A DNA stretch of 64,000 nucleotides, taken from NCBI GenBank assembly GCA_963845755.1, contig CAWJTV010000033.1, forward strand, positions 320,001 to 384,000, given 5' to 3'. A program made the position numbers and the translations under genes. Positions 1 to 64,000 of the stretch are shown in pieces. Position 1 is the first letter of the stretch. Each line of letters starts with the position of its first letter. Source of the stretch: an uncultured Planctomycetota bacterium. Its GTDB lineage: Bacteria > Planctomycetota > Planctomycetia > Isosphaerales > Isosphaeraceae. The notes beneath the pieces were generated by a model. It made no database searches. It was not told where the DNA came from and worked only from the letters and a program-made list of their open reading frames with translations.

Positions 1-555
<555 letters not shown>

Positions 556-1237
556 AGGGCTGTCAGATAGCCGTCCCAAGACTCCTGATTCAATCAAGGG
601 AGGCATTCAACGTGCAAAAGGGGAATTTATCGCGGCGTGGTTTCTTGCAGAGACTTCAGGGAGCGCTGGCCGCCACGGGGCTGCCGGTCTGGTATGCCGG
701 GCAGTTCCTGGCCGCCCAGGAGGAAGGCGCGGCCAAGAAGACGTCCGCCGGCGATCGCCTCGTCATGGGGATCGTCGGCATCGGCAGCCCTCAGAGCCGC
801 AGCCTGCAGGTCGTGGGCGAATCACGCCCCTGCGTCGAATCGGGACAGTTGATCTTCACCCTCGGATGCGACGTCGATGCCGCTCATCGCAAGCGCGCCA
901 CGGAGGTGATGCGCGAGCGAGGGTTCCGGGATTTCGAGGCCAAAACGAAGGACTTCCGCGACCTCGTCCACAATCCGTCTCTCGATTGTCTGCTCGTCGC
1001 CACACCCGACCATTGGCATGCCCAGGTGGCGATCGAGGCACTCCGGGCTGGCAAGGACGTCTATTGCGAGAAGCCGCTGACGCTGACCGTCGCCGAGTCG
1101 TTCGCGCTCCAGGAGGTGGTCAAGGACACCGGCCGCATCCTGCAGACTGGCAGCCAGCAGCGCACCGTTTATCGCGGTATGTTCCGCCTGGCGGTCGATC
1201 TGGTCCGCGCCGGCCGGCTCGGCAAGATCAAGACCAT

Positions 1238-2134
1238 AGTCTGTTCCATAATGCGGATTCGTACGTAGAAAGGGTATGAGAACCAAACCCTATCCGAGCG
1301 ACTTGACCGATGCCCAGTGGGACCTTTTCGAGCCGCTGCTCCCTCCCGCCTCGAACTTGGGGCGGCCCCGCAAGACTGAGCCTCGGGACATCGTCGATGC
1401 CATCCTCTATCGAAATCGCAACGGCTGTACCTGGCGGGCCTTACCGCACGACTTTCCGGCTCTGGAGGACCGTCTACAACTACTTCATCGATGGACGGCC
1501 GACGGCACTTGGCAGGCCATCCACGACGCATTGCGAGAGCAGGTCCGCCAGCAAGGCGGGTCGGAAGCCGACTCCCAGCGCCGGCAGCATCGACAGCCAG
1601 ACGGTCAAGGCGACCGAGATCGGCGGCCCGCACGGCTATGACGGGGGCAAGCAGATCAAGGGTCGGAAGCGACATATCGTAGTGGACACCCTGGGTTTGC
1701 TCCTGGCGGTGGCCGTCACCAGCGCCGCGGCCGACGATGGGACGGCGGCCCCGGAGGTGCTCAAGAAGATGAACCGAGAGGAGTTCCCCCGGTCTGAAGA
1801 AGCTCTGGGCGGACAACAAGTACCACAATCACAGCTTGAACCGTTGGGTATCCGAGCACGGCTGGTACGTGATCGAGGTGGTGAGTCGTCCGGCCGGGAG
1901 CGAGGGCTTCAAGGTGATCAAGTGGCGTTGGGTGGTGGAACGGACTTCGCCTGGCTGGGCCGTTGCCGGATCCACAGCCGGGACTACGAGCGGAAGACCG
2001 AGTTCGAGCGAGGCTCAGATCCAGATCAGCATGATCGGTCTGATGCTCCGGCGCTCTCCGGGGAGAAGCATAAGGCCCCCTTCCGCTATCCTCGCCACAG
2101 GAAACGTCGCTGCATGAGAATTATGGAACAGACT
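1238..2134 (+). mobile_element. IS5-family insertion sequence (IS1031/IS427-like), ~0.9 kb
   Basis: Perfect 15-bp terminal inverted repeats AGTCTGTTCCATAAT (1238-1252) and ATTATGGAACAGACT (2120-2134) enclosing a transposase. Confidence 0.92.
1276..2117 (+). CDS. IS5-family DDE transposase (several frameshifts)
   Basis: [56 protein letters not shown] and RWVVERT motifs spread over three frames. Confidence 0.9.
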
Positions 2135-3355
2135 GTGAGTGCCGCATCGGCGGCAACCCGACGAGCGGCCCGATCCCGGAGGCGCCCGTCCCCGAGGGCC
2201 TGGACTGGGACCTCTGGCTCGGCCCGACCGCGAAGGTGCCCTTTCGCAAGAAGGGCAAGCAGTCGAACTGCCACTACGAGTTCCGCTGGTGGTACGACTA
2301 CTCCGGCGGCAAGATGACCGACTGGGGAGCGCACCACCTGGACATCGCGCAATGGGCCCTGGGCAAGGACGGCAGCGGACCGGTGGCCATCGAGGTGCTG
2401 AAGGCGGATGAGCCCTACAAGGGCGGCGATGGCTACAATGGTCATCCCCACTTCCACGTCCAGTACACCTACGACGACGGCACCAAGGTCATCGCCATGG
2501 ACGGTGGCGGCACCGATGCCAAGGACCTGGTCAACAAGGATGGCAAGGCGCCGAGGCGCCCCATCGGCCCCAATGCGAATGGCGTGCTGATCCGGGGAGA
2601 GCACGGCACGATCTTCGTCGGCCGCGGCTCGCTCCTTGCCAGCGAAGCCAAGATCCTTTCTGAGCCGCTCAAAGAAGACCCGAAGGTCTACGATGGCCGG
2701 CCGACCAACCACATGCAGAACTTCGTTGATTGCGTCAAGAGCCGCAAGCCGCCAATTTGCAACGCCACGGTTGGCGGCGGCTCAGTGATCGTCTGCCACA
2801 TCGGTGTGATCGCACTGCGTACCGGCAAGAAACTGAAGTGGGACCCGGTTCGCGCATCAATTCGATGACGCGGAGGCAAACCAGATGCTGTCCCGGCCGC
2901 GCCGCGACCCGTGGCAGCTCAAGGTGTAGGCGAGATGATTTCAGATCTCACGCCAGGACGCCAATACGCAACGGGGTGACGCCGGACGGCATGTGCCCGC
3001 TTGCCGGCCTGTTGTCCCGGCGTGAGATTCCGGAGCGGGATTGCCGGGCGCGCCTAGTGCCTCACCGCTTGCGGCCCGGACCGCAATGCCGATCTCAGGA
3101 CGGTGATTCCAAGAACGCCCGCTTCATCTGGCTTGAACGAAGCGGCTCGTCGCCTCGAGGGTCGAAACAGGGGCAAGCAACGGAACGCAGCTCACGCGGC
3201 CAGCCGTACCTTGGCCGTTCTGCTCATCGGCACTCTGCCCGACCCGAAGCCAGGGAGCACCGAAGCATCGTTTGTCCTCAAGGTGGTGCCGGGCCGCTGA
3301 AGTGACGCCCAAGGCGCTTCCTCGTCCATTATTACAACCTCACCGAAGCAACTTG

Positions 3356-3732
3356 GGACTCGCGAGGTTCGAAGGGGCTCCAGGTCCGCCCTTCGTGCTG
3401 CGGCTGCAGCGTCTGATAATACGCACCTATGTTCGGTTAAGTTGAGTTGTGCGGTCTGTACCGGTCACCGCACGGAGCACAGTAATGATTGCATGCGTCT
3501 GCCAACCGGCTGTGCCGACCGTCTGGACGGCCCACCTGAACACCGGTTGGGTCTGCCGATCCGCTGCGCGGCGGTCCAGAACCTCATCCAGCCGATAAAC
3601 CGTCCGATCGACGGGGTTGACCCGTCCGGGAAGGAGGGGGATCGGCGGCCCTATTGCTGGTGCGAGCGGCGGCCATGAGAGAGACGGTCTCGCGGAGCCG
3701 GACTGGTTCCTGGACGCGGCCACGGTCACGCG
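3356..3732 (+). repeat. 377-bp direct repeat, copy 1
   Basis: Matches 12382-12758 at constant offset 9026; about five substitutions seen. Confidence 0.95.
3409..3437. other. dif-like putative tyrosine-recombinase site (second copy 12435-12463)
   Basis: GCGTCTGATAA-TACGCAC-CTATGTTCGGT resembles the ...ATAA-spacer-TTATGTT... layout of Xer/dif sites. Confidence 0.45.
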
Positions 3733-4466
3733 GCCGAGTTCACACGTTCCGGGGCGTGGCCCGGCGAATCGTCGCGACTTCCAGCGGCGATGTCTACCGG
3801 GCGTACGGCCGGTTACTCGGAACGGAGCCTGGTCCCGTCGAACGGACTCCGCTTGTCGAAGACGCGCCACTGCGTTCGGTCTTGTTCCCATACCGCGACA
3901 AGGCCCATGGGTCGGACGACTTCCTCTACGCTTATGACAAGATCCCGGTCGAGCAGGTGGTGCTGGCCAATCCCGACCTTCCCGGAACGGTCGTGCGGCT
4001 GCCGATGACCTATGGTCCCGGTGACCCGTTCCGCCGCTGCTCACCTTATCTGAAGCGCATGACCGACGGTCGCCCGGCGATCCGGCTCGACGCGGGCCTG
4101 GCTCGCTGGAAGACCCCGCGCGGGTATGTCGAGAATGTGGCGGCGGCCCTCGCGCTGGTCGTTGAGGACGATCGAGCCGCGGGGCGGGTCTACAATGTCT
4201 CCGAACCGGTCTCCTTCCGCGAGGCCGATTGGGTGCGGAGGATCGCCGAGGTGATCGGCTGGACCGGCGAGGTCGCGACGGTCCCCGAAGGACGGATTCC
4301 GGTTCCCTATCACTTCGACCAGGACCTGGATACGGACCCGCACCGCATCCGGGAGGAACTGGGGTTCGCCGAGACCGTGATGCTGCACGACGCGCCTGGA
4401 AAGGACGATCGCCTGGGAGCGAACCAACCCGCCCGAGCAATGGTCGGCGCTCGGAATCCTGGATGA
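3733..4466 (+). pseudogene. NAD-dependent epimerase/dehydratase family, 5'-truncated at the repeat
   Basis: ATSSGDVY, YDKIPVE, TVVRLPMTYGPGD, YVENVA and GRVYNV motifs present; N-terminal GxxGxxG Rossmann part absent. Confidence 0.75.
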
Positions 4467-4938
4467 CGCGTTCGAACCGGAGCCGCTGGGCTGAGGCTCG
4501 CATCCAGGAGAAGCAGGTAGACCATCTCCATTCCTCCCGTCGCGCCCCGAGACGATAAACGAAGCCTGGATGCACGAGACATCATTGACTTTGGGACGGT
4601 TCGGTAGGAAGGGACGAAATCTGGTTTATGGGTGTACCTCTCGCCTGACAGCAAGGAAGCCGGAGGATCGGGGTCCCATCGCTGCGCAAGACGGCAATCG
4701 ATGACCCATCCGCAATAGTGCGCCGATGCGTGAGGTTCGCTGGCCACGCCGACATCCGCAACCCGCGAAGTCGATTTCGTGCCTCAGGATGAGGACGCCA
4801 CGGTCGCGGCACAGCGCAGACAGATCTGCCTCACCGGCTCCCGGGTCCAACTCCGAGCCCTCGGTTCTGTGCACTTTGCTCCAATCACCTGGCTTTTTTC
4901 CGCTGGTAGGCAATGTCCCGGCGTGCTATCTCTTCCGC

Positions 4939-5534
4939 ATGGAGCCCTTCCGCCAAATTCCCCGCTTCCTCTCCCGCTTGGCCAAGACCGTCAAGGGAGT
5001 CCTCGCCGGGAGCAGAAGCCCCCACCCACCCCGCCGCCAGCCTTGGTCGGTCTTCCGCCCTCGGCGCGAGGGTTGACAGGCCGACCAGCGGAGATCGCCG
5101 AGCATGCCAGCGCAGTGGCCCGCGAGTGGGACGATGTCGCGGAGGCTTATGTCCACAAGCGGATGAGCGAGGCGGGGATCCCCGACCACCAGATCGGCGC
5201 TCCGGATTATCAGCGCGGAGGCATCAAGCATGCCTTCCTGCCGGGTGAGATCATCGGGGGTTCCCACGGCACCGGGCGGCGGCTCTTCGTGGATTCCGGC
5301 ACGTTGAACCCGGAACCGAACGCCGAGGATATCGGGCCGGAGGCGTCGAGGCTCTGGGCCAAGTCTCGGCTCCGCGACCGCATCGACGCCGTCATCGCCC
5401 ACGAGCATTTGGAGGCCCAAGGCGTCTCGCATCATGAGGTGGTTCAACGAGCACCGGATACCGAGCTTCCCATCACCGAGAATGCCCGGAGAATCCTTCG
5501 GAGCATGGCCGAGGGGGTGAAACGGCGGTGCTGA
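4939..5534 (+). CDS. Hypothetical protein with HExxE zincin-like motif (frameshift near 5060)
   Basis: ATG 4939 (MEPFRQIPR) likely joins the 4779..5534 frame; AVIAHEHLE...H motif. Confidence 0.5.
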
Positions 5535-5782
5535 AGCTCCTCCCGCCGTTCCCAACCGAGTTGGGTAAACCGGAAAACCGCTTCCGGTCCCCGCAGGAAG
5601 CCGGAAAACGGTTCCATGATTCCCACCCGGGCCAGCTCGCGGTATGCTTCCAAGTTGGCGGGCGTGACCTCGACGCGCTCCTGGTTGGCCCGGCGCCGCA
5701 AGAGATCGCTAGCAGCTCTCGAGAGCCGGATCGGCTTGGCCATGATTTCCTCCATGCCTGGATTGGGTACGTGTCCTTTCAA
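5444..5782 (-). CDS. Hypothetical protein
   Basis: Protein-like ORF; probable start MAKPIRL at 5743 behind GGAGG; convergently overlaps the previous ORF. Confidence 0.5.
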   Translation of the reverse strand: MKGHVPNPGMEEIMAKPIRLSRAASDLLRRRANQERVEVTPANLEAYRELARVGIMEPFSGFLRGPEAVFRFTQLGWERREELQHRRFTPSAMLRRILRAFSVMGSSVSGAR

Positions 5783-5813
5783 TCAGATTATACCCGGGGG
5801 TGGTACGGGCTGA

Positions 5814-6116
5814 ATGGCAAGTTCGACCCGCCGCCACCTCGACCGCAAGACGCCCTGGCGGCTGGTCAAGAAGTATTGCCGAGCCGCTGGCATCGATCCC
5901 GACCGGCTGGGCGGTCGGGGGATCGGCATCTACTCGCTCCGCAAGACCGCCATCAACGACGCCATCCGCAATGGGGCCTCGATGCACGAGGTTCGCGAAT
6001 TCGCTGGCCATGCCGATCTCCGCACCACCGCAGTCTACTTCGTCCGAAGGGAGGAAGACGCCGAGGTGGCGGTGCGCCGCATCCAGATCCGCCCCACAAG
6101 GTCCGGGGTCCCGTGA
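5814..6116 (+). pseudogene. Tyrosine recombinase/integrase C-terminal fragment
   Basis: YSLRKT (HxxR box with H->Y) and AGHADLRTTAVY (box II, catalytic Tyr); only ~100 aa, N-terminus missing. Confidence 0.85.
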
Positions 6117-6148
6117 GTCTGTCATCCGCCTTCGTTCGGTCAGGTGAC

Positions 6149-6499
6149 TTACCTCACACTCTTGCTTTTCAAATGTCTCGCGGCGTGAATCTGATCATCG
6201 CAACCAGCGAGTTCCGGGATGGCGAGCTTAACGCCGTACTCTTCTAAGAGTCGCTGGCACTCGGGGCAGATCCTGTGTTCCAAGGATGAGTGATCGGCCG
6301 AGAACCAGCCCCAGAGGGTCACGACGCTGACGATTGCTGAACCCAGCAAGAGCCAAATCAGACCCGCTCCCCAAAACTTTTTGGCAATCCTGGCGGAGTA
6401 CTCACCCCATGGCTCGTGGTAACGCGCGTTTTGTGGCACACTGAGTTCGTCTATCGGTCCACCTCTCTTGGTGAAAAGCATGGAGCGCGGCTCGAACAT
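6149..6499 (-). CDS. Hypothetical membrane protein
   Basis: Single hydrophobic segment FWGAGLIWLLLGSAIVSVVTLWGWF and a CxxC; lower GC. Confidence 0.4.
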   Translation of the reverse strand: MFEPRSMLFTKRGGPIDELSVPQNARYHEPWGEYSARIAKKFWGAGLIWLLLGSAIVSVVTLWGWFSADHSSLEHRICPECQRLLEEYGVKLAIPELAGCDDQIHAARHLKSKSVR

Positions 6500-6639
6500 G
6501 CGCCCGGCCGCAACCGGTCGATGATCTCGTCCACGAATTGAAGGATCTCGATAACCACCCTCGAACCGGCCATCGTAGGGGCCGGTCGCTGTCGGTTATC
6601 GCGTGCACACGATGAACTCATGGCAAGGAAGCCGCGAAC

Positions 6640-7200
6640 TTAGCGGCCTTTTTCTGCGCTTTCGTGTTGCTCCAACATCCTGAGGTTGTCGAGGGCCTTA
6701 TGAGGGTCTTCTGCCAGCAACCGGACGGGGATGATTTGAACCTTGGCCGTCGAGAAGTCGGTGTTTTTATAGAGCGGGTCGTAGCGCGGCGGACTTCCGG
6801 CCGCCGTGGCCATCACGTCGCCGAATTCGGAAAAGAAAGGGGGTGGAAGCTCGGAAGGCCAACGAATCGTCGGCGTCACCGCGCTCGTGCCGTCGGTCTG
6901 AGTTAACCGGACGGTGATGATATACCAGGCGTCCTCGATCCCTCTCTGCTTCGCCAGGAGGCGGTACGCTTCATGCGACCGTGCCGTTGCGGCATCGGCC
7001 GGGACCTGGGCCAGTTTGTACAGGACCGGATGGAGCCAAATACTGAGAACTTCGGAATGACTCGTGACGCTGGCAGGTATTCTCTTCACCCTGGTCAGTT
7101 CGTCGGTCACCCATGCCACCACGATGATGCCAAGGATGATTCCGAAGACCATCAGGAGCCTATCGCCAGGCGAGGTATCTGAGTTGGTCTGGGCCTCCAT
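6640..7200 (-). CDS. Hypothetical membrane-anchored protein
   Basis: Start MEAQTNSD; N-terminal TM segment LLMVFGIILGIIVVAWV. Confidence 0.55.
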   Translation of the reverse strand: MEAQTNSDTSPGDRLLMVFGIILGIIVVAWVTDELTRVKRIPASVTSHSEVLSIWLHPVLYKLAQVPADAATARSHEAYRLLAKQRGIEDAWYIITVRLTQTDGTSAVTPTIRWPSELPPPFFSEFGDVMATAAGSPPRYDPLYKNTDFSTAKVQIIPVRLLAEDPHKALDNLRMLEQHESAEKGR

Positions 7201-7649
7201 TGATGGTTTGAGCGGCAATCTGAATCTGAAGGAGTAAAACCGGCTCCTTGGGCAAGACCAATGGAATGACGGCAAATGGTGCCGCACGCATCGCGTGCAA
7301 TCGCGCCAGTTGTCCAAGCTCAGGGCGGCCACCCTTCCGTTTACCTTGAGCTCGCCTACGAGATCGAAACAGGACCTGGGAAAAGGCCAGTGATCCCTCA
7401 ACAACATGTTGTTGTTGAAAACTTGCCTAGAATCCTCCCCCCTTTTGGTCCGCCGGGCTTGTCGCATCGGGATGTTGCCAGGCCTCAAACCGGGATGTGC
7501 TGGAACTCGCGACATGTTTCATCCCTTTCAGGAAAAAGTTCCTCTCTCCATGATTCACGGGCGGATATGCCAGGAATCAGCACAAACTTCCGCCCGCCTC
7601 ATCGGCATGCGATAATCCCGGATGATCCCCTAACCTCATCTCGAACGAA

Positions 7650-8244
7650 ATGAGGAGGAAAGTTTGGATACCGAACGAGCGGGGTGACCTGACCGCCATC
7701 CTCGACGAGGCCCGCTCCGGCGGCGCCGACGCCCGGGATCGGCTCGTCCGGGCCATCTACGGCGAGCTGCGGCGCACGGCCGGCGGGCTGATGCGCCACG
7801 AGCGGCCCGGCCACACGCTCCAGCCCAGCGCCCTGGTCCACGAGGCCCTGCTGCGGCTCCTCGATGGCGACGCCTTGGCCGACGTCCCCAACCGCCGCTA
7901 TCTCTTCGCCGCCGCCGCCCAGGCGATGCGCCAGGTCCTGGTCGACCACGCCCGGCGCCGCCGCGCCCGGAAGCGCGACGGGAATCGCGTCCGAGTCCCC
8001 CTGGACCAGGTCCTGGCCGGCTTCGATGAGAAGGGCCTGGACGTGATCGCCCTCCACGAGGCCCTCGAACGATTGGCACAGGATCATCCCCGGCCGGCCC
8101 AGGTCGTCACCCTCCGTTTCTTCGGCGGGCTGTCGGTCCCCGAGGTCGCCGCGACCCTCGCGGTCTCGGACACCACCGATCGAGAGCGACTGGCGGTTCG
8201 CGCGGGCCTGGCTGAAGGGCCAGCTCGGAGGAACACCGGGATGA
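7650..8244 (+). CDS. ECF-type RNA polymerase sigma factor (TIGR02999 type)
   Basis: IYGELRR.A..LMRHERPGHTLQPSALVHEA, AAAQAMRQVLVDHAR and LRFFGGLSVPEVA..L...ESDWRFARAWL; stop overlaps next ATG (ATGA 8241-8244). Confidence 0.92.
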
Positions 8245-11200
8245 ATCCGGATCGCGGCCAGCGGGTCTACACCATCTTCGAGGCCGCCCTGCGGTGCGAC
8301 CCGGCGGGCCGTGCGGCCCTGCTCGACACGCTGTGCGGCGACGACTCCGAGCTGCGCCGAGGTCGAGCGGCTCCTGGCCGACGACGAGCGAGCCAGCCGG
8401 GACGGCTTCCTGACGGACCCGCCCCCGCCGGGCCAGGGCGCTGAGGGCTCACCGGCCCGGGCTGCTCGGCTTGCGCGGCCTGGATATCCACATCCTCTGC
8501 CCGCACTGCCGCAACCCGATCGAGCTGGTCGGCCTGGCCGCCGCCGACGTCGTCTGCCCCGCCTGCGGCTCGACGTTCCGACTGGAGCGGGAGTCGACGG
8601 CGTCCTGGGGCCTCGCGCGGGGACCAGCGCCGGCTGGGCCGGTTCGAGCTGATCGAGGCCGTCGGGGTCGGGGCCTTCGGCACCGTCTACAAGGCCCGCG
8701 ACCCGCAGCTCGACCGCATCGTCGCCATCAAGGTCCCCCGCGCCGGCAACCTGCCACGCAGCGAGGACCGGGATCGCTTCCTGCGCGAGGCCCGCAGCGT
8801 CGCCCAGTTGCAGCCACCCGGCGATCGTGCCGGTGCACGAGGTCGGCGAGCACGAGGGCCTGCCCTACCTGGTCAGCGATTCGTCCAGGGGCCTGACCCT
8901 CGCCGACCTGCTGACGCGGCCGTCGCCCGCCGCCCCGCGAGGCGGCCCAGTCTGGTCGCCGCGGTCGCCGACGCCCTGCAGTACGCCCACGAGCAGGGCG
9001 TCATCCACCGCGACGTCAAGCCCTCGAACATCATGCTCGACGACGAGGGCCGGCCGCACCTGATGGATTTCGGCCTGGCCAAGCGGGACGCGGGCGAGGT
9101 CACCATGACGCTGGACGGCCAGGTGCTGGGCACGCCGGCCTACATGAGCCCGGAGCAGGCCCGCGGCGAGGGCCACAAGGTCGACGGCCGCAGCGACGTC
9201 TACAGCCTGGGCGTGCATCCTCTACGAGCTGCTCACCGGCGAGCTGCCGTTCCGGGGCAACACGCGGATGCTGCTGCACCAGGTGCTGCACGACGAGCCG
9301 CGGCCGCCGCGGAGCCTGAACGACCGGATCCCGCGCGACCTGGAGACGATCTGCCTGAAGGCGATGGCCAAGGAGCCGAGTCGGCGGTACGCGACGTGCA
9401 CGGGATCTGGCCGACGACCTGCGGCGCTTCCTGAAGGGCGAGCCGATCCAGGCGCGGCCGGTGTCACGGATCGAGAAGGCCTGGCGCTGGTGCCGGCGGA
9501 ACCCGATCACTGGCGGTGGCCAGTTCCTTGGCCATCGCGGCATTGGTGGCCGTGGCCGTGGTTTCGCTCGACTTCGCCGTGGAGCAAACAAAGACGAAGA
9601 ACCAGATCGAGAACCTGGCGAACGACCTTCAGTCGTCGCTGAACAAGTCGGACGAGCCTAGCCAGTGAACTCAAGACATCACTGAAGGAATCAGAGCGGC
9701 GGCTGGCGGCCCTCAACTTTGAACGTGGTCAAACTGCCTGCGAGAAGGGTGAGATGGGTCCGGGCCTGCTGCGGCTGGTCGAGAGCTGGCGGTCGGCCAT
9801 AGCGGCCGATGACCCAGGCTGGCGACATACCGCCCGAGCCAGCCTATCTGGCTGGCAGCGCCATTACACCAGACTCAGGGCGGTTTTTCACCAGGTGTCG
9901 ACAGATTTCGTCCTTCAGCCCCGATGGCAAGACCGTGCTCGACCTGGAACGTCGACAGGACGGCGCGGCTGCGGGATGCGACGACGGGCCGGCCCATCGG
10001 ACTCCCCTTGACTCATCAGGATAGGGTCTCGGCGGTGGCGTTCAGCCCCGACGGCAAGACCGTAATCACCGGGAGCCGAGACAAGACGGCGCGGTTGTGG
10101 GACGCGGCGACGGGCCGGCCCATCGGACTCCCCCTGACGCATCAGGGCGAGGTCTGGGCGGTGGCATTCAGCCCCGACGGCAAGACCGTTCTCACCGGGA
10201 GCTACGACAAGACGGCGCGGCTCTGGGACGTGGCAACGGGCCGGCCTATCGGACTCCCCTTGCCTCATCAGGACCGGGGTCGGGCGGTGGCGTTCAGCCC
10301 CGACGGCAAGACCGTACTCACCGGGAGCGAGGACAAGACGGCGCGGCTGTGGGATGCGACGACGGGCCGGCCCATCGGACTCCCCCTGACGCATCAGGGC
10401 GAGGTCCAGGCTGTGGCGTTCAGCCCCGACGGCAAGACCGTACTCACCGGGAGCGATGACAAGACGGCGCGGCTGTGGGACGCGGCGACGGGCCAGCCCA
10501 TCGGACTCCCCTTGCCGCATCGACGAAGCGGTCTGGGCCGTGGCGTTCAGCCCCGACGGCAAGACCGTACTCACCGGGAACGCCGACAAGACGGCGCGGC
10601 TGTGGGACGTGGCCACCGGCCGGCCCATCGGGCTTCCCCTGACTCATCAGAGCGCGGTCGATGCGGTGGCGTTCAGCCCCGACGGCAAGGCCGTACTCAC
10701 CGGGAGCTAGCGACAACACGGCGCGGCTGTGGGACGCGCCGACGGGCCGGCCCATCGGACCACCCCTGACGCATCAGGGCCGAGGTCCAGGCGGTGGCGT
10801 TCAGCCCAGACGGCAAGACCGTGCTCACCGGGAGCTACGACGAGACGGCGCGGCTGTGGGACGCGGCGACGGGCCGGCCCATCGGGCCTCCCCTTGACAC
10901 ATGAGGGCCGGGTCCATGCCGTGGCATTCAGCCCCGACGGCAAGACCGTACTCACCGGGAGCGGGACAACACGGCGCGGCTGTGGGACGCGGCGACGGGC
11001 CGGCCCATCGGACTCCCCCTGACGCATCAGGCACGAGGTCAGGGCCGTGGCGTTCAGCCCCGACGGCAAGACCGTACTCACCGGGAGCGAAGACAAGACG
11101 GCGCGGTTGTGGGACGCGGCGACGGGCCGGCCCATCGGGCCCCCCCTAACGCATCAAGGCCGAGGTCAGGGCCGTGGCGTTCAGCCCCGACGGCAAGACC

Positions 11201-12358
11201 GTGCTGACCGGGGGCGAAGACAAGACGGCGCGGCTATGGGATGTTTCGGAACTGCCCGACAACCTGGAAAACATTTCGACCTGGGTGGAGGTCATCACGG
11301 GCCTCGGGCTCGATGAACTCGGTTTAGTGATCGTGCTCGACAATTCGACATGGCGGGGGCACCGCGAGAAGCTGGAGACACAAGGTGGTCCGCCCATGAC
11401 AGCCTCGCGTTGGTCACTCGATCCCATCCTCTTCGGCCCTGATCCCACCGCCCGGGCCAAGGCCTGGGTGGAGCGAAAGCGCTGGGCGGAGGCTGAGGCC
11501 GCGTTCGATGAGGCCGTCGACAGCCCGACCGTTCGACACCGCGATCCTGTTCGAACGGGCTTGCTTCCTCGCCGCCCACTCCCAGGGTCAGAAGGCCGAT
11601 GACGACTTCGCCAGGGCCTATATCCTCGGGAAGCGCGGGCCAATGCTCGTGGACAGGATCGCTTCCAGCGAGTCCCTCCTCCGTCGCGTCGTTGCGGAGT
11701 CAGCCAATTCTGCAGCGCCACTATGGGTCAATCGAGGAGAGCTTCTGGCGAAGCGACAACTCTGGACCGAGTCCGCTGCAGCCTTCGGTGAGGCCGTGCG
11801 CCTCCTGCCGGAGAATCTCAATTACCGCCACCTTCAGATCCTGGCACTCGTGGCCGCGGGAGACCACACCGGCCTGCGGCGGACGCAGACCAACCTCCTC
11901 GACCGATTCCGCATGACCACCGATCCTGGAACCGCCAACTTCGTCGCCTGGTACAGCGCGATGGCCGCGGGCGAAGAACCCGACCTCAGTGAAGCGGTTC
12001 GCCTGGCGGAACTTGCCGTGAACAAGGCAGCGAGTGGGACTTCAGGAGCGTCTCTCTTGAACACCCTTGGCGCCGTTTTATGCGCGGGCGGTCACCGAAG
12101 CTGTGAGCCATCTTGAGAAGTCGATCAAGGAAGGGAACGGTGAGAGCCAGGTGAAGACTGGGTGTTCCTGGCCATGGTGCACCATCGCCTGGGTCACCAC
12201 GGGGAGGGGCGTCGCTGGCTCGACCGCTTCCGCGACCGCATGTGCACCTTCGACGCCGACACGTTCTGGCGGAAGCTCGAGATCCGCTTGCTCCGGGCTG
12301 AGGCGGAGGCGGTGGTCCTCTGGGACCCGTCTTCCCGGCCGATCCTTTTGCGTACTGA
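8241..12358 (+). CDS. Ser/Thr protein kinase with zinc ribbon, TM segment, 11 WD40 repeats and TPR-like C-terminus (multiple frameshifts)
   Basis: [45 protein letters not shown]; repeated [24 protein letters not shown]; ends FPADPFAY. Confidence 0.9.
9900..11250 (+). repeat. Intragenic tandem repeat, 11 units of ~126 bp (WD40)
   Basis: TTCAGCCCCGACGGCAAG-like anchor recurs at ~9914, 10041, 10167, 10293, 10419, 10546, 10672, 10800, 10927, 11053 and 11180. Confidence 0.95.
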
Positions 12359-12381
12359 GTAAGCACTCCGTGCGATCAGTC

Positions 12382-12758
12382 GGACTCGCGAGGTTCGAAG
12401 GGGCTCCAGGTCCGCCCTTCGTGCTGCGGCTGCAGCGTCTGATAATACGCACCTATGTTCGGTTAAGTTGAGTTGTGCGGTCTGTACCGGTCACCGCACG
12501 GAGCACAGTAATGATTGCATGCGTCTGCCAACCGGCTGTGCCGACCGTCTGGACGGCCCACCTGAACACCGGTTGGGTCTGCCGATCCGCTGCGCGGCGG
12601 TCCAGAACCTCATCCAGCCGATAAACCGTCCGATCGACGGGGTCGACCCGTCCGGGAAGGAGGGGGATCGGCGGCCCTATTGCTGGTGCGAGCGGCGTCC
12701 ATGAGAGAGACGGTCGCGCGGAGCCGGACTGGTTCTTGGACGCGGCCACAGTCACGCG
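12382..12758 (+). repeat. 377-bp direct repeat, copy 2
   Basis: Near-identical to 3356-3732. Confidence 0.95.
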
Positions 12759-12917
12759 CCGATCGGACGGGTCGCCTTGGCCCTTGATCTGCACCGACAA
12801 GAACCCGATTGCACGCTTCGCGAGAGTTCAGGACGGATCTCCGAGCATCTCCACCAATCGAACTGCCGTGCTGTGTTCATCCCCGATGATTGAACCTGGG
12901 TTGGTTGCGACATCTCC

Positions 12918-15012
12918 TCAATCCGATCCAGTCCGCAGCCTCCGCACCTCGACCAGGTTATCAAAAAACGTCGCGCCGCCGCCCATATCGGCCAGGGCGG
13001 ATGAGGAGGTGTTATTGACGTTGGCGCCGCCCGCAACAAGCTTGTTCCAGTAGATGCCGGTGGCGACGGCCACGCCGGGGCGGACGCTGCCCGTCAGGGC
13101 GACCCGCGCCAGGAATTGGCCGCGGTCGTTGAACACTTCGACCCGATCGCCGTCGCTCAAATCGCGGCTCCGCGCATCATCCTCGGCCAGCTCGATCGTG
13201 GGCTCGCCGGCCGCGGCGCGGTGATGTGGCGAGTTGGCGAAGGTCGAATTGAGGAACTGCGGGCGCGGCGGGCTGAGCAACTGGAGCGGATACCGCGCGG
13301 CCAGTTCCGGACGGGTCAGCGGGTCCTCCAGCGGCGGCGTGTAGGCCGGCAACGGGTCGAAGCCGTCGGCCTTCATCCGCTCGGAATAGAGCTCGCATTT
13401 GCCGGAGGGCGTGGGGAATACGCCTTCGGCAAACGGGGTGAATGTCTCGGGGAGATTGAGCCGGATCGGTCCCTCGGCCTTCAGGCGGTCGATGGTGATC
13501 CCGTGGAGCGTCGGGCCGCCGTCGAGGACCTCGCGGATTAACGCCTCGTCGTCGGGGAAGAGCTCCGATTCGAAGCCGAGCCGGCTCGCCAGGCCGCGGA
13601 ATACCTCGTTGTTCGACCGGCACTCGCCGCGCGGCGCGATCGCCGGCGCGTTGTACAGCACGTCGAAATGGCCGTAGGAGCCGTGAACGTCTTCGTGTTC
13701 GAGCTGCGACGTGGCCGGCAGGACGATGTCGGCGTAATCGACCGTATCCGTGGCGAACAACTCGTGGACGACGACGAATAAATCCTCGCGGCGCAGGCCC
13801 TCCAGGACCCGGGACTGGTCGGGGACTACGGCGGCCGGGTTGGCGTTGTAGACGTAAAGCGCGCGAACCGGGGGGCCGGGCAATTCTCCGGCTAATGCCT
13901 CGGCGAGCTGGTTCATGTTGACGATCCGGGAATTCGGCGAGAGCAGGGGGCGGGTGAGCTTGTCCATGGCGAAGTCATACGTGCCGCTGGTCGAGAGCAT
14001 CGCCCCGCCGCCGTGATGGCGCCACGAGCCGACGATCGCCGGCAGGCAGGCGATCGTCCGCACCGCCATTCCGCCGCCGTGATGGCGCTGCATCCCGTAG
14101 TTGACCCGGATTAACGAAGGCTGCTCGCGCGCCAGCCGATGCGCGAATCGGGTGATCGTATCGACGTCCACACTCGTGATCGCCGCTACGGTCTCCGGAG
14201 AATACTCGGTCAGGACCCGCTGACGGAGCTGATCGGCGCCGATGGTGGCGCGGTCGAGGTAATCGTCGTCCTGGAGGCCGTCGCGCCAGAGGACGTGCAT
14301 GACGCCGAGTGCCAGGGCTCCGTCGGTGCCGGGGCGGGGCTGGATGTGCCAGTCGGACCGACGGGCCGTCGGGCTCCGGTAGGGGTCGACCGTGACGATC
14401 GTCGCACCGGCCTTGGCGCCTCGATCATCAGGCTCCAGAGGTGGCTGTTGGTGTTCGCCGTGTTCGAGCCCCAGTTGACGATGAACTTGCAGCGCGGCAC
14501 GGCCATCGGGTCGGCGCCAAGGCGGCCTCGGCCCATCGTGTATTCATAACCGAGCGCACGGCCGTGGCGCAGATCGTCCGGTCGAGTCGCGAGGCGCCCA
14601 GACGGTGGAAGAACCGGCGATCGAGGCTGCTCGACTGGAGCTTGCCCATCGTCCCGCAATAGCTATAGGGAAGGATCGCCTCGGGGCCTTCGGCCGATCC
14701 GGCGACGGTCGCGAACCGCTGCGCGATGGTGTCGAGGGCCAGTTCCCAGGTGATGCGTTCGAATTGTCCCTCACCTTTCCTGCCCACTCGCCTCATCGGG
14801 TAAAGCAGGCGATCGGGGCTGTAAATCCGCTCGAGGTATCGGGCCATCTTCTGGCAGAGGAACCCGCGGGTGAAGGGATGATCGGGGTCTCCGCGCAATT
14901 CAACCGCCACGCCGTCCTTGACCGTGACCAGCATGCTGCACGTATCGGGGCAGTCGAGGTGGCAAACGTTCTTGACCACGGTCGATGCGGAGTCGTGTTC
15001 GATGGTCAACAC
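12918..15012 (-). CDS. Molybdopterin-dependent oxidoreductase (YyaE-like), frameshifted
   Basis: CHLDCPDTC..LCQK Fe-S motif, RITWELALD, DYADIVLPAT, FLNSTF and VEVFNDRG molybdopterin-dinucleotide domain. Confidence 0.92.
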
Positions 15013-15403
15013 GGTATTCGAAATCCTTCGCTTGGTCGATGCGGGCAGGAATGAGCTAGCCCGAACCCGAATTGTTGGACCGATGAGCTTCGATTATAAT
15101 CCTTGATGGAATTCAACGCGCCACGGTTCGCTCCAAAACCAACAGGGTCTCCACGGATTCAACGAGATCCTTGTCATGGTTTCTTCGATCGCAGCCCTTT
15201 CCGTGATGGTTGCCTGTTTGGTGTGGGCGCGGAGCGGATTCATCGTCTCGCCCAAGACGGAGGACAGTCCCGCGGCGGAAGTCGCTCGCGAGGAAGAGGT
15301 GATCCACCAGATCCACCCGGTTCGCCGTCTCAGGTGATGAGGGACTCCGACGTGGTGGGGCACTTCCCTAGTTAAGAACCGGTCCGAGAACGGGATCCGG
15401 CCT

Positions 15404-15467
15404 TTGTAGGGTGGGTGAAACCCACCAGGATCAGGCCATTTCCTGGTGGGTTTCACCCACCCTACAA
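15404..15467. repeat. GTAG-family REP-like inverted doublet
   Basis: Perfect 27-bp arms TTGTAGGGTGGGTGAAACCCACCAGGA / TCCTGGTGGGTTTCACCCACCCTACAA with 10-nt loop; degenerate single copy at 44345-44368. Confidence 0.85.
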
Positions 15468-15645
15468 GATTCTCGGATCGTCACTTTGCCTGACCTTGCC
15501 CGCTTGACAAACCGCAACACTCTGACGACGCTAAACAGATGTTGAATCCTCCCGGACGCATCGAGAAGAGCCCGCCGACTGGAACTCGCCTGCCTTCGTT
15601 CGGCCCCTGTCGCGCCGGCCCGCAATCGGATCGCAGGAGATCCCC

Positions 15646-17994
15646 ATGAGACGTGACATCATCGGATTGGCCCTGCTGTCGGCTCTCTGCATGGGATCGG
15701 CGGCCCTGGCCGCACGTCCGCAGATCAAGGACATCGCTCCATCCGGCGTCCAGCGGGGCGTGGCCATGGAGATCTCGATCACCGGCGCCAATCTCGCGGG
15801 GAATCCGCGATTGATCGCCCCGTTCGGGTTTCAGCTCAAGGAGCCCGGTCCGAAGAGCGATGCGGCGACCTGGAAGTTGAACCTCGTCGTCAAATCCGAC
15901 GTTGCGGTGGGTGCCTACCCGATCCGCGTCCAGACCGATGACGGAGTGTCCAACCCGTTCCTCCTGACGGTTGGCCAGCTCCCTCAGGTGGCGGAGAAGG
16001 AAGAGAACAGCACGTTCGAGTCGGCCCAACGGATCCCCGAGCCGCCGCTGGTCGTCGAAGGGGGCGTTTCGGGCAACGACGTCGATTATTTCCGGTTCCA
16101 GGGGCGGAAGGGACAGCACATCCTCGTGGACGCCCAGTGCGCGCGGATCGGCTCGGGCCTGGATCCGACAATCCGCCTGACGTCGGGGGGGCCGAGGCGA
16201 AGTTACGTCGCGTCGGCGGACGACACGCCCGGGCTCCTCACCGATGCCCGGCTCACGGCCGTGCTCCCCGAGGACGGCGACTATGTCGTCGAGATCTCCG
16301 ACTCGCGCTATCAAGGGGCGAGCCGGCCGGTGTATCGCCTGGTGATCGGTGACATCCCCGTGGCCGATGAGGTCTACCCGCTCGGTGGCCGGGCGGGGGA
16401 GACGATCGGCCTGGAGCTGCGCGGAGGGACGCTCGCCGGAGTCAAGGTCGCCGCGGCCATGGTGAATGCGCCGGTGGGGATGGATCTCTTCCAGCCGCGG
16501 GTCAGCGAGTGCACGATCGGCTTGCCCACGACCGGCGGGAGGAACCTCGACCTGGAATCGATCTCGCCGCGGGTCGTCTCCTCTTATCTTGAGCTGCGCG
16601 AGCCGGTCGAGCCGGCCGGTTCCCCGGTCCGGGCCGTCGCGCCGGTCGTGTTCAACGGACGGATCGATCCGCCCGGTGATGAGGATCGGTTTTCCCTGGT
16701 CGTGACGCCCGGCACCCGGGTGCGGATCGCGGTCCACGCTTACGACCTCGGCTCGGCGCTCGACGCCGTCCTGCGCGTCGAAGGCAAGGGTGGCGCGTCG
16801 ATCGCAAACGCCGACGACACCACAGTCCGGCTGCCGCCGAAGAACAACGTGCCCCAGTCGCTGATCCTCCCCGACCCCACGGTCAACATGACCGTGCCTG
16901 GCGGGACGAACGAGATCACGGTGGTGATCCGCGACCTCGAGCGGCGCGGCGGCGTGGGCTTCCCCTACCGGATCGTGGCCGAGCCCCTCGTGCCCGAATT
17001 CGAGCTCCAGGCGAATGAGCCGCAAGTGAGCATCCCTCGGGGTGGGACTGCCGCGGTCGGCGTGACCGTCAAGCGGAAGGGGTACAGCGGTGCGATCGGC
17101 ATCACCGTAATCGACCCGCCGGCCGGCCTGACCGTGCGCCCGGGCGTGATCGCCGACGGCCAGACCACGGGCGTCCTGTCCTTCACCGCGTCCGCCGAGG
17201 CCCGATTCCCGGCCGCAGCGATCAAGCTGGCCGGTCGTGGCGAGGGAACGAGCCCGCCCCTGGAACGGCAGGCGGTCGAGCCGATCGTCTTCGCCCTGCA
17301 GACGAATTTGCCCACCAGCGCGATGAACCAGTATGGGCTCGTCGTGGCGCCCGCCCTGCCGACGCCCGTCACGCTGGAGACGCCCCCCACGACCATCGAG
17401 GTCGCGCATGGGTTCGGCGCGACGATTCCCCTCAAGGTGGTCCGCGCCCAGGGTGCCGACGGAGAATTGGCCATCACGGCCCTTCCGCTCCCACCGGGCC
17501 TGACCGTTCCGGGAGACAAGATCGCCGCCAAGGCGACCGACGGGACCATACGGGTCCAGGCCGCACTGGCCTCGGCGCTCGGGACGATGACCATCGCGCT
17601 GCAAGGCAAGGGGAAGATCGCCAACGGCGATCGGGTGATCGATGCCCCGGCCGTGACCCTCGCCGTGGTCCGGCCCGCCGCCATCGAGCTCGCCAAGGCC
17701 ATCGACGTGAAGGCCGGCACCACGGCCGAGCTGAAGGGAAACCTCGTCCGGAAGGGAAGCTTCAACGGACCGGTGACCCTCAAGATCAACGGCCTGCCCG
17801 CCGGCCTGAAGGCCGATCCCGTCACGGTCGCCCCGGGTGCCCACGACTTCGTCCTGAAACTGGTCGCCGAGCCCAAGGCCGCCGCAGCCTCGGCGGGCGC
17901 CCAGGTCGCCGTGACCTTCCAGGTCGAGAAGAAGGACTATTCGTTTCCGCCGGTGCCCCTGGCCGTCAAGGTCCTTCCGGCCAAGCCGAATTGA
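15646..17994 (+). CDS. Secreted PPC-domain (pre-peptidase C-terminal) protein, planctomycete type
   Basis: Signal peptide, P.GVQRG..EI.ITG.NL, DVDYFRF, RIGSGLDP and GRIDPPGDEDRF motifs; 782-aa intact ORF. Confidence 0.85.
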   Translation: MRRDIIGLALLSALCMGSAALAARPQIKDIAPSGVQRGVAMEISITGANLAGNPRLIAPFGFQLKEPGPKSDAATWKLNLVVKSDVAVGAYPIRVQTDDGVSNPFLLTVGQLPQVAEKEENSTFESAQRIPEPPLVVEGGVSGNDVDYFRFQGRKGQHILVDAQCARIGSGLDPTIRLTSGGPRRSYVASADDTPGLLTDARLTAVLPEDGDYVVEISDSRYQGASRPVYRLVIGDIPVADEVYPLGGRAGETIGLELRGGTLAGVKVAAAMVNAPVGMDLFQPRVSECTIGLPTTGGRNLDLESISPRVVSSYLELREPVEPAGSPVRAVAPVVFNGRIDPPGDEDRFSLVVTPGTRVRIAVHAYDLGSALDAVLRVEGKGGASIANADDTTVRLPPKNNVPQSLILPDPTVNMTVPGGTNEITVVIRDLERRGGVGFPYRIVAEPLVPEFELQANEPQVSIPRGGTAAVGVTVKRKGYSGAIGITVIDPPAGLTVRPGVIADGQTTGVLSFTASAEARFPAAAIKLAGRGEGTSPPLERQAVEPIVFALQTNLPTSAMNQYGLVVAPALPTPVTLETPPTTIEVAHGFGATIPLKVVRAQGADGELAITALPLPPGLTVPGDKIAAKATDGTIRVQAALASALGTMTIALQGKGKIANGDRVIDAPAVTLAVVRPAAIELAKAIDVKAGTTAELKGNLVRKGSFNGPVTLKINGLPAGLKADPVTVAPGAHDFVLKLVAEPKAAAASAGAQVAVTFQVEKKDYSFPPVPLAVKVLPAKPN

Positions 17995-18139
17995 GAAAAC
18001 GATTGGAACACGAAGTCAACGAAAAAAACCTCGGAGATCCCGAGAACGCGCCCAAACTTCACCGGGTACTTCAGTTTCTGGTAGACCGTCATCTCGGACC
18101 AGGTGGACCAGACAGTCCGGACCAGGGAGAAACCTCACG

Positions 18140-19699
18140 ATGTCCCGACTCCTCGATCGTTTCGCTTCGACGCCCATTCTGTCCCTCGCCCTGACCCTGT
18201 CGATCCTCGCGCCGACCCGCGGTGCCCAAGGTCAAGAGCCGGCCAAGAAGAAGGCAACGGCAACAACGGCCCCGATCGCGACCAAGAGCGAGCCGCAGAA
18301 GACCCCGGCAGAGACGGCCAAGCCCAAGGCTCCCGCGCCGCGCAGGAGCCCAAGCCCAGCGCCTCCTGCTCCCGCGCCCGGCGTGAAACCGCTCAGCTTC
18401 ATCCGCGACGTTGCGCCGATCCTGGTCGAGAACTGCATTGCTTGCCACAACCCCCGGAAGTCGGAGAGCAAGTACGTGATGACGACGTTCGCCCAGCTCG
18501 CCAAGGGCGGCCAGCAGGGGGAAGGGATCACGCTGGAGCCCGGTAAGCCCGACGAGAGTCGCTTCATCGAACTGGTTCGCCACGACGGCCAGCCACGGAT
18601 GCCCTACAAGCAAGACCCGCTCCCCCCGGAGAAGATCGCGACCCTCGAGCACTGGGTGACCCAGGGAGCCAAGTACGACGGAGGCGCGCCCACCGAGGAC
18701 TGGACCATCGTCCTCCGCAAGACGCAGCACGCCACGGTCCCGACGGCTTACCCGATGACCGTCCCGATCACTGCCCTGGCCTTCACCCAGGATGGCTCAG
18801 CAATCGCCACATCAGGTTATCACGAAATCACATTCTGGAAGATGAAGGATTCTTCGCTGGACCACCGGCTCGGGGGCCTGGCCGAGCGGGTCTACGACAT
18901 CGCCTACAGCCCGGACGGCAAGTGGATGGCGACCGCCAGCGGCGACCCGGGTATCTACGGGGTGGCCAAACTGTGGTCCGTCGAGTCGAACGGGGCGGTC
19001 AAGCCGGTTCGCGAGCTCGTCGAGACGCAGGATGTGGTCTTCTCGGTGGCCTTCAGCGCCGATGGCAAGAAAGTGGCCGCGGCCGGCGCCGATCGCACGA
19101 TCCGGGTCTTCGAGGTCGAGACCGGCAAGACACTGGTCCAGATCGAGGACCATGCCGACTGGATCTTCGCGATCGCCTTCAGCCCCGACGGCAAGCGACT
19201 GGCCAGCGCCAGCCGGGATAAGACGAGCAAGGTCTTCGACATCGAGAAGAAAGAGTCCCTGGTGACGTTCCCCGGACACGCCCAGCCGGTCTACACGGTT
19301 TCGTTCACGCCCGATGGCAAGCAAGTCGCGACCGGCGGCGAGGACAATCAGATCCGGGTCTGGGACCCCGACAAGGACGGCCGGCAGGTCCGCAACATCG
19401 GCGGGTTCGGCGGCATCGTGTTCCGCCTCCGATACACGCCCGACGGCCAGGCCCTCGTCGCGTGCAGCGCCGATAAGGTCGTCCACGTCTTCAAGCCTTC
19501 GGGGACGTCCATCCGCAAACTGACCGGCCACCAGGACTGGGTGTACTCGCTGGCGATTTCGCGCGACGGCAAGACGATCGCCTCGGGGAGCTGGGACGGC
19601 GACGTCCGCCTCTGGAACCTCGCCGATGGCAAGCCCCTCCGGAACTTCTTCGCCGCGCCGGGCTACAAACCGGGCACGACCACGGCCGCGGCGCATTGA
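18140..19699 (+). CDS. Planctomycete cytochrome c domain + WD40 repeat protein
   Basis: SFIRDVAPILVENCIACH...RMP...WVTQGA followed by diverged WD40 repeats. Confidence 0.9.
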   Translation: MSRLLDRFASTPILSLALTLSILAPTRGAQGQEPAKKKATATTAPIATKSEPQKTPAETAKPKAPAPRRSPSPAPPAPAPGVKPLSFIRDVAPILVENCIACHNPRKSESKYVMTTFAQLAKGGQQGEGITLEPGKPDESRFIELVRHDGQPRMPYKQDPLPPEKIATLEHWVTQGAKYDGGAPTEDWTIVLRKTQHATVPTAYPMTVPITALAFTQDGSAIATSGYHEITFWKMKDSSLDHRLGGLAERVYDIAYSPDGKWMATASGDPGIYGVAKLWSVESNGAVKPVRELVETQDVVFSVAFSADGKKVAAAGADRTIRVFEVETGKTLVQIEDHADWIFAIAFSPDGKRLASASRDKTSKVFDIEKKESLVTFPGHAQPVYTVSFTPDGKQVATGGEDNQIRVWDPDKDGRQVRNIGGFGGIVFRLRYTPDGQALVACSADKVVHVFKPSGTSIRKLTGHQDWVYSLAISRDGKTIASGSWDGDVRLWNLADGKPLRNFFAAPGYKPGTTTAAAH

Positions 19700-19745
19700 T
19701 GGGAATTCCAGGTCCGATCCTAATTCTCGCTCCACCGCCGATTGC

Positions 19746-20912
19746 TCATCCGAAGAGTTCACGGATCGGCCTGGCGTTTTCGAGGATCGGGCGGGATTCG
19801 CCATCGGATCCCGTGAGGTATCGTGACGCGTCGATCCCCAGGCTGTGGTAGATCGTGGCCAGGATTTCGGGAAGAGTGACGGGTCGCTCGGCCGGAGCGG
19901 CGGCGTGGGCATCGCTGGCGCCGATGACCTGTCCGCCGCGGACGCCGCCGCCGGCCAGGGCCACGCTCCAGACGTCCGGCCAGTGATCGCGGCCGCCGTT
20001 GGCATTGATGCGAGGTGTTCGGCCGAACTCGCCCGCGGCGACAACCAGCGTCGAATCCAGCCGGCCGGAATGTTCCAGGTCGTCGAGCAGGGCGGCGAAC
20101 GCGCGGTCGAAGGTCGGCAGCAGGTCGCTGGCGTAATCGCCGAGCGTGCTGAACGGCGCCGAGCCGTGGCAGTCCCAGGTGACGCGGTTGAACACGGTCT
20201 CGAACATGTTGACGGTCACGACCCGCACCCCGGACTCGACCAGTCGGCGGGCGAGCAGGCAATTCTGGCCGAAGGTCGTCCGCCCATAAGCATCGCGGTC
20301 CGAATCAGACTCACTCGCGACGGCCCGATCGGCGTCCATGTGGGACGAGTCGAAGGCCGAACCCAGCCAACCGGCCGATTGGCCATGGGGGATGTCGACC
20401 CCCGTGCTCGCCAGGGGACCCGGCAGGATCATCGATGGTGACATGGATCGTCTCATTGACTCGACTCGGGCCACCACGGAGCCCAGGTGAGGAGCGTCTT
20501 CACCGGCCCGGTAAAGTCGGCCGGTCTGGAGCAACTGGTGGCCGGTCTCGTGGATCGGGGCCGCGTCGTGATAGACGGACCGGATCAGCGCGACTCGGTC
20601 GAATCGCGATGCCAGCCGCGGGAGGTGCTCGGAGAGCCGGACTCCGGGGCACTGAGTGGCGATCGATCCGAACGGGCCGCGGATCTCCGACGGGGCGTCG
20701 GGTTTGGGATCGAACGTCTCGAGCTGGCTGGGACCGCCGACCATCAAGAGCAGGATGACCGACCGCTCGGGTTCGGATCGGGCCGCCTTGAGGGCATTCT
20801 GACCCCCGAGCGCCAGGGACCAGGCGCCGAACCCGGCCCCTCCTACGCGCAGGAAATCCCGACGCGTCATCCCCGTGCAGGTTTGCGAGAGGCCCCGGCC
20901 GATTGTAAGCAT
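19746..20912 (-). CDS. DUF1501 domain protein (Tat-like RRDFL)
   Basis: GGPSQLETFDPKP, CLLARRLVESGVR, WDCH, GEFGRTP and GRDHWP motifs. Confidence 0.93.
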   Translation of the reverse strand: MLTIGRGLSQTCTGMTRRDFLRVGGAGFGAWSLALGGQNALKAARSEPERSVILLLMVGGPSQLETFDPKPDAPSEIRGPFGSIATQCPGVRLSEHLPRLASRFDRVALIRSVYHDAAPIHETGHQLLQTGRLYRAGEDAPHLGSVVARVESMRRSMSPSMILPGPLASTGVDIPHGQSAGWLGSAFDSSHMDADRAVASESDSDRDAYGRTTFGQNCLLARRLVESGVRVVTVNMFETVFNRVTWDCHGSAPFSTLGDYASDLLPTFDRAFAALLDDLEHSGRLDSTLVVAAGEFGRTPRINANGGRDHWPDVWSVALAGGGVRGGQVIGASDAHAAAPAERPVTLPEILATIYHSLGIDASRYLTGSDGESRPILENARPIRELFG

Positions 20913-21199
20913 GGCATCACTCCTTGCAGTTTGCGACGACGGCCATCGTAACACCCGGAATCCTTGCACAAAAGAGCCGTCAGGGCCCCGCGGCCCCGCT
21001 GAAGTCCGCGGGTCGGCCGGCAAGGCTCGAAAGTGCCTCCGGACCTCGGCACGATTGCTCCGATTCTGACGATTGCAGGGATAAACGGGGATATAGTGGA
21101 TCTGGGCGAAATCGGGGGAATCGATTTGACCTGATTGATCCATTGAGCCGATAGAATCGACAAGTTGAGATCGATCTGCTTAAGGAGGGTCGGGTCGCC

Positions 21200-22816
21200 A
21201 TGTCGAGAGTCCAGTGGAGCCTGTCCGTCGGCTTGGTCGGACTCGCCATGGCCGTGGCGTCGACCGGGACGGTCCGGGCCCAGGCGCCGACGATCGAACA
21301 GACCGGCCAGATGCAGAGCGGGATCGGCAGCACGACACCCGGTTCGTCTCAGTCGCTCCTTGGGCCCATGCCCGGCGGCGGTGCGACCCTGCCGGGGATT
21401 CAGCCGGGCCGTGACGAGCTGCTGCTGAGCCGGGCGGGGCCGTCGGTCCCCCGGGTGCCGACCTCGATCACGATGCCGGGTGGGACCTACCAGGGCCCGC
21501 CCACCGGCCGGGGCATCACCGCGCCCCTGCCGCTCCCCGCGCCGAGACCGCCCTTCTACGGCCGCCTCGAGTTACCGAGCGGTCCCCAGGACGATGGCCC
21601 AGCCAACGGATTGACCATCGGCCACGCACTGGACCAGTACGTCCATGAGAACCTCGACCTGCGAGCCCAGTACCTGGAGATCCCCCAGGCTCGCGCCGAC
21701 GTCCTGACGGCCAGCCTACGCGCCAATCCGATCTTCTACGCCGACACCCAGTTGATCCCTTATGGAGCCTTCAGCACGGCGCGGCCCGCCGGCCCAACCC
21801 AGTACGACGTGAACATCTCGCACCCGATCGACTTTTCCCACAAGCGACAGGCCCGGACCATCTTCGCCGAGGCGAACCTGCGGGTGACCGAGAACATGTA
21901 TCAGAACGCCGTCCGCCTGGGCCTGGGAAACGTCTATTCCGCCTACGTGGATGTGCTGGCGGCCCGGCAGACGATGCGTTCTTCCCGGGTCGCCCTCAAG
22001 GGACTCGACGAAGTGCTCCGGGCGATGGAGGCCATGTTCGAGAAGGACACCACGACCAGCGCCGAGGTCGATCAGATCCGGGCCGACCGTGAGATCGCGG
22101 CCATCGGGCTCGTCGACGCCCAGGAGAACGTCCGCCGTGCGAATCGGATCCTGGGAGAGTTACTCAACATCCCGGCGGATCTGGCCGAGGCGCTGGAAGT
22201 GCGCGGGACGCTGGAAGACGACGCACCACCACCGCCTTCGGACCAGGAGCTGATCCACCTGGCGTTAGATTCCCGGCCCGATGTCGCGGCTTACCGGCTC
22301 GGTGTCCAGGCGGCGGAAGCCGGCTTCAAACTCCAGCTCGCCAACCGCTTCGCGGACGCATACTTGCTCTATCAGCCATTCACTTATCAGAATAACGTAC
22401 CCTACGGCGGCAGGGGAAGCGTGCCGTCGTGGGCGGTGGGGATCACGGTCCCGTTGCCGCTTTACAATCGAAACCAGGGGAATATCGAACGCGCCCGGAT
22501 CAATATCGATCAGACCCGGGTCCAACTCGCCGCGCTCGAGCGCAGCGTGACAACCCAGGTTCAGCAGGCGGTGAACGAATACCGCGTCAGCCAGCAGATC
22601 GTCCGGCGGATTCGCGGTCAGGTGGATCCGGTCTTGAGACGATTCGTACAGGCCCGGGCGAGCCTCTTCCAGGAGGGGGAGAAGACGGTTTTCGAATTCC
22701 GCGACGCCGAGCGGCGCTATCACGACCATGTCCGTGTCTATCAAGATTGGGCTGCGCGCCATCGCAAGGCGATGCTCCAGCTCAACACGGCGGTTGGCCA
22801 ACGGATCCTGCCGTGA
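21200..22816 (+). CDS. TolC/CzcC-family outer membrane efflux protein
   Basis: Signal peptide, ASLRANP, SRPDVAA and GITVPLPLYNRNQGNIERA motifs. Confidence 0.88.
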   Translation: MSRVQWSLSVGLVGLAMAVASTGTVRAQAPTIEQTGQMQSGIGSTTPGSSQSLLGPMPGGGATLPGIQPGRDELLLSRAGPSVPRVPTSITMPGGTYQGPPTGRGITAPLPLPAPRPPFYGRLELPSGPQDDGPANGLTIGHALDQYVHENLDLRAQYLEIPQARADVLTASLRANPIFYADTQLIPYGAFSTARPAGPTQYDVNISHPIDFSHKRQARTIFAEANLRVTENMYQNAVRLGLGNVYSAYVDVLAARQTMRSSRVALKGLDEVLRAMEAMFEKDTTTSAEVDQIRADREIAAIGLVDAQENVRRANRILGELLNIPADLAEALEVRGTLEDDAPPPPSDQELIHLALDSRPDVAAYRLGVQAAEAGFKLQLANRFADAYLLYQPFTYQNNVPYGGRGSVPSWAVGITVPLPLYNRNQGNIERARINIDQTRVQLAALERSVTTQVQQAVNEYRVSQQIVRRIRGQVDPVLRRFVQARASLFQEGEKTVFEFRDAERRYHDHVRVYQDWAARHRKAMLQLNTAVGQRILP

Positions 22817-22983
22817 AAGGGACCGTAAAAAAAGTTGGCCAGGGCTCGCGCTCGAACCCTGGCCACGGCCGACAGAGACCCCGGGGATTCCCGGGGCTGG
22901 ATGGAAAGACGACCCGCCGCGATGATCATCCGCTCATCAGTGCGTTGGCGGGGCGTCGGTCCACGACGGAATCGAGAAGGTGT

Positions 22984-23346
22984 TCAACCGATCAAGTTCT
23001 TCACGACGCGGGCCAGGTCGGCACCGGTTTCGGTCAGGCTATAGAAGTTATTCTTGCCCTGACGTCGCGGGGCGATGATGCCGCCGTGGCGGAGCAGGGC
23101 GAGGTGATGGCTCACCGCGGGCTGGCTCTGGCTCAACTGGGCGCACAGGGCGCCGACGTGCCGCTCACCCTCGGCGAGGATCAGGATCACCTGGAGGCGC
23201 GTCGGGTCGCTGACATGCTTGAGCAAGATGGATGCGCAGCGCGCCTGTTGATATCTCTGCTCAGCCCCACGGACAGCCTTGGGCTTGGAAGCGACCGTCT
23301 TGGTCATCGTCGCGGTCTTGACGCTGGATTTGGTTGCTGGCGGCAT
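22984..23346 (-). CDS. ArsR/SmtB family transcriptional regulator
   Basis: SDPTRLQVILIL..GERHVG.LC..L.QSQPAVSHHLALLR...RRQGK..FYSL. Confidence 0.93.
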   Translation of the reverse strand: MPPATKSSVKTATMTKTVASKPKAVRGAEQRYQQARCASILLKHVSDPTRLQVILILAEGERHVGALCAQLSQSQPAVSHHLALLRHGGIIAPRRQGKNNFYSLTETGADLARVVKNLIG

Positions 23347-23813
23347 GATAACATCTCCTCTCCATGAATCGGTCTCGATTGGTAGCCCAAATGGGTCCGC
23401 ACCCCGGCCTCTCTACTCTGGCATCATCCGAAATCGCGGGTCTGCGCGGCCGAGCCGATCGACAGGGGACTATCATTCCGCCCCCCGACGACGGTCGTCT
23501 GACGTAAACCGATACCGCCCCGGTAGAAGCGGCCGGATCGCTCGCCCCTGACGCAAACCTTCAGCACACGAAAACGGCTCCATCACCATCTTGCGCGTAC
23601 GTATCTCAACGTGGGTGCTTATCGACATCTTAAAGTTATTCCAACAACTGTCAACGGTAATCTGCAAGTTTTATCCTTCTTTGATTCGGCACATTTGTTC
23701 GACCCAATCCCTTCGGGGCGGTTGCACCCATTCCGGACACACGTGTCCTCATATCACAAGCATGTGCCGAGATGAGTGTTGCAGCGAATCGGCCGGGCGA
23801 GGGACGTCGCCGT

Positions 23814-24782
23814 TCACCGCCGCCCTTCGGGGAGCAGGGAATAGATCGTCTTGAGGAAATCGGCCGTCTCCCAATGATTCGCCTGCGTCCCCACCTCCAG
23901 GCGGGCCAGATTGCCCCGGGGATCGATCACGGCCGTGGCGAGATTATGCGCGATATCCGTTCCGTCCGGCCCGAAGCGGAGCCCCAACGGGGCCGCGATC
24001 TTGGCCAGTTCCTGGTGCGAAGCGACCGCATAGGACCACAACGGCGGGACGGCGCCGCGGATCTGTGCATGCTTGCGCAAGACCTCGGGCGTGTCGTGGT
24101 CGGGATCGAAAGACAGGGAAATCAGGCGGATGTCCTTGGCGCGGTTGGGAAAAGCGCCGAGATGTTGCGCCAGATTAGAGAACTTGCGGTCCATGAGCGG
24201 ACAAAAATCCGGCATGGGACAACGTGTATAAATGAACGTAAGAACAATGACCTTACCTCGCAAATCGGAAAGTTTGGATCGCTGGCCGTCCTGTCCGGTC
24301 ATCGTGAACTCCGGTACCGGATCGCCCACCTGGAGCTGCGGGGCTTGCTGACGGACCTGAACCTTTCCTTTCGAGAGATCGAGGACCTTGGCCGGCGGCT
24401 CCGCCGGTCGGGTCACTTTCAGGTCGAGGAGGAGGTAATCCTTGACGGCCCCGTCCTCTTTCTCGACTCGCAAGGTCCCTTCGACATGATCGCCGGGTTG
24501 GAGCGTCTCGAGGACATCATGGTTGGCCGGCTTGAACGGCATGGTCATCGCGCCCATGAAGCCGGGGATTTCTCGGTGCCGGATCAAGACTTGACCAGAC
24601 TTCGGATCGACCGACCGGACCACACCCTCGAGCGTGTAGTCGGTCACCACCGGTCCGGCGGGCTTCGCGGGAGTCCGCCGGCTGGCAGCCGGACCCTTGA
24701 TGACGGCGGCGTCTCTCCCGTTGCAACCGGCGGCAAGCCAGGCCGTTACGATCAGGAGTCCGAGATGACCGGCGATCGCCAT
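23814..24782 (-). CDS. CusF-like copper-binding + SCO1/SenC lipoprotein
   Basis: Lipobox LAAGC; HREIPGFMGAMTMPF; FIYTRCPMPDFCP (CxxxxxC variant of the SCO motif) and conserved His in IAHNL. Confidence 0.9.
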   Translation of the reverse strand: MAIAGHLGLLIVTAWLAAGCNGRDAAVIKGPAASRRTPAKPAGPVVTDYTLEGVVRSVDPKSGQVLIRHREIPGFMGAMTMPFKPANHDVLETLQPGDHVEGTLRVEKEDGAVKDYLLLDLKVTRPAEPPAKVLDLSKGKVQVRQQAPQLQVGDPVPEFTMTGQDGQRSKLSDLRGKVIVLTFIYTRCPMPDFCPLMDRKFSNLAQHLGAFPNRAKDIRLISLSFDPDHDTPEVLRKHAQIRGAVPPLWSYAVASHQELAKIAAPLGLRFGPDGTDIAHNLATAVIDPRGNLARLEVGTQANHWETADFLKTIYSLLPEGRR

Positions 24783-24974
24783 GGTCCGGCCGGAACGTCT
24801 CGCGGTCTCGTCGATCATGGTCCGTGGCCGCGCCGTGCGGGACCTCGGCTCCGAGCTGGTGGATGCATCGCAAGAATGATCAACGCTCAATGAACTTAAA
24901 CCTCAATTTGAAAAGGATTTCCATCCATCTAATTCTTTAAATTTGTTATCGTAAATCCATTCACCCCCGTCCGC

Positions 24975-25768
24975 TCAGAAGGGGAACGTCTCGTCGAGCG
25001 GACTGGCGGCCAGCTCCTGGAGGAATCGCCCGATCCGCTCGGCGACCAGGTCCGTGAGGGCCTCTCCCTTCTCGGCCGTGGCGGCGCGGATCGCCGGCCC
25101 CCGAGTTCGTCGTCAGCAGGTGCCAGGGGCGAGTGATCTCGACCCAACCCCGGTTGATCGCCTCGAACCGCGTCGGCCTGGTCTGCGCCGGAGTCGGCCT
25201 GTTCCGGCGCGACCAAGCCGGCGAAGTGGGCCAAGCCCATGCTGGTTTCCATCTCGCCCGCGTGGTCGTCCTTCTCCCGAAAGATGGTGGAGTAGACATC
25301 CGAGGCCACCTTATACCAATTGCACAGAAAAAGGTGCACTCGGGTCGATCGGTGCAGCTCCCGCAGCACCCATTTCAGATCGTTGCCGCCGTGGCCGTTG
25401 AGGAGCAGGCAACGGCCGATCTGGTGGGCTTCCAGCGATTCCACCAGGTCGGCGATCACCCGCGCCAGCGTCGACGGGTTCACATTCATCGCCATCGGGA
25501 ATTTCATCTGGTTGGTCTCGGTCCCGTAGGGTAACGCCGGGAGCTGCACGACCCGCGCCCCATGGCGGTGCGCCCAGGCGCAGGCCCGCCCGGCGATGAC
25601 CTCGACCTGGAACGTGTCCGTGCCGTAGGGAAGATGGAGGTTGTGGGGCTCCGTCGCTCCCAGGGGGAGGACCGCGACCTCGAACGGCGCCTCTCCCTTG
25701 ATCTGCCCATAGTTGAGCTCGGCCAGTCGCCAGAGATCCATCGTCAGGTCTTCCTCGATGACAATCAT
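24975..25768 (-). CDS. Creatininase / creatinine amidohydrolase family protein (frameshifted near 3' end)
   Basis: LPLGATEPHNLHLPYGTD, NGHGGN and HAGEMETS motifs. Confidence 0.92.
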
Positions 25769-26081
25769 GAGAGTTTGAACGATTGCATCCGTACGGCGGG
25801 AGAGGCGCGGGCGGGGCTAGAGGCATTGCGGGGGCGGGGGCGCTCCGTTAGATTTTACCTCCGTAGGTCCTCCGCGTCGTGCCGCAGGTCGATTGGGCCG
25901 ACGAATTCGAGATCCCGGATTCCAAATCCCAGACTCCGTAAGAGGATGTGTCGAGGATCCGCGGTCGAAGACCGCGAGCGTCGGATTGGGAATCCCTCCT
26001 GGGACACGGCGGAGCCGGACGCGGATCGGGACGATTCGAGGCACTCTCCCTGGGTCCTGTTATCCAGAGAACGGCGGTCTG

Positions 26082-27311
26082 ATGCAAGCCTTCGAGGCCA
26101 CGAATTACTACTTCAATCAGGCGGCGAAATGCCTCGACCTGACGGAAAATGTCCGCAACCTGCTGATCACTCCCGATCGCGAGGTCCGGGTTGAGGTCGT
26201 GATCGAGCTCGACTCGGGGAAGCTCGGGAACTTCATCGGCTACCGGGTCCAGCATGACAATGCCCGCGGGCCTTACAAGGGGGGCCTGCGCTACCATCCG
26301 GCCGTCGATCAGGACGAGGCGCGTTCGCTGGCCAGCCTGATGACCTGGAAGACGGCGATCGTCAACTTGCCGTTCGGCGGGGCCAAGGGGGGCATCAATT
26401 GTGACCCGAACAAGCTCTCACGCGGCGAGCTGGAGCGGTTGACGCGGAAACTCATCGAGAAGATCCACGACATGATCGGGCCGCACAAGGACATCCCCGC
26501 GCCGGACATGGGGACCGACGCGCAGGTGATGGCCTGGATCATGAACGAATACGCGAAGTATGAAGGATTCTATCCGGCCTGCGTGACGGGCAAGCCGGTC
26601 GAATTCCACGGTTCGGCGGGGCGGGAAGCGGCCACCGGATTCGGGCTGGCGATCATCACGCGCGAGATGCTCGGCCGGTTGCAGCGCACGATCGCCGGGA
26701 CGACGTTCGCCATCCAGGGATACGGCAACGTGGGCAGCCACACGGCCCGATGTCTCGCCCAGATGGGGGCCAAGATCGTCGGCATCTCGGATGCGTACGG
26801 GGCCGTGGTCAATCGCGAAGGGCTCGATGTCGCCGAGCTCGACCGGCACATGGCCGTCTCTCACAAGATCGTGGGCTTCAAAGGGGGCGACGCCATCACG
26901 AACGAGCAACTCCTGACCATGCCCGTGGACGTGCTGATCCCCGCCGCCCTCGGAGGCGTGTTCGACCGCGACATGGCCAGGGCGGTCCAGGCCCAGATCG
27001 TCGTCGAGGCGGCCAACGGACCCACCTGGCCGGAGGCCGACGAGGTGTTCAACGAGCGCGGAATCCCCGTTGTGCCCGACGTCCTGGCCAATGCCGGCGG
27101 CGTGATCGTCAGTTACTTCGAGTGGGTCCAGAACCTCCAGCATTTCCGCTGGCCCCTCGAACAGATCCAGCGCGAAGAGGAGCACCGGCTGGTCGATGCA
27201 TTTCGCGAGATGTATGACCTGGCGCAGCGCAAGGGGGTTACCCTCCGCACCGCGGCCTTCATGAAGGCGATCTCCCGCGTCGGCCGGGCTAAAGTGCTGG
27301 GGGGTATCTAG
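26082..27311 (+). CDS. gdhA: Glutamate dehydrogenase (Glu/Leu/Phe/Val family)
   Basis: GPYKGGLRYH, MTWK, GGAKGG, DIPAPDMGT, GREAATG, QGYGNVG and PDVLANAGGV. Confidence 0.95.
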   Translation: MQAFEATNYYFNQAAKCLDLTENVRNLLITPDREVRVEVVIELDSGKLGNFIGYRVQHDNARGPYKGGLRYHPAVDQDEARSLASLMTWKTAIVNLPFGGAKGGINCDPNKLSRGELERLTRKLIEKIHDMIGPHKDIPAPDMGTDAQVMAWIMNEYAKYEGFYPACVTGKPVEFHGSAGREAATGFGLAIITREMLGRLQRTIAGTTFAIQGYGNVGSHTARCLAQMGAKIVGISDAYGAVVNREGLDVAELDRHMAVSHKIVGFKGGDAITNEQLLTMPVDVLIPAALGGVFDRDMARAVQAQIVVEAANGPTWPEADEVFNERGIPVVPDVLANAGGVIVSYFEWVQNLQHFRWPLEQIQREEEHRLVDAFREMYDLAQRKGVTLRTAAFMKAISRVGRAKVLGGI

Positions 27312-27397
27312 TCCTTTTCGTCCTCGGGTCCTGACGTCCCTCAGAGGTTTTGCTGACTTAGTCGCGCGGGAGCGCGGCTCGAGGGCTCAGGAACGAC

Positions 27398-27553
27398 TCA
27401 AAGGCCCCGGCCTCCCAAGTGCTTGGTCTTCCTCGGGTTGCGCATGTCGTTGAGCTTGGCCCGGCGACCCTTGGCAACCGGTGAGCTGTCGGCCTTCTTG
27501 CGCCATTTGTAACTCTTGCGGTGTCGCGTCTTGGACTTCATGGATTCCGTCAT
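27398..27553 (-). CDS. Small very basic protein (51 aa)
   Basis: AAGGAG RBS before ATG; MTESMKSKTRHRKSYKWRKK...KTKHLGGRGL; GC3-rich codons. Confidence 0.6.
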   Translation of the reverse strand: MTESMKSKTRHRKSYKWRKKADSSPVAKGRRAKLNDMRNPRKTKHLGGRGL

Positions 27554-27818
27554 CTCCTTGGATCGGCCTTCGAGACCGATCGGCGGGCGCCGACCGGCGT
27601 GGCGAAAGGTCTTATTATGGGATCCGATTGTCCCGTGTTCAAGGCAGGCCGTCGCGACGATCGCCGGCAATCCCGCCGTTCGACAGATTCGGCGGCCAAG
27701 ATTTGATCCCAGGCCGGGCGCGAACTCGGCCCGCCTTATTTATGATAGATCGACAGGTGACCCGGTCGAAGGGAAGACCGGATATCCGGTCGATCCGGGG
27801 GGCGGGGCGTCGAAGGGG

Positions 27819-30800
27819 ATGGTTGTGGACGAGTTGAATCGTGATCTCCTGGTAGCAGTGTTGGCCCTGCTGACGGGCGCGATTCCGCGCCCCGCGTTGA
27901 GCGCGGCGCTCAATGCCTGGGGTCGGGATCGGAACCGGTCGCTGGCCGAACTGCTCCTGCGCGACGGGTGTATCGACGCGGAACGCCTCCACGCCCTGGA
28001 GTGCCTGGCATCATCCCACCTCGCTCAGCATCATAACAACCTCCAGTTCTGCCTGGACGCCTGGAATGCTCAGGCCGCGACGGAGGAGGTATTGACCGAG
28101 GTCGCGGACAGTGCACTGATGTCAACATTGGGAGTCACGGTGATCCGTCCGACGACGTTGCCGATGACCCAAGGGTCGCCGGGAAGCGAGGAAACGCTGC
28201 CGACGGACGGCGTCTCGCGGCCTCCGGGCTCGACGGTGCCGCCGCAAGTCAGCCAGGAAGATCGGTTCCTGCCGATCCGGCCCCATGCCAGGGGCGGGAT
28301 CGGCCAGGTGTGGCTGGCACGGGATCGCGAGCTTCAGCGCGAGGTCGCGCTGAAGGTGATCCAGCCGCGCTATGCCGAGCGCGACGATCAGCGCGGCACG
28401 GTTCCTGCTGGAAGCGGAGATCACCGGCAACCTGGAGCATCCCGGGATCGTCCCGGTCTACAGCCTGGGGCGGAACTCCGAGGGGAGGCCGTTCTACGCG
28501 ATGCGGTTCATCCGGGGAGAGACTTTCGCTTCGGCGATCCGACAGTTCCACCTGCGCTGGCAACGGGAGGGCCGGGGCGGCGGGCCTTCGATGTGGGGGT
28601 TCGAGTTTCGACAGTTGCTCGGCCGGTTCCTCGACGTCTGCGACGCGATGGATTACGCCGCACAGCCGCGGCGTGCTGCATCGGGACCTGAAGCCGGCCA
28701 ACATCATGCTCGGCCGTTACGGCGAGACCCTGGTCGTCGATTGGGGCCTGGCCAAGGTGGTCGGCAAGGCCGACATCCTGCCGGTGCCGGCTGATGGGGA
28801 TCAGGAGCCGAACCTGGCGGATGGCGCGGAAACGCGGACCTTCACGAGCGATACCTTGCCGGGCACGACGATCGGCACTCCGACCTACATGAGCGCCGAG
28901 CAGGCGCGTGGTTGCCTCGAGGAATTGGGTCCGGCCAGCGATGTGTACAGCCTCGGCGCGACCCTCTACGAGTTGCTCGCTGGCCGGGTCGCGTTTACCG
29001 GTGAGAAGACCGCCGAAGTGCTTGAACGGGTGATCAAGGGGGATTTCCCGCCGCCTCGTGCGATCCAGAGGTCGCTACCGGCTCCCCTGGATGCGATCTG
29101 CCTGAAGGCGATGGCCCTCCGGCCCGAACTGCGGTACGCCTCGGTGCGCGACCTGGCGCGGGACCTCGAACACTGGCTGGCCGACGAACCAGTTTCGGCC
29201 TACCCCGAGCGGCGTCTGGAGCGGCTGGCACGCTGGCTCCGCCAGCACCGCACCTGGACCTACGCCGCCGGCGCCGCCCTGATCGGCATCTCGCTGGCCG
29301 CGACCATCGGCGTGGTTGTGGTCGAGCAAGGCCGTCGCCGGGAGGCCGAGGCCCGCGCCCTCTCGCAGACGAATTTCCAGATGGCCAACCGGGCCGTACG
29401 CGAATACTTCACCATCGTCAGCCAGAATACCCTCCTGAAGGAACAGGACACCCTCGATAGCCGGCGTTTGCGCCGGGAGCTCCTCGAGACCGCGCTGACG
29501 TATTACCAGGACTTCGTCCGGCAACGGAGCGACGACCCGCAGCTCCGTCATGAGCTGGCCGAGGCCCATTTCCACCTGGGGGAGATCGCCGGAGAGATCG
29601 GCACGACCGAGGAAGTGGTCCGATCCTTCGAGACGGCGCGCGGCGGTGTGGGAGAAGCTCGCGGTGGAAGCCCCCGACGATCCGGAACTCCCGGGCCACG
29701 TGGCCAAATGCTACCTGTCGATCGGCGCACAATTCACCGTCGACAAGATGTTCCAGGCGGCCGTGGCCCCGCTCCGACGAGTGCTGGCCATCCTCGAGCC
29801 GCTCACGGCCCGTTATCCCGATGTGGCGCCCTATCAGGCGGACCTCGCCGACGGTTACAAGGAGATGGGCATCGCGCAAGCGGGGATCGGATCCCTGGAT
29901 AAGGGCCTGGAGTCGCTTACCAAGGGTGTGCTGATCCAACGGCGATTGATCGACGGATTCCCGAAGGATGCTGCTTCAAATCGCAAGAAACTGGCCGACA
30001 TGATCATTGTTCAGGGGTGGGTCTACTTCAATCAGCGGAATTATCGGGACGCACTGCGGGCGTTCCAGGAAGCCCAGCGCATCTGCGAATCCCTGCTCGA
30101 GGGTATCACGTCGGGTCCCAAGCCGATCCCGCTCCTCTCCTCGCTGGCCAATGGCCACTACAACATCGGGGCCGCCGAACACAAACTCGGCCACCTCGAG
30201 GCGGCCCTCGATGCCTACGACCAATCGCTCCGCTTACGTTCGGCGCTGGCCGATGCTCATCCGTCGGTGAACACCTTCCAGGAGAAGCTCGCCGTGAGCC
30301 TCGCCGAAATCGCCGAGCTCCAGCACGAAGCCGGCCAGGCGGAGAAGGCGCTTGATTCGATCCGGAAGTCGATCGAGGTCCTGGAGAAACTGGTCCAGGC
30401 CCAGCCGGATCAGCCACGGTTCCACCACAAGTTGGGGCGAAGCTGCGATCTCCTGGGCTACTTCTACGATACGGCGAGAGACAACGCGCGGGCGATGCGA
30501 GAATTCAAGCGGGCGGTTGCCGAGCAGGAGAAAGCCCTGGAGGCATCTCCCGGCGTGGAGGAATACCAGGTCGAGTTGTGTATCGATCTCGAGAACCTGG
30601 GTGAGCAGTTCGTCGATCTCGGGACCGTGGAGAAGGGGATGCTCCACTACCGTCGTGCGATCGAGATCCGAGGGCGATTTGCCGCCAATCACCCGGCGGA
30701 CCGCGTGTTCGCGCTCGACCTGGCCGAGGCAATCGCGAAGCTGGGATCGCTCCGGCGCCACGCTGGCGACCCCGCCTCCGCGCGCGATTGGTTCGTCCGG

Positions 30801-31397
30801 GCTCGCACGACGATCGAACCCTTCGCCGCCGCCGATCCGGCCGATTCCGCAGTCCAGGGCCGCCTTGGAGTGGTACTCACCGGCGAAGCCCTGGCTCTGG
30901 CCGACCAGGGCCGAACCACCGAGGCCATACCGATCCTCCGGAACGCCCTGTCGGTCTTGAAGCCGCTCGGCGTCTCCACGACCGGGCTCCCCGACGCTCC
31001 GGGGTGGCTGTCCGAGTCGCTCTGGGAGCTCGCCCGCCTCCTCCGATTGTCAGGGTCCCCAGCGGAGGCGGACCGCCTCGATGCCGAGCGCCTGGCCCTC
31101 TGGACGGAGCATTCGCCGGACGAGCTGGTCAACCTGGCCCTCCAGCAGACCAATCGAGCCGCCCTGATCGGCTACGGGAAGACGCCCATCGACGAACCGG
31201 CATGCGCCGTCCGTAAGCTCGATCTCGATCAGGCGGCGGCGAATCTCCAGATGGCGGTCGCCCTGGGATTTCACGACCTGCGCAGGCTTCGCGCCAATCC
31301 CGACTGGTGGCTTCTCGAGTCCCGAGACGACATACGGCCCCTGATGGACGGCCTGGAGTTCCCCGACCAGCCTTTCGGACCAGCACCCGAGAAATAG
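27819..31397 (+). CDS. Ser/Thr protein kinase with TM helix and long TPR array (two frameshifts)
   Basis: HARGGIGQV, VALK, HRDLKPAN, DWGLAK, GTPTYMSAEQ; hydrophobic YAAGAALIGISLAATIGVVVV; TPR-like helices; ends FPDQPF. Confidence 0.92.
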
Positions 31398-31606
31398 TAT
31401 CAAGCGCGTCGCCACCGCCATGAGGCCGGTTTCGACCTCTCTGTTCCCGCAGAGGGCCCGACCGAAACCGTGATTTGGCCTTCTCCTGCGACCACCCGGG
31501 CATGATTCTCTTTGCAAGGACTCCGGAAAACGTGTTATATCTCAAGGAGAGTTCCGGTATATCTAGTAGGGAAGATTCCAAACAACCTTCGAGCTGGGAG
31601 TTCATC

Positions 31607-31795
31607 ATGGCCGATCAACCGCAAAACCCGAACACGAAGAAGGACTCGGACAAGAAACAACCCGAGACGGTGATCCTGACCGCCGACGAGCTTCGTTCTA
31701 TCGCCGGAGGCGGAAGCGGAAGCGTGCTCACGAATCCCGGGGGAGGGAGTGCCACGCCGAAAGACAAGGTCGGAGCCCCCGTCCCGGGAAAATGA
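31607..31795 (+). CDS. Double-glycine-leader peptide precursor (62 aa; bacteriocin/RiPP/signal peptide-like)
   Basis: GGGAG RBS; leader ends LTADELRSIAGG (LxxxELxxIxGG); directly upstream of HlyD and a C39-ABC exporter. Confidence 0.85.
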   Translation: MADQPQNPNTKKDSDKKQPETVILTADELRSIAGGGSGSVLTNPGGGSATPKDKVGAPVPGK

Positions 31796-31982
31796 CCGAC
31801 CGGTCGGGTGATCGTTCGCAACGTTCCGATCCCCGGACAGGTCTGAAGGTATCCGAATCGCTCGAGCAGAGTGGTAGCCCCCGCTGACGACGCGCGCTGC
31901 GGGGGGTTTATTCGCGCAACCGATCGCTACGGATCGCGGCAGATCCGAACATGGGGTCAGAGACACTCACAGGCTCCCGCCG

Positions 31983-33286
31983 ATGGATCACGCTCCTGTC
32001 ACGACATCGACCGCGCCGACGGACTCGAGCCGCCATGCGTTCGACCAGTTGGATACGCTGGTCCGCGTGACCACGGTGCAAGCGTGGGTCTACCTCTCCA
32101 CCCTGTTCGCCGTGGGCGCCGCGGCGATCGCCTTGGCGGTGTTGTACAAGGTGCCGACGAAAGTGAATGGCGAAGGCATCCTCCTGATCGATCAGGACCG
32201 ACTGGCCCAGGTGCGAGCCCGGGCGACCGGCCGGCTGGTGTCCCTGGGCGTGAAGCTGGGCGATCCGGTCTGCCCCGATCAGGTGATCGGCCGGATCGCG
32301 CAGGACGACCTGAAGGATGCGATCGAGGAGGCCAAGGCCCGGCTCGAAAATCTCCGGGGCCAGGACCGGGAACTCACCCAGTTCGAAGAGCTGGAGCGCG
32401 AGCGAAAAGACGAGGCCATGGATCGGTTGAAGCAGGCGGTCGTCAACGCCAGGAGGATTCTCGGGAGAAGATGAAGATCGCCCAGCGGCTGGCCAAGAGT
32501 GCCGACAAGTTGCGCTATGATCATCATCTCGGAGATCTCGACCTCCTGGAATCCCGCGAAAAGCTCTATGACGTCCGGGACCACCTGAACAAAGGGCAAT
32601 CCCGGCTGGCAGAGCTCGCGCTGGACCGGGTCACCGCCGAGACCGCGCGCGGCCGCGCACGGCTGGAGCGTAAGCTGAAGATCCGGGACGTGGAGACCAA
32701 GCTGAAGCTGGACCTGGAGAAGATGGAACGCACCTCGCGGCTGATCAGCCCGGTCCAGGGGGACGTCGCGCAGGTGCTCCACGTGGATGGCGACCTGGTC
32801 CGCGAAGGTTCGCCGATCGTGCTGCTCCACGCCCCGAAGGCGGGGCAGGGTCCCGACGATTCGGGGTCGTCGTACGAGTCGATCGTCTTCGTGCCGGGCG
32901 GCGAGGGGAAGAAGATCGAGGCGACCAATGAGGTTGAGATCGTGCCCGCGACGATCAAGCGCGAGGAATACGGCTTCATCCGAGGTCACGTCGTCGAGGT
33001 CTCCGAGTTGCCGGCCACCAAGCTGGCCATGGAGGCGGCGCTCGAGCATCCGGAGCTGGTCAACGCGTTCCTCAAGCGGTATGCGCCGGGAGTCTTGCTC
33101 CGGGTCCTTGTCCGGCTCGATAGGGGCGATCCCAAGCGGGAAAATCCCTTCCTCTGGTCCTCGTCGAATGGGCCCGATCAAATACTCAAGACCGGCACGA
33201 TGTGCCAGGCGGCGATCGTCGTCAAGCGCCGCAGGCTGATCAATCTCATCCTCCCCTGGACCAAGAAGCTCGTCGGGGCCGGCTGA
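31983..33286 (+). CDS. NHLM/NHLP bacteriocin-system secretion protein (HlyD family), frameshifted
   Basis: DQLDTLVRVT, KVNGEGILL, ISPVQG, GKKIE...PATIKREEYGFIRG.V and FLWSSSNGP...GTMC. Confidence 0.92.
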
Positions 33287-33345
33287 GGCACGTGAGCCGG
33301 CAAGGAAGGAGTTAATCCAGTCTGGAGTCTTTCTCGGAGCGAGCC

Positions 33346-33639
33346 GTGCCAACGCCCCAGTTCCGAATCCGGACCCTGCTGATCAGCATCGCCTTCCTCG
33401 CGCTCGTGCTGACCGTGGCGATCCAGACCATCCGACTGCAGAGGACCGCGGCCAGGCTGCAGAGGACCGCGGCCAGTGAGCAAATGCTCAGGACCGCGGC
33501 AGAGCGGCTTCGGGCCGATGCCGAGCAGGCGCGCATCTTCGCCGAAATCGACGCTCGGCGAGCTGCTCGGCGAACTCAGGCTGCCCTCGATGAACTGTCG
33601 CCTCAACTCGATCCCTCCCGGGAAAAGCGTGAACCGTGA
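33346..33639 (+). CDS. Small membrane-anchored hypothetical protein
   Basis: QFRIRTLLISIAFLALVL N-terminus; 21-bp tandem duplication encoding LQRTAA. Confidence 0.6.
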   Translation: MPTPQFRIRTLLISIAFLALVLTVAIQTIRLQRTAARLQRTAASEQMLRTAAERLRADAEQARIFAEIDARRAARRTQAALDELSPQLDPSREKREP

Positions 33640-33727
33640 TTGATGGTTTGGTTTGTACGGACACCCTGCCTCGTCGGGTGGACCTTGGAACGGTGCGGCT
33701 CGAAACCATGTGGGAGGCGAGGATCCG

Positions 33728-34236
33728 ATGACCGTCAAGGATCTGGAAACCCTGTTCGACTATAGCTACTGGGCGAACCGAAGGCTCTTCGAGGCCATCT
33801 CGCAGTTGACACCCGAACAGTTCACGCAACCCGTGTCTGGCAGCCACGGCTCTATCCGGAACACGATGGTTCACATGCTGAGTGCGGAATGGGGCTGGCT
33901 CGGTCGCTGCGGTGGCCCGGAGCGGGGCGCGCCCTCGATCCTGTCGACTACCCAACGGTGGCAACTCTCGTAGACAAGTGGAAACACATCGAGCTGTCGG
34001 TGCGCGCGTTCTTGTCGACGCTGCGGGACGAGGATCTCGCTCGTAACGTCGAGTTCGTGATTGGCGGGAGCGAGAAGCGCTCGATGCCGGTGGGAGAACT
34101 GATGCAACATGCAGCCAATCACGGTGTTCATCATCGAGGGCAAGTATCGCTGCGGCTCCGGTTGCTCGGCTACCACCCGGCCGACTTCGACCTCCTTTTT
34201 TACTATGCCGAGAGGCACAGTCTGCGGGCGTCGTAG
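33728..34236 (+). CDS. DinB/YfiT family protein (frameshifted)
   Basis: LFDYSYWANRRL, GSIRNTMVHMLSAEWGW and HAANHGVHHRGQ His triad. Confidence 0.9.
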
Positions 34237-34535
34237 GTCAGACGTTATCCACAGACCTCCCGCCTCGGGCTCTCGCGGACCAGAACCCGCCACTCATCTC
34301 CAGTATTCATCGTCCCAACGACTCGCATTCGCGTCACACGAGAACGATTCGCATCCGGAATTCTCAACTCCGAGGCTGGCATGACGTGCGACTCCACATT
34401 CGTACGACCAGGTCGCTAATCTTGATGCATACTTGAAGTTAGGTCTGCGGTCGGCGACCTTACGGACTTGGCGGGTGGAACTTGCATCGAGCGTGGGTCG
34501 TCCCTTCAGCTTGGCCAGGCACGAGGCGGTGACGC

Positions 34536-36780
34536 ATGGCGGGCTCAGACGAGAGGAGATACCGTCCGGTCAAGACGCCGACCGTCCTGCAGATGGAAGC
34601 GGCCGAGTGCGGCGCCGCCGCGCTGGGGATCATCCTCGAATATCATGGACGGTATGTCTCCCTGGACGTGTTGCGCGAGGAGTGCGGCGTCTCTCGGGAC
34701 GGCACGAACGCGTTCTACGTCAAGGAGGCGGCCAAGCGGCACGGGCTGGAGGTCAAGGCGTTCCGCAAGCCGGCCGAAGGGCTGACCACGCGTCGGACGC
34801 CGTTCATCGTCTTCTGGGAGTCGAATCATTTCCTCGTCGTTGAGGGATTCGGCCGGCGGAAGGTCTACTTGAACGACCCGGCGGTCGGCCGCAGGACGGT
34901 CAGCCTGGAGGAGTTCCGGCAGAGTTACACCGGGATCGCGTTCACGTTCGAGCCGGGGCCGCGGTTCGTCAAGAAGGGAGGCCGGCCCAGCGCCCTGCTC
35001 GGCCGTGGTCCGGCGGCTCTCCCGGTTCCGCGCCGCGATGGCCTTCGTGATCCTCGCCGGGCTCGCCCTGGTGATCCCCAACCTCGGCGCGGCCGCGTTC
35101 CAGCAGTTCTTCCTCGATAGCATCCTCATCGAGGGACACCGCGACTGGCTCCGGCCGCTGCTCCTGGCCATCGCGGCGATGGCCGTGATGCGGCTGGCGG
35201 CGTCGGGGCTCCAGCAGGTCTACTTGATGCGGCTGGAGATCCGGCTGATGCTGGCCGAGTCGCTGGGTTTCATGCGACACGCGCTCCGGCTCCCGGTGGC
35301 CTTCTTCCAGCGCCGATTCACCGGCGACATCGTCAGTCGCGCCCATCAGACGGCGCGCGTGGCGGAGCTGATCTCCGGCGAGCTGGCAACCACGGCCGTC
35401 AGCCTGTTGACCCTGGTGGTGTACGTCGCCGTGATGCTCCCCTACGACCCGCCGCTCACGGCCGTCGGCGTCGCGATCAGCAGCCTGAACCTGGTGGCAC
35501 TCCGACTGGTCAGCCGGTGGCGGGTCGACCGGAACCGGACGATCGAGCAGCTCCGGGGCCGGCTGATGGCGGGCGTGATGTGGGCCATCCAGATCATCGA
35601 GAGCATCAAGGCGACCGGCTCGGAGTCGGACCTGCTCGTCCGGTGGACCGGCGATCAGGCCCGGATGATCAACGCGGAGCAGGAGCTGGGCGCTTGCGAC
35701 GCGATCCTGGTCGCATTGCCACCGCTCCTGGCCGGCGTGACGACCATCCTGGTCCTCGGCTTCGGCGGCTACCAGGTCATGACCGGGACCTTGACCATCG
35801 GCGCCTGGTGGCGTTCCAATCGTTGCTCACGGGCTTCAACCAGCCGTTCGGCGACATGGCTCGATTGAGCACCGACGTCCAGGAGTTGCACGCCGATCTC
35901 GATCGAATCGATGATGTCCGCAACCGGCCGATGGACCCGATCTTCCGCCCCACGACGATCGGGCCGGCCGGCGGGGCCGGCGAGTTGCGCCGGCTCAGCG
36001 GGCACATCGAGTTTCGCCGGGTCTCGTTCGGTTACAACCGAGCGGACGATCAGCCCCTGATCAAGGAGTTCTCGCTCGTCGCTCGACCGGGCCAGCGCAT
36101 CGCCCTGGTCGGGAGCTCGGGGAGCGGGAAATCCACCGTCGGCCGGCTGCTGGCAGGACTCTTCCAGCCGTGGAGCGGCGAGATCCTCTTTGACGGTAGG
36201 CCCATGGCGGAGATCCCCCGTGAGGTCTTCGTCAGCTCGGTGGCCCTGGTCGACGCGGAGGTCTGCCTGTTCGAGGGGACGGTCCGGGAGAATCTTGAGC
36301 CTCTGGGACGAGCTGATCCCGACGGACCGCCTGGTCCAGGCGTCGGTGGATGCGGCGATCCACCGCGACCTCCTGTTGCGGCGAGGGGGCTACAGCGCGG
36401 TCGTGGCCGAGCAGGCGCGGAACTTCTCCGGCGGCCAGCGCCAGCGGCTCCAGATCGCGCGCGCCCTGGCGCGCGATCCCAGCCTGGTGATCCTCGACGA
36501 GGCCTCCAGCGCGCTGGACCCGAAGACCGAGCGGGTCGTCAACGACAACCTGCGGCGCCGGGGCTGCACTTGCTTGATCATCGCCCACCGGCTGACCACG
36601 ATCCGCGACTGCGACGAGATCATCGTCCTGAGCGGCGGCCACGTCGTCCAGCGCGGGACCCACGACGAGCTGATCGCCGACCTCCAGGGCGAGTATGCCC
36701 GGCTGGTCTCGCACCAGGTCCTGCCGGGCCGGCGGTCGGCCGGCCGGGCCCAGTCGCGGAACCGCACGGAAGTCGCCGAC
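34536..36780 (+). CDS. NHLM-type peptidase-containing ABC transporter (C39-TMD-ATPase); no stop seen before the next module
   Basis: [16 protein letters not shown] (C39 Cys), [42 protein letters not shown]. Confidence 0.92.
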
Positions 36781-36789
36781 CCAGGCGTT

Positions 36790-39700
36790 GACGGCGCTTC
36801 GGGGTCAGGCCGAACGGGTCGCCGACGACCGAGTCGGCGCCCGACCTGCCAACGGCGTTCTCCCCATTCGAGGCAGAACGTGATCCACCCCGATTTCTCG
36901 TCGAGGAACTCCTGCCCTACAGCCGGCGGGAGCGGACCGCCGCCAACCGCCCGCTGCCGCTCGATGATGCCGAGGCGGTCTGGCTCGTGGACGCCGGCGG
37001 GGTCGACGTGTTTTTCATGCAGCTCGAGCCGGGCGCGATCGAGGGCCGGCGTCGGCACCTCTGCCGCGTCGAGGAGGGGGGCTCGATCTTCGCGATCAGC
37101 GGGGTGCGGGGACGATCGGGAGGGGGCCTGCTGGCCGTGGGGGCCGGACCGGCGGAGCTGCTGAAGTTCTCGCGCGGAGATCTGATCCGGTTGAGCTTCG
37201 AGGAGGGACTCTCCGAGCAGGTCGCCGTGCTGATCGACGACTGGCTGCTCCGCGTCGGCCTGGCGCTCCACCGGGCCGTCGCGCCCCGGCTCAGCAAGGA
37301 GCTTCCTCGGAAGGTGACCGCCGCGTTCGAGCCGGGTACGCGGTACGGCGTGCGCGCGGGGGTCGCCTGGGTGCGCCACCGCTGCGGCTCCTCGTCGTTG
37401 CTCGACCAGGTGCCGCTCCCGACCACCGAGCTCCAGGCGCGGTTCCCGGTGACCGAGCACCTCTGGCTCATGGCAGAGACGGCCTGCCAGGTCACCGTCT
37501 GTGGCACGACCGACATGATCCAGTCGGGTGACCCGTGGGCGGGACTCGACGACTTCCACCGGACGGCCCTGGACTTCCTGACCGAGATCCACGAGCAGGA
37601 GGAACGCGGCCGATGGATGGAGATCCGACGGTCGCTGGCCCATGAGGCGGCCCTCATCGATTCGGTCTCCACGCAGTTGGCCGCGGCGGCCGGCGCGGCC
37701 GAGGTGGCAACGGCCATCCCGGGCGACGGCGAGGCGTTGTCGTCCTCATGCCGCGCCGTATGCCTTGCCATGGGGATCGCAGGTGCGCGATGCCGCCGCC
37801 GGCCGGGGATCCGGGCCCCGAAGCCCCCTGCGATCCCCTGGGCGACCTGGCCCGTTCCTCCGGCTTTCACGTGCGGCCGGTCACGCCTGCCGGAGGACTG
37901 GTGGCGTCGCGCAGGAGAGCCATTGCTCGGCCAGCTCAACGACGACGGCCGGCCTCCCGTGGCCTTGCTGCCGGCGAATCGGTCCACAGCCCCGCGTGGT
38001 GTGACTTATGAACTGCTCGATCACGAAGGCCGCAGACATCCCGTCGAGGATCGACTTGCCGGCCGGGTCGCGCCCACGGCCTGGGCGTTCTATCGTCCGC
38101 TCCCGGACGCACCTCTCGGGTTCCGCGACCTCCTCCGGTTCTGCCGCGGCCTCAGGGGGCTGGCGCGCGAGCTGAGGACCATCGCGATCGTGGCGTTCTT
38201 CGGCGCCCTGCTCGGGCTGGCGATCCCGATCGCTTCGGGCATCGTCGTCGACCGGGTCATCCCCGAGGCCGACCAGTCTCGGCTCGCCATGACTGTGCGG
38301 CTTCCTCGGCGTACTCGCGATCTCGGCGGCGGTCTTCCAGGCGATCCAGGGGTTCCTGGTCATGCGGATCGAGGGGCGGGTCTCGGCCACGCTGATCCCG
38401 GCGATCTGGGAGCGACTCCTCCGCCTGCCCAGCCGATTCTTCGCCGGCGTACTCCTCGGGCGACCTGGCCCTGCGAGCGATGGGTCTCGAGCGAGGTCTT
38501 TCAGCGGGCCTCGGGAGCGGTGGTCACCAGCATCGTGACCGGTCTCTTCTCGCTGTTCAACCTGGGCCTGCTCTTCGCCTACAGTTGGAAGCTGGCCCTC
38601 GCCACCAGCCTGCTCGTGGCGATCATGCTCCTGGTCACCGTGTTGCTGCTGGCCGGCCGCCTTCGCCACGAGGTGTCGATCCGCCGGCTCGACGGGGCCC
38701 TCTCCGGCCTGCTCCTGGAATTCTTCGGTGGGATCATCGCGCTGCGCAGCTGCCGGTGCCGAGGGCCGCGCCCTGGCGCGCTGGGCCCGCCGCTACGGCG
38801 ATCGGCTCGCGGCGGCGATCCATTCTCGGAGGTTCACCAATGTCATTCGACAGTGGCTGGCGGTCTATCCGATCCTGACGGCGATCGTGGTCTACACCGG
38901 CGCCGTGCACGTCGACCCCGATCTGATGAAGGCGGGGAGTTTCCTGGCGTTCAACATGGCCTTCGCAAACCTGGTCGCGGCCGTGCTGGCGGGCTGCTAC
39001 ACCGCGATCGGCCTGCTCGACCTGCTGCCGATGTGCACGCGGATCCGGCCGATCCTGGAGGAGAGCCCCGAGTTCCCGGCGGCGGTGATCGAACCGGTGC
39101 GGCTCGCCGGAGCCCTGGCCCTGAATCGGGTCTCGTTCCGATATCCGGGGCAGGACCAGGAGACGAAGGTCGTCGAAGCGGTGGACATCCAGGTCGCGGC
39201 CGGGCGAGTTCGTGGCGATCGTCGGCCCCTCGGGTTCGGGGAAATCGACGCTTGATGCGGCTCCTGCTCGGATTCGAGGTCCCCGACTCGGGCACGGTCA
39301 CCTATCGACGGCCGCGAGCTGGCCACGCTCGACCTGCGGGAAGTCCGGCGTCAGATCGGCGTGGTGCTCCAGCATGCCCAGCTCATGCCGAGCGACATCT
39401 ACAGCAACATCGTCGGGTTCGCCCCGTCCCTGGGCCTCGACGACGCCTGGCACGCCGCCCGGCTGGCGGGCCTCGAGGACGACATCCGCGCGATGCCCAT
39501 GGGCATGCACACCCTGGTCGGCGAGGGCGGCGGCAACCTCTCCAGCGGCCAGCGCCAGCGGCTCTTGATCGCCCGGGCGATCGTGCGCCGGCCCCGGATC
39601 CTCCTGCTCGACGAGGCGACCAGCGCGCTCGACAACGTTACCCAGAGCATCGTCAGCGACAGCCTCACCCATCAACTCAAGGGCATCACCCGGGTCGTGA

Positions 39701-39843
39701 TCGCCCATCGCCTCGACGGGATCGTCAAGGCCGATCGCATCTACGTCCTCAGGGATGGACGGATCGTCCAGTCGGGTAGCTATGATCAGCTCCTGGCCGA
39801 GCCCGGCCCGTTCCGCGACCTGGCCCGCCGCCAGATGCTCTGA
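36790..39843 (+). CDS. NHLM-type ABC transporter second module (cNMP-like N-terminus, TMD, ATPase), frameshifted
   Basis: PLPLDD...[36 protein letters not shown] and LDEATSALD. Confidence 0.9.
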
Positions 39844-39855
39844 GCGATCGTGCGA

Positions 39856-40710
39856 TCACGTCGTGTGATGGCGCCGGGGCACGACCTTGATCGCGAACAG
39901 CCGGCTGACGCGACTCAGATTTCCGGCGTCGTCATAGGCGCGGATCCGGAATTGATAAACGCCCGGACTCAGCGCGGGATTGATGGTGACCTTGTATCGG
40001 CCGTTCCTGCGCACGTTCGTCAATCCCACGACCTCGCCGCCGGGCGTGATCACCTGGATGTAGGTGTGGAAGTGATACGTGCCGACCAGAGTCGGATGCT
40101 TGAGCGGCGTCCTGATGTGATTGGTATTCGCCTGGACTCCCTGATTGACCGCGATCTTCGGCAGGATGGGAGGAGGCATCGGCCTGCCGATGGAGAGGGC
40201 AGTCTGGAGCACCAGGGCATAATCGTTGCTCGCCAGGAAGACCGGCTGGGGGCTGTTGGTGTCGATCTGAGTGACCAACTGGTTCATGGTCGTTTTCAGG
40301 CTATCGATGACGGAGGGAGACGCCGAGGCCGCATGCAGGACGGCGCCGAAGCTGTAGTTCAGGACCGCCGCGCCCGCGGGCGTGAGCGATTGATGCGGGA
40401 CGATCTGCCGCAGCTCGTAGTTGTAATTATCGAGAGCTTTCGGATCCGGCCTATGAAGTTGAGAGATCACCTCCAGGAGATCGCCCTGGATCTCCCGGAG
40501 CTCCTCCTTGGGAAGGAATCGGCCCGGCAGGATTTTTTCGAGATAGAACGGGAGATGCTCGACCCGGAGTTCCTTCTGCTCGAAGGTCACGGGGATATTG
40601 AGGTTGGAGGTGACCTGAAACCCGAACAGATTGCCGAGATTGGGCGTGGAGGCCAGCAGGGCGCGAGTTTCCAATCCCTCGGAGTCAGGGACATACCGAC
40701 GGCGGTCCAT
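39856..40710 (-). CDS. Planctomycete extracellular protein with C-terminal Ig-like domain
   Basis: N-terminal RRR...EGLETRALLA motif; PTLVGT...GVYQFRIRAYDDAGNLS. Confidence 0.8.
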   Translation of the reverse strand: MDRRRYVPDSEGLETRALLASTPNLGNLFGFQVTSNLNIPVTFEQKELRVEHLPFYLEKILPGRFLPKEELREIQGDLLEVISQLHRPDPKALDNYNYELRQIVPHQSLTPAGAAVLNYSFGAVLHAASASPSVIDSLKTTMNQLVTQIDTNSPQPVFLASNDYALVLQTALSIGRPMPPPILPKIAVNQGVQANTNHIRTPLKHPTLVGTYHFHTYIQVITPGGEVVGLTNVRRNGRYKVTINPALSPGVYQFRIRAYDDAGNLSRVSRLFAIKVVPRRHHTT

Positions 40711-40967
40711 CGCGCGGATCTCCTTGAGAAGGGACACCCCGGCCAGGCGGATCGGGTTCGGATGAGGGACGGGCGGTACCGCGAAGGGTTCGGCCCCGGG
40801 ACGTCGCGGAAGCGGTCTCGGGCTGTGCCCGATCCGACTGCCGATATCCCTTGCACCGACCCGGGGTTGCGATCCGGGCTCCGGCCCGCGATCGCCAACG
40901 GAGACATGTCGAATGGCGCTCCCGTCCCTGGGAGCGGTGTGTTCTTACCACAATCCGAAGGGCCTGC

Positions 40968-41659
40968 CTAGAGCGGCTCACGTTTGGGTTGCGCGGGTCC
41001 GGAGTCCTCGTGGAGCAGGCTGGCTCCGGTGCTCGCGGAGCACCCTACGGAGAGCGCACGAGCCTTACCCGGCCGAGGGGGGATCGGGGCGCGAAGGCGG
41101 TTGCGCCGCGCCTCCAGGACCAGCCGGAGATAAGACCGAGGCTCGACTTCCGTCAGGTCGAACCGATCGGCGACGCCCAGCACGGCGGCTTGCGCCGCCG
41201 GGAACTCCGATTCCGAACCCGCGATGACCTCGATCTCGGCAAAGTCGCCCAGCCCGTCCACGCGGTCGAGCAAGACCTCGATCGAGTAGGGCGGATCGGA
41301 CAGGTGGAACGTCGACCGTGTCTTGTGGACGGCGGCGACAGGCCGGAATCCTAGCTTCTCGAAAAGCTCGGTGAGCTGCAGGAACGCCTCCTCGCCCTCG
41401 GCGATCGGGATTTCGATCTCCTCCCGGGTCTTGGTCGGGCCGCCGTAGCGAGGGCCTTTGTACGTGATCCGGTTCTCCGCGCCGATCCGACGCAGCCGCA
41501 GGGCCTCGCCCGTCTGGGCAAAGTCGCGGGACGGGTGGGTCAGGTAGGTGTCAACCTGGACGACCCGCGGCTCCTCGACGGCGCCGCACTCCTCGAGCCG
41601 CCGCCGGAGCAGCATCGTGCTCGCGCCGAGCGGAATTTGACCTCGACTTCGTAACTCAT
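40968..41659 (-). CDS. cyaB: Class IV adenylate cyclase / CYTH protein (frameshift near start)
   Basis: MSYEVEVKF (ExExK), QVDTYL.HP.RDF...EALRLR, TYKGP, LDRVDGLGDFAEIE and RSYL. Confidence 0.9.
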
Positions 41660-41690
41660 GAATCCAGCGTAGACTTCTGGCCAGATGGGG

Positions 41691-42356
41691 TCAACCGACG
41701 TGTCGGCACGGTTTTTCCGCCCGAGCGCGGGCGCAAGCCGCCATGATCACCAGACCGATCGATCCCAGGACGAAGCCCGACGGTTCGGGCACGTAACCCA
41801 GGGGTAGGAAGTCGTAGGTCACCGTCAAGTCCGCCCCGGCATCTGAGGGACCGAAGGCCTCGAACGAATCCGGGAGTCCGCCAATATAACCGGCGAAAAA
41901 CGCGGTACTGGAACCGCCGCCGGGCGAAGCCTCGAAGTCAACGAGTCCGGAATTGTAGGTTAGGGAGGAACCGGCGGAGGCCTGTAAGAAGTAAATATCG
42001 CCGGGAGCGACCGAATACGTCCCGGTTGCCGAACCGCTTCCGAGGTCACCGATCCCGTCGGCGGAAATCCCCAGCCACGCGCTCCATGTGCCGACCTGCT
42101 GGCTCTGGGAATCATTCAGGAACTCTTGACCGCCGCCGATGTCCGCAGAGATATCGACCCGAGTCAGGGTGCCGAGGCCCTGGGGGAAGAGCGGAAGCAA
42201 TCCATAATCATGCGAACCGGTGCTAGCCGTATACGTGACCGAACCGGCTTCCGCCCGAGTCGTCCATGCCATAGCGGGCGCCGAAAGGGCCACGAGCACG
42301 CCAACACGCCGGGCCAGGCTCCATGCGATCGAGGGGAATCTGCTGTGGGACGACAA
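41691..42356 (-). CDS. PEP-CTERM sorting domain protein
   Basis: Signal peptide; C-terminal VPEPS + hydrophobic helix + basic tail. Confidence 0.88.
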   Translation of the reverse strand: MSSHSRFPSIAWSLARRVGVLVALSAPAMAWTTRAEAGSVTYTASTGSHDYGLLPLFPQGLGTLTRVDISADIGGGQEFLNDSQSQQVGTWSAWLGISADGIGDLGSGSATGTYSVAPGDIYFLQASAGSSLTYNSGLVDFEASPGGGSSTAFFAGYIGGLPDSFEAFGPSDAGADLTVTYDFLPLGYVPEPSGFVLGSIGLVIMAACARARAEKPCRHVG

Positions 42357-42820
42357 GATCAGTTCCTTTCAGGCTGATGCGAGATCGGGAAGGTCTCGTA
42401 GATGCGGCCATCGAGATTGAATCACTTGCTGCACCCTGGCCTCAGGGCACTACGGTCGTCCGTCCATCGATTCAACCATATACAACACATCTCGATTCCA
42501 ATGTCAACGAGTCCGCATAGTACGTTGTCAATTAGCATCATTATCTTCATTACTAGGCAGAATCATGATGCGATCGGAAACTTTTCGCCGATTCGTTCAC
42601 GACGATGGCGTCTCAATTACGCTGTCGATCGTCTACGTATGCTAAGGCGATCAGGATCATCTGGAGACCGCGTTGTTCTATCGTGATTTCTCATCGGTTT
42701 GGAGTCTCTGCGGTGAGAAATGGCAGGTACTCAACGGCCGGCGGTTCTCTCGTTGACGGCGAGACGGCGCGGCCCAATCGCGAAAAGCCGAAGCACTTCT
42801 AGACGGTGCAGTTCGCGCCG

Positions 42821-42859
42821 TTGAATAAGTTAATATATTAATAATTAATATAAATACTT
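42821..42859. promoter_or_regulatory. Very AT-rich tract with 12-bp palindrome TTAATATATTAA (42830-42841) between divergent genes
   Basis: Near-pure A/T run in GC-rich DNA, ~290 bp upstream of the pfk-like operon. Confidence 0.4.
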
Positions 42860-42894
42860 GAATCTCGAATCCGGAATCTCGAATCCGGAATCCC
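42860..42894. repeat. Heptamer tandem repeat (GAATCYN x5)
   Basis: GAATCTC GAATCCG GAATCTC GAATCCG GAATCCC; similar degenerate array near 25903-25937. Confidence 0.75.
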
Positions 42895-43124
42895 CGACTC
42901 TTCCACAAACTCCGAGAGCCTGGATCGGCTCCCAGGTCAGTCATGCACCGGGCTCGGGAGGCCCGCGCCGAGAGTGCCCGTGGGGAACACGGCTAGGCGA
43001 TATTCCAATAAGGAATGAAATTGCCGAACAATAACTATTTGGAATGCGTACGAGAGAGAAGTGACCTGGAAGACCTTAGATCGGCGTCGAACATCCATGA
43101 TACTGGGAAAAGGAGATCCTGACG

Positions 43125-44333
43125 GTGATCGGCGATAACCGTACTTCGATCGATATCGCGGAGCATTGCGTCTCCGTCTGCCCGTCGGCCGTCCTGCGCG
43201 TGGCCGTCCTGTTCAGCGGTGGCGAGGCGCCGGGAATGAACGCGCTGCTGCGTGCGATCGTGCGCGTGGGCATGAATCGATATGGAGGGGACGTGATCGG
43301 CGTGAAGGAGGGATTTGCCGGTCTGGTGCGGGCGGTCCGACGGGTCGAATTGGGGCACTGGAGCCTTGCAAGTCTCAGGGACGACATTGATACTCACGAT
43401 GGCTTGCGTGGCGTCGGGCGTGCGTCTCAGGAATTGGTCCGGCTGGACCGGGCCTCGGTGAGCGGGCTGCTGGGCCGCGGTGGCATCCTGCTCGGGGCGT
43501 CGCGGTGTCCCGAGTTCCATGAGCCGGTGGTCCGCCGGCAGGTGATCGATCTCTTGAGCTCCGTGGGGGTTCGTGGCGTGATCGTCTGCGGGGGAGATGG
43601 CTCGATGGCCGGCGCGGACCGGCTGGCCGAGGAGAGCGCGTTGCGGGTCATCGGCATCCCGGCGACGATCGAGAACGACCTGGCCGCGACCGAGCCGTCG
43701 CTGGGTTTCGACACGGCGGCGAACACGATCACCTGGGCGGTCAGCCGTTTCACGGACACCGAGGCCCAGCATCCCCGAATCCTGGTGCTCGAGGTGATCG
43801 GCCGCCACGGTGGCGACCTGGCGCGGCTGGCGGCGCTGGCCTCGGGAGCGGAGGTCGTCGTCACCCCGGAGCACGGTCCGCTCACCGAGGCCGGGATGGA
43901 GGAAATCGCCGTGCGACTGGGACGCGCGATGCACCGAGGCCGGCGACAGGCGATCGTGCTGGTGGCCGAAGGCGTCGCCCTGGACCCGTCGCTTGCCGGC
44001 CGCGACGAGACGACGCCAACGGTCTGGCTCGCCCATCAGCTCCAGGCGTTCTTGCGAGGGGAGGCGCGGGGATTCCCAGACCTGGAGGTCCGCCCCTGCA
44101 TGCTGGGCCATCTCCAGCGCGGGGGGGCGCCGTCGGTCGCCGACCGGATCCTGGCCGCCCGGTTTGCCGGCGCGGCCTGGAAGGCGATCGCCAGCCCCCG
44201 CGAACGGAGCGGCGTCCTGGGAGTGCGCGGCGGCGAGCTGTTGCTCCAGGACTTCGCGGTCCTGCCCGACCCCGAACGCACCGAGGCCGCCGAGCAGCTC
44301 GACCAGCTTCAGAAGGATGTGAGTCATTGGTGA
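43125..44333 (+). CDS. pfkA: 6-phosphofructokinase (PfkA) family protein, divergent active site
   Basis: SGGEAPGMN, GGDGS, PATIENDL, GFDTA, EVIGR and LGHLQRGG. Confidence 0.88.
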   Translation: MIGDNRTSIDIAEHCVSVCPSAVLRVAVLFSGGEAPGMNALLRAIVRVGMNRYGGDVIGVKEGFAGLVRAVRRVELGHWSLASLRDDIDTHDGLRGVGRASQELVRLDRASVSGLLGRGGILLGASRCPEFHEPVVRRQVIDLLSSVGVRGVIVCGGDGSMAGADRLAEESALRVIGIPATIENDLAATEPSLGFDTAANTITWAVSRFTDTEAQHPRILVLEVIGRHGGDLARLAALASGAEVVVTPEHGPLTEAGMEEIAVRLGRAMHRGRRQAIVLVAEGVALDPSLAGRDETTPTVWLAHQLQAFLRGEARGFPDLEVRPCMLGHLQRGGAPSVADRILAARFAGAAWKAIASPRERSGVLGVRGGELLLQDFAVLPDPERTEAAEQLDQLQKDVSHW

Positions 44334-44417
44334 GGTTGTCCGGTGTAGGGTGGGCGAAACCGCTCTACTAAACCCGGATACCGTTCTCGGACGGTTCCTT
44401 GATCCCGGGAGACTGAG

Positions 44418-45452
44418 ATGTCCGACAGCGAACGCATTCACGTCGAGGTCGCGGTCGCCCTCGTGGCGGACGCGAACCAGCGGGTGCTCTTGACCTTGAA
44501 TCCCGGCTGGGGGAGCTTCACGCTCCCCATGACCCGCCGGCGCCGGGGCCGGCAGGGGAACGAGCCGCCGTCGCGGGCGGCCCTCCGCGCCGCGGCCGAG
44601 ACGCTGGGGACTCCGGTTCGTTTGAACGAATCGCACCGCGGCCCCAAGCCACTCATGGCCCGGCTCGAATCGGGCCGGGAACTGGTGGACAAGATCTACG
44701 CCTTCCATGTATTCCACGTCGAGCCTCATCCCGATTTCGCCGACCGACTCCGGATCCCTCAATCGCACCTCTGGCTCTCCCCGCACCTGGTCCTGTCGGG
44801 AGTCTACGAGCCGGTCTCCGAATCGGCGCGATTCATCCTCCGCAACGCACTGGCCGATTTCGACATCCCTGCGCGCTCGCAGAATACCAGCGTCCTGATC
44901 GCGGAGCGCAACGACCCGGCGCGAGGCCGGCTGTTCCTCGTCCGATGGAACCCGAACTGGGGTTACGCCCTGCCATCGAAGCGCTGGGAGCCGCCCGACC
45001 CGGCGAAGGCCGATGACCCATCGGCCACCGCGATGGCCGGCGCCGAGCGCATTGCGCGGGACGAGCTGGGCCTGGAACCGGGCAAGGACGTGACGCTCAC
45101 TCCGGCGAAGTCTCCCGAATACGCAACCCACGGGGTCAGCGTCACCGAGTCGGCTCCCGCGTTCGGAGAAGCGACGGACTATCATCATCGTCTCTTCGAC
45201 GCCCAGCTCCACCATATCGAGAAGCTCCAGTCCACCCAGCCGCTAGCCTGGATCAGCGAGGAGGAGATCCACCACGGCTGGACGTCGGCGTCTCAGGGCG
45301 AACCGGGTTCCCCATCAGGACATGCCGCCCGGGTCTCCCGCACCACCTATGAGATCCTGATGCACCTGGGCCGGATCGGCGAGACCGTTGACCCGGAGCT
45401 CGAGGTCATGGAGAAGTACTGGCTCAACGAGTTCGGCGGTGGCGTGGGATGA
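44418..45452 (+). CDS. Tandem degenerate Nudix-fold protein
   Basis: Two similar units: RVLLTLNPGWGSFTLP...EPPSRAALRAAAETLG and LFLVRWNPNWGYALP...AMAGAERIARDELG. Confidence 0.65.
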   Translation: MSDSERIHVEVAVALVADANQRVLLTLNPGWGSFTLPMTRRRRGRQGNEPPSRAALRAAAETLGTPVRLNESHRGPKPLMARLESGRELVDKIYAFHVFHVEPHPDFADRLRIPQSHLWLSPHLVLSGVYEPVSESARFILRNALADFDIPARSQNTSVLIAERNDPARGRLFLVRWNPNWGYALPSKRWEPPDPAKADDPSATAMAGAERIARDELGLEPGKDVTLTPAKSPEYATHGVSVTESAPAFGEATDYHHRLFDAQLHHIEKLQSTQPLAWISEEEIHHGWTSASQGEPGSPSGHAARVSRTTYEILMHLGRIGETVDPELEVMEKYWLNEFGGGVG

Positions 45453-45524
45453 CGAGGACCCGGTGGGGATCGTCATGTGAGAGAGGGTGAAAGTGAGGGT
45501 TCTTCCCGCTGTCGGAGCGTGGCC

Positions 45525-46980
45525 ATGCCCGTTTCCTGGACCATCAAGGCCCGACGTCACCTACGGCAAGGGCTGGCCGAAGCCCTGTGCAGGGAAAGTC
45601 ACAACCTGGGAAACCCCGGGCCTGAGTCGCAGCGATACTTCGGCGTGCTGGAGAGGACCATGGACAATCTCAGCGAGGTTCTCGCGGTCACCTTTCCGGG
45701 AAAGTCGGTCGTCGTGCAGGACCAGGTGATCGGATTCCGGCGCAAAGCAGGCCAGTTCGTCCTGATGGTCGAGGTCTTCGATCCGGGGGATGAATCGTGG
45801 TCGGGTGAGGTCAGTCGGAGCGGCCCGTACGTGGTCAAGATCGGCCCTACGGAGTTCCTGGAGCGGGAGCATCGCGGCTGGGCCTGCTGCCGGCCGCCGG
45901 GCCTGCGGCACGACCTGGTGTTCCTCGACCTCGAAGGCATCCACGAGGACGGGGATCGCGGCCCGCTCATCAGCCTGGTCTATGGCGACGCGCAGCAATT
46001 CCTCGGCGTCGAGACCACGACCACGCTCGAGGCCGCCGCGCTCGAGGCCGTGCGGTTCGGCGTGCCCACGGTCGCCTCGATCGGCTTTGTCATCGTCGCG
46101 CTTTACGAGCGGATCGGACACTTGCTCTACGGCCAGTCCTTCATCGACGACCCGGCGCGGGCGGACTATGCTTTCGACCTCCCCAAGCTGACCGACCGCA
46201 TGGCGCAATGGGATTTCGAACCCGTCGTGCCAGGCCGCCCGCCGCGACGTCAATACGCTGGCTCGGAGCGGCCCCGAGCAGTTCCTCGACCCGATCGACT
46301 ACCTCGACTACGTACGTCAGCTCGTCCCCTGGAAGCTCGCGGACGGTTCGACCCAGGCTCCCACGGCCGACCTGGAGGCGATGCGGCAGCTCGGCGAGCC
46401 CGTGCCGACGCGCGCCGACCTGGTCCCCCGCCTGCTCCGCGGATGTGCCCACGGCGACCTGCACGGGCGCAACGTGCTGGTCGGGATCGTGCGCGAGCAG
46501 GCCCTGTGGCCGACGGTCTTCGACTACGAGGACATGGGCCCGTGCAACCTGATCGGCTGGGACTTCGTCAAGCTCGAGACCGAGCTGAAGATCCGCGCCT
46601 ATCTCGAGGTCTTTGCGGGGGTGGTGCCCAGCGCGTTCGTTCAGAGCGTGCAGAAGTTCGAAGTCGCGCTCGACGCGCGTACGGAGGAGTGTCATGCCAA
46701 CCGAAGCTGGCCGATGGTCGGCGAGGCGGCGACCCCGGCCGATCGGCTCCGCGTCATTCTCTTGGAAGTCCGACGGATGGCCGTGCGCCACCTCGGAGAC
46801 AACGTCGGCCGGCCCAACGACTGGCTGGAACAGTATTACTTCCTGCTGGCGTGTTACGGCATCTGGACGGGCAAGTTCGACAACCTCCAGCTCCGCGAGC
46901 GAATGGGCGCCTTGATCTCGGCCGGAGTCGCCACCGCCCGGCTGAACTGGCCCCGTCTTGAATCACGAATTGCACGTTAG
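45525..46980 (+). CDS. APH/phosphotransferase-like kinase (TCAD9-like), frameshift near 46225
   Basis: YVVKIG...ERE, HGDLHGRNVLV, FDYEDM and WDFVKLETELK. Confidence 0.75.
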
Positions 46981-47086
46981 CCGCCTCTCCTCACCGCAGA
47001 AACTGCTAACTGAAGGAGAAACGGACCGGACCCATTCACCACAGAGTCACAGCGCGGGCGAGCCGCAACCAACCAATCAAAAGAGA

Positions 47087-47349
47087 CTCACCACAGAGTC
47101 ACAGAGGACACAGAGAGGAATTTTTCGATGCCTTCTGTTGATGCAACCTCTTGTGTCTCGAGACGTTATGAAATCATGCACGGTGTACAAGATTCTCGAA
47201 CTTAGTAGTACAGAGCACACAGAGAAGACCATAACGCATTGTAATTTCATGAGTGTACAGAGTCATGTTTCCTCTCATGACGTCTTTTCGAGAATCAGAA
47301 TTCACAACTGTTTCTGTCTTCTCTGTGCTCTCTGTGGCTCTGTGGTGAG
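47087..47349. repeat. CACAGAG-type inverted-repeat element (MITE/REP-like), 263 bp
   Basis: 30-bp arms 47087-47116 and 47320-47349 match 27/30; AT-rich interior; extra partial arm at ~47035-47052. Confidence 0.8.
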
Positions 47350-47386
47350 ATATCCGAACCCGATCTGTTCTCCCAAGGACAATCCC

Positions 47387-48262
47387 GTGAGCGCACCAAT
47401 CTCAACCCCGACACTCGAAGCCACCCTCAAGGTCCCGTTCCCGAGCTATCACCGGCCGCTGGCCTGGGCGCATCAGTGGCTTTCGAGCGGCGATCCCGAG
47501 CGCAAGAGGGTCGCGGTCGAGTTGCTCCGGACGCTGTACCAACGGTATGACCACGCCGTGGCGGTCGGCCAGGAGCTGGTCCTGGCCTTGATGGAGAGCG
47601 GCAGGGAGGCTCAGCCCGAGGCCGAGGCGACCCTCCAGGGGATCGATGCCCGGTTTGCCAAGCTGGACGAGGAGCTCCTCTGCCGGTGGGGCCGGTTCTA
47701 CAAGGACCATGGCGACCGGTACCTCGGGCTGCCCTGGCTGGTCACGGAGATCCCGCCCAACCCCGAGGAAGCGCGGCCGTATTACCTCAGGTCACTCGAG
47801 AAGTACGAGGAAGCGTTTCGCATCCGTTCGGGGCATTACCCGGGGATCAACACGGCCACGCTCCAGTTCTTGCTGGGCACGCTGGCCCGGCCGGCGGGCA
47901 CAGCGTCATCCCCTGAGGGCAACGAAGTCGCCAAGGCACAAGCGATCGCGAGCCGGCTACTCGAAGGGCGCGAGAAGTGGTCGGAGTTGACCCCGAAGGA
48001 TCGCACGATCTGGCACCCCGCGACGGCGGCCGAGGCGCACTTGCTGCTCCAGGAATGGGACCCGGCCGCCCGCGAATACCGCGTTGCGATAGAGAACAGC
48101 CGGGGCGCGCTCCGTGACATCGAAAGCATAGGACGTCAGGTTTGTCTGATCGTCATGGGCTGGAGTCGTGTCGGCGTAGCGATCCCCGAGCCGTTCACCC
48201 AGCTCCATCTCTTATTCCCCAGCGTGCCACGGGAACTCATTATCCTATTAACACAATTTTGA
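47387..48262 (+). CDS. TPR-S / DUF4071-like (MAP3K TRAFs-binding-like) helical repeat protein
   Basis: GTG after AAGGA; ELLCRWGRFYKD, YEEAF...HYPGINTATL and WHPATAAEAHLLL. Confidence 0.75.
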   Translation: MSAPISTPTLEATLKVPFPSYHRPLAWAHQWLSSGDPERKRVAVELLRTLYQRYDHAVAVGQELVLALMESGREAQPEAEATLQGIDARFAKLDEELLCRWGRFYKDHGDRYLGLPWLVTEIPPNPEEARPYYLRSLEKYEEAFRIRSGHYPGINTATLQFLLGTLARPAGTASSPEGNEVAKAQAIASRLLEGREKWSELTPKDRTIWHPATAAEAHLLLQEWDPAAREYRVAIENSRGALRDIESIGRQVCLIVMGWSRVGVAIPEPFTQLHLLFPSVPRELIILLTQF

Positions 48263-48320
48263 CGATGGGGTCCGCAATGTCGCGCACACCAGGGGAACTC
48301 CGCAGCAGGAGGCCGAGAGG

Positions 48321-49044
48321 TCATCCACGTGAGGCGAACCGCCTGAGGTCATCGGCCATCTGACCGAGACGGTCTGCCAGATCACGGGGCGCTTTGAGAC
48401 ATTGCCGAAGAGTCGCAAGGAGTTGTTCGATCTCCTCGAGGGTGACCTTGACCGCATAGGCCCCGGGGGCCGGGCTCGCGTTGAGGAACTCCCATATGGC
48501 CCTCTTCCAACCTTCGTCACCCAGGAGGGTGCACACCAACGCCAGGTCGGCGGCCGCGTATTCATCTTTGGCCCTCGGGCCGCTGCGCTGTCGCCGGACT
48601 TCGTCTCTGGCCGTCTCCAGCTCCTCGCGCAAGGCCAGGTTCGACAACCTTGGCCGCATCGTCGTGGATCGCCTCAGGCTGGATGTAAACGCGCGCGACC
48701 AGCCGTTGCACCATGTTGTAGGAGTTGATGATCCCATAGCCTGATTCCCGCCGCTCGATTTCGTACCCCGCGTCATAGGCACGGGCGGATTTCTCGAATT
48801 CCCCCCACCTGCGAAAAATCCCGCCTTTTGTCCCGAGGATATAGGCCAACTGGGCGGCGATCTCCATCTCCGAACGACCGAGCCTTTCCCCGGGCTCGCG
48901 GGACTGTTCGAGTCGCTCGAGGGCGGTGCGAAGGTGGCCTTCGGCCTGCTCGATCAACGCGACCGCCCGCGGGAAGTCCCCGCGGTCGCGGGCATTCATC
49001 GCGTCCGACTTCAGTTTTCTTGCCAGATCGATGACATCAGACAT
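48321..49044 (-). CDS. TPR-like helical protein (frameshift near 48650)
   Basis: GTKGGIFRRWGEFEKSARAYDAG...SYNMVQRL...YAAADLAL; start overlaps upstream stop by 8 nt. Confidence 0.7.
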
Positions 49045-52000
49045 GATTGAGGCTCCCTCGGGACGCGATGGTATCGAGGACCTTTCCGATTTCGAGGGCG
49101 AGGGCCGCGTACTCGGTCCCGGAATAGTCCTGCAATCGGTCCCGGAGATTCCTGCCGACCTGTTCGAGCGCACCCAGGTGGGGGTCGTTGGGGTCGGATT
49201 CTTGCTTGGTGAGTTTCTCGGTCAATTTGTACCGGCCGTCCAGGTAATACCAGGCCGCCAGCTCATGCTCGATCGCGGCCTTTTTGATGTGCTCGGCGAG
49301 GGACTCGGCGAACAGCACACTCATCTGTCCCGCTTCGGCCACCGCGGGGCCGGCGATCGCCTTGGCCCCGCTCAAGAGGAGCTCCTGGACGGGTCGTCCC
49401 CCCGGCTCTCGGCGCCATTCGATGGAGTCGGCGACCACCTGGTAGGTGCGCCCGGCGAGAGCGTCGCGCCGGTCCCCAGAGACGGCTGATTCGGATCGAA
49501 TTCCGCCAGGCGGTCCTTGAGGTTCTTGAGTTCCTTCAGGCTGAACCGCGTCGGCTTGAAGAAGTCGAAGAGGGCCCGCCTCGCGGGGTCGCCGTCCAGC
49601 TCCACGGCCTTGGCGGGGTCGCCGTCCGGATCGTCCGAGTAGAAGATGAAGATCGGATCGGTGTCATTGACCGCGAGGCGAACCCCGATCTCGAAGAAAA
49701 CGTTGGGGCGCCAGCCGGTCCAGTCGGCGATGCAGACCCTCGTGCAACGGATGGCCGGGTAGAGTCGTTGCTCGACCAGTTGGGGCGACGCGCAATCGAG
49801 CCGTGAGACGAGCCTGGTCGCCTCGCCGAATCGACCTTCGAGCTTGCCCTTCAAGGTTTCGTTGACTTTCTTGCCGTGATCGGGGTCGAACCATTGGAGC
49901 AGCAAGACCTGCTCTTCGGGTTCGCGGATGCCCGGCGTTTCGCCGAGGCGCCTCACCGCATCGAACGCGGGGAGATCGAGGTAGGCATCCGGCTGGAGTC
50001 TGAGGGCATCGTAGCCGGCTTCAAGAGCGTTGGCGATCTGCTTGATCTCCTCTTTTCTGGTGCGAATCGGGATGAGCGAGGCGAGGTTGAAAGGGAGGGG
50101 GTTGCCGCCCGGTTCGTCGTTCGTGAGCGTGATCGTGACGCCCCGCCGGACCGCCGAGCGAATCCCCAGGAACAGCATCACCGCGCAATCGAGCCCCGTG
50201 ATGTCGAACACCGCGAGGTCGCATTCGCAGAGGGCGCGGACGGTCCGCTCGTAGGCCGCCGAAGTCGCGAGCGCCTCGGTGGCCAGGATGACCTCGGGGA
50301 CGGTCTCGATCTCGGGACCCGCGACGGTTCGCGAACCCAATCGCTTCTTGAGCTTCTCGAGCGCCTGCGTGACCCGTTCCTCCTGAGTCATCTCACCGGG
50401 AGGGTCCCCTCTCCCTTTGACGAGGACACACCCGATCCGGCCCGCGAAATCCAACCGAAGCGGAGGGATCTTGCCCAACGCGGCCTCGAAATCCTCGGTG
50501 CTGTACAGACGCTTTCGGGTCCAGTCCTCATCCTGCCGGTCCGGCCGCCACTCCGCACGGAGCGGCTCGCACGCGGCCCAGATGTCGGGGAATCCCTGCG
50601 CGAGGGCCGGCTTCGGTCCGTGTCGGATGATGGCTTGATCCACCTTCATGGGCTTGCCGGTCCGGCCCTCGAAGCGGGTGTGACCGACGATTGATGCGAC
50701 AGCGTCGATGACCTTGCCCTTCTCGCTTGCCGTCAGCTTCGGACGAGGCCATAGGCTCGCCAGTTGCGTCCTGAGGCCTTCGATCAGCCCGACTCTTTCC
50801 GTCAGCCTCGTCTCGTCGGTATCCGCGGCTATCTTGCCTTCGCGGTCGAAGATGCGGAAGTGGAGCAACTGATTCACGGCGGCTACGACGATCAGATTCT
50901 TACCCTCGCTCGGGATGTCTCGTGCGTCATTCACCGAGGACATCAATCGTAGGTCGTACCCCTCGAAGCGGATGACATACCCCTTGAGCGTCTTCACCGG
51001 CTCCTCGATCCGACCGGGCTTGTCCACGAGGAGGAACCTCTTCTTGTTGTAGAGGTACGCGGTGATCAGTCTGTTGAGGACGGAAGCCTGCGGGCTGAAT
51101 AACGCCTCCTCGGAACTGTTCAGCCAGATCGTCCCCATCTTGCGCGGGCGTAGGTTCGCGTCCAGCGCCGGGCGCGATCTCGCTCGCCGCCGCCTTGTAC
51201 GCATCGGCGCGGGCCTGCGGCGAGCCACCCTTCTCCTCGACCTCCTTGAGCCGATCAGCGACTTTGCTGAGGGAATGTTTACTCACCTTATTGATCACAT
51301 CGCCATGTTTAAAATCCATAATGCAGAGCCGCATGAGATCGGTGAGCCCACCGTCGCCGCTCCCGGACAGGAACCAGGACCCGATGGACTCGGCCTCGAG
51401 TCCGTCGAGGCGCGTGTCGGTCCAGTAGCCGTCGGACGCCTCCGTGTCGTCCCTGCCGAAGCCGACCGCCAGGATGACGACGTCGAACTCCCGTCGGTCT
51501 TCCCCGCCAACCTGGACGAAGGGCCTCTTACCGGCGACACCGACTTTGATCTCTTTGCAATCACATCGAGGATGGGGCAACCTCTGACCCAGGCGGGATC
51601 GAAGCCGATCCCACTCTTTGTCGAGTTGCTCGACGACTTCCACCGCGTTTTTCGCACTCCAGGGCAATATCGGCACGTCGGCCTGATCGCCCAGCTCGGT
51701 GCTGTAGGGCCAGTCGTAGATATATGGGTGGATATATCGCTTATCGCACCCCCTCTGGAGCCGCATGGTATCCCCGAGCTCCTCGAACACCTGGCATTCT
51801 CGAACGCCCCGCACGGCCGCGGCGGCGGCGGCCGTCATCCCGGCAATCCCGCCCCCGATCACGGCAACCCGGCTCTGGCCGGACAGGATGCCGCCCTTCG
51901 CCAGGGAGTTGACCAGGTTCAGTGCGCGGACCTGCTGGAAGTAGACGGTCACATACCTCGCGAAACAACCCAGGACGTAGATCCCCGGTTTACCGGGTAC

Positions 52001-52066
52001 TCGCATCAGTCGGAGCAGCTCGGTCCGGTGCTCGTCATCGGTCTGAGGTTCCTTGGGGAATGACAT
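49037..52066 (-). CDS. FAD-dependent oxidoreductase fused to two nucleoside-deoxyribosyltransferase/DRHyd-like domains (~1000 aa; two frameshifts)
   Basis: GGAGGGA RBS; VAVIGGGIAG, FDVVILAVGFG, SGSGDGGL; CDLAVFDITGLDCAVMLFLGIR and VCIADWTGWRPNVFFEIGVR. Confidence 0.75.
50676..50961. mobile_element. MITE-like element inserted in frame in a CDS
   Basis: TIRs GGGTGTGACCGACGATTGATG / GGGTACGACCTACGATTGATG (18/21); flanking duplication CTCGAAGC (50668-50675, 50962-50969); 286+8=294 bp. Confidence 0.85.
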
Positions 52067-52435
52067 CCCTCCCTCCACTTCGACATCGAACCTGGAGAAA
52101 CCGGTCGGCCGAGTCGGTCGCGACCCCGGCTCGGTCGAGGGTTCCCAGGTGGGAAAAGACCGAACGCGGGACTGAGACAGGCTGGAAGGAACGGGACAGG
52201 ATGGGTTGTTCGACGGCATGTCCCCGACGCCTCTGCGTTTTCATCCCGGTTCACGCCATGCCTGAAGGATCAGTCTACAAGGTCGATCAGGCCAAGTCCA
52301 TCGCGCGGGGGCCGCATCCCGAGAAATCCGCAAGTGCATTCGAATCGCGATGGGGAAGGTGTACGATGAGCACGTGGCCGCCCCATGCCGAGGGGTGACT
52401 TCGATGCCCGTATCGCGTCGATAACCGGAGGTCCC

Positions 52436-53530
52436 ATGAGTCCCGAAGTCGAGATGACTCAGCCGGGTCGGAGCCGACCTGCCGCACCGATTCCGCTGGT
52501 AGATCGACCCATGGTCGAAGACACGGACATGGTTGAGACGCCCGACGAAATGGCGAATTGGCCGGCGTTGGTCGATCGTCTTCGGCGCTGCAGCGAACTG
52601 ATCAGCCCGGTCTTCCACGATCGCGATGCCGAGGCCAAGGATCACCAGAGATACCATCGACTCCTCACCACCCTGGCTGCCGTCTTCGGTACAGGCGCCG
52701 TCCTGTTCGCGATCCTGCAACTGGCGTATCCGGATCTGCTCGGTGGCACGACCCTGGAGGTCGTCGAGGTCGTGGCCGTGGTCGCGGCGCTCGCCGCGGT
52801 GGTGATGGGCGTGATCTCGGGCCGGCAAAGTCGGTGGCTACTCGAGCGGCATAAGGCCGAGCGGCTCCGGCTGGCCAAGTTCCGGTTCCTGATCGACCCG
52901 GCAACCTGGAGTGACCGCCCGGAGGACGTCGAGCATCGGGTCGCGGCCCTCCGCGCCGAGGTTGACCGCATTCAATCAATTACGTCACGCCAGTTCCGAG
53001 AGTGGACCGAGCAGGAAGATGTGCATCTGGAACCGCATCAGCGGCAAGACCAGCCCACCGGGGAAACGCGCGACCAACTGGTCGACTACTATCGGACCAA
53101 ACGCCTGTTGTTCCAACGCGATATCTTCCGCAGCCGGGCCAAGCGGCACGATCGATGGGATCGTGACAGCCGTCGCCTCGGGCCAATCCTGTTCCTCGGC
53201 AGTGTGTCCGCAGTCCTGGTCCACTTCGGGATCGACCTGTATAACCGGCGGAAGGGGTACAATGTGGACACCACGCCATTAATCCTGCTGGCCGCGGGCT
53301 TGCCCGTGGCCGGTGCCGGCATCCGCACCCTGCGCACGGCGTACGAGTTTGCTCGAAACACCAGTCGCTATCGCGCAAAGTCCGTCGCGCTGGATCGACT
53401 TGACCACATTCTTAAGGAAGAGCAGGATCCTCAGTCAGAGATTCGTTTGTTGGGGTACTCGGAAGAGCTTCTGGAATTCGAGCATCATGAATGGTGCCGG
53501 CTCATGATCGAGGCGGAGTGGCTTCCGTGA
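52436..53530 (+). CDS. Double SLATT (DUF4231-like) membrane protein
   Basis: GGAGG RBS; two 2-TM hairpins, followed by WLLERHKAERLR and by SRY...L...EELLEFEHHEW respectively. Confidence 0.8.
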   Translation: MSPEVEMTQPGRSRPAAPIPLVDRPMVEDTDMVETPDEMANWPALVDRLRRCSELISPVFHDRDAEAKDHQRYHRLLTTLAAVFGTGAVLFAILQLAYPDLLGGTTLEVVEVVAVVAALAAVVMGVISGRQSRWLLERHKAERLRLAKFRFLIDPATWSDRPEDVEHRVAALRAEVDRIQSITSRQFREWTEQEDVHLEPHQRQDQPTGETRDQLVDYYRTKRLLFQRDIFRSRAKRHDRWDRDSRRLGPILFLGSVSAVLVHFGIDLYNRRKGYNVDTTPLILLAAGLPVAGAGIRTLRTAYEFARNTSRYRAKSVALDRLDHILKEEQDPQSEIRLLGYSEELLEFEHHEWCRLMIEAEWLP

Positions 53531-53584
53531 GACGCACGGGGTATCGAGTTTGAGCGATTTCGCTCAACCAGAAAGCGGTGGACC

Positions 53585-53872
53585 TTGACATACAGACCTC
53601 GTCCGATCGATACGATGCAAGTCGAACTGACGCCCGAGCTCCTCCAACTCGTGGAACGATTGGCTGAGAACGTCCATGACGTCTGGGCAGCCAACCGGCT
53701 GGCGGCAGGCTGGAGACTCGGCCCCAGCCGGGATGGCGACCTCAAGCAGACCCCCTTGCTCGTGCCGTACGCGGAACTGCCCGAGTCGGAGAAGCACTAC
53801 GATCGCGACCTGGCACTGGCGACCCTCAAGGCGATCCTGGCGCTGGGATATCAGATCGAGCCAATAAAATGA
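53585..53872 (+). CDS. Stand-alone RyR domain protein
   Basis: YRPRPIDT..VEL...LAENVHDVWA..RL..GW..GP.RD..LK.TPLLVPYAELPESEK.YDR. Confidence 0.93.
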   Translation: MTYRPRPIDTMQVELTPELLQLVERLAENVHDVWAANRLAAGWRLGPSRDGDLKQTPLLVPYAELPESEKHYDRDLALATLKAILALGYQIEPIK

Positions 53873-53911
53873 GGTCCAGGATCACGCAGCAGGGAGCGAA
53901 GCGAGACTCGC

Positions 53912-54712
53912 GTGGCACCGAAGGAACACTGCATGTCTGGTGCTCTTGACAATCTCGTTGGTGGTCTCCACAAGATGATGATCCCTGACATCCTCGACCA
54001 TTCCGGAGATACGGCGATAACTCGGGGTATGTGGTGGAAACGTGGCACCCTGCTCGCGGGGCTTCTCGCGGTTCCGACGCTCGGGATCGGTGACACAGGC
54101 ATAGAACGAAAGGTTCAGCCATTGGGAGGCCAGAAGACACGCGCCGCAACCGAAGGCAGGAAGTTCTCCCACGAAGAGACCCTCCGCTGGATTGGGGAGA
54201 ACAAAGCGTGGCGGCTGGCACGGAAGAACCGGCCGATCTGGGCCCGGCCGGTCGAGCCGGAGGAGGTCGGCAAGGAGTTCCAGACGGCCGATCACGTCAG
54301 GGAGAAGGCCCCCGCTGGCGTTTGGCTCTGTGTGGGAGTGGTCGGCGAACCGTGGTTCCAGGCTTTCGAGAAGATCGAAGGCAAATACGAGCGCGACGGC
54401 CAGGAAACCCGGACCTTCGCGTTCGATGGGAATCCACGGACCTACCGGAAGTACAAGCCCAAGGGGACGATCCGCAACTGGGTTGCGCAGGTCAAGGGAC
54501 CCGGCATCGCGGGGTTTTATGTCCGGCCAGGGTACGATCCCGCCCGCCCGCTCTATTCACCGCCCGGCGGATACGTCGTCAAGGACGACGTGGCGGATCC
54601 CTATCGCGACGAGCCGAAAGACGTCTGGCTGGTCCAGCAGTCGCTGTTCGAGAGCACCTATGAAATCATCCGGGATCGACGACCGGGCAAGGCAACCCCG
54701 AAGCGTCGATGA
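53912..54712 (+). CDS. Hypothetical protein, PGDYG-like internal duplication, possible signal peptide
   Basis: Two units AGVWLCVGVVGEPW...KYE and PGGYVV....DVWLV....FESTYE; start uncertain. Confidence 0.55.
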   Translation: MAPKEHCMSGALDNLVGGLHKMMIPDILDHSGDTAITRGMWWKRGTLLAGLLAVPTLGIGDTGIERKVQPLGGQKTRAATEGRKFSHEETLRWIGENKAWRLARKNRPIWARPVEPEEVGKEFQTADHVREKAPAGVWLCVGVVGEPWFQAFEKIEGKYERDGQETRTFAFDGNPRTYRKYKPKGTIRNWVAQVKGPGIAGFYVRPGYDPARPLYSPPGGYVVKDDVADPYRDEPKDVWLVQQSLFESTYEIIRDRRPGKATPKRR

Positions 54713-54723
54713 TGCTGCCGTCC

Positions 54724-56857
54724 TCATTCGCGTGAGACGAGGATGACCACGGTGCGACCCGCCACGGTGTGGGTACTGCCGGCGACGAGCGGCTCTTGAC
54801 CGGCCTCGACGCTGTCCAGGGGCGATGGCTGGCTCGTATCCACGGACCGGTACCAGCGCCGACCGGGGATCGGCATGATGTCGAACTCCAGCGGCTCCCA
54901 GTACGTGTTCATCATGACGTGGAGGTCCTCGCCGCCGGTAAGGCCCCCCAGCGTGAAAGCCAGGGCTCGGGCGTCGGGGTCGTCCCAGCCCGGCTGGCCG
55001 AGCTTGGTGCCGTGCCAGGTCACGTCGGCCACGCCCCGCGCGTCTTTCTGGCCCGTGTAGAACTCCGGCAGGGAGAGCGTGGAGTGCGCCTTGCGGAAGG
55101 CAATCAGGCGGGTCCAGAACCGGAGCAGACCCGCATTCGCCCCAGGGAGATTCCAGTCGAACCAGCTCACGACATTGTCCTGGCAGTAGGCGTTGTTGTT
55201 CCCGCCCTGGGTGCGCCCGACCTCATCACCCATCACGAACATCGGCAAGCCCCGCGAGAGCATCAGGATCGCGGCGAAGTTCTTGATCTGGCAGACCCGC
55301 AGCGCCTGGATCGCCGGATCGGTCGTGTCGCCCTCGGCCCCGCAATTCCAGCTCGAATTGTCGTTGTTGCCATCGCGGTTGTCCTCGCCGTTGGCCTCGT
55401 TGTGCTTCTCGTTGTAGGAGACGAGGTCGTTGAGCGTGAAACCATCGTGGCAGGTGACGAAATTGATGCTATTGATCGGTAAATGCCCGCGCGACTGGTA
55501 CAGATCCGGGCTGCCGGCGATCCGCGTCGCGACCGCTCCCACGAGGCCCGGATCCCCCTTGACGAACTTGCGAATCGTGTCGCGGTACGAGCCGTTCCAC
55601 TCCGACCATCGGTAGCCCGGGTAATGGCCAACCTCGTAGGCCCCGTAGGCATCCCAGGCTTCCGCGATGATCCGGCTGTCTGACAGCGTATCCGATAATT
55701 CGATGTCCCAGATCACCGGCGGATTGGTCAGGATCGAGCCGTCCTCGCCGCGCGTCAATACGGTCCCCTCGTCGAAGCGAAAGCCGTTGACGTGCATCGC
55801 GTCGACCCAGTACTCGAGCGACTCCACGATCAACTTCCGACCGATCGGATGGTTGCACTGCAAGGTATTCCCGCACCCCGTGTAATCGAAATAAAACTGA
55901 CCATTCCCCGGCACGAGGTAGTAGTAATTGCTGTTGTCCAGGCCCTTGTAGCAATAGATCGGGCCGTCCTGATTCCCCTCATCCGTGTGGTTGAACACCA
56001 CGTCGAGGAACACCTGGATTCCCGCCCGATGCAACGCCTTGACCATATCGCGGAACTCGCGGACATGAGCCGCCCTCTGGGGGTTCGTGCAATACCCCGA
56101 GTGCGGGGCGAAGAAGCCCATCGTGCTGTATCCCCAGTAGTTCCTCAGGGGAGTGCCGTTGAATTCGCGCAAGACGTCGGTCTCGTCGAATTCGTGGACC
56201 GGCAGCAGCTCGACGGCCGTCACCCCGAGCGCCTTCAAGTAGGGGATCTTCTCGATCACACCGCTGAACTTCCCGGGATGTTGAACCTGGGCGCCGGGCG
56301 ATTGGGTGAATCCGCGGCACGTGCATCTCGTAGATGATCCGGGGCTCGCTCATGGGAGGATGAAGGGGCTGATCTCCCTCCCAATCGTAGCCGTCCTGGA
56401 CATCGATGATCCCGGTCCGGAGGGACGTTGCCAGGTTGTCGCCCGGTACGCAGGCGGCCCCGCGGTTCCAGAGGCGCTTGGTCATGCCCCGGGAGTAAGG
56501 GTCGATGAGGACCTTCTGGACGTCGAACCGCTGTCCCGCCGCGAGATCGTGCGGTCCGTCAACCCGGTAGCCATAGAACACCCCGGGTTTCAGCCCGCGC
56601 ACGTACGCGTGCCAGATCACGAATGACCTGTTGACCAGGGGGTCGAGCGGAATCGTCTGGATCGGCTGGGGATCGTCGTACTTCGCGAAGAGCAAGAGTT
56701 GGACGGCGGTCGCGTGCTCGCTGAAGAGGGCGAAGTTCACCCCGTCACGGTCCGGTGTGGCACCCAGCGGGTGATTCGCTCCCGGTTCGACCGAGTACGC
56801 GATCGAGGCGTCTTGACGATTCACGGGCGGTTCCTTGGTTACGGTGAGGACTGACAT
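54724..56857 (-). CDS. glgX: Glycogen debranching enzyme (GH13 isoamylase type), frameshifted
   Basis: HPLGAT..GVNFALFS, IIYEMHV, VELLPVH, NYWGY, LDVVFNHT, GFRFD, IAEAWD and INFVTCHDGFTL. Confidence 0.95.
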
Positions 56858-56911
56858 GAGACCACCTGAGATTGGGTTGAGCGAATCGGCCCAAACGGAC
56901 CATTCGAAGTG

Positions 56912-57700
56912 TCATCGGCCATCCCGGATCGCCTGCTCCGCGAGCCGCCGGGCGTTCCCCTGACCGAGGGCCTCGGCCTGCTGGGGCGCCAGGACCGATT
57001 CCTTGAGCTTCAGGTGGGCCGCTTCGGCGTAGAAGAACGGCGCGTGCGAGCCGAACAGGATCCGATCGTGCCCGATCTGGGCGACCAGTCGTTCGAGACC
57101 GGCCGCGCCTTCGAGCGTGGCGATATCGACCCAGATCCCTCCGGTCGCGAACAGCTTCTTCTGAGACTCGCCGAGAAAGTTCCCCAGGGCATTGAGGAGG
57201 ACAACCGGCGGATGAGACGGCGTGGCCAGCAAGCCGATTAGCGGGCGGGCGTCGGTCGTCGGCAGTCCCTTCAAGAGCGGGTGGAGCGTACGATCATCCT
57301 CCATCTTGAGTGCGATCTGGACGATCAGTTTGCGCCGGGCGGCTTCGCTCAGCAGTTCGGCGAAGGCGGGATGGTCGAGGGTATAGCCGTGATAGTTGGG
57401 ATGGAGACGAACTCCTGGCATCCGGTGCTGTTCGTGACAGCGGCGCAGGTCCTCGCGCCAGTCGGGCAGCAGCGGGTTGACGGCGCCAAACGGCCGAAAC
57501 AATCCATCGCCATGGGCCCGACACGTCTCGACCAGCCGCGCGTTCACACTCGCCAGGTCGCGGTGCAGGAGCGCATCGAAGCTGCCGGCCCACGCCTCGG
57601 TTACTCCCAGACTACGGAGCCGGCGCACCAGGGCCGCGGGCTCGTCGTCCGGGAGCCGGCGGAACGGCCATCGCGAGAGCCAGACATTGACGTCGATCAT
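56912..57700 (-). CDS. Amidohydrolase-2 family protein
   Basis: IDVN, GVRLHPNYHGY and RILFGSHAP...NARRL. Confidence 0.88.
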   Translation of the reverse strand: MIDVNVWLSRWPFRRLPDDEPAALVRRLRSLGVTEAWAGSFDALLHRDLASVNARLVETCRAHGDGLFRPFGAVNPLLPDWREDLRRCHEQHRMPGVRLHPNYHGYTLDHPAFAELLSEAARRKLIVQIALKMEDDRTLHPLLKGLPTTDARPLIGLLATPSHPPVVLLNALGNFLGESQKKLFATGGIWVDIATLEGAAGLERLVAQIGHDRILFGSHAPFFYAEAAHLKLKESVLAPQQAEALGQGNARRLAEQAIRDGR

Positions 57701-58477
57701 GGCTTGACCCCCTTCGCGTCGAGGATCGGCGTCAACAGGCGCCGGAGGTTCTCGCCGAGAATGAGCCGGCGATCCACCTCGGCGATGTCAGCTCCCATCA
57801 CCTTGGCGAGCTGCGACGCGAAGCTCCGGCCGGGTACGTCGCTGCCATAGACGATTCGCCGCGCACTCAGCTCGCGCACGGCCATCTCGACGAAGCCCGC
57901 CGTCGGGTCGGACCCGGCCAGGCCGATCGCGACGTTGGGCAGGTGGCGCACCACGCGGATGCCCAACTCCCACTGACCGCCGGTGTGTCCGCAGATGATC
58001 GACGCCTTCGGATGCCGCGACGCCAGGGCGGCCAGGTCCATCGGCGATGACTCGCCCGGCTCGTTGCCGCCGGCCTTGATCCAGGTGTGCTGGAAGACGA
58101 CCGCCTTCAACTCCTCCGCGCCGGACCAGGGCGTCGGCCTCGGGACAGTCGCACCGCGCGGCGACCCAGAGCTTCAGTCCGACCATCGGCCCGTCGCGGA
58201 CGCAGCGATCGATCTCGCGCAGGCTCGCCTCGACGTGCTTCGGATTCACGTACACGAACCCGAAAGCCCGATGATGCCAGTGGCTCAGCGCCTGGAGGAC
58301 CTGGTCGTTCTGCCGCCGTAGTTCCTCCGGCGACGGGTTGACGACCGTGCGCATGCCCATGTAGATGACCAGACGGTCAATCCCCATCCGGTCAGCCAGC
58401 CCGATCAACCGGGCCATCGACTCGTCAGGCGTCCGGCCGCCAGGGCTCGTGAGATGGCAGTGAAGGTCCCAGATCAT
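57697..58477 (-). CDS. Amidohydrolase-2 family protein (frameshifted)
   Basis: WDLHCH, GLKL, ICGHTGG and IVYGSD; stop overlaps next start. Confidence 0.88.
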
Positions 58478-58490
58478 TGTTCCAGCAGGT

Positions 58491-58588
58491 CGTTGGTAGT
58501 AGGTTGTTGGTAGTAGGCCGAGAACCAAAAACCGACTGATTGTTTCTACAGTCTTCAACGGCCTACTGCCTACTATCTACTGCCTACT
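58491..58588. repeat. Inverted heptamer arrays (AGTAGGY / GCCTACT)
   Basis: CGTTGGT AGTAGGT TGTTGGT AGTAGGC ... GCCTACT GCCTACT ATCTACT GCCTACT. Confidence 0.7.
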
Positions 58589-59090
58589 GCTCCTGGATTT
58601 TCAGGAGGTACGCGATCAAATCGGCCATCTGCGCCGGGGTGACGGATTTCTCGAGCCCCTCGGGCATCAGGGATTTGCCGGTGTTCCGGATCTCGGCGAT
58701 GTTGCGACGGAGGATGGTCTGTTCGGCTCCGTCGCGGGCGCGGAGCGTGAGACTGACGGGCGTCTCGGCCGCGATGAGCCCGGCGACAATCCGGCCGTCG
58801 TCCAGAGCGATCGTGTATTCCAGGAACTCGGGTGAAACCTCGCGATTCGGGTCGACAATGCTCATCAGGATTTCATCGGGGGTCTTGCGACGGATGCTGG
58901 CGAGGTTCGGTCAGACGGCCTCTGCGGCAAGGGGGTCGAGATGGAAACCTCCCTGGACCCGGAAGAACTCGCGGGCCTCGGCGGGCATCCTGGGCGTGGT
59001 CCGCGGCAATGGGTCGGTGGCGCCGGGATCAGTCCAGGAGATCATGACAAGTATGGCGAAGAGTGGCCCGATCGCGTGCGGATTTCCCAT
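58584..59090 (-). pseudogene. Internally deleted PVC-type membrane dehydrogenase / heme-binding protein
   Basis: N-terminal signal plus FRVQGGFHLDPLAAE joined directly to the extreme C-terminus (PNL...SIVDPNREV...SLMPEGLE...DLIAYL); CxxCH and propeller absent. Confidence 0.75.
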
Positions 59091-59094
59091 CCTC

Positions 59095-60127
59095 TCAGTC
59101 CGTCGTGATGAGCAGATACTTCTGGCCCCAGTCGGCATCGGGCGACTCGCCTCCTTCGTGTTTCGCCGCCCACTCGAGACACTGCCTCCGCTGGGAAGGA
59201 TCCTTGGGGAGTTTGACGGCGAGCTGGGCTGTGAGTAGCAAATTGCCGACCGCGGCCGGTTCCAGGACGTAGACCTTCTCGGCGCCTCGATCGTAAAAGC
59301 CGCTCACCATCTCCCGCGCGGTCTGGGGGGGCATTTCCATCACCCTATGGGTTGGGTACTTGACCGGATCGAGCCACTCGCGGGCCTCCGCCGTGGTCGA
59401 CTGCTCGATCATCGCGTCAACCTGCTTGTCCATCTCGGCGGCCGCAGCCTTGGGATCAAAGGCAAAGTCCTCGTCGGTAGCCGAATGGACCGCGTTGGCC
59501 CGGGTCGCGACTCGCTCGAATTTATTGAGGATTCGATAGATCCGCCAGCCAAACAGGGCGAACGCCAACACCGCAGCGAACGAGACGCCCACAGTTGCGT
59601 TGCTGACCCTCGTCTTTTCGATCTTCGCCGCCCGCTTGGCGATTTTCTTCTTCTGGGCGTCCGTGAGGGGCTTGTAGGGCTTGAGCCGTGAAGGCAGCGG
59701 CGCCGAGTCGTCGCCGCCGGTACTTGCTTGCGATGTTTCGTCCGGCTGGCCCCCTTGACTCCGAGGCGCCGACGGCTCCTCATTCAAACCATACACGTCC
59801 AGGCCGGAGGGCGTCAGAGATTCGGAGCCTCCGGCTCCCCCGGAGGAAGGTCGGGCCGAATCAGTCCGCTCCGGTGCGGTCGCGCGCAACCTGGATGCGG
59901 AACAAGGTGCCGCAACTCTTGCAGATGGTCTTCTTGCCGGCGTGTTCGGGGGAAATCCAGTGCCCCTGCCCGCAATGATCGCATTCCACGCGCAGCTTCG
60001 GGGCATCCTCCGTGGTGGGGAGGCGCATCACCTCGCCACACTCCTTGCAGGTCTTCCGACGTCCGGCGTATTTGTCGTCGAAAGCGTACGGCTTTCCGCA
60101 GGCCGGACACTGGCCCGTGATACTCAT
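59095..60127 (-). CDS. Double zinc-ribbon membrane protein (frameshifted)
   Basis: CPAC..CKEC and CDHC..CKSC, low-complexity linker, one TM helix. Confidence 0.7.
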
Positions 60128-60386
60128 CGATCTGACCTCGAGATGTGACTTCGTCGGCTCCGTGCCGTACTGCGAGATTCTGAACCATCTACGGGGTTCG
60201 ACACAAGACCTTCCCGAGGAATCAACTGCCGGCGGTGACTCCCCGGCCCCTACGCGCGATCATTCTCGCGATCGAGAGGCGAGTTCATGGGAGGATCGTG
60301 CCTTCAAACATGGTTGTGGTCTGGGAACAAGGTATTCGAAAGTCTTTTCTCTTATTAGGCTTAACGCTAATTCAACGATATTGCCG

Positions 60387-61053
60387 TTAAGGCGTAGGTT
60401 TGCGGCTCGCCGGTTTCTTGCGAGGGGATTTCACCTTCGCCCAGTCGTCCGCGACTTTCAACAGCCGGGCCAGCGGCAGCTCGAAGCCGGGTAGGAGCGC
60501 CGTGCGATAGGTCTCCTCGGCCTTGACGATCGTCTCGGTGGCCTCACCGGGGATGTTCTTGAAGATGACCATCGTGCGGTCGAAGCGGTCGATGACCCAG
60601 TATTCCCGGACGCCGATCGCCTGGTACTCGCGCCGCTTCTCCTGGTAATCCCGCACGCGATCCCGCTTCCGCTTCGAGACGAACTCGGCCACGATCGCGG
60701 GGATGTCCACAACCGGATCCGGCACGCGGCCCAGCCCGATCCAGACGACTCGGTCGGTGGCGCCGGCGACTGTCCGGAAGCGGGATATATTGCTCGGCCA
60801 GCGTCTTGTCCAGGCTTTTCCCTTCGGCGTGGGTTGCCTGATACAGGCGAAAGAGGAAGTCGAGTTCTCCATTGGGATCGCGCTCGGATTCGCCGGGTGG
60901 TGGGCTCACGATCAACACTCCATGGATCAACTCGTAGACGTAGCGGTCGTCACAATCGGTGACGGCGTCGAACTCCTCGGGCGTCATCAGCATGCCGTTG
61001 GACGATCGATCGAGCCGGAGCCTCTTGATTTTCGGTGCGGAAGCGGTGCTCAT
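60387..61053 (-). CDS. Uma2 (DUF820) family endonuclease-like protein (frameshifted)
   Basis: MTPEEF...YELIHGVL, PAIVAEFVS, KRREY..IGVREYWVID and LLPGFEL. Confidence 0.9.
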
Positions 61054-61113
61054 GATCGACGCTTACCCCATGGATTCGAGCCACGGATTGAACTCATCCC
61101 GATCCTGATCATT

Positions 61114-62026
61114 CTACTGCGCCGGGACGCTGGTACAGGAGACCTTGCGATCGATGCGCTTGAGCAACCCGGTGAGGACACGGCCAGGGCCAATCTCGTA
61201 GAAGGTATCGAACCCATCCGCGAGCATTCGTCGCATCGAGTCTTCCCAGCGAACGCCCTGGAGGACCTGGGCCACCAGGGTGCGGCGGATATCGTCCGGA
61301 TCGGAATGGGGCAGGGCGTTGACGTTGGAGTAGACCGGGATCCGCGGCGAAGCGATGGGAGTCTGGGCCAGAGCCTGCGCGAGCTGTTCGTCGGCCGGCT
61401 TCATCAGATCGGAGTGGAACGCGCCGGCGACGGAGAGCGGGACGGCCTTCATGGCACCCAACTCGGTGGCGATCGCGGGGACTTGCTCCAGGGCCGCCTT
61501 CTCCCCCGAGACGACGATGTTGCCCGGACCGAGCAGGTTGGCCTTCCAGAGCCGTCCCGAGGGTGCAATGCGCCGGCAGAGCTCGTTGCACAGCCGGCTC
61601 TTCGAGGCCGAGGACGCTGGTCATGCCGCTCGGCGTCGCCAGTGCCGCGGCCTGCATGGCCTGCCCGCGACGTCGGACGACCTGGAGGCCTGCCTCGAAT
61701 TCCAATGCCCCGGCGAACACCAGCGCGGTGTACTCGCCCAGACTCAGCCCGGCCGCTCCCTCGGCCGAGGCGACGAGATCCGAATTGCCGGCCTTCAGGC
61801 TTTCGAGGGCCGCCAGGCTGGCCACGAAGATCGCCGGCTGGCTCACGTCGGTCGCCCCGAGCGCCTCGGCCGGACCCTCGATGCACAGGCGCCTCAAGTC
61901 GATCCCGAGCAGCTCGCTGGCCCGGTCGAATAAGACTCGAACCGCGGGCAGCTCCCGGTCCAACTCGCGGCACATCCCCACAAACTGCGCCCCCTGGCCG
62001 GGGAAGAGAAAGGCGATCCTTGGCAT
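61114..62026 (-). CDS. fabD: Malonyl-CoA:ACP transacylase (frameshifted)
   Basis: AFLFPGQGAQ, SQPAI, GLSLGEY, LSVAGAFHS and EIGPG. Confidence 0.95.
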
Positions 62027-62112
62027 GGGCGTCCTTCCATCAGCGGACTCGGTGGGAGACATGTCGTGATCGCGTCGCGAACATCTCCCGTATCCGCAAT
62101 CGCTGGTCTCGT

Positions 62113-63173
62113 TCATAGCGGAGGGGCGGCGGCCTCGACGCCGGGGCATTCCGGGGCCGGCGATGGGGCGCCGGCCAACTGCTCGACGATCCGGGCGCTC
62201 GAGCGCTCGGAGGCCATCGTCCCGGCGACGCGGAGGGCATTCCTGATCGCCCGGACGCCGGAGGAGCCGTGGCAGATGATGCAGGCGCCGCGGATGCCCA
62301 GCAGCGGGGCACCACCGAACTCCTCATACTCATACCGGGCCTTGAGCCGCTTGAGGCTCGCAACGATCTTCTGGCCCGCGTCGCCCGGCAGGTCGGGCAA
62401 GAGCCGTGCGAGTTCCTGTTTGAGCTCCGAGAACAGGAACTCGACGGCCCCCTCGCCGGCCTTGAGCAGGACGTTGCCGACGAACCCATCGCAGATGACG
62501 ACCCGGACGTGTCCTTCATAGATATCGCGACCCTCGACATTGCCGTTGAATCGACCTGACCAGGCGCTTGCCTGATACATGGCCCGGGTCGCGCGCGTCA
62601 ACTCGGTCCCCTTCTCATCCTCGGTTCCCACGTTCAGGAGGCCAATGCGGGGGCTGGTCACACCCAGGATCTCCTCAGCGTACACGGCGCCCATGACGCC
62701 GTACTGATAGAGGTCCTCGGCCTTGGCATTCATGTTGGCGCCGACATCGATGATGACGATCGGGCCCTGATGCGACGGGAAGATCGCGGCAATACCGGGG
62801 CGGCGGACACCCGGGAGGAACATCTTCGCATTAAACAAAGCAGAGGCCACCATCGCGCCGGTGTTCCCGGCCGAAACGACCGCGTTGACCTCGCCGGCGG
62901 CCATCATCCCCCAGCATCGGGAGATCGAGCTGTCGCGCTTCTTCCTCAGGGCATCGACCGGCTTCTCGTCCATGCCGATGGCCTGGCTGGCATGGACGAT
63001 CGGCAGCCGGTCCCGGGCGCGGCCGGCGCCTTGGCCAGCTCCGCCTCGATCCGATCCTTGTCTCCGACGAGCACCGCTGTCAGCTCGGCCTGCTCCATGA
63101 TCGCCTCACAGGCTCCCGCAACGATCGGCCCGGGGGCGAAATCGCCCCCCATCGCATCTAGCCCTATGCGCAT
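62113..63173 (-). CDS. plsX: Phosphate acyltransferase (frameshifted near start)
   Basis: IGLDAMGGDFAP, VSAGNTGA, DVGAN, LLNVGTEDEKG, CDGFVGN, GGAPLLG and HGSS. Confidence 0.95.
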
Positions 63174-63378
63174 TTCACAACGCCTTTCGGCATCACTGAG
63201 GACAATGCAAATCTCCTCGCATCGCGTTCGCGGCGACGCGCTTCTCTGTTCTACGCATCTTGGCATCACTGAGGGCAGCACGAAAGGGGAAAGTGCCGCA
63301 CTCTTTGGTAGTCATCGACTTTCGTTATCGCAAATAGCAGGACTCCGGATTCATCGTAGGAGGCGTCGCGCGGGCCTG

Positions 63379-64000
63379 TCAAGCGGCGCGCGGCTCAACG
63401 GTGCGCACGCGCGCAACCCCCTCGGCCCACTTGCGGTCCTCAGGCTTCCGTGCCAGATTCAGCGGGGCGGAATAGTCGATCAGCTCGGAGTAACGACCCT
63501 TATCGTAGGCCATGGAGAACACCGAGCCCAGGTCCAGGATAAGATCCGGATCCGGGGGCAGTAGTGAGACGGGTATCGGTGGCAAGCGATCGCGCATCGT
63601 CCAGGCAAAGACGCCGCAATCGGGGCGCCGCTCAGCCCGCGCAATCAATGCATAGCAATCACCCCGGGGTAGCGACCGACCCATCGGCAGCCTCTGGCCG
63701 GTCAGCACGAAGTCGAATTCGATCAGGTGGACCTTCTGGTGGATCGTGTTCCGGCGTTTCACCCAATACGCCGACCATCCGACGCTCACCTTGTTCGTGG
63801 GTGAAAGCACCTCGATAACCGCGACCGGGGTTCGCTTCGGCAAGCGCCTGATTTCGATCCAGACGTCGCGGACTTCCATCGTGATCCGAGGCAGTGGGAT
63901 CGTCACGGGTTCGAGTGTCAATGTTCCCCCCGCCGGTTTCCGATGCACGGTCGCTCGGGAGGTCTTGCGGCCTCGCTGGATGATCGCCAGGTCGGGGAGG
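63379..64000 (-). CDS. DUF4058 family protein, 5' end outside window
   Basis: IEVLSPTNK...Y..KR...VHLIEFD and LPPIPVSLLPPDPD...LDL..VF...YD. Confidence 0.88.
   Translation of the reverse strand, partial: LPDLAIIQRGRKTSRATVHRKPAGGTLTLEPVTIPLPRITMEVRDVWIEIRRLPKRTPVAVIEVLSPTNKVSVGWSAYWVKRRNTIHQKVHLIEFDFVLTGQRLPMGRSLPRGDCYALIARAERRPDCGVFAWTMRDRLPPIPVSLLPPDPDLILDLGSVFSMAYDKGRYSELIDYSAPLNLARKPEDRKWAEGVARVRTVEPRAA

Follow-up and report, generated by a model that had tools for sequence, protein, structure and literature searches.

A rare and conserved planctomycete gene cluster, probably a variant of bacterial antiviral signalling linked to sugar metabolism

Genes and features of the block

The window analysed, a stretch of 64,000 nucleotides from the genome of a soil planctomycete, contains at positions 43125–54712 a block of genes flanked by glgX and CYTH. 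All ORFs of the block were verified at the positions given in an earlier sequence-only reading, and its domain calls mostly held on profile search (PFK, NUDIX, TCAD9, TPR-S, SLATT and RyR), those for PGDYG and NDT-NDT being weaker. A promoter and terminator scan of the block gave results at chance level. Four frameshifts were observed, in the kinase gene (near 46225), the flavoprotein gene (near 51167 and 49451) and the gene for its TPR-like partner (near 48640). The polishing that had been advised was achieved in part: the 49451 frameshift is probably an assembly error since an extra base at 49450 was present in one independent soil contig, whereas the breaks at 46225, 51167 and 48640 were unspanned among the contigs listed for soil run X1, which was patchy over the block.

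The first gene (43125–44333, forward strand) encodes a PfkA-type phosphofructokinase (PFK; Pfam E 4.7e-76) with an ATP-type signature. The protein shares its fold, this signature and most ligand residues with ATP-dependent PfkA (B. subtilis 4a3s, E. coli 1pfk), but alignment to 4a3s revealed an insert of approximately 35 residues after the first helix, and a motif table indicated two conservative changes, of the catalytic Asp to Glu and of the sugar-loop Met to Ile. The second gene (44418–45452, forward strand; NUDIX E 3.4e-5) encodes a tandem Nudix-fold protein with both boxes degenerate, for which an AlphaFold model consisted of two Nudix-fold halves. This protein was compared across 67 relatives. 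The catalytic box is missing from both of its domains, and the RExxEE motif of the Nudix box was present in none of 40 first-type and none of 16 second-type domains but in 34 of 35 cases in the separate partner Nudix. Judged by these motifs, the Nudix domains of the block cannot be expected to hydrolyse, and the tandem protein is a probable ligand binder. The separate active Nudix has been lost at the window, with a fragment persisting in genome G001.

A kinase of the APH/choline-kinase fold (45525–46980, forward strand; TCAD9-like, E 2e-9) follows, with intact catalytic and metal loops; the name TCAD9 is said to come from the paper on MoxR-vWA ternary conflict systems. A structure search with a model of the intact G001 ortholog (491 aa) confirmed the fold (Z 14.9), although matches were at fold level only (rmsd about 4 Å) and named no substrate. 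Ribose and sugar 1-kinases were among the fold relatives, and no copies of the kinase were found in viral contigs or plasmids. Downstream lies a non-coding intergenic repeat (46975–47390, unstranded) that gave 81 blastn pieces in the genome and carries 33-nt inverted arms at 47087–47119 and 47317–47349. The TPR-S protein (47387–48262, forward strand; E 4.5e-13) therefore starts near 47387 and not at 46958, and a 434-aa ORF was rejected because its N-terminal 143 codons correspond to the repeat. Among the best 150 kinase relatives there were 98 with a TPR-S fusion, 11 with Nudix, two with RyR and two with PGDYG. TPR-S and SLATT were reportedly defined by Burroughs et al. 2015 in describing SLOG/DRHyd/TPR-S/SLATT nucleotide-centred conflict systems.

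Two genes lie on the reverse strand. The larger (49037–52066) encodes a flavoprotein with a Lamassu-FMO-like effector domain (PADLOC LmuA E 6e-74, profile positions 5–286 of 827, and 6–407 in the intact relative P0070) followed by a degenerate and an intact NDT/DRHyd-like repeat. The NDT-NDT call stood for repeat 2, which matched the NDT/DRHyd-like domains of loci L009/L057 with an hhalign probability of 97 and keeps the Glu, but not for repeat 1, with probabilities of only 15–27 and the Glu absent. Searching PDB profiles with an alignment of the flavoprotein returned the FAD-binding motif only. The TPR-like partner (48321–49044; TPR-S E 0.0037) has a start overlapping the flavoprotein stop, and the two are fused in P0074 and P0084. 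This unit, which the sequence-only reading had joined to the core as part of one system, was rejected as a core member, being absent beside the core at L008, L075, L133 and L134; going by gene neighbourhoods at the four loci examined it is a separate swapped-in cassette. The flavoprotein gene is interrupted by a miniature element of 286 bp (50676–50961, reverse strand). It has terminal inverted repeats and together with its 8-bp duplication adds 98 codons in frame; the protein atlas gave nothing usable for the 98-aa insert. The element is ISKra4-derived and inserts in frame into genes.

The last three genes are on the forward strand. A double SLATT membrane protein (52385–53530) matched NCBIfam SLATT_1 at 57.6 bits (cut-off 41) in two stretches (E 1.3e-15) and has three hydrophobic segments above 1.6. 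A stand-alone RyR (Repeat12) domain (53585–53872; E 7e-33) has H31, W34 and D73, with T56 at the usual His position. The equivalents of H75, W78, H100 and D117, whose roles derive from a phage protein in PMC13232231, were mapped by spacing, and three of these four cyclic-ADP-ribose binding or cleaving residues are present. The final protein (54029–54712), with a signal-peptide-like start by eye, is PGDYG-like: it has no direct Pfam match, but its relative in L020 (33% identity, E 2e-16) has one, and the protein atlas gave a weak PGDYG lead with low recognition. PGDYG is fused to kinase-TPR-S in L028/L029.

Related operons in other genomes

The sequence-only reading had left open co-occurrence of these genes elsewhere; they do co-occur in further genomes, where the operons abound in TIR, STAND, SLOG, SLATT and RyR genes. 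The block represents one of the forms taken by a rare operon family of planctomycetes. Twenty-nine loci were found by Nudix alone and their contents checked with Pfam, giving kinase at 16, TPR-S at 17, active Nudix at 22, TIR/DUF4062 at 14, RyR at 12, LysR at 12, a TrkA-RyR type at seven and PFK at four. A further 11 loci were found by the kinase, with adjacent TPR-S at all 11, TIR/DUF4062 at six, RyR at four and Nudix at three. The loci are interrelated, and contig ends often truncate them. The constant part of the family is thus kinase then TPR-S, usually accompanied by Nudix, RyR, LysR and TIR-STAND genes, and the PFK does not lead the family as had been proposed. A complete co-oriented operon (PFK, Nudix, TIR-STAND-TPR, kinase, TPR-S, unknown, DRHyd-TPR, two SLATT, RyR) is present in L009/L123, and PFK-Nudix and SLATT-SLATT-RyR share a single operon there and in L087. 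RyR domains of the operon loci contain HxxW in 20 of 21 cases and the Asp in 19 of 20. In the source genome just one of 691 20-kb tiles has the kinase, and the same holds for TPR-S and for RyR; all three fall in this block, a clustering beyond chance. TIR/DUF4062 is present in 20 of 691. Some features would fit a regulon for metabolism or stress that has nothing to do with invaders, in the form of a LysR-controlled pathway for nucleotide and sugar-phosphate damage control: a divergently placed LysR, a Nudix, a kinase for small molecules and a PFK are all common in metabolism, the block is flanked by glgX and CYTH, and it was not found in viral contigs or plasmids. Such a regulon is nevertheless very improbable given that the distribution is patchy, with 5 of 401 genomes of the phylum, and that TIR/STAND/SLATT/SLOG cargo is rapidly swapped.

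The PFK falls within a distinct clade of eight ATP-type sequences (support 100/99), found in 5 of 401 class genomes and every time at such loci; none was found elsewhere in the 401 genomes searched. Since the eight form one clade, one recruitment is indicated. All eight carry the ATP-type signature, with Gly at 104 and without Lys at 124, whereas housekeeping copies have Asp and Lys and those of the same hosts look PPi-type. Compared with ATP-dependent PfkA (4a3s, 1pfk), the clade has variable catalytic and sugar-site residues, the catalytic Asp and fructose-6-phosphate site being fully canonical in only two of eight, and the block PFK is an extra copy confined to conflict-type loci. The ATP-site Arg and GG[DE]GS are retained in all eight. 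An apparent PFK-Nudix fusion, P0039, was ruled out, as a deletion leaves 67 PFK residues. A second, TIR-fused PFK lineage heads a Nudix operon in L010, and 117 of its best 120 relatives are likewise TIR-PFK.

These data also bear on whether the block is a decaying remnant, a split and eroding TIR-STAND operon with the PFK as a hitch-hiked glycolytic extra and the three units as independent hotspot cassettes. LysR linkage has been lost (the ortholog lies 105 kb away among housekeeping genes), as has the active Nudix, PFK active-site changes are scattered and the PFK is deleted in L039/L040, the flavoprotein unit is unlinked elsewhere, and a cassette swap lies between 47860 and 54048, consistent with an RyR dS of 1.44 against 0.4–0.7. 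Decay is still distinctly unlikely: every gene is under purifying selection (dN/dS against G001 of 0.12–0.34, controls 0.15–0.27), the PFK clade was confined to such loci across the 401 genomes, its ATP-site Arg and GG[DE]GS are conserved throughout, and a large second family fuses PFK to TIR.

Comparison with known conflict systems

No PADLOC system covers the set, in keeping with the sequence-only reading, which recognised no named system, and by membership the block is not Thoeris, Lamassu or CBASS. No published description of the combination was found; Burroughs et al. 2015 and bioRxiv supplements, outside the search, may list it. The noted absence of SMODS, TIR and SMC was borne out. No TIR was detected in 13 ORFs (Pfam, NCBIfam, PADLOC) or over the window with our own HMM, the nearest being the weak TIR-like/DRHyd repeat in the flavoprotein, and the 13 ORFs gave no CD-NTase/SMODS cyclase match by the same three resources, leaving CBASS without its cyclase.

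In the available part of bioRxiv 10.64898/2025.12.03.692087, Thoeris type VII is TIR plus SLATT and type VIII TIR plus a CMP-hydrolase-like protein. Relatives of the block resemble Thoeris in TIR-made ADP-ribose isomers as the likely signal and in SLATT, SLOG and NDT-fold partners. Signal-responsive effectors of Thoeris include SIR2-SLOG, Macro-TM and SLATT, and the double SLATT, above its NCBIfam cut-off, is putatively such an effector. The block differs in lacking TIR, the relatives in using TIR-STAND-TPR sensors, and nothing in that part of the source corresponds to the additional kinase-TPR-S, the Nudix pair, RyR, LysR or PFK. Thoeris is further characterised by cADPR-isomer production triggered by phage and by abortive infection. 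The N-terminal effector domain of the flavoprotein resembles Lamassu-FMO (LmuA), but the C-terminal half of the LmuA profile was unmatched, PADLOC found no LmuB (SMC) among the 13 ORFs, LmuC is lacking, and DRHyd-like repeats and a TPR-like partner occur instead. Domain vocabulary and planctomycete enrichment are held in common with the SLOG/DRHyd/TPR-S/SLATT and MoxR-vWA systems, in which APH-like kinases and Nudix are effectors (PMC7159879, in the part available), but the block has no MoxR, vWA or SMODS; MoxR AAA+ and vWA were also absent from the operon cores scanned, and PFK and RyR have no occurrences in the main text of PMC7159879. The RyR shares the PF02026 domain and His/Trp/Asp at the same spacing with phage RyDEP/RyR Tad (PMC13232231; 10.64898/2026.06.04.730250, both in part), but lies on the chromosome next to immune genes of the host rather than serving as a phage counter-defence, with Thr as the His100 equivalent.

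A putative NAD-derived nucleotide signal

An extra sugar-burning enzyme is joined here to proteins that in relatives adjoin immune-alarm enzymes, and this rare and conserved cluster is therefore probably a variant of bacterial antiviral signalling linked to sugar metabolism. Gene content, conservation and motifs, all seen directly, make it somewhat probable that the block handles the signal and supplies the effectors in a conflict system, probably anti-phage, that works with an NAD-derived nucleotide. Upon infection an NAD-cleaving enzyme would make ADP-ribose or a cyclic isomer; in relatives this would be the TIR/DUF4062-STAND-TPR protein, and here the intact DRHyd-like flavoprotein repeat or unlinked TIR genes. 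The PFK, kinase and NDT modules had been suggested as signal makers, but the evident makers in relatives are the TIR/DUF4062 proteins, absent here. The cyclic form would be bound or opened by RyR; in phages, such domains are able to bind 2'/3'cADPR or to cleave it (PMC13232231; 10.64898/2026.06.04.730250), and binding without cleavage was seen for six of eight phage homologs (PMC13232231). The nucleotide would then be bound by the box-less Nudix pair and, in relatives, cleared by the separate active Nudix. Under the gating control of TPR-S, the kinase might phosphorylate a small molecule that carries a sugar, with the signal or its product as the likeliest substrate, and thereby tune or end the signal. 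SLATT (at the membrane) and the flavoprotein would be swappable effectors. Through the PFK, the signal may be coupled to the metabolism of sugar phosphates: the enzyme could act as a shunt that spends ATP against the reversible PPi-type PFKs of the host or, with an eroded sugar site, as a nucleotide-binding regulator. We infer the NAD-cleavage, RyR, Nudix and effector steps from known family biochemistry; those of the kinase and PFK are weakly supported. Counting against an NAD-derived signal, the block lacks TIR, STAND, active Nudix and LysR, its RyR is without the phosphate-binding His, the G001 Nudix has an internal stop, Nudix loci without any partner exist (L013, L027), six of the eight clade PFKs have at least two catalytic or sugar-site changes, each different, the PFK of L039/L040 is a 67-residue stump and TIR-PFK is solitary in G246.

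The same enzymes could instead serve self-protection, with RyR, Nudix and kinases disposing of ADP-ribose-type signals and recycling ribose, so that immunity is limited rather than executed and neighbours or host survive TIR activity. RyR, as glycosidase or sponge, then Nudix form a logical degradation chain, LysR could provide control, the core persists without TIR in this window, L005, L028 and L058, a nucleotidyltransferase-NAD kinase fusion adjoins L009, and ribose and sugar 1-kinases are kinase fold relatives. We regard clean-up as unlikely, since the SLATT, SLOG-SLATT and RCK-RyR membrane proteins and the trypsin and cyclase fusions of the same operons look like outputs and the window Nudix domains are not expected to hydrolyse.

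Within an NAD-derived conflict system, a fuller host circuit can be drawn: RyR would open the cyclic ADP-ribose made by TIR, the pseudo-Nudix domains would read it and the APH-like kinase would modify it chemically, with PFK as a new class of immune output rewiring or draining central metabolism and its family recruited to TIR signalling twice. In this complete form the circuit is unlikely. No glycolytic enzyme was found as an immune component in the literature searched. With an ATP-type PFK confined to TIR/RyR operons and, apart from it, a large family of TIR-PFK proteins, such a role could be probed with a few purified proteins. Binding of cADPR by bacterial RyR domains has so far been shown only as phage counter-defence, in the available parts of PMC13232231 and 10.64898/2026.06.04.730250, and the operon offers such domains a possible cellular role. 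The kinase, likewise, is a candidate for an enzyme that modifies ADP-ribose signals or brings them to an end.

The block at 43125..54712 and its same-genus counterpart

All 11 genes of the block were found in their three units by an ORF check, and Pfam, PADLOC and NCBIfam upheld PFK (PfkA-type phosphofructokinase), Nudix, a TCAD9/APH-like kinase, TPR-S, SLATT and RyR. Most domain calls of the sequence-only reading stood, with PGDYG and the first NDT repeat weakly supported. The source genome assembly (G000) comprises 14.3 Mb in 49 contigs; its nearest named homologs come from Isosphaeraceae-type planctomycete MAGs, which makes membership of that family likely. GC content of the block (0.59-0.69) agrees with that of the window, with GC3 at 0.81-0.86 in the PFK unit and 0.74-0.83 in the other units. 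Four frameshifts were positioned by comparison with intact relatives; at 49450 a soil contig (depth 2.8) carries one base more than G000, so at least this break is probably an assembly error. Positions 46975-47390 belong to an intergenic repeat that is common in the genome (81 blastn pieces) and carries inverted arms nested within each other.

The locus in the same-genus genome G001 shares the block's flanks and reads PFK>Nudix>kinase>TPR-S>RyR>SLOG-SLATT>PGDYG on a single strand, with the flavoprotein unit missing. DNA similarity to the window ends at 47859 and restarts at 54048 with only a weak RyR match between, and dS was 1.44 for RyR, 0.82 for whole TPR-S and 0.37-0.67 for the other shared genes. 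This gap and the high RyR dS suggest that the middle of the block was exchanged as a cassette. Compared with G001, the system genes have dN/dS of 0.12-0.34, a range close to the 0.15-0.27 of three control genes from the flanks; the G001 Nudix gene contains one internal stop.

A kinase and TPR-S core with variable cargo

An alignment of 31 of the 67 tandem Nudix relatives led to 29 loci in genomes and 30 in metagenomes. Genes were called with a simple scorer, operon regions at 26 loci were scanned with Pfam, and families were tallied by HMMs built from these same loci. The 29 genome loci contained an active separate Nudix (22), TPR-S (17), kinase (16), TIR/DUF4062 (14), RyR (12), LysR (12), TrkA-type (7), PFK (4) and PGDYG (3) genes, counts that are not independent because many loci are truncated at contig ends and some are near-duplicates. 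The kinase was detected in 5/401 phylum genomes and 15/121 family genomes (G000 included). At 11 kinase-found loci outside the Nudix set, one of which (G744:C7) was originally reached via its PFK, TPR-S adjoined the kinase in every case, with TIR/DUF4062 at six, RyR at four and Nudix at three. Of the 150 top-scoring kinases in a set of 587 representatives, 98 carry a fused TPR-S and 11 a fused Nudix. These adjacency and fusion counts identify kinase>TPR-S as the constant core of the operon family, the remaining cargo being variable: TIR-STAND-TPR, TIR-trypsin, RyR-TPR-S-cyclase, TrkA-RyR, SLOG-SLATT and Nudix-RelA/SpoT types were observed. At locus L009 and its continuation L123 the PFK and SLATT-RyR units are joined in a single operon together with TIR-STAND-TPR and DRHyd-TPR genes, while locus L087 reads PFK>Nudix>short gene>SLATTx2>RyR, its LysR and kinase being 125 kb distant. 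The G000 LysR ortholog (C33:468967-469963) is solitary, 105 kb from the block, with an apparent frameshift close to its end. The window copy is TIR-less and partly rearranged.

A conserved protein of approximately 370 aa without a Pfam match, by eye Nudix-like then cupin-like, usually lies directly after TPR-S (L009:16737-17852, L011:17212, L087:9426, L092:12777, L128:11563, L131:12246) and is missing from the window. A nucleotidyltransferase-NAD kinase fusion adjoins the system's LysR at L009:5757-7118, and a Nudix-RelA/SpoT fusion lies immediately 3' of RyR at L011:18964-20514.

Literature searches, which included passages of PMC7159879, PMC8195603, PMC9503650 and two 2025-26 preprints, turned up no description of the gene set and nothing linking PFK with TIR immunity; Burroughs 2015 may list the core. 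The set is real, conserved and rare, and apparently undescribed as a combination. Where a phosphofructokinase-led, nucleotide-centred defence/conflict island had been proposed, we consider a variant of NAD-derived nucleotide immunity the most likely reading, at moderate confidence. The PFK link is both the most distinctive and the least certain part of the system.

Phosphofructokinase, Nudix, kinase and RyR motifs

With four candidates scored per genome, PFK was found at E<=1e-85 in 5/401 class genomes, directly 5' of tandem Nudix in four; that of G744 lies about 5 kb ahead of Nudix-TIR-STAND genes, with unrelated genes intervening. In a tree of 23 rows (fragments under 200 residues excluded), these five and the PFKs of L011, L029 and L042 formed one clade of eight (support 100/99). 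All eight carry the ATP-type signature; the 14 other rows (L010 aside) have Lys at 124 in every case and Asp at 104 in 12, the PPi-type pattern. By known enzyme chemistry, an ATP-PFK opposed by a reversible PPi-PFK could spend ATP. The ATP-site Arg is retained in 8/8 clade PFKs, and all catalytic and sugar-site positions are canonical only in L011 and L029. In the remaining six, at least two of these positions are altered, differently from copy to copy, which speaks against the ATP-spending idea. At L010:7338-9602 a TIR-fused PFK unrelated to this clade precedes Nudix, and 117 of its best 120 relatives (P0349-P0468; names from several phyla) are TIR-PFK proteins. This large fusion family has an altered sugar-binding loop and a conserved TIR Gln/Glu; in another genome, G246, a gene of this type stands alone.

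The RExxEE box is present in 34/35 copies of the partner Nudix, a separate gene at relatives' loci, and in 0/40 and 0/16 copies of the window protein's two Nudix domain types. NrtR is a known case of a Nudix domain as ADP-ribose sensor (passages of PMC9503650). The kinase keeps the catalytic His-Gly-Asp loop and metal Asp; its model matched kinases of choline, aminoglycosides, methylthioribose and sugars (Z 13-15, rmsd about 4 Å), matches that name no substrate. RyR residues H31, W34, T56 and D73 are spaced like H75, W78, H100 and D117 of RyDEP (PMC13232231).

The flavoprotein unit and its miniature element

The flavoprotein matches the N-terminal portion of PADLOC LmuA, and FMO is among the effector types known from Lamassu (passages of PMC12663957); the FMO-like effector domain is common to both, whereas the Lamassu scaffold is absent from the window unit. 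The C-terminal DRHyd-like part occurs in 73/120 long homologs, and in others the same flavoprotein domain is joined to STAND or HAD domains. The TPR-like partner is fused to the flavoprotein in at least two homologs, among matches listed for about 28 of 42 queries. The unit was not found next to the kinase system at the four other loci examined. A second, distant FMO-like domain copy lies at G000:C13:30418-31386 (L008), with no system genes adjoining.

Within the flavoprotein region lies a 286-bp miniature element (50676-50961), the end of which is identical to the terminal 21 bases of an ISKra4-family element of 1,421 bp (NCBIfam E 1e-60) present in three copies with 8-bp duplications (C11:365214, C11:558125, C27:240631). 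Together with its duplication the miniature element amounts to 98 codons inserted in frame. Further sites in G000 are C36:107551, C37:79109, C11:1400407, C34:764511 and C36:341747. Five diverged copies (40-54% amino-acid identity) lie inside open frames of unrelated genes, the hosts being kinase-WD40, MMPL-type transporter, WD40 and HEAT-like (by eye) genes; one copy is broken.

Follow-up and report, generated by a model that had tools for sequence, protein, structure and literature searches.

The window, a stretch of 64,000 nucleotides from an uncultured bacterium of the Isosphaeraceae, contains a 286-bp element that is inserted in frame into a protein-coding gene. It is probably a MITE of an insertion sequence (IS) of the ISKra4 family (Mutator-like, p-MULT 4), moved in trans by the transposase of that IS and surviving mainly as a tolerated in-frame domain, the host-maintained fold preserving the transposon ends. 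The element, found in soil planctomycete bacteria, would be a transposon that spreads as a protein module. In bacteria, which are without introns and exon shuffling, the origin of internal domain insertions is hard to observe. In the precedent known from Rickettsia the mover is unnamed and the effect on the protein mostly unproven, whereas here the mover and its footprint can be read, along with the empty sites and the selection acting on the insert. The arrangement would offer selfish DNA a route of survival in gene-dense genomes, that of a foldable passenger whose transposon ends are guarded by selection on the host. The copies further provide a natural map of insertion-tolerant sites in more than 1,000 proteins, and the domain, for which neither family nor fold is known, will confuse clustering and annotation, since it links proteins that are unrelated.

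The insertion at the window locus

The repeats described in the earlier note on this DNA were confirmed: the 12-mer CCCTCGAAGCGG occurs at 50666-50677 and 50960-50971, the two copies lying 294 bp apart, the peptide RFEG appears twice, and the terminal arms (Table 1) are complementary at 18 of 21 positions. On the minus strand an open frame runs RFE-GYDLRLM...SIVGHT-RFE, with 95 residues between the two RFE. The note had allowed two dissections of the repeat, and the one that stands is 286 bp plus an 8-bp duplication, which agrees with the IS ends and with the flanks of 33 copies; the other, 282 bp plus 12 bp, is ruled out by the GGG/CCC ends, which coincide with the ends of the autonomous IS, and by a flank match restricted to offset 8. 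Element and duplication together amount to 294 bp, or 98 codons, and since the last base of the element and the 8-bp copy form three codons, the insertion adds 98 residues. The element and one of its junctions are matched with no difference by contigs assembled from one public run, which could be that of the source sample itself, so that the match is not independent; none of these contigs extends over the host frameshift or shows a joint across the element. As judged from sequence, the element passes on all MITE features examined (terminal inverted repeats, an 8-bp duplication, short length without a transposase, dispersed copies with empty sites, and a matching autonomous IS), and we infer that it is moved in trans.

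Table 1. Positions of the element, its host gene and its non-coding siblings
Feature	Position	Strand	Remark
Non-autonomous element (probable coding MITE), 286 bp	50676..50961	-	Ends match the IS inverted repeat; 54/68 full DNA copies are 286 bp
Inserted domain GYDLRLM...SIVGHT, 95 codons	50677..50961	-	Predicted four strands and two helices
Inverted repeat, coding-strand 5' end; encodes first strand GYDLRLM	50941..50961	-	18/21 to IS
Inverted repeat, coding-strand 3' end; encodes end of last helix, SIVGHT	50676..50696	+	21/21 identical to IS
Target duplication CTCGAAGC, 8 bp; with the element's last base gives the second RFE	50668..50675	.	
Target duplication CTCGAAGC, other 8-bp copy	50962..50969	.	
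Second part of host gene: end of FAD-dependent oxidoreductase, insert, C-terminal domains with weak nucleoside deoxyribosyltransferase-like match	49372..51228	-	Open frame
First part of host gene, FAD-dependent oxidoreductase, other frame	51182..52066	-	58% identical to P0188; PADLOC LmuA model match
Probable one-base frameshift between host parts, upstream of insert	51165..51185	-	Homologues continuous across
Sibling non-coding MITEs, two further families (240-247 bp; 148 bp)	L134:1501-1741, L137:1275-1521, L145:1501-1740, L147:377-524		Same inverted repeats

The open reading frame that carries the insert is only the second part of the host gene, the first part lying in another frame (50927-52219), and the probable frameshift between them is either an assembly error or the mark of a pseudogene. 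The oxidoreductase part matches the PADLOC LmuA model at an E value of 6e-74. The genes surrounding the host (window positions 45477-53872) are of the conflict type, with domain matches to TCAD9, TPR-S, SLATT and RyR. Homologues without the insert and with a single RFxG, which the earlier note had foreseen, do exist: P0188, the closest homologue of the window host, reads RFKG-GRREP and has no insert, the domain occurs in 0 of 89 homologues, and in the homologue alignment the insertion falls in a turn between two strands where gaps are frequent. A diverged copy, inserted independently and at another site, is present in a second FAD oxidoreductase of the same family (L060, G073:C3:913-1968).

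Copies, footprint and the partner insertion sequence

The segment recurs in unrelated proteins with different duplications, as had been proposed from the window alone. A profile of the domain matches 1,819 protein clusters (50% identity) at E <= 0.001 and 1,300 at 1e-10; no donor gene for the interior was seen among the best 150 of the 1,819. When the domain is masked, 187 domain-bearing proteins fall into 145 unrelated host groups, and the domain is internal in 232 of 265 long matches. The hosts include patatin, JAB, cyclophilin, sigma factors, acyl-CoA synthetase, NuoEF, exosortase, AcrB and HlyD, together with histidine and Ser/Thr kinases, subtilase, NB-ARC, WD40 and TPR proteins; 30 of 70 scanned host proteins have no Pfam match. 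Copies are 280-319 bp long, and the open frame of the element gives no transposase match. In the window genome (G000), protein and DNA profiles agree on seven loci, and we read the hosts besides the window as a probable kinase-WD40 protein, an MMPL-like transporter, and WD40, repeat and membrane proteins, plus one frameshifted copy.

The domain is present in 62 of 121 Isosphaeraceae genomes, with 1-15 matches each, and absent from 400 genomes drawn from the rest of the phylum (0/400); named copy-bearing records belong to Isosphaeraceae, Isosphaerales or Planctomycetota. Searches of plasmids and of viral contigs gave no element match. Three copies (L050, L052 and L053) lie in a Solibacteraceae and a deltaproteobacterial assembly, where either transfer or misbinning may have placed them. 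L050 and L052, 5 kb apart, are in genes that we take, from their motifs, to resemble Tc toxin complex subunits; L052 and L053 have no Pfam match. Within L050 (1801-2089) the element seems to leave and regain the frame internally, with the host frame kept.

The footprint of insertion is preserved in many copies. Among the 33 copies whose ends are well preserved, a flank match is seen at offset 8 alone, with 68% identity as compared with 23-30% at offsets 5-7 and 9-12. At least six of the eight duplicated bases are kept in 31 of 68 DNA copies versus 0.95% of shuffled flank pairs, by which chance is excluded. The quality of the duplication tracks that of the ends (rho 0.48), and in 25 of the 68 copies it is reduced to 0-3 of 8 bases. 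At the protein level, the residue after the element is P, L, H, Q or R, whose codons start with the terminal C, in 138 of 170 copies against a background of 30%, and 80 of 170 copies have an exact two-residue duplication (shuffled mean 1.2, maximum 7).

Opposite the copies of relatives, the window genome has empty sites with a single 8-mer at the DNA level, such as GGTTCGAC, and an uninterrupted homologue is found there for 39 of 97 copies from other genomes. Two empty orthologues share 93-96% protein identity within the genus, and nine insertions are common to genome pairs (disjoint pairs). In acyl-CoA synthetase P0018 the His motif is kept and the insert, absent from 19 of 19 homologues, lies between a helix and a strand; in cyclophilin P0016 it falls between the residues that align with positions 104 and 103 of a homologue of solved structure.

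A Mutator-like IS with 8-9-bp duplications, to which the earlier note had pointed, was recovered in the form of an ISKra4-family IS with matching ends and 8-bp duplications. BLASTN with the element located this 1,421-bp IS at three loci of the window genome (C11:365214, C11:558125 and C27:240631; L115-L117), in near-identical, intact-looking copies with perfect 24-bp repeats, duplications of 8/8, 7/8 and 8/8, and one ORF of 427 residues. The transposase narrowly passes the ISKra4 model NF033572 (205.8 bits; cut-off 205) and has no Pfam match. According to the accessible text of the family description, ISKra4 corresponds to p-MULT 4, has been reported from Planctomycetes, and is marked by repeats of 18-39 bp with a terminal C and by duplications of 8-9 bp (PMC3942029). 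Two decayed relatives of the IS are present at C11:879430 and C13:271836.

Element and IS have only ~22 terminal bases of sequence in common, and apart from the ends the interior (244 internal bases) resembles neither the IS nor the sibling MITEs. Related transposases occur in 25 of 121 family genomes, and the element is not enriched alongside them (14 of 25 transposase genomes versus 62 of 121 overall). The sibling elements, four in number (three of 240-247 bp and one of 148 bp), all contain stops in all six frames (4/4), so that, among the ordinary MITEs belonging to this IS, the coding form makes up one lineage. In 102 of 102 copies, T stands at position 11 of the left repeat and yields the core residue Leu4 instead of the Arg that the IS base would specify; G at the corresponding position of the right repeat is retained in 93 of 102 copies. 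T at position 11 of the left repeat was also seen in one unrelated element.

One of the six frames is open, and the other five are open in 0, 2, 1, 10 and 7 of 68 copies. A frame-blind search with the DNA pattern of the left end yielded 26 loci, 25 of them the element and one unrelated. Among these 25 copies, in which two pairs probably represent the same insertion twice, 22 have at least 70 open codons upstream in the element's frame, versus 20 of 125 other frames. A published census, in its accessible part, places 90.4% of bacterial MITEs in intergenic positions (PMC11602168). Since 17 of 55 short proteins start at the internal Met of the element, the genome sample may underestimate how common non-genic or broken copies are; several copies are frameshifted in long-contig assemblies, and the frameshifted or Met-starting copies may be non-genic, pseudogenes or errors.

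No pair among the 68 copies has a pS between 0 and 0.1, so no two separate insertions are nearly identical, and any present activity is putative. The window copy is only 68-76% identical to the other copies of its genome, and its source copy was accordingly not found there. The ten copies with perfect duplications, two of which belong to a distinct and distant subfamily, have a mutual pS of 0.45 and an omega of 0.51 when compared as pairs of extant copies, a divergence that fits repeated remobilisation from diverged coding copies. The copies are also clustered: 18 of 110 (14 genomes) lie within 10 kb of another versus 1.3 expected, a 14-fold excess, with split matches merged, one duplicated region dropped and independence checked for three pairs. 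Within proteins, 22 of 25 pairs are separate insertions, and ten proteins contain nested copies. Random insertion does not explain the clustering, for which local hopping, dispensable islands or targeting could each be the source.

Predicted fold of the domain and purifying selection

The earlier note had read the host-strand frame as stop-free and the peptide as a globular alpha/beta domain. The frame is open, and the AlphaFold model is confident (pLDDT 91) and predicts an alpha/beta arrangement with strands at residues 3-10, 23-29, 32-38 and 44-49 and helices at 54-70 and 78-92. Across 170 copies, core columns are 97-100% hydrophobic and surface columns variable; near-invariant residues outside the core are R36 (99%), H34 and D47-T48-D49-E50. 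In the model of host plus insert, the insert, supplied without an alignment, is predicted at pLDDT 28-55 and the host flanks at 87-91. The domain has no family match in Pfam, NCBIfam or PADLOC, its best match among PDB sequences is partial (E 0.006), Foldseek against PDB and viral structures returned nothing at E <= 0.001, and ESM Atlas gave no usable match; none of this proves a new fold. The YTH domain, the best VIA-align candidate for a fold relative (Z 5.7, rmsd 3.6, 83 aligned), was rejected as lying within the background.

With repeat-encoded codons excluded, a set of 67 copies gives an omega of 0.30 and a set of 84 copies one of 0.32-0.40, 18 having been dropped from the latter set as members of shared insertions, and an omega of 1 is rejected in both sets (2dlnL 592 and 686). 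The copies tested are full-length protein-profile matches, a choice that favours conserved copies, and pairwise omega is weaker (median 0.44-0.66); the dN/dS ratio, which the earlier note had named as a check, is below 1 (0.3-0.5). In the nine shared insertions the synonymous divergence is 0.342 in the element and 0.341 in the flanks, and at this equal divergence omega is 0.36 in the element and 0.26 in the flanks, from which it follows that selection continues after insertion. In one shared pair omega is near 1 in element and flank alike. Purifying selection on the domain, both before and after insertion, is thus shown at the sequence level.

Explanations and known systems

In the mechanism that we propose, the DDE transposase of the co-resident IS would bind the ends in trans and insert copies at many sites, passing through a circular intermediate if the analogy with the ISKra4 family holds. 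About one in six genic insertions would fall in the open frame, and the other five would carry stops and be purged. The in-frame copies would be tolerated at loops, linkers and termini, the insert being a passenger that folds on its own, and selection on the host protein would keep the domain. As the first strand and the last helix are encoded by the inverted repeats, the same selection would also keep the ends usable, so that old, diverged in-frame copies could be copied out once more, whereas non-coding copies would decay or be lost by deletion. The domain would need no biochemical function and would act as a survival device of selfish DNA, comparable to an intein that is never removed. Of the earlier claim that a non-autonomous transposon grafts a folded domain into unrelated proteins, the grafting into unrelated proteins is supported, while "folded" and "mobilised in trans" are predictions.

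The copies could instead be fossils of one or a few old bursts, inherited vertically or on islands, with the IS match reflecting ancestry and not partnership. We regard this as unlikely, but less so than the other alternatives; it departs from the preferred explanation in timing alone, and the two are compatible in part. The fossil reading would account for the missing near-identical insertions, the lack of co-occurrence with the transposase and the insertions common to several genomes. Perfect 8/8 duplications with near-perfect ends in two distant subfamilies speak against it, as do the window-copy end, which is identical over 21/21 positions to an intact-looking IS in the same genome, and the empty orthologues at 93-96% identity within the genus. 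It is rather improbable that the same element carries a domain with its own function, one that binds a partner, itself, the transposase or nucleic acid and either benefits some hosts or steers insertions to copy-bearing genes. The constraint close to that of the host flanks and the near-invariant residues outside the core are what such a function would lead one to expect, and so are the separate insertions within proteins, the nested cases and the excess of neighbours; however, the hosts have no function or compartment in common, presence is patchy and orthologues are empty, conservation can result from common descent, and clustering can come from local hopping or dispensable genes.

Removal of the insert after expression, by intein-like protein splicing, RNA splicing or ribosome bypass through repeat pairing, is very improbable. 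The repeats can pair in RNA, thereby closing the element, and many unrelated proteins tolerate the insert, but intein end residues are missing (Gly at the start, His-Thr at the end, then P/R/H/L/Q), RNA folding is no better than that of shuffles (z -1.5), and removal at the RNA level would require neither the hydrophobic-core constraint nor the strict retention of frame. An ordinary promiscuous domain, spread by recombination and resembling the IS ends by chance, would be compatible with old copies in which the duplication is no longer recognisable, yet it is refuted by the match to the IS end, the terminal-C codon rule, the duplication at offset 8 and the empty sites, and is also at odds with insertions inside domains and inside the element itself and with the limitation to one family. 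Beyond the preferred coding-MITE explanation, we put forward a bolder proposal tentatively, with rather more doubt than belief: that the transposon is still active, that its whole body including the inverted repeats is an insertion-compatible domain of a new fold which can persist and spread essentially only within host proteins, and that the domain may bind something that draws copies to copy-bearing genes. If true, the element would amount to a domain-insertion system occurring in nature and driven by a transposase, through which thousands of proteins of one bacterial family have been remodelled.

Inteins and IStrons are selfish inserts that persist in genes by sparing the host product and remove themselves by splicing. 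Inteins have an N-terminal Cys or Ser, a C-terminal His-Asn and Cys, Ser or Thr as the next residue. In contrast, the element has no splicing motifs, with Gly at the start and Thr at the end in 99% of copies each, and appears to stay in the protein; no Hint structure was among the structural matches listed for the predicted alpha/beta model. The Pack-MULEs of plants carry varied captured gene pieces between Mutator-type ends and are moved in trans, whereas one fixed domain, for which the best 150 of the 1,819 matches contain no donor gene, runs through the repeats themselves here. The element differs from the ISKra4-family IS in having no transposase. A circular intermediate is a feature of that family, and some of its members insert upstream of sigma-A promoters.

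As far as the accessible text of the sources describes them, the Rickettsia palindromic elements (Ogata 2000, 2002, as reviewed) are stem-loops of 105-146 bp, about half of them intragenic in three of ten families, for which the duplication is given as "?" in a review table, no transposase is named, and one host enzyme was shown to stay active (PMC10969869, PMC2229807). Like these, the element is a short in-frame repeat in unrelated genes that adds a conserved peptide. On the same descriptions it differs from them in its 286-bp length, the lack of a long palindrome (folding z -1.5), its Planctomycetota hosts, the 8-bp duplication, the autonomous IS, a predicted globular domain of 95 residues, the measured selection and more than 1,800 host clusters. 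Bacterial MITEs with ORFs (ERIC/RU-1, YPAL, 107-bp Correia, Coxiella QMITE1/2), to the extent described in PMC2229807 and PMC5896051, likewise are non-autonomous and have inverted repeats, target duplications and in-frame fusions; they are mainly intergenic, with fusions occasional and often terminal, whereas in-frame internal insertion is the rule among the copies found here. In the accessible literature we found no coding MITE of the ISKra4 family and no description of this element, subscription journals, ISfinder and supplements being outside the scope of the search. We take the element to be real, and to be a coding MITE whose autonomous partner is identified and whose domain-sized insert is under selection.

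Several copies have unusual arrangements. L069 (G062:C94:12460-13994) comprises two inverted copies of one element-bearing gene region, 1.2 kb apart, one of them with a one-base insertion, and is either a real duplication or an assembly artefact. In P0051 a host unit containing the element is repeated three times in tandem with a spacing of 143 residues, and L119 (G000:C13:137134-137493) has an internal partial hairpin duplication, the copy being still in frame. L183 and L126 hit the same membrane-protein gene in two genomes, a few codons apart and with different duplications, which suggests a permissive loop.
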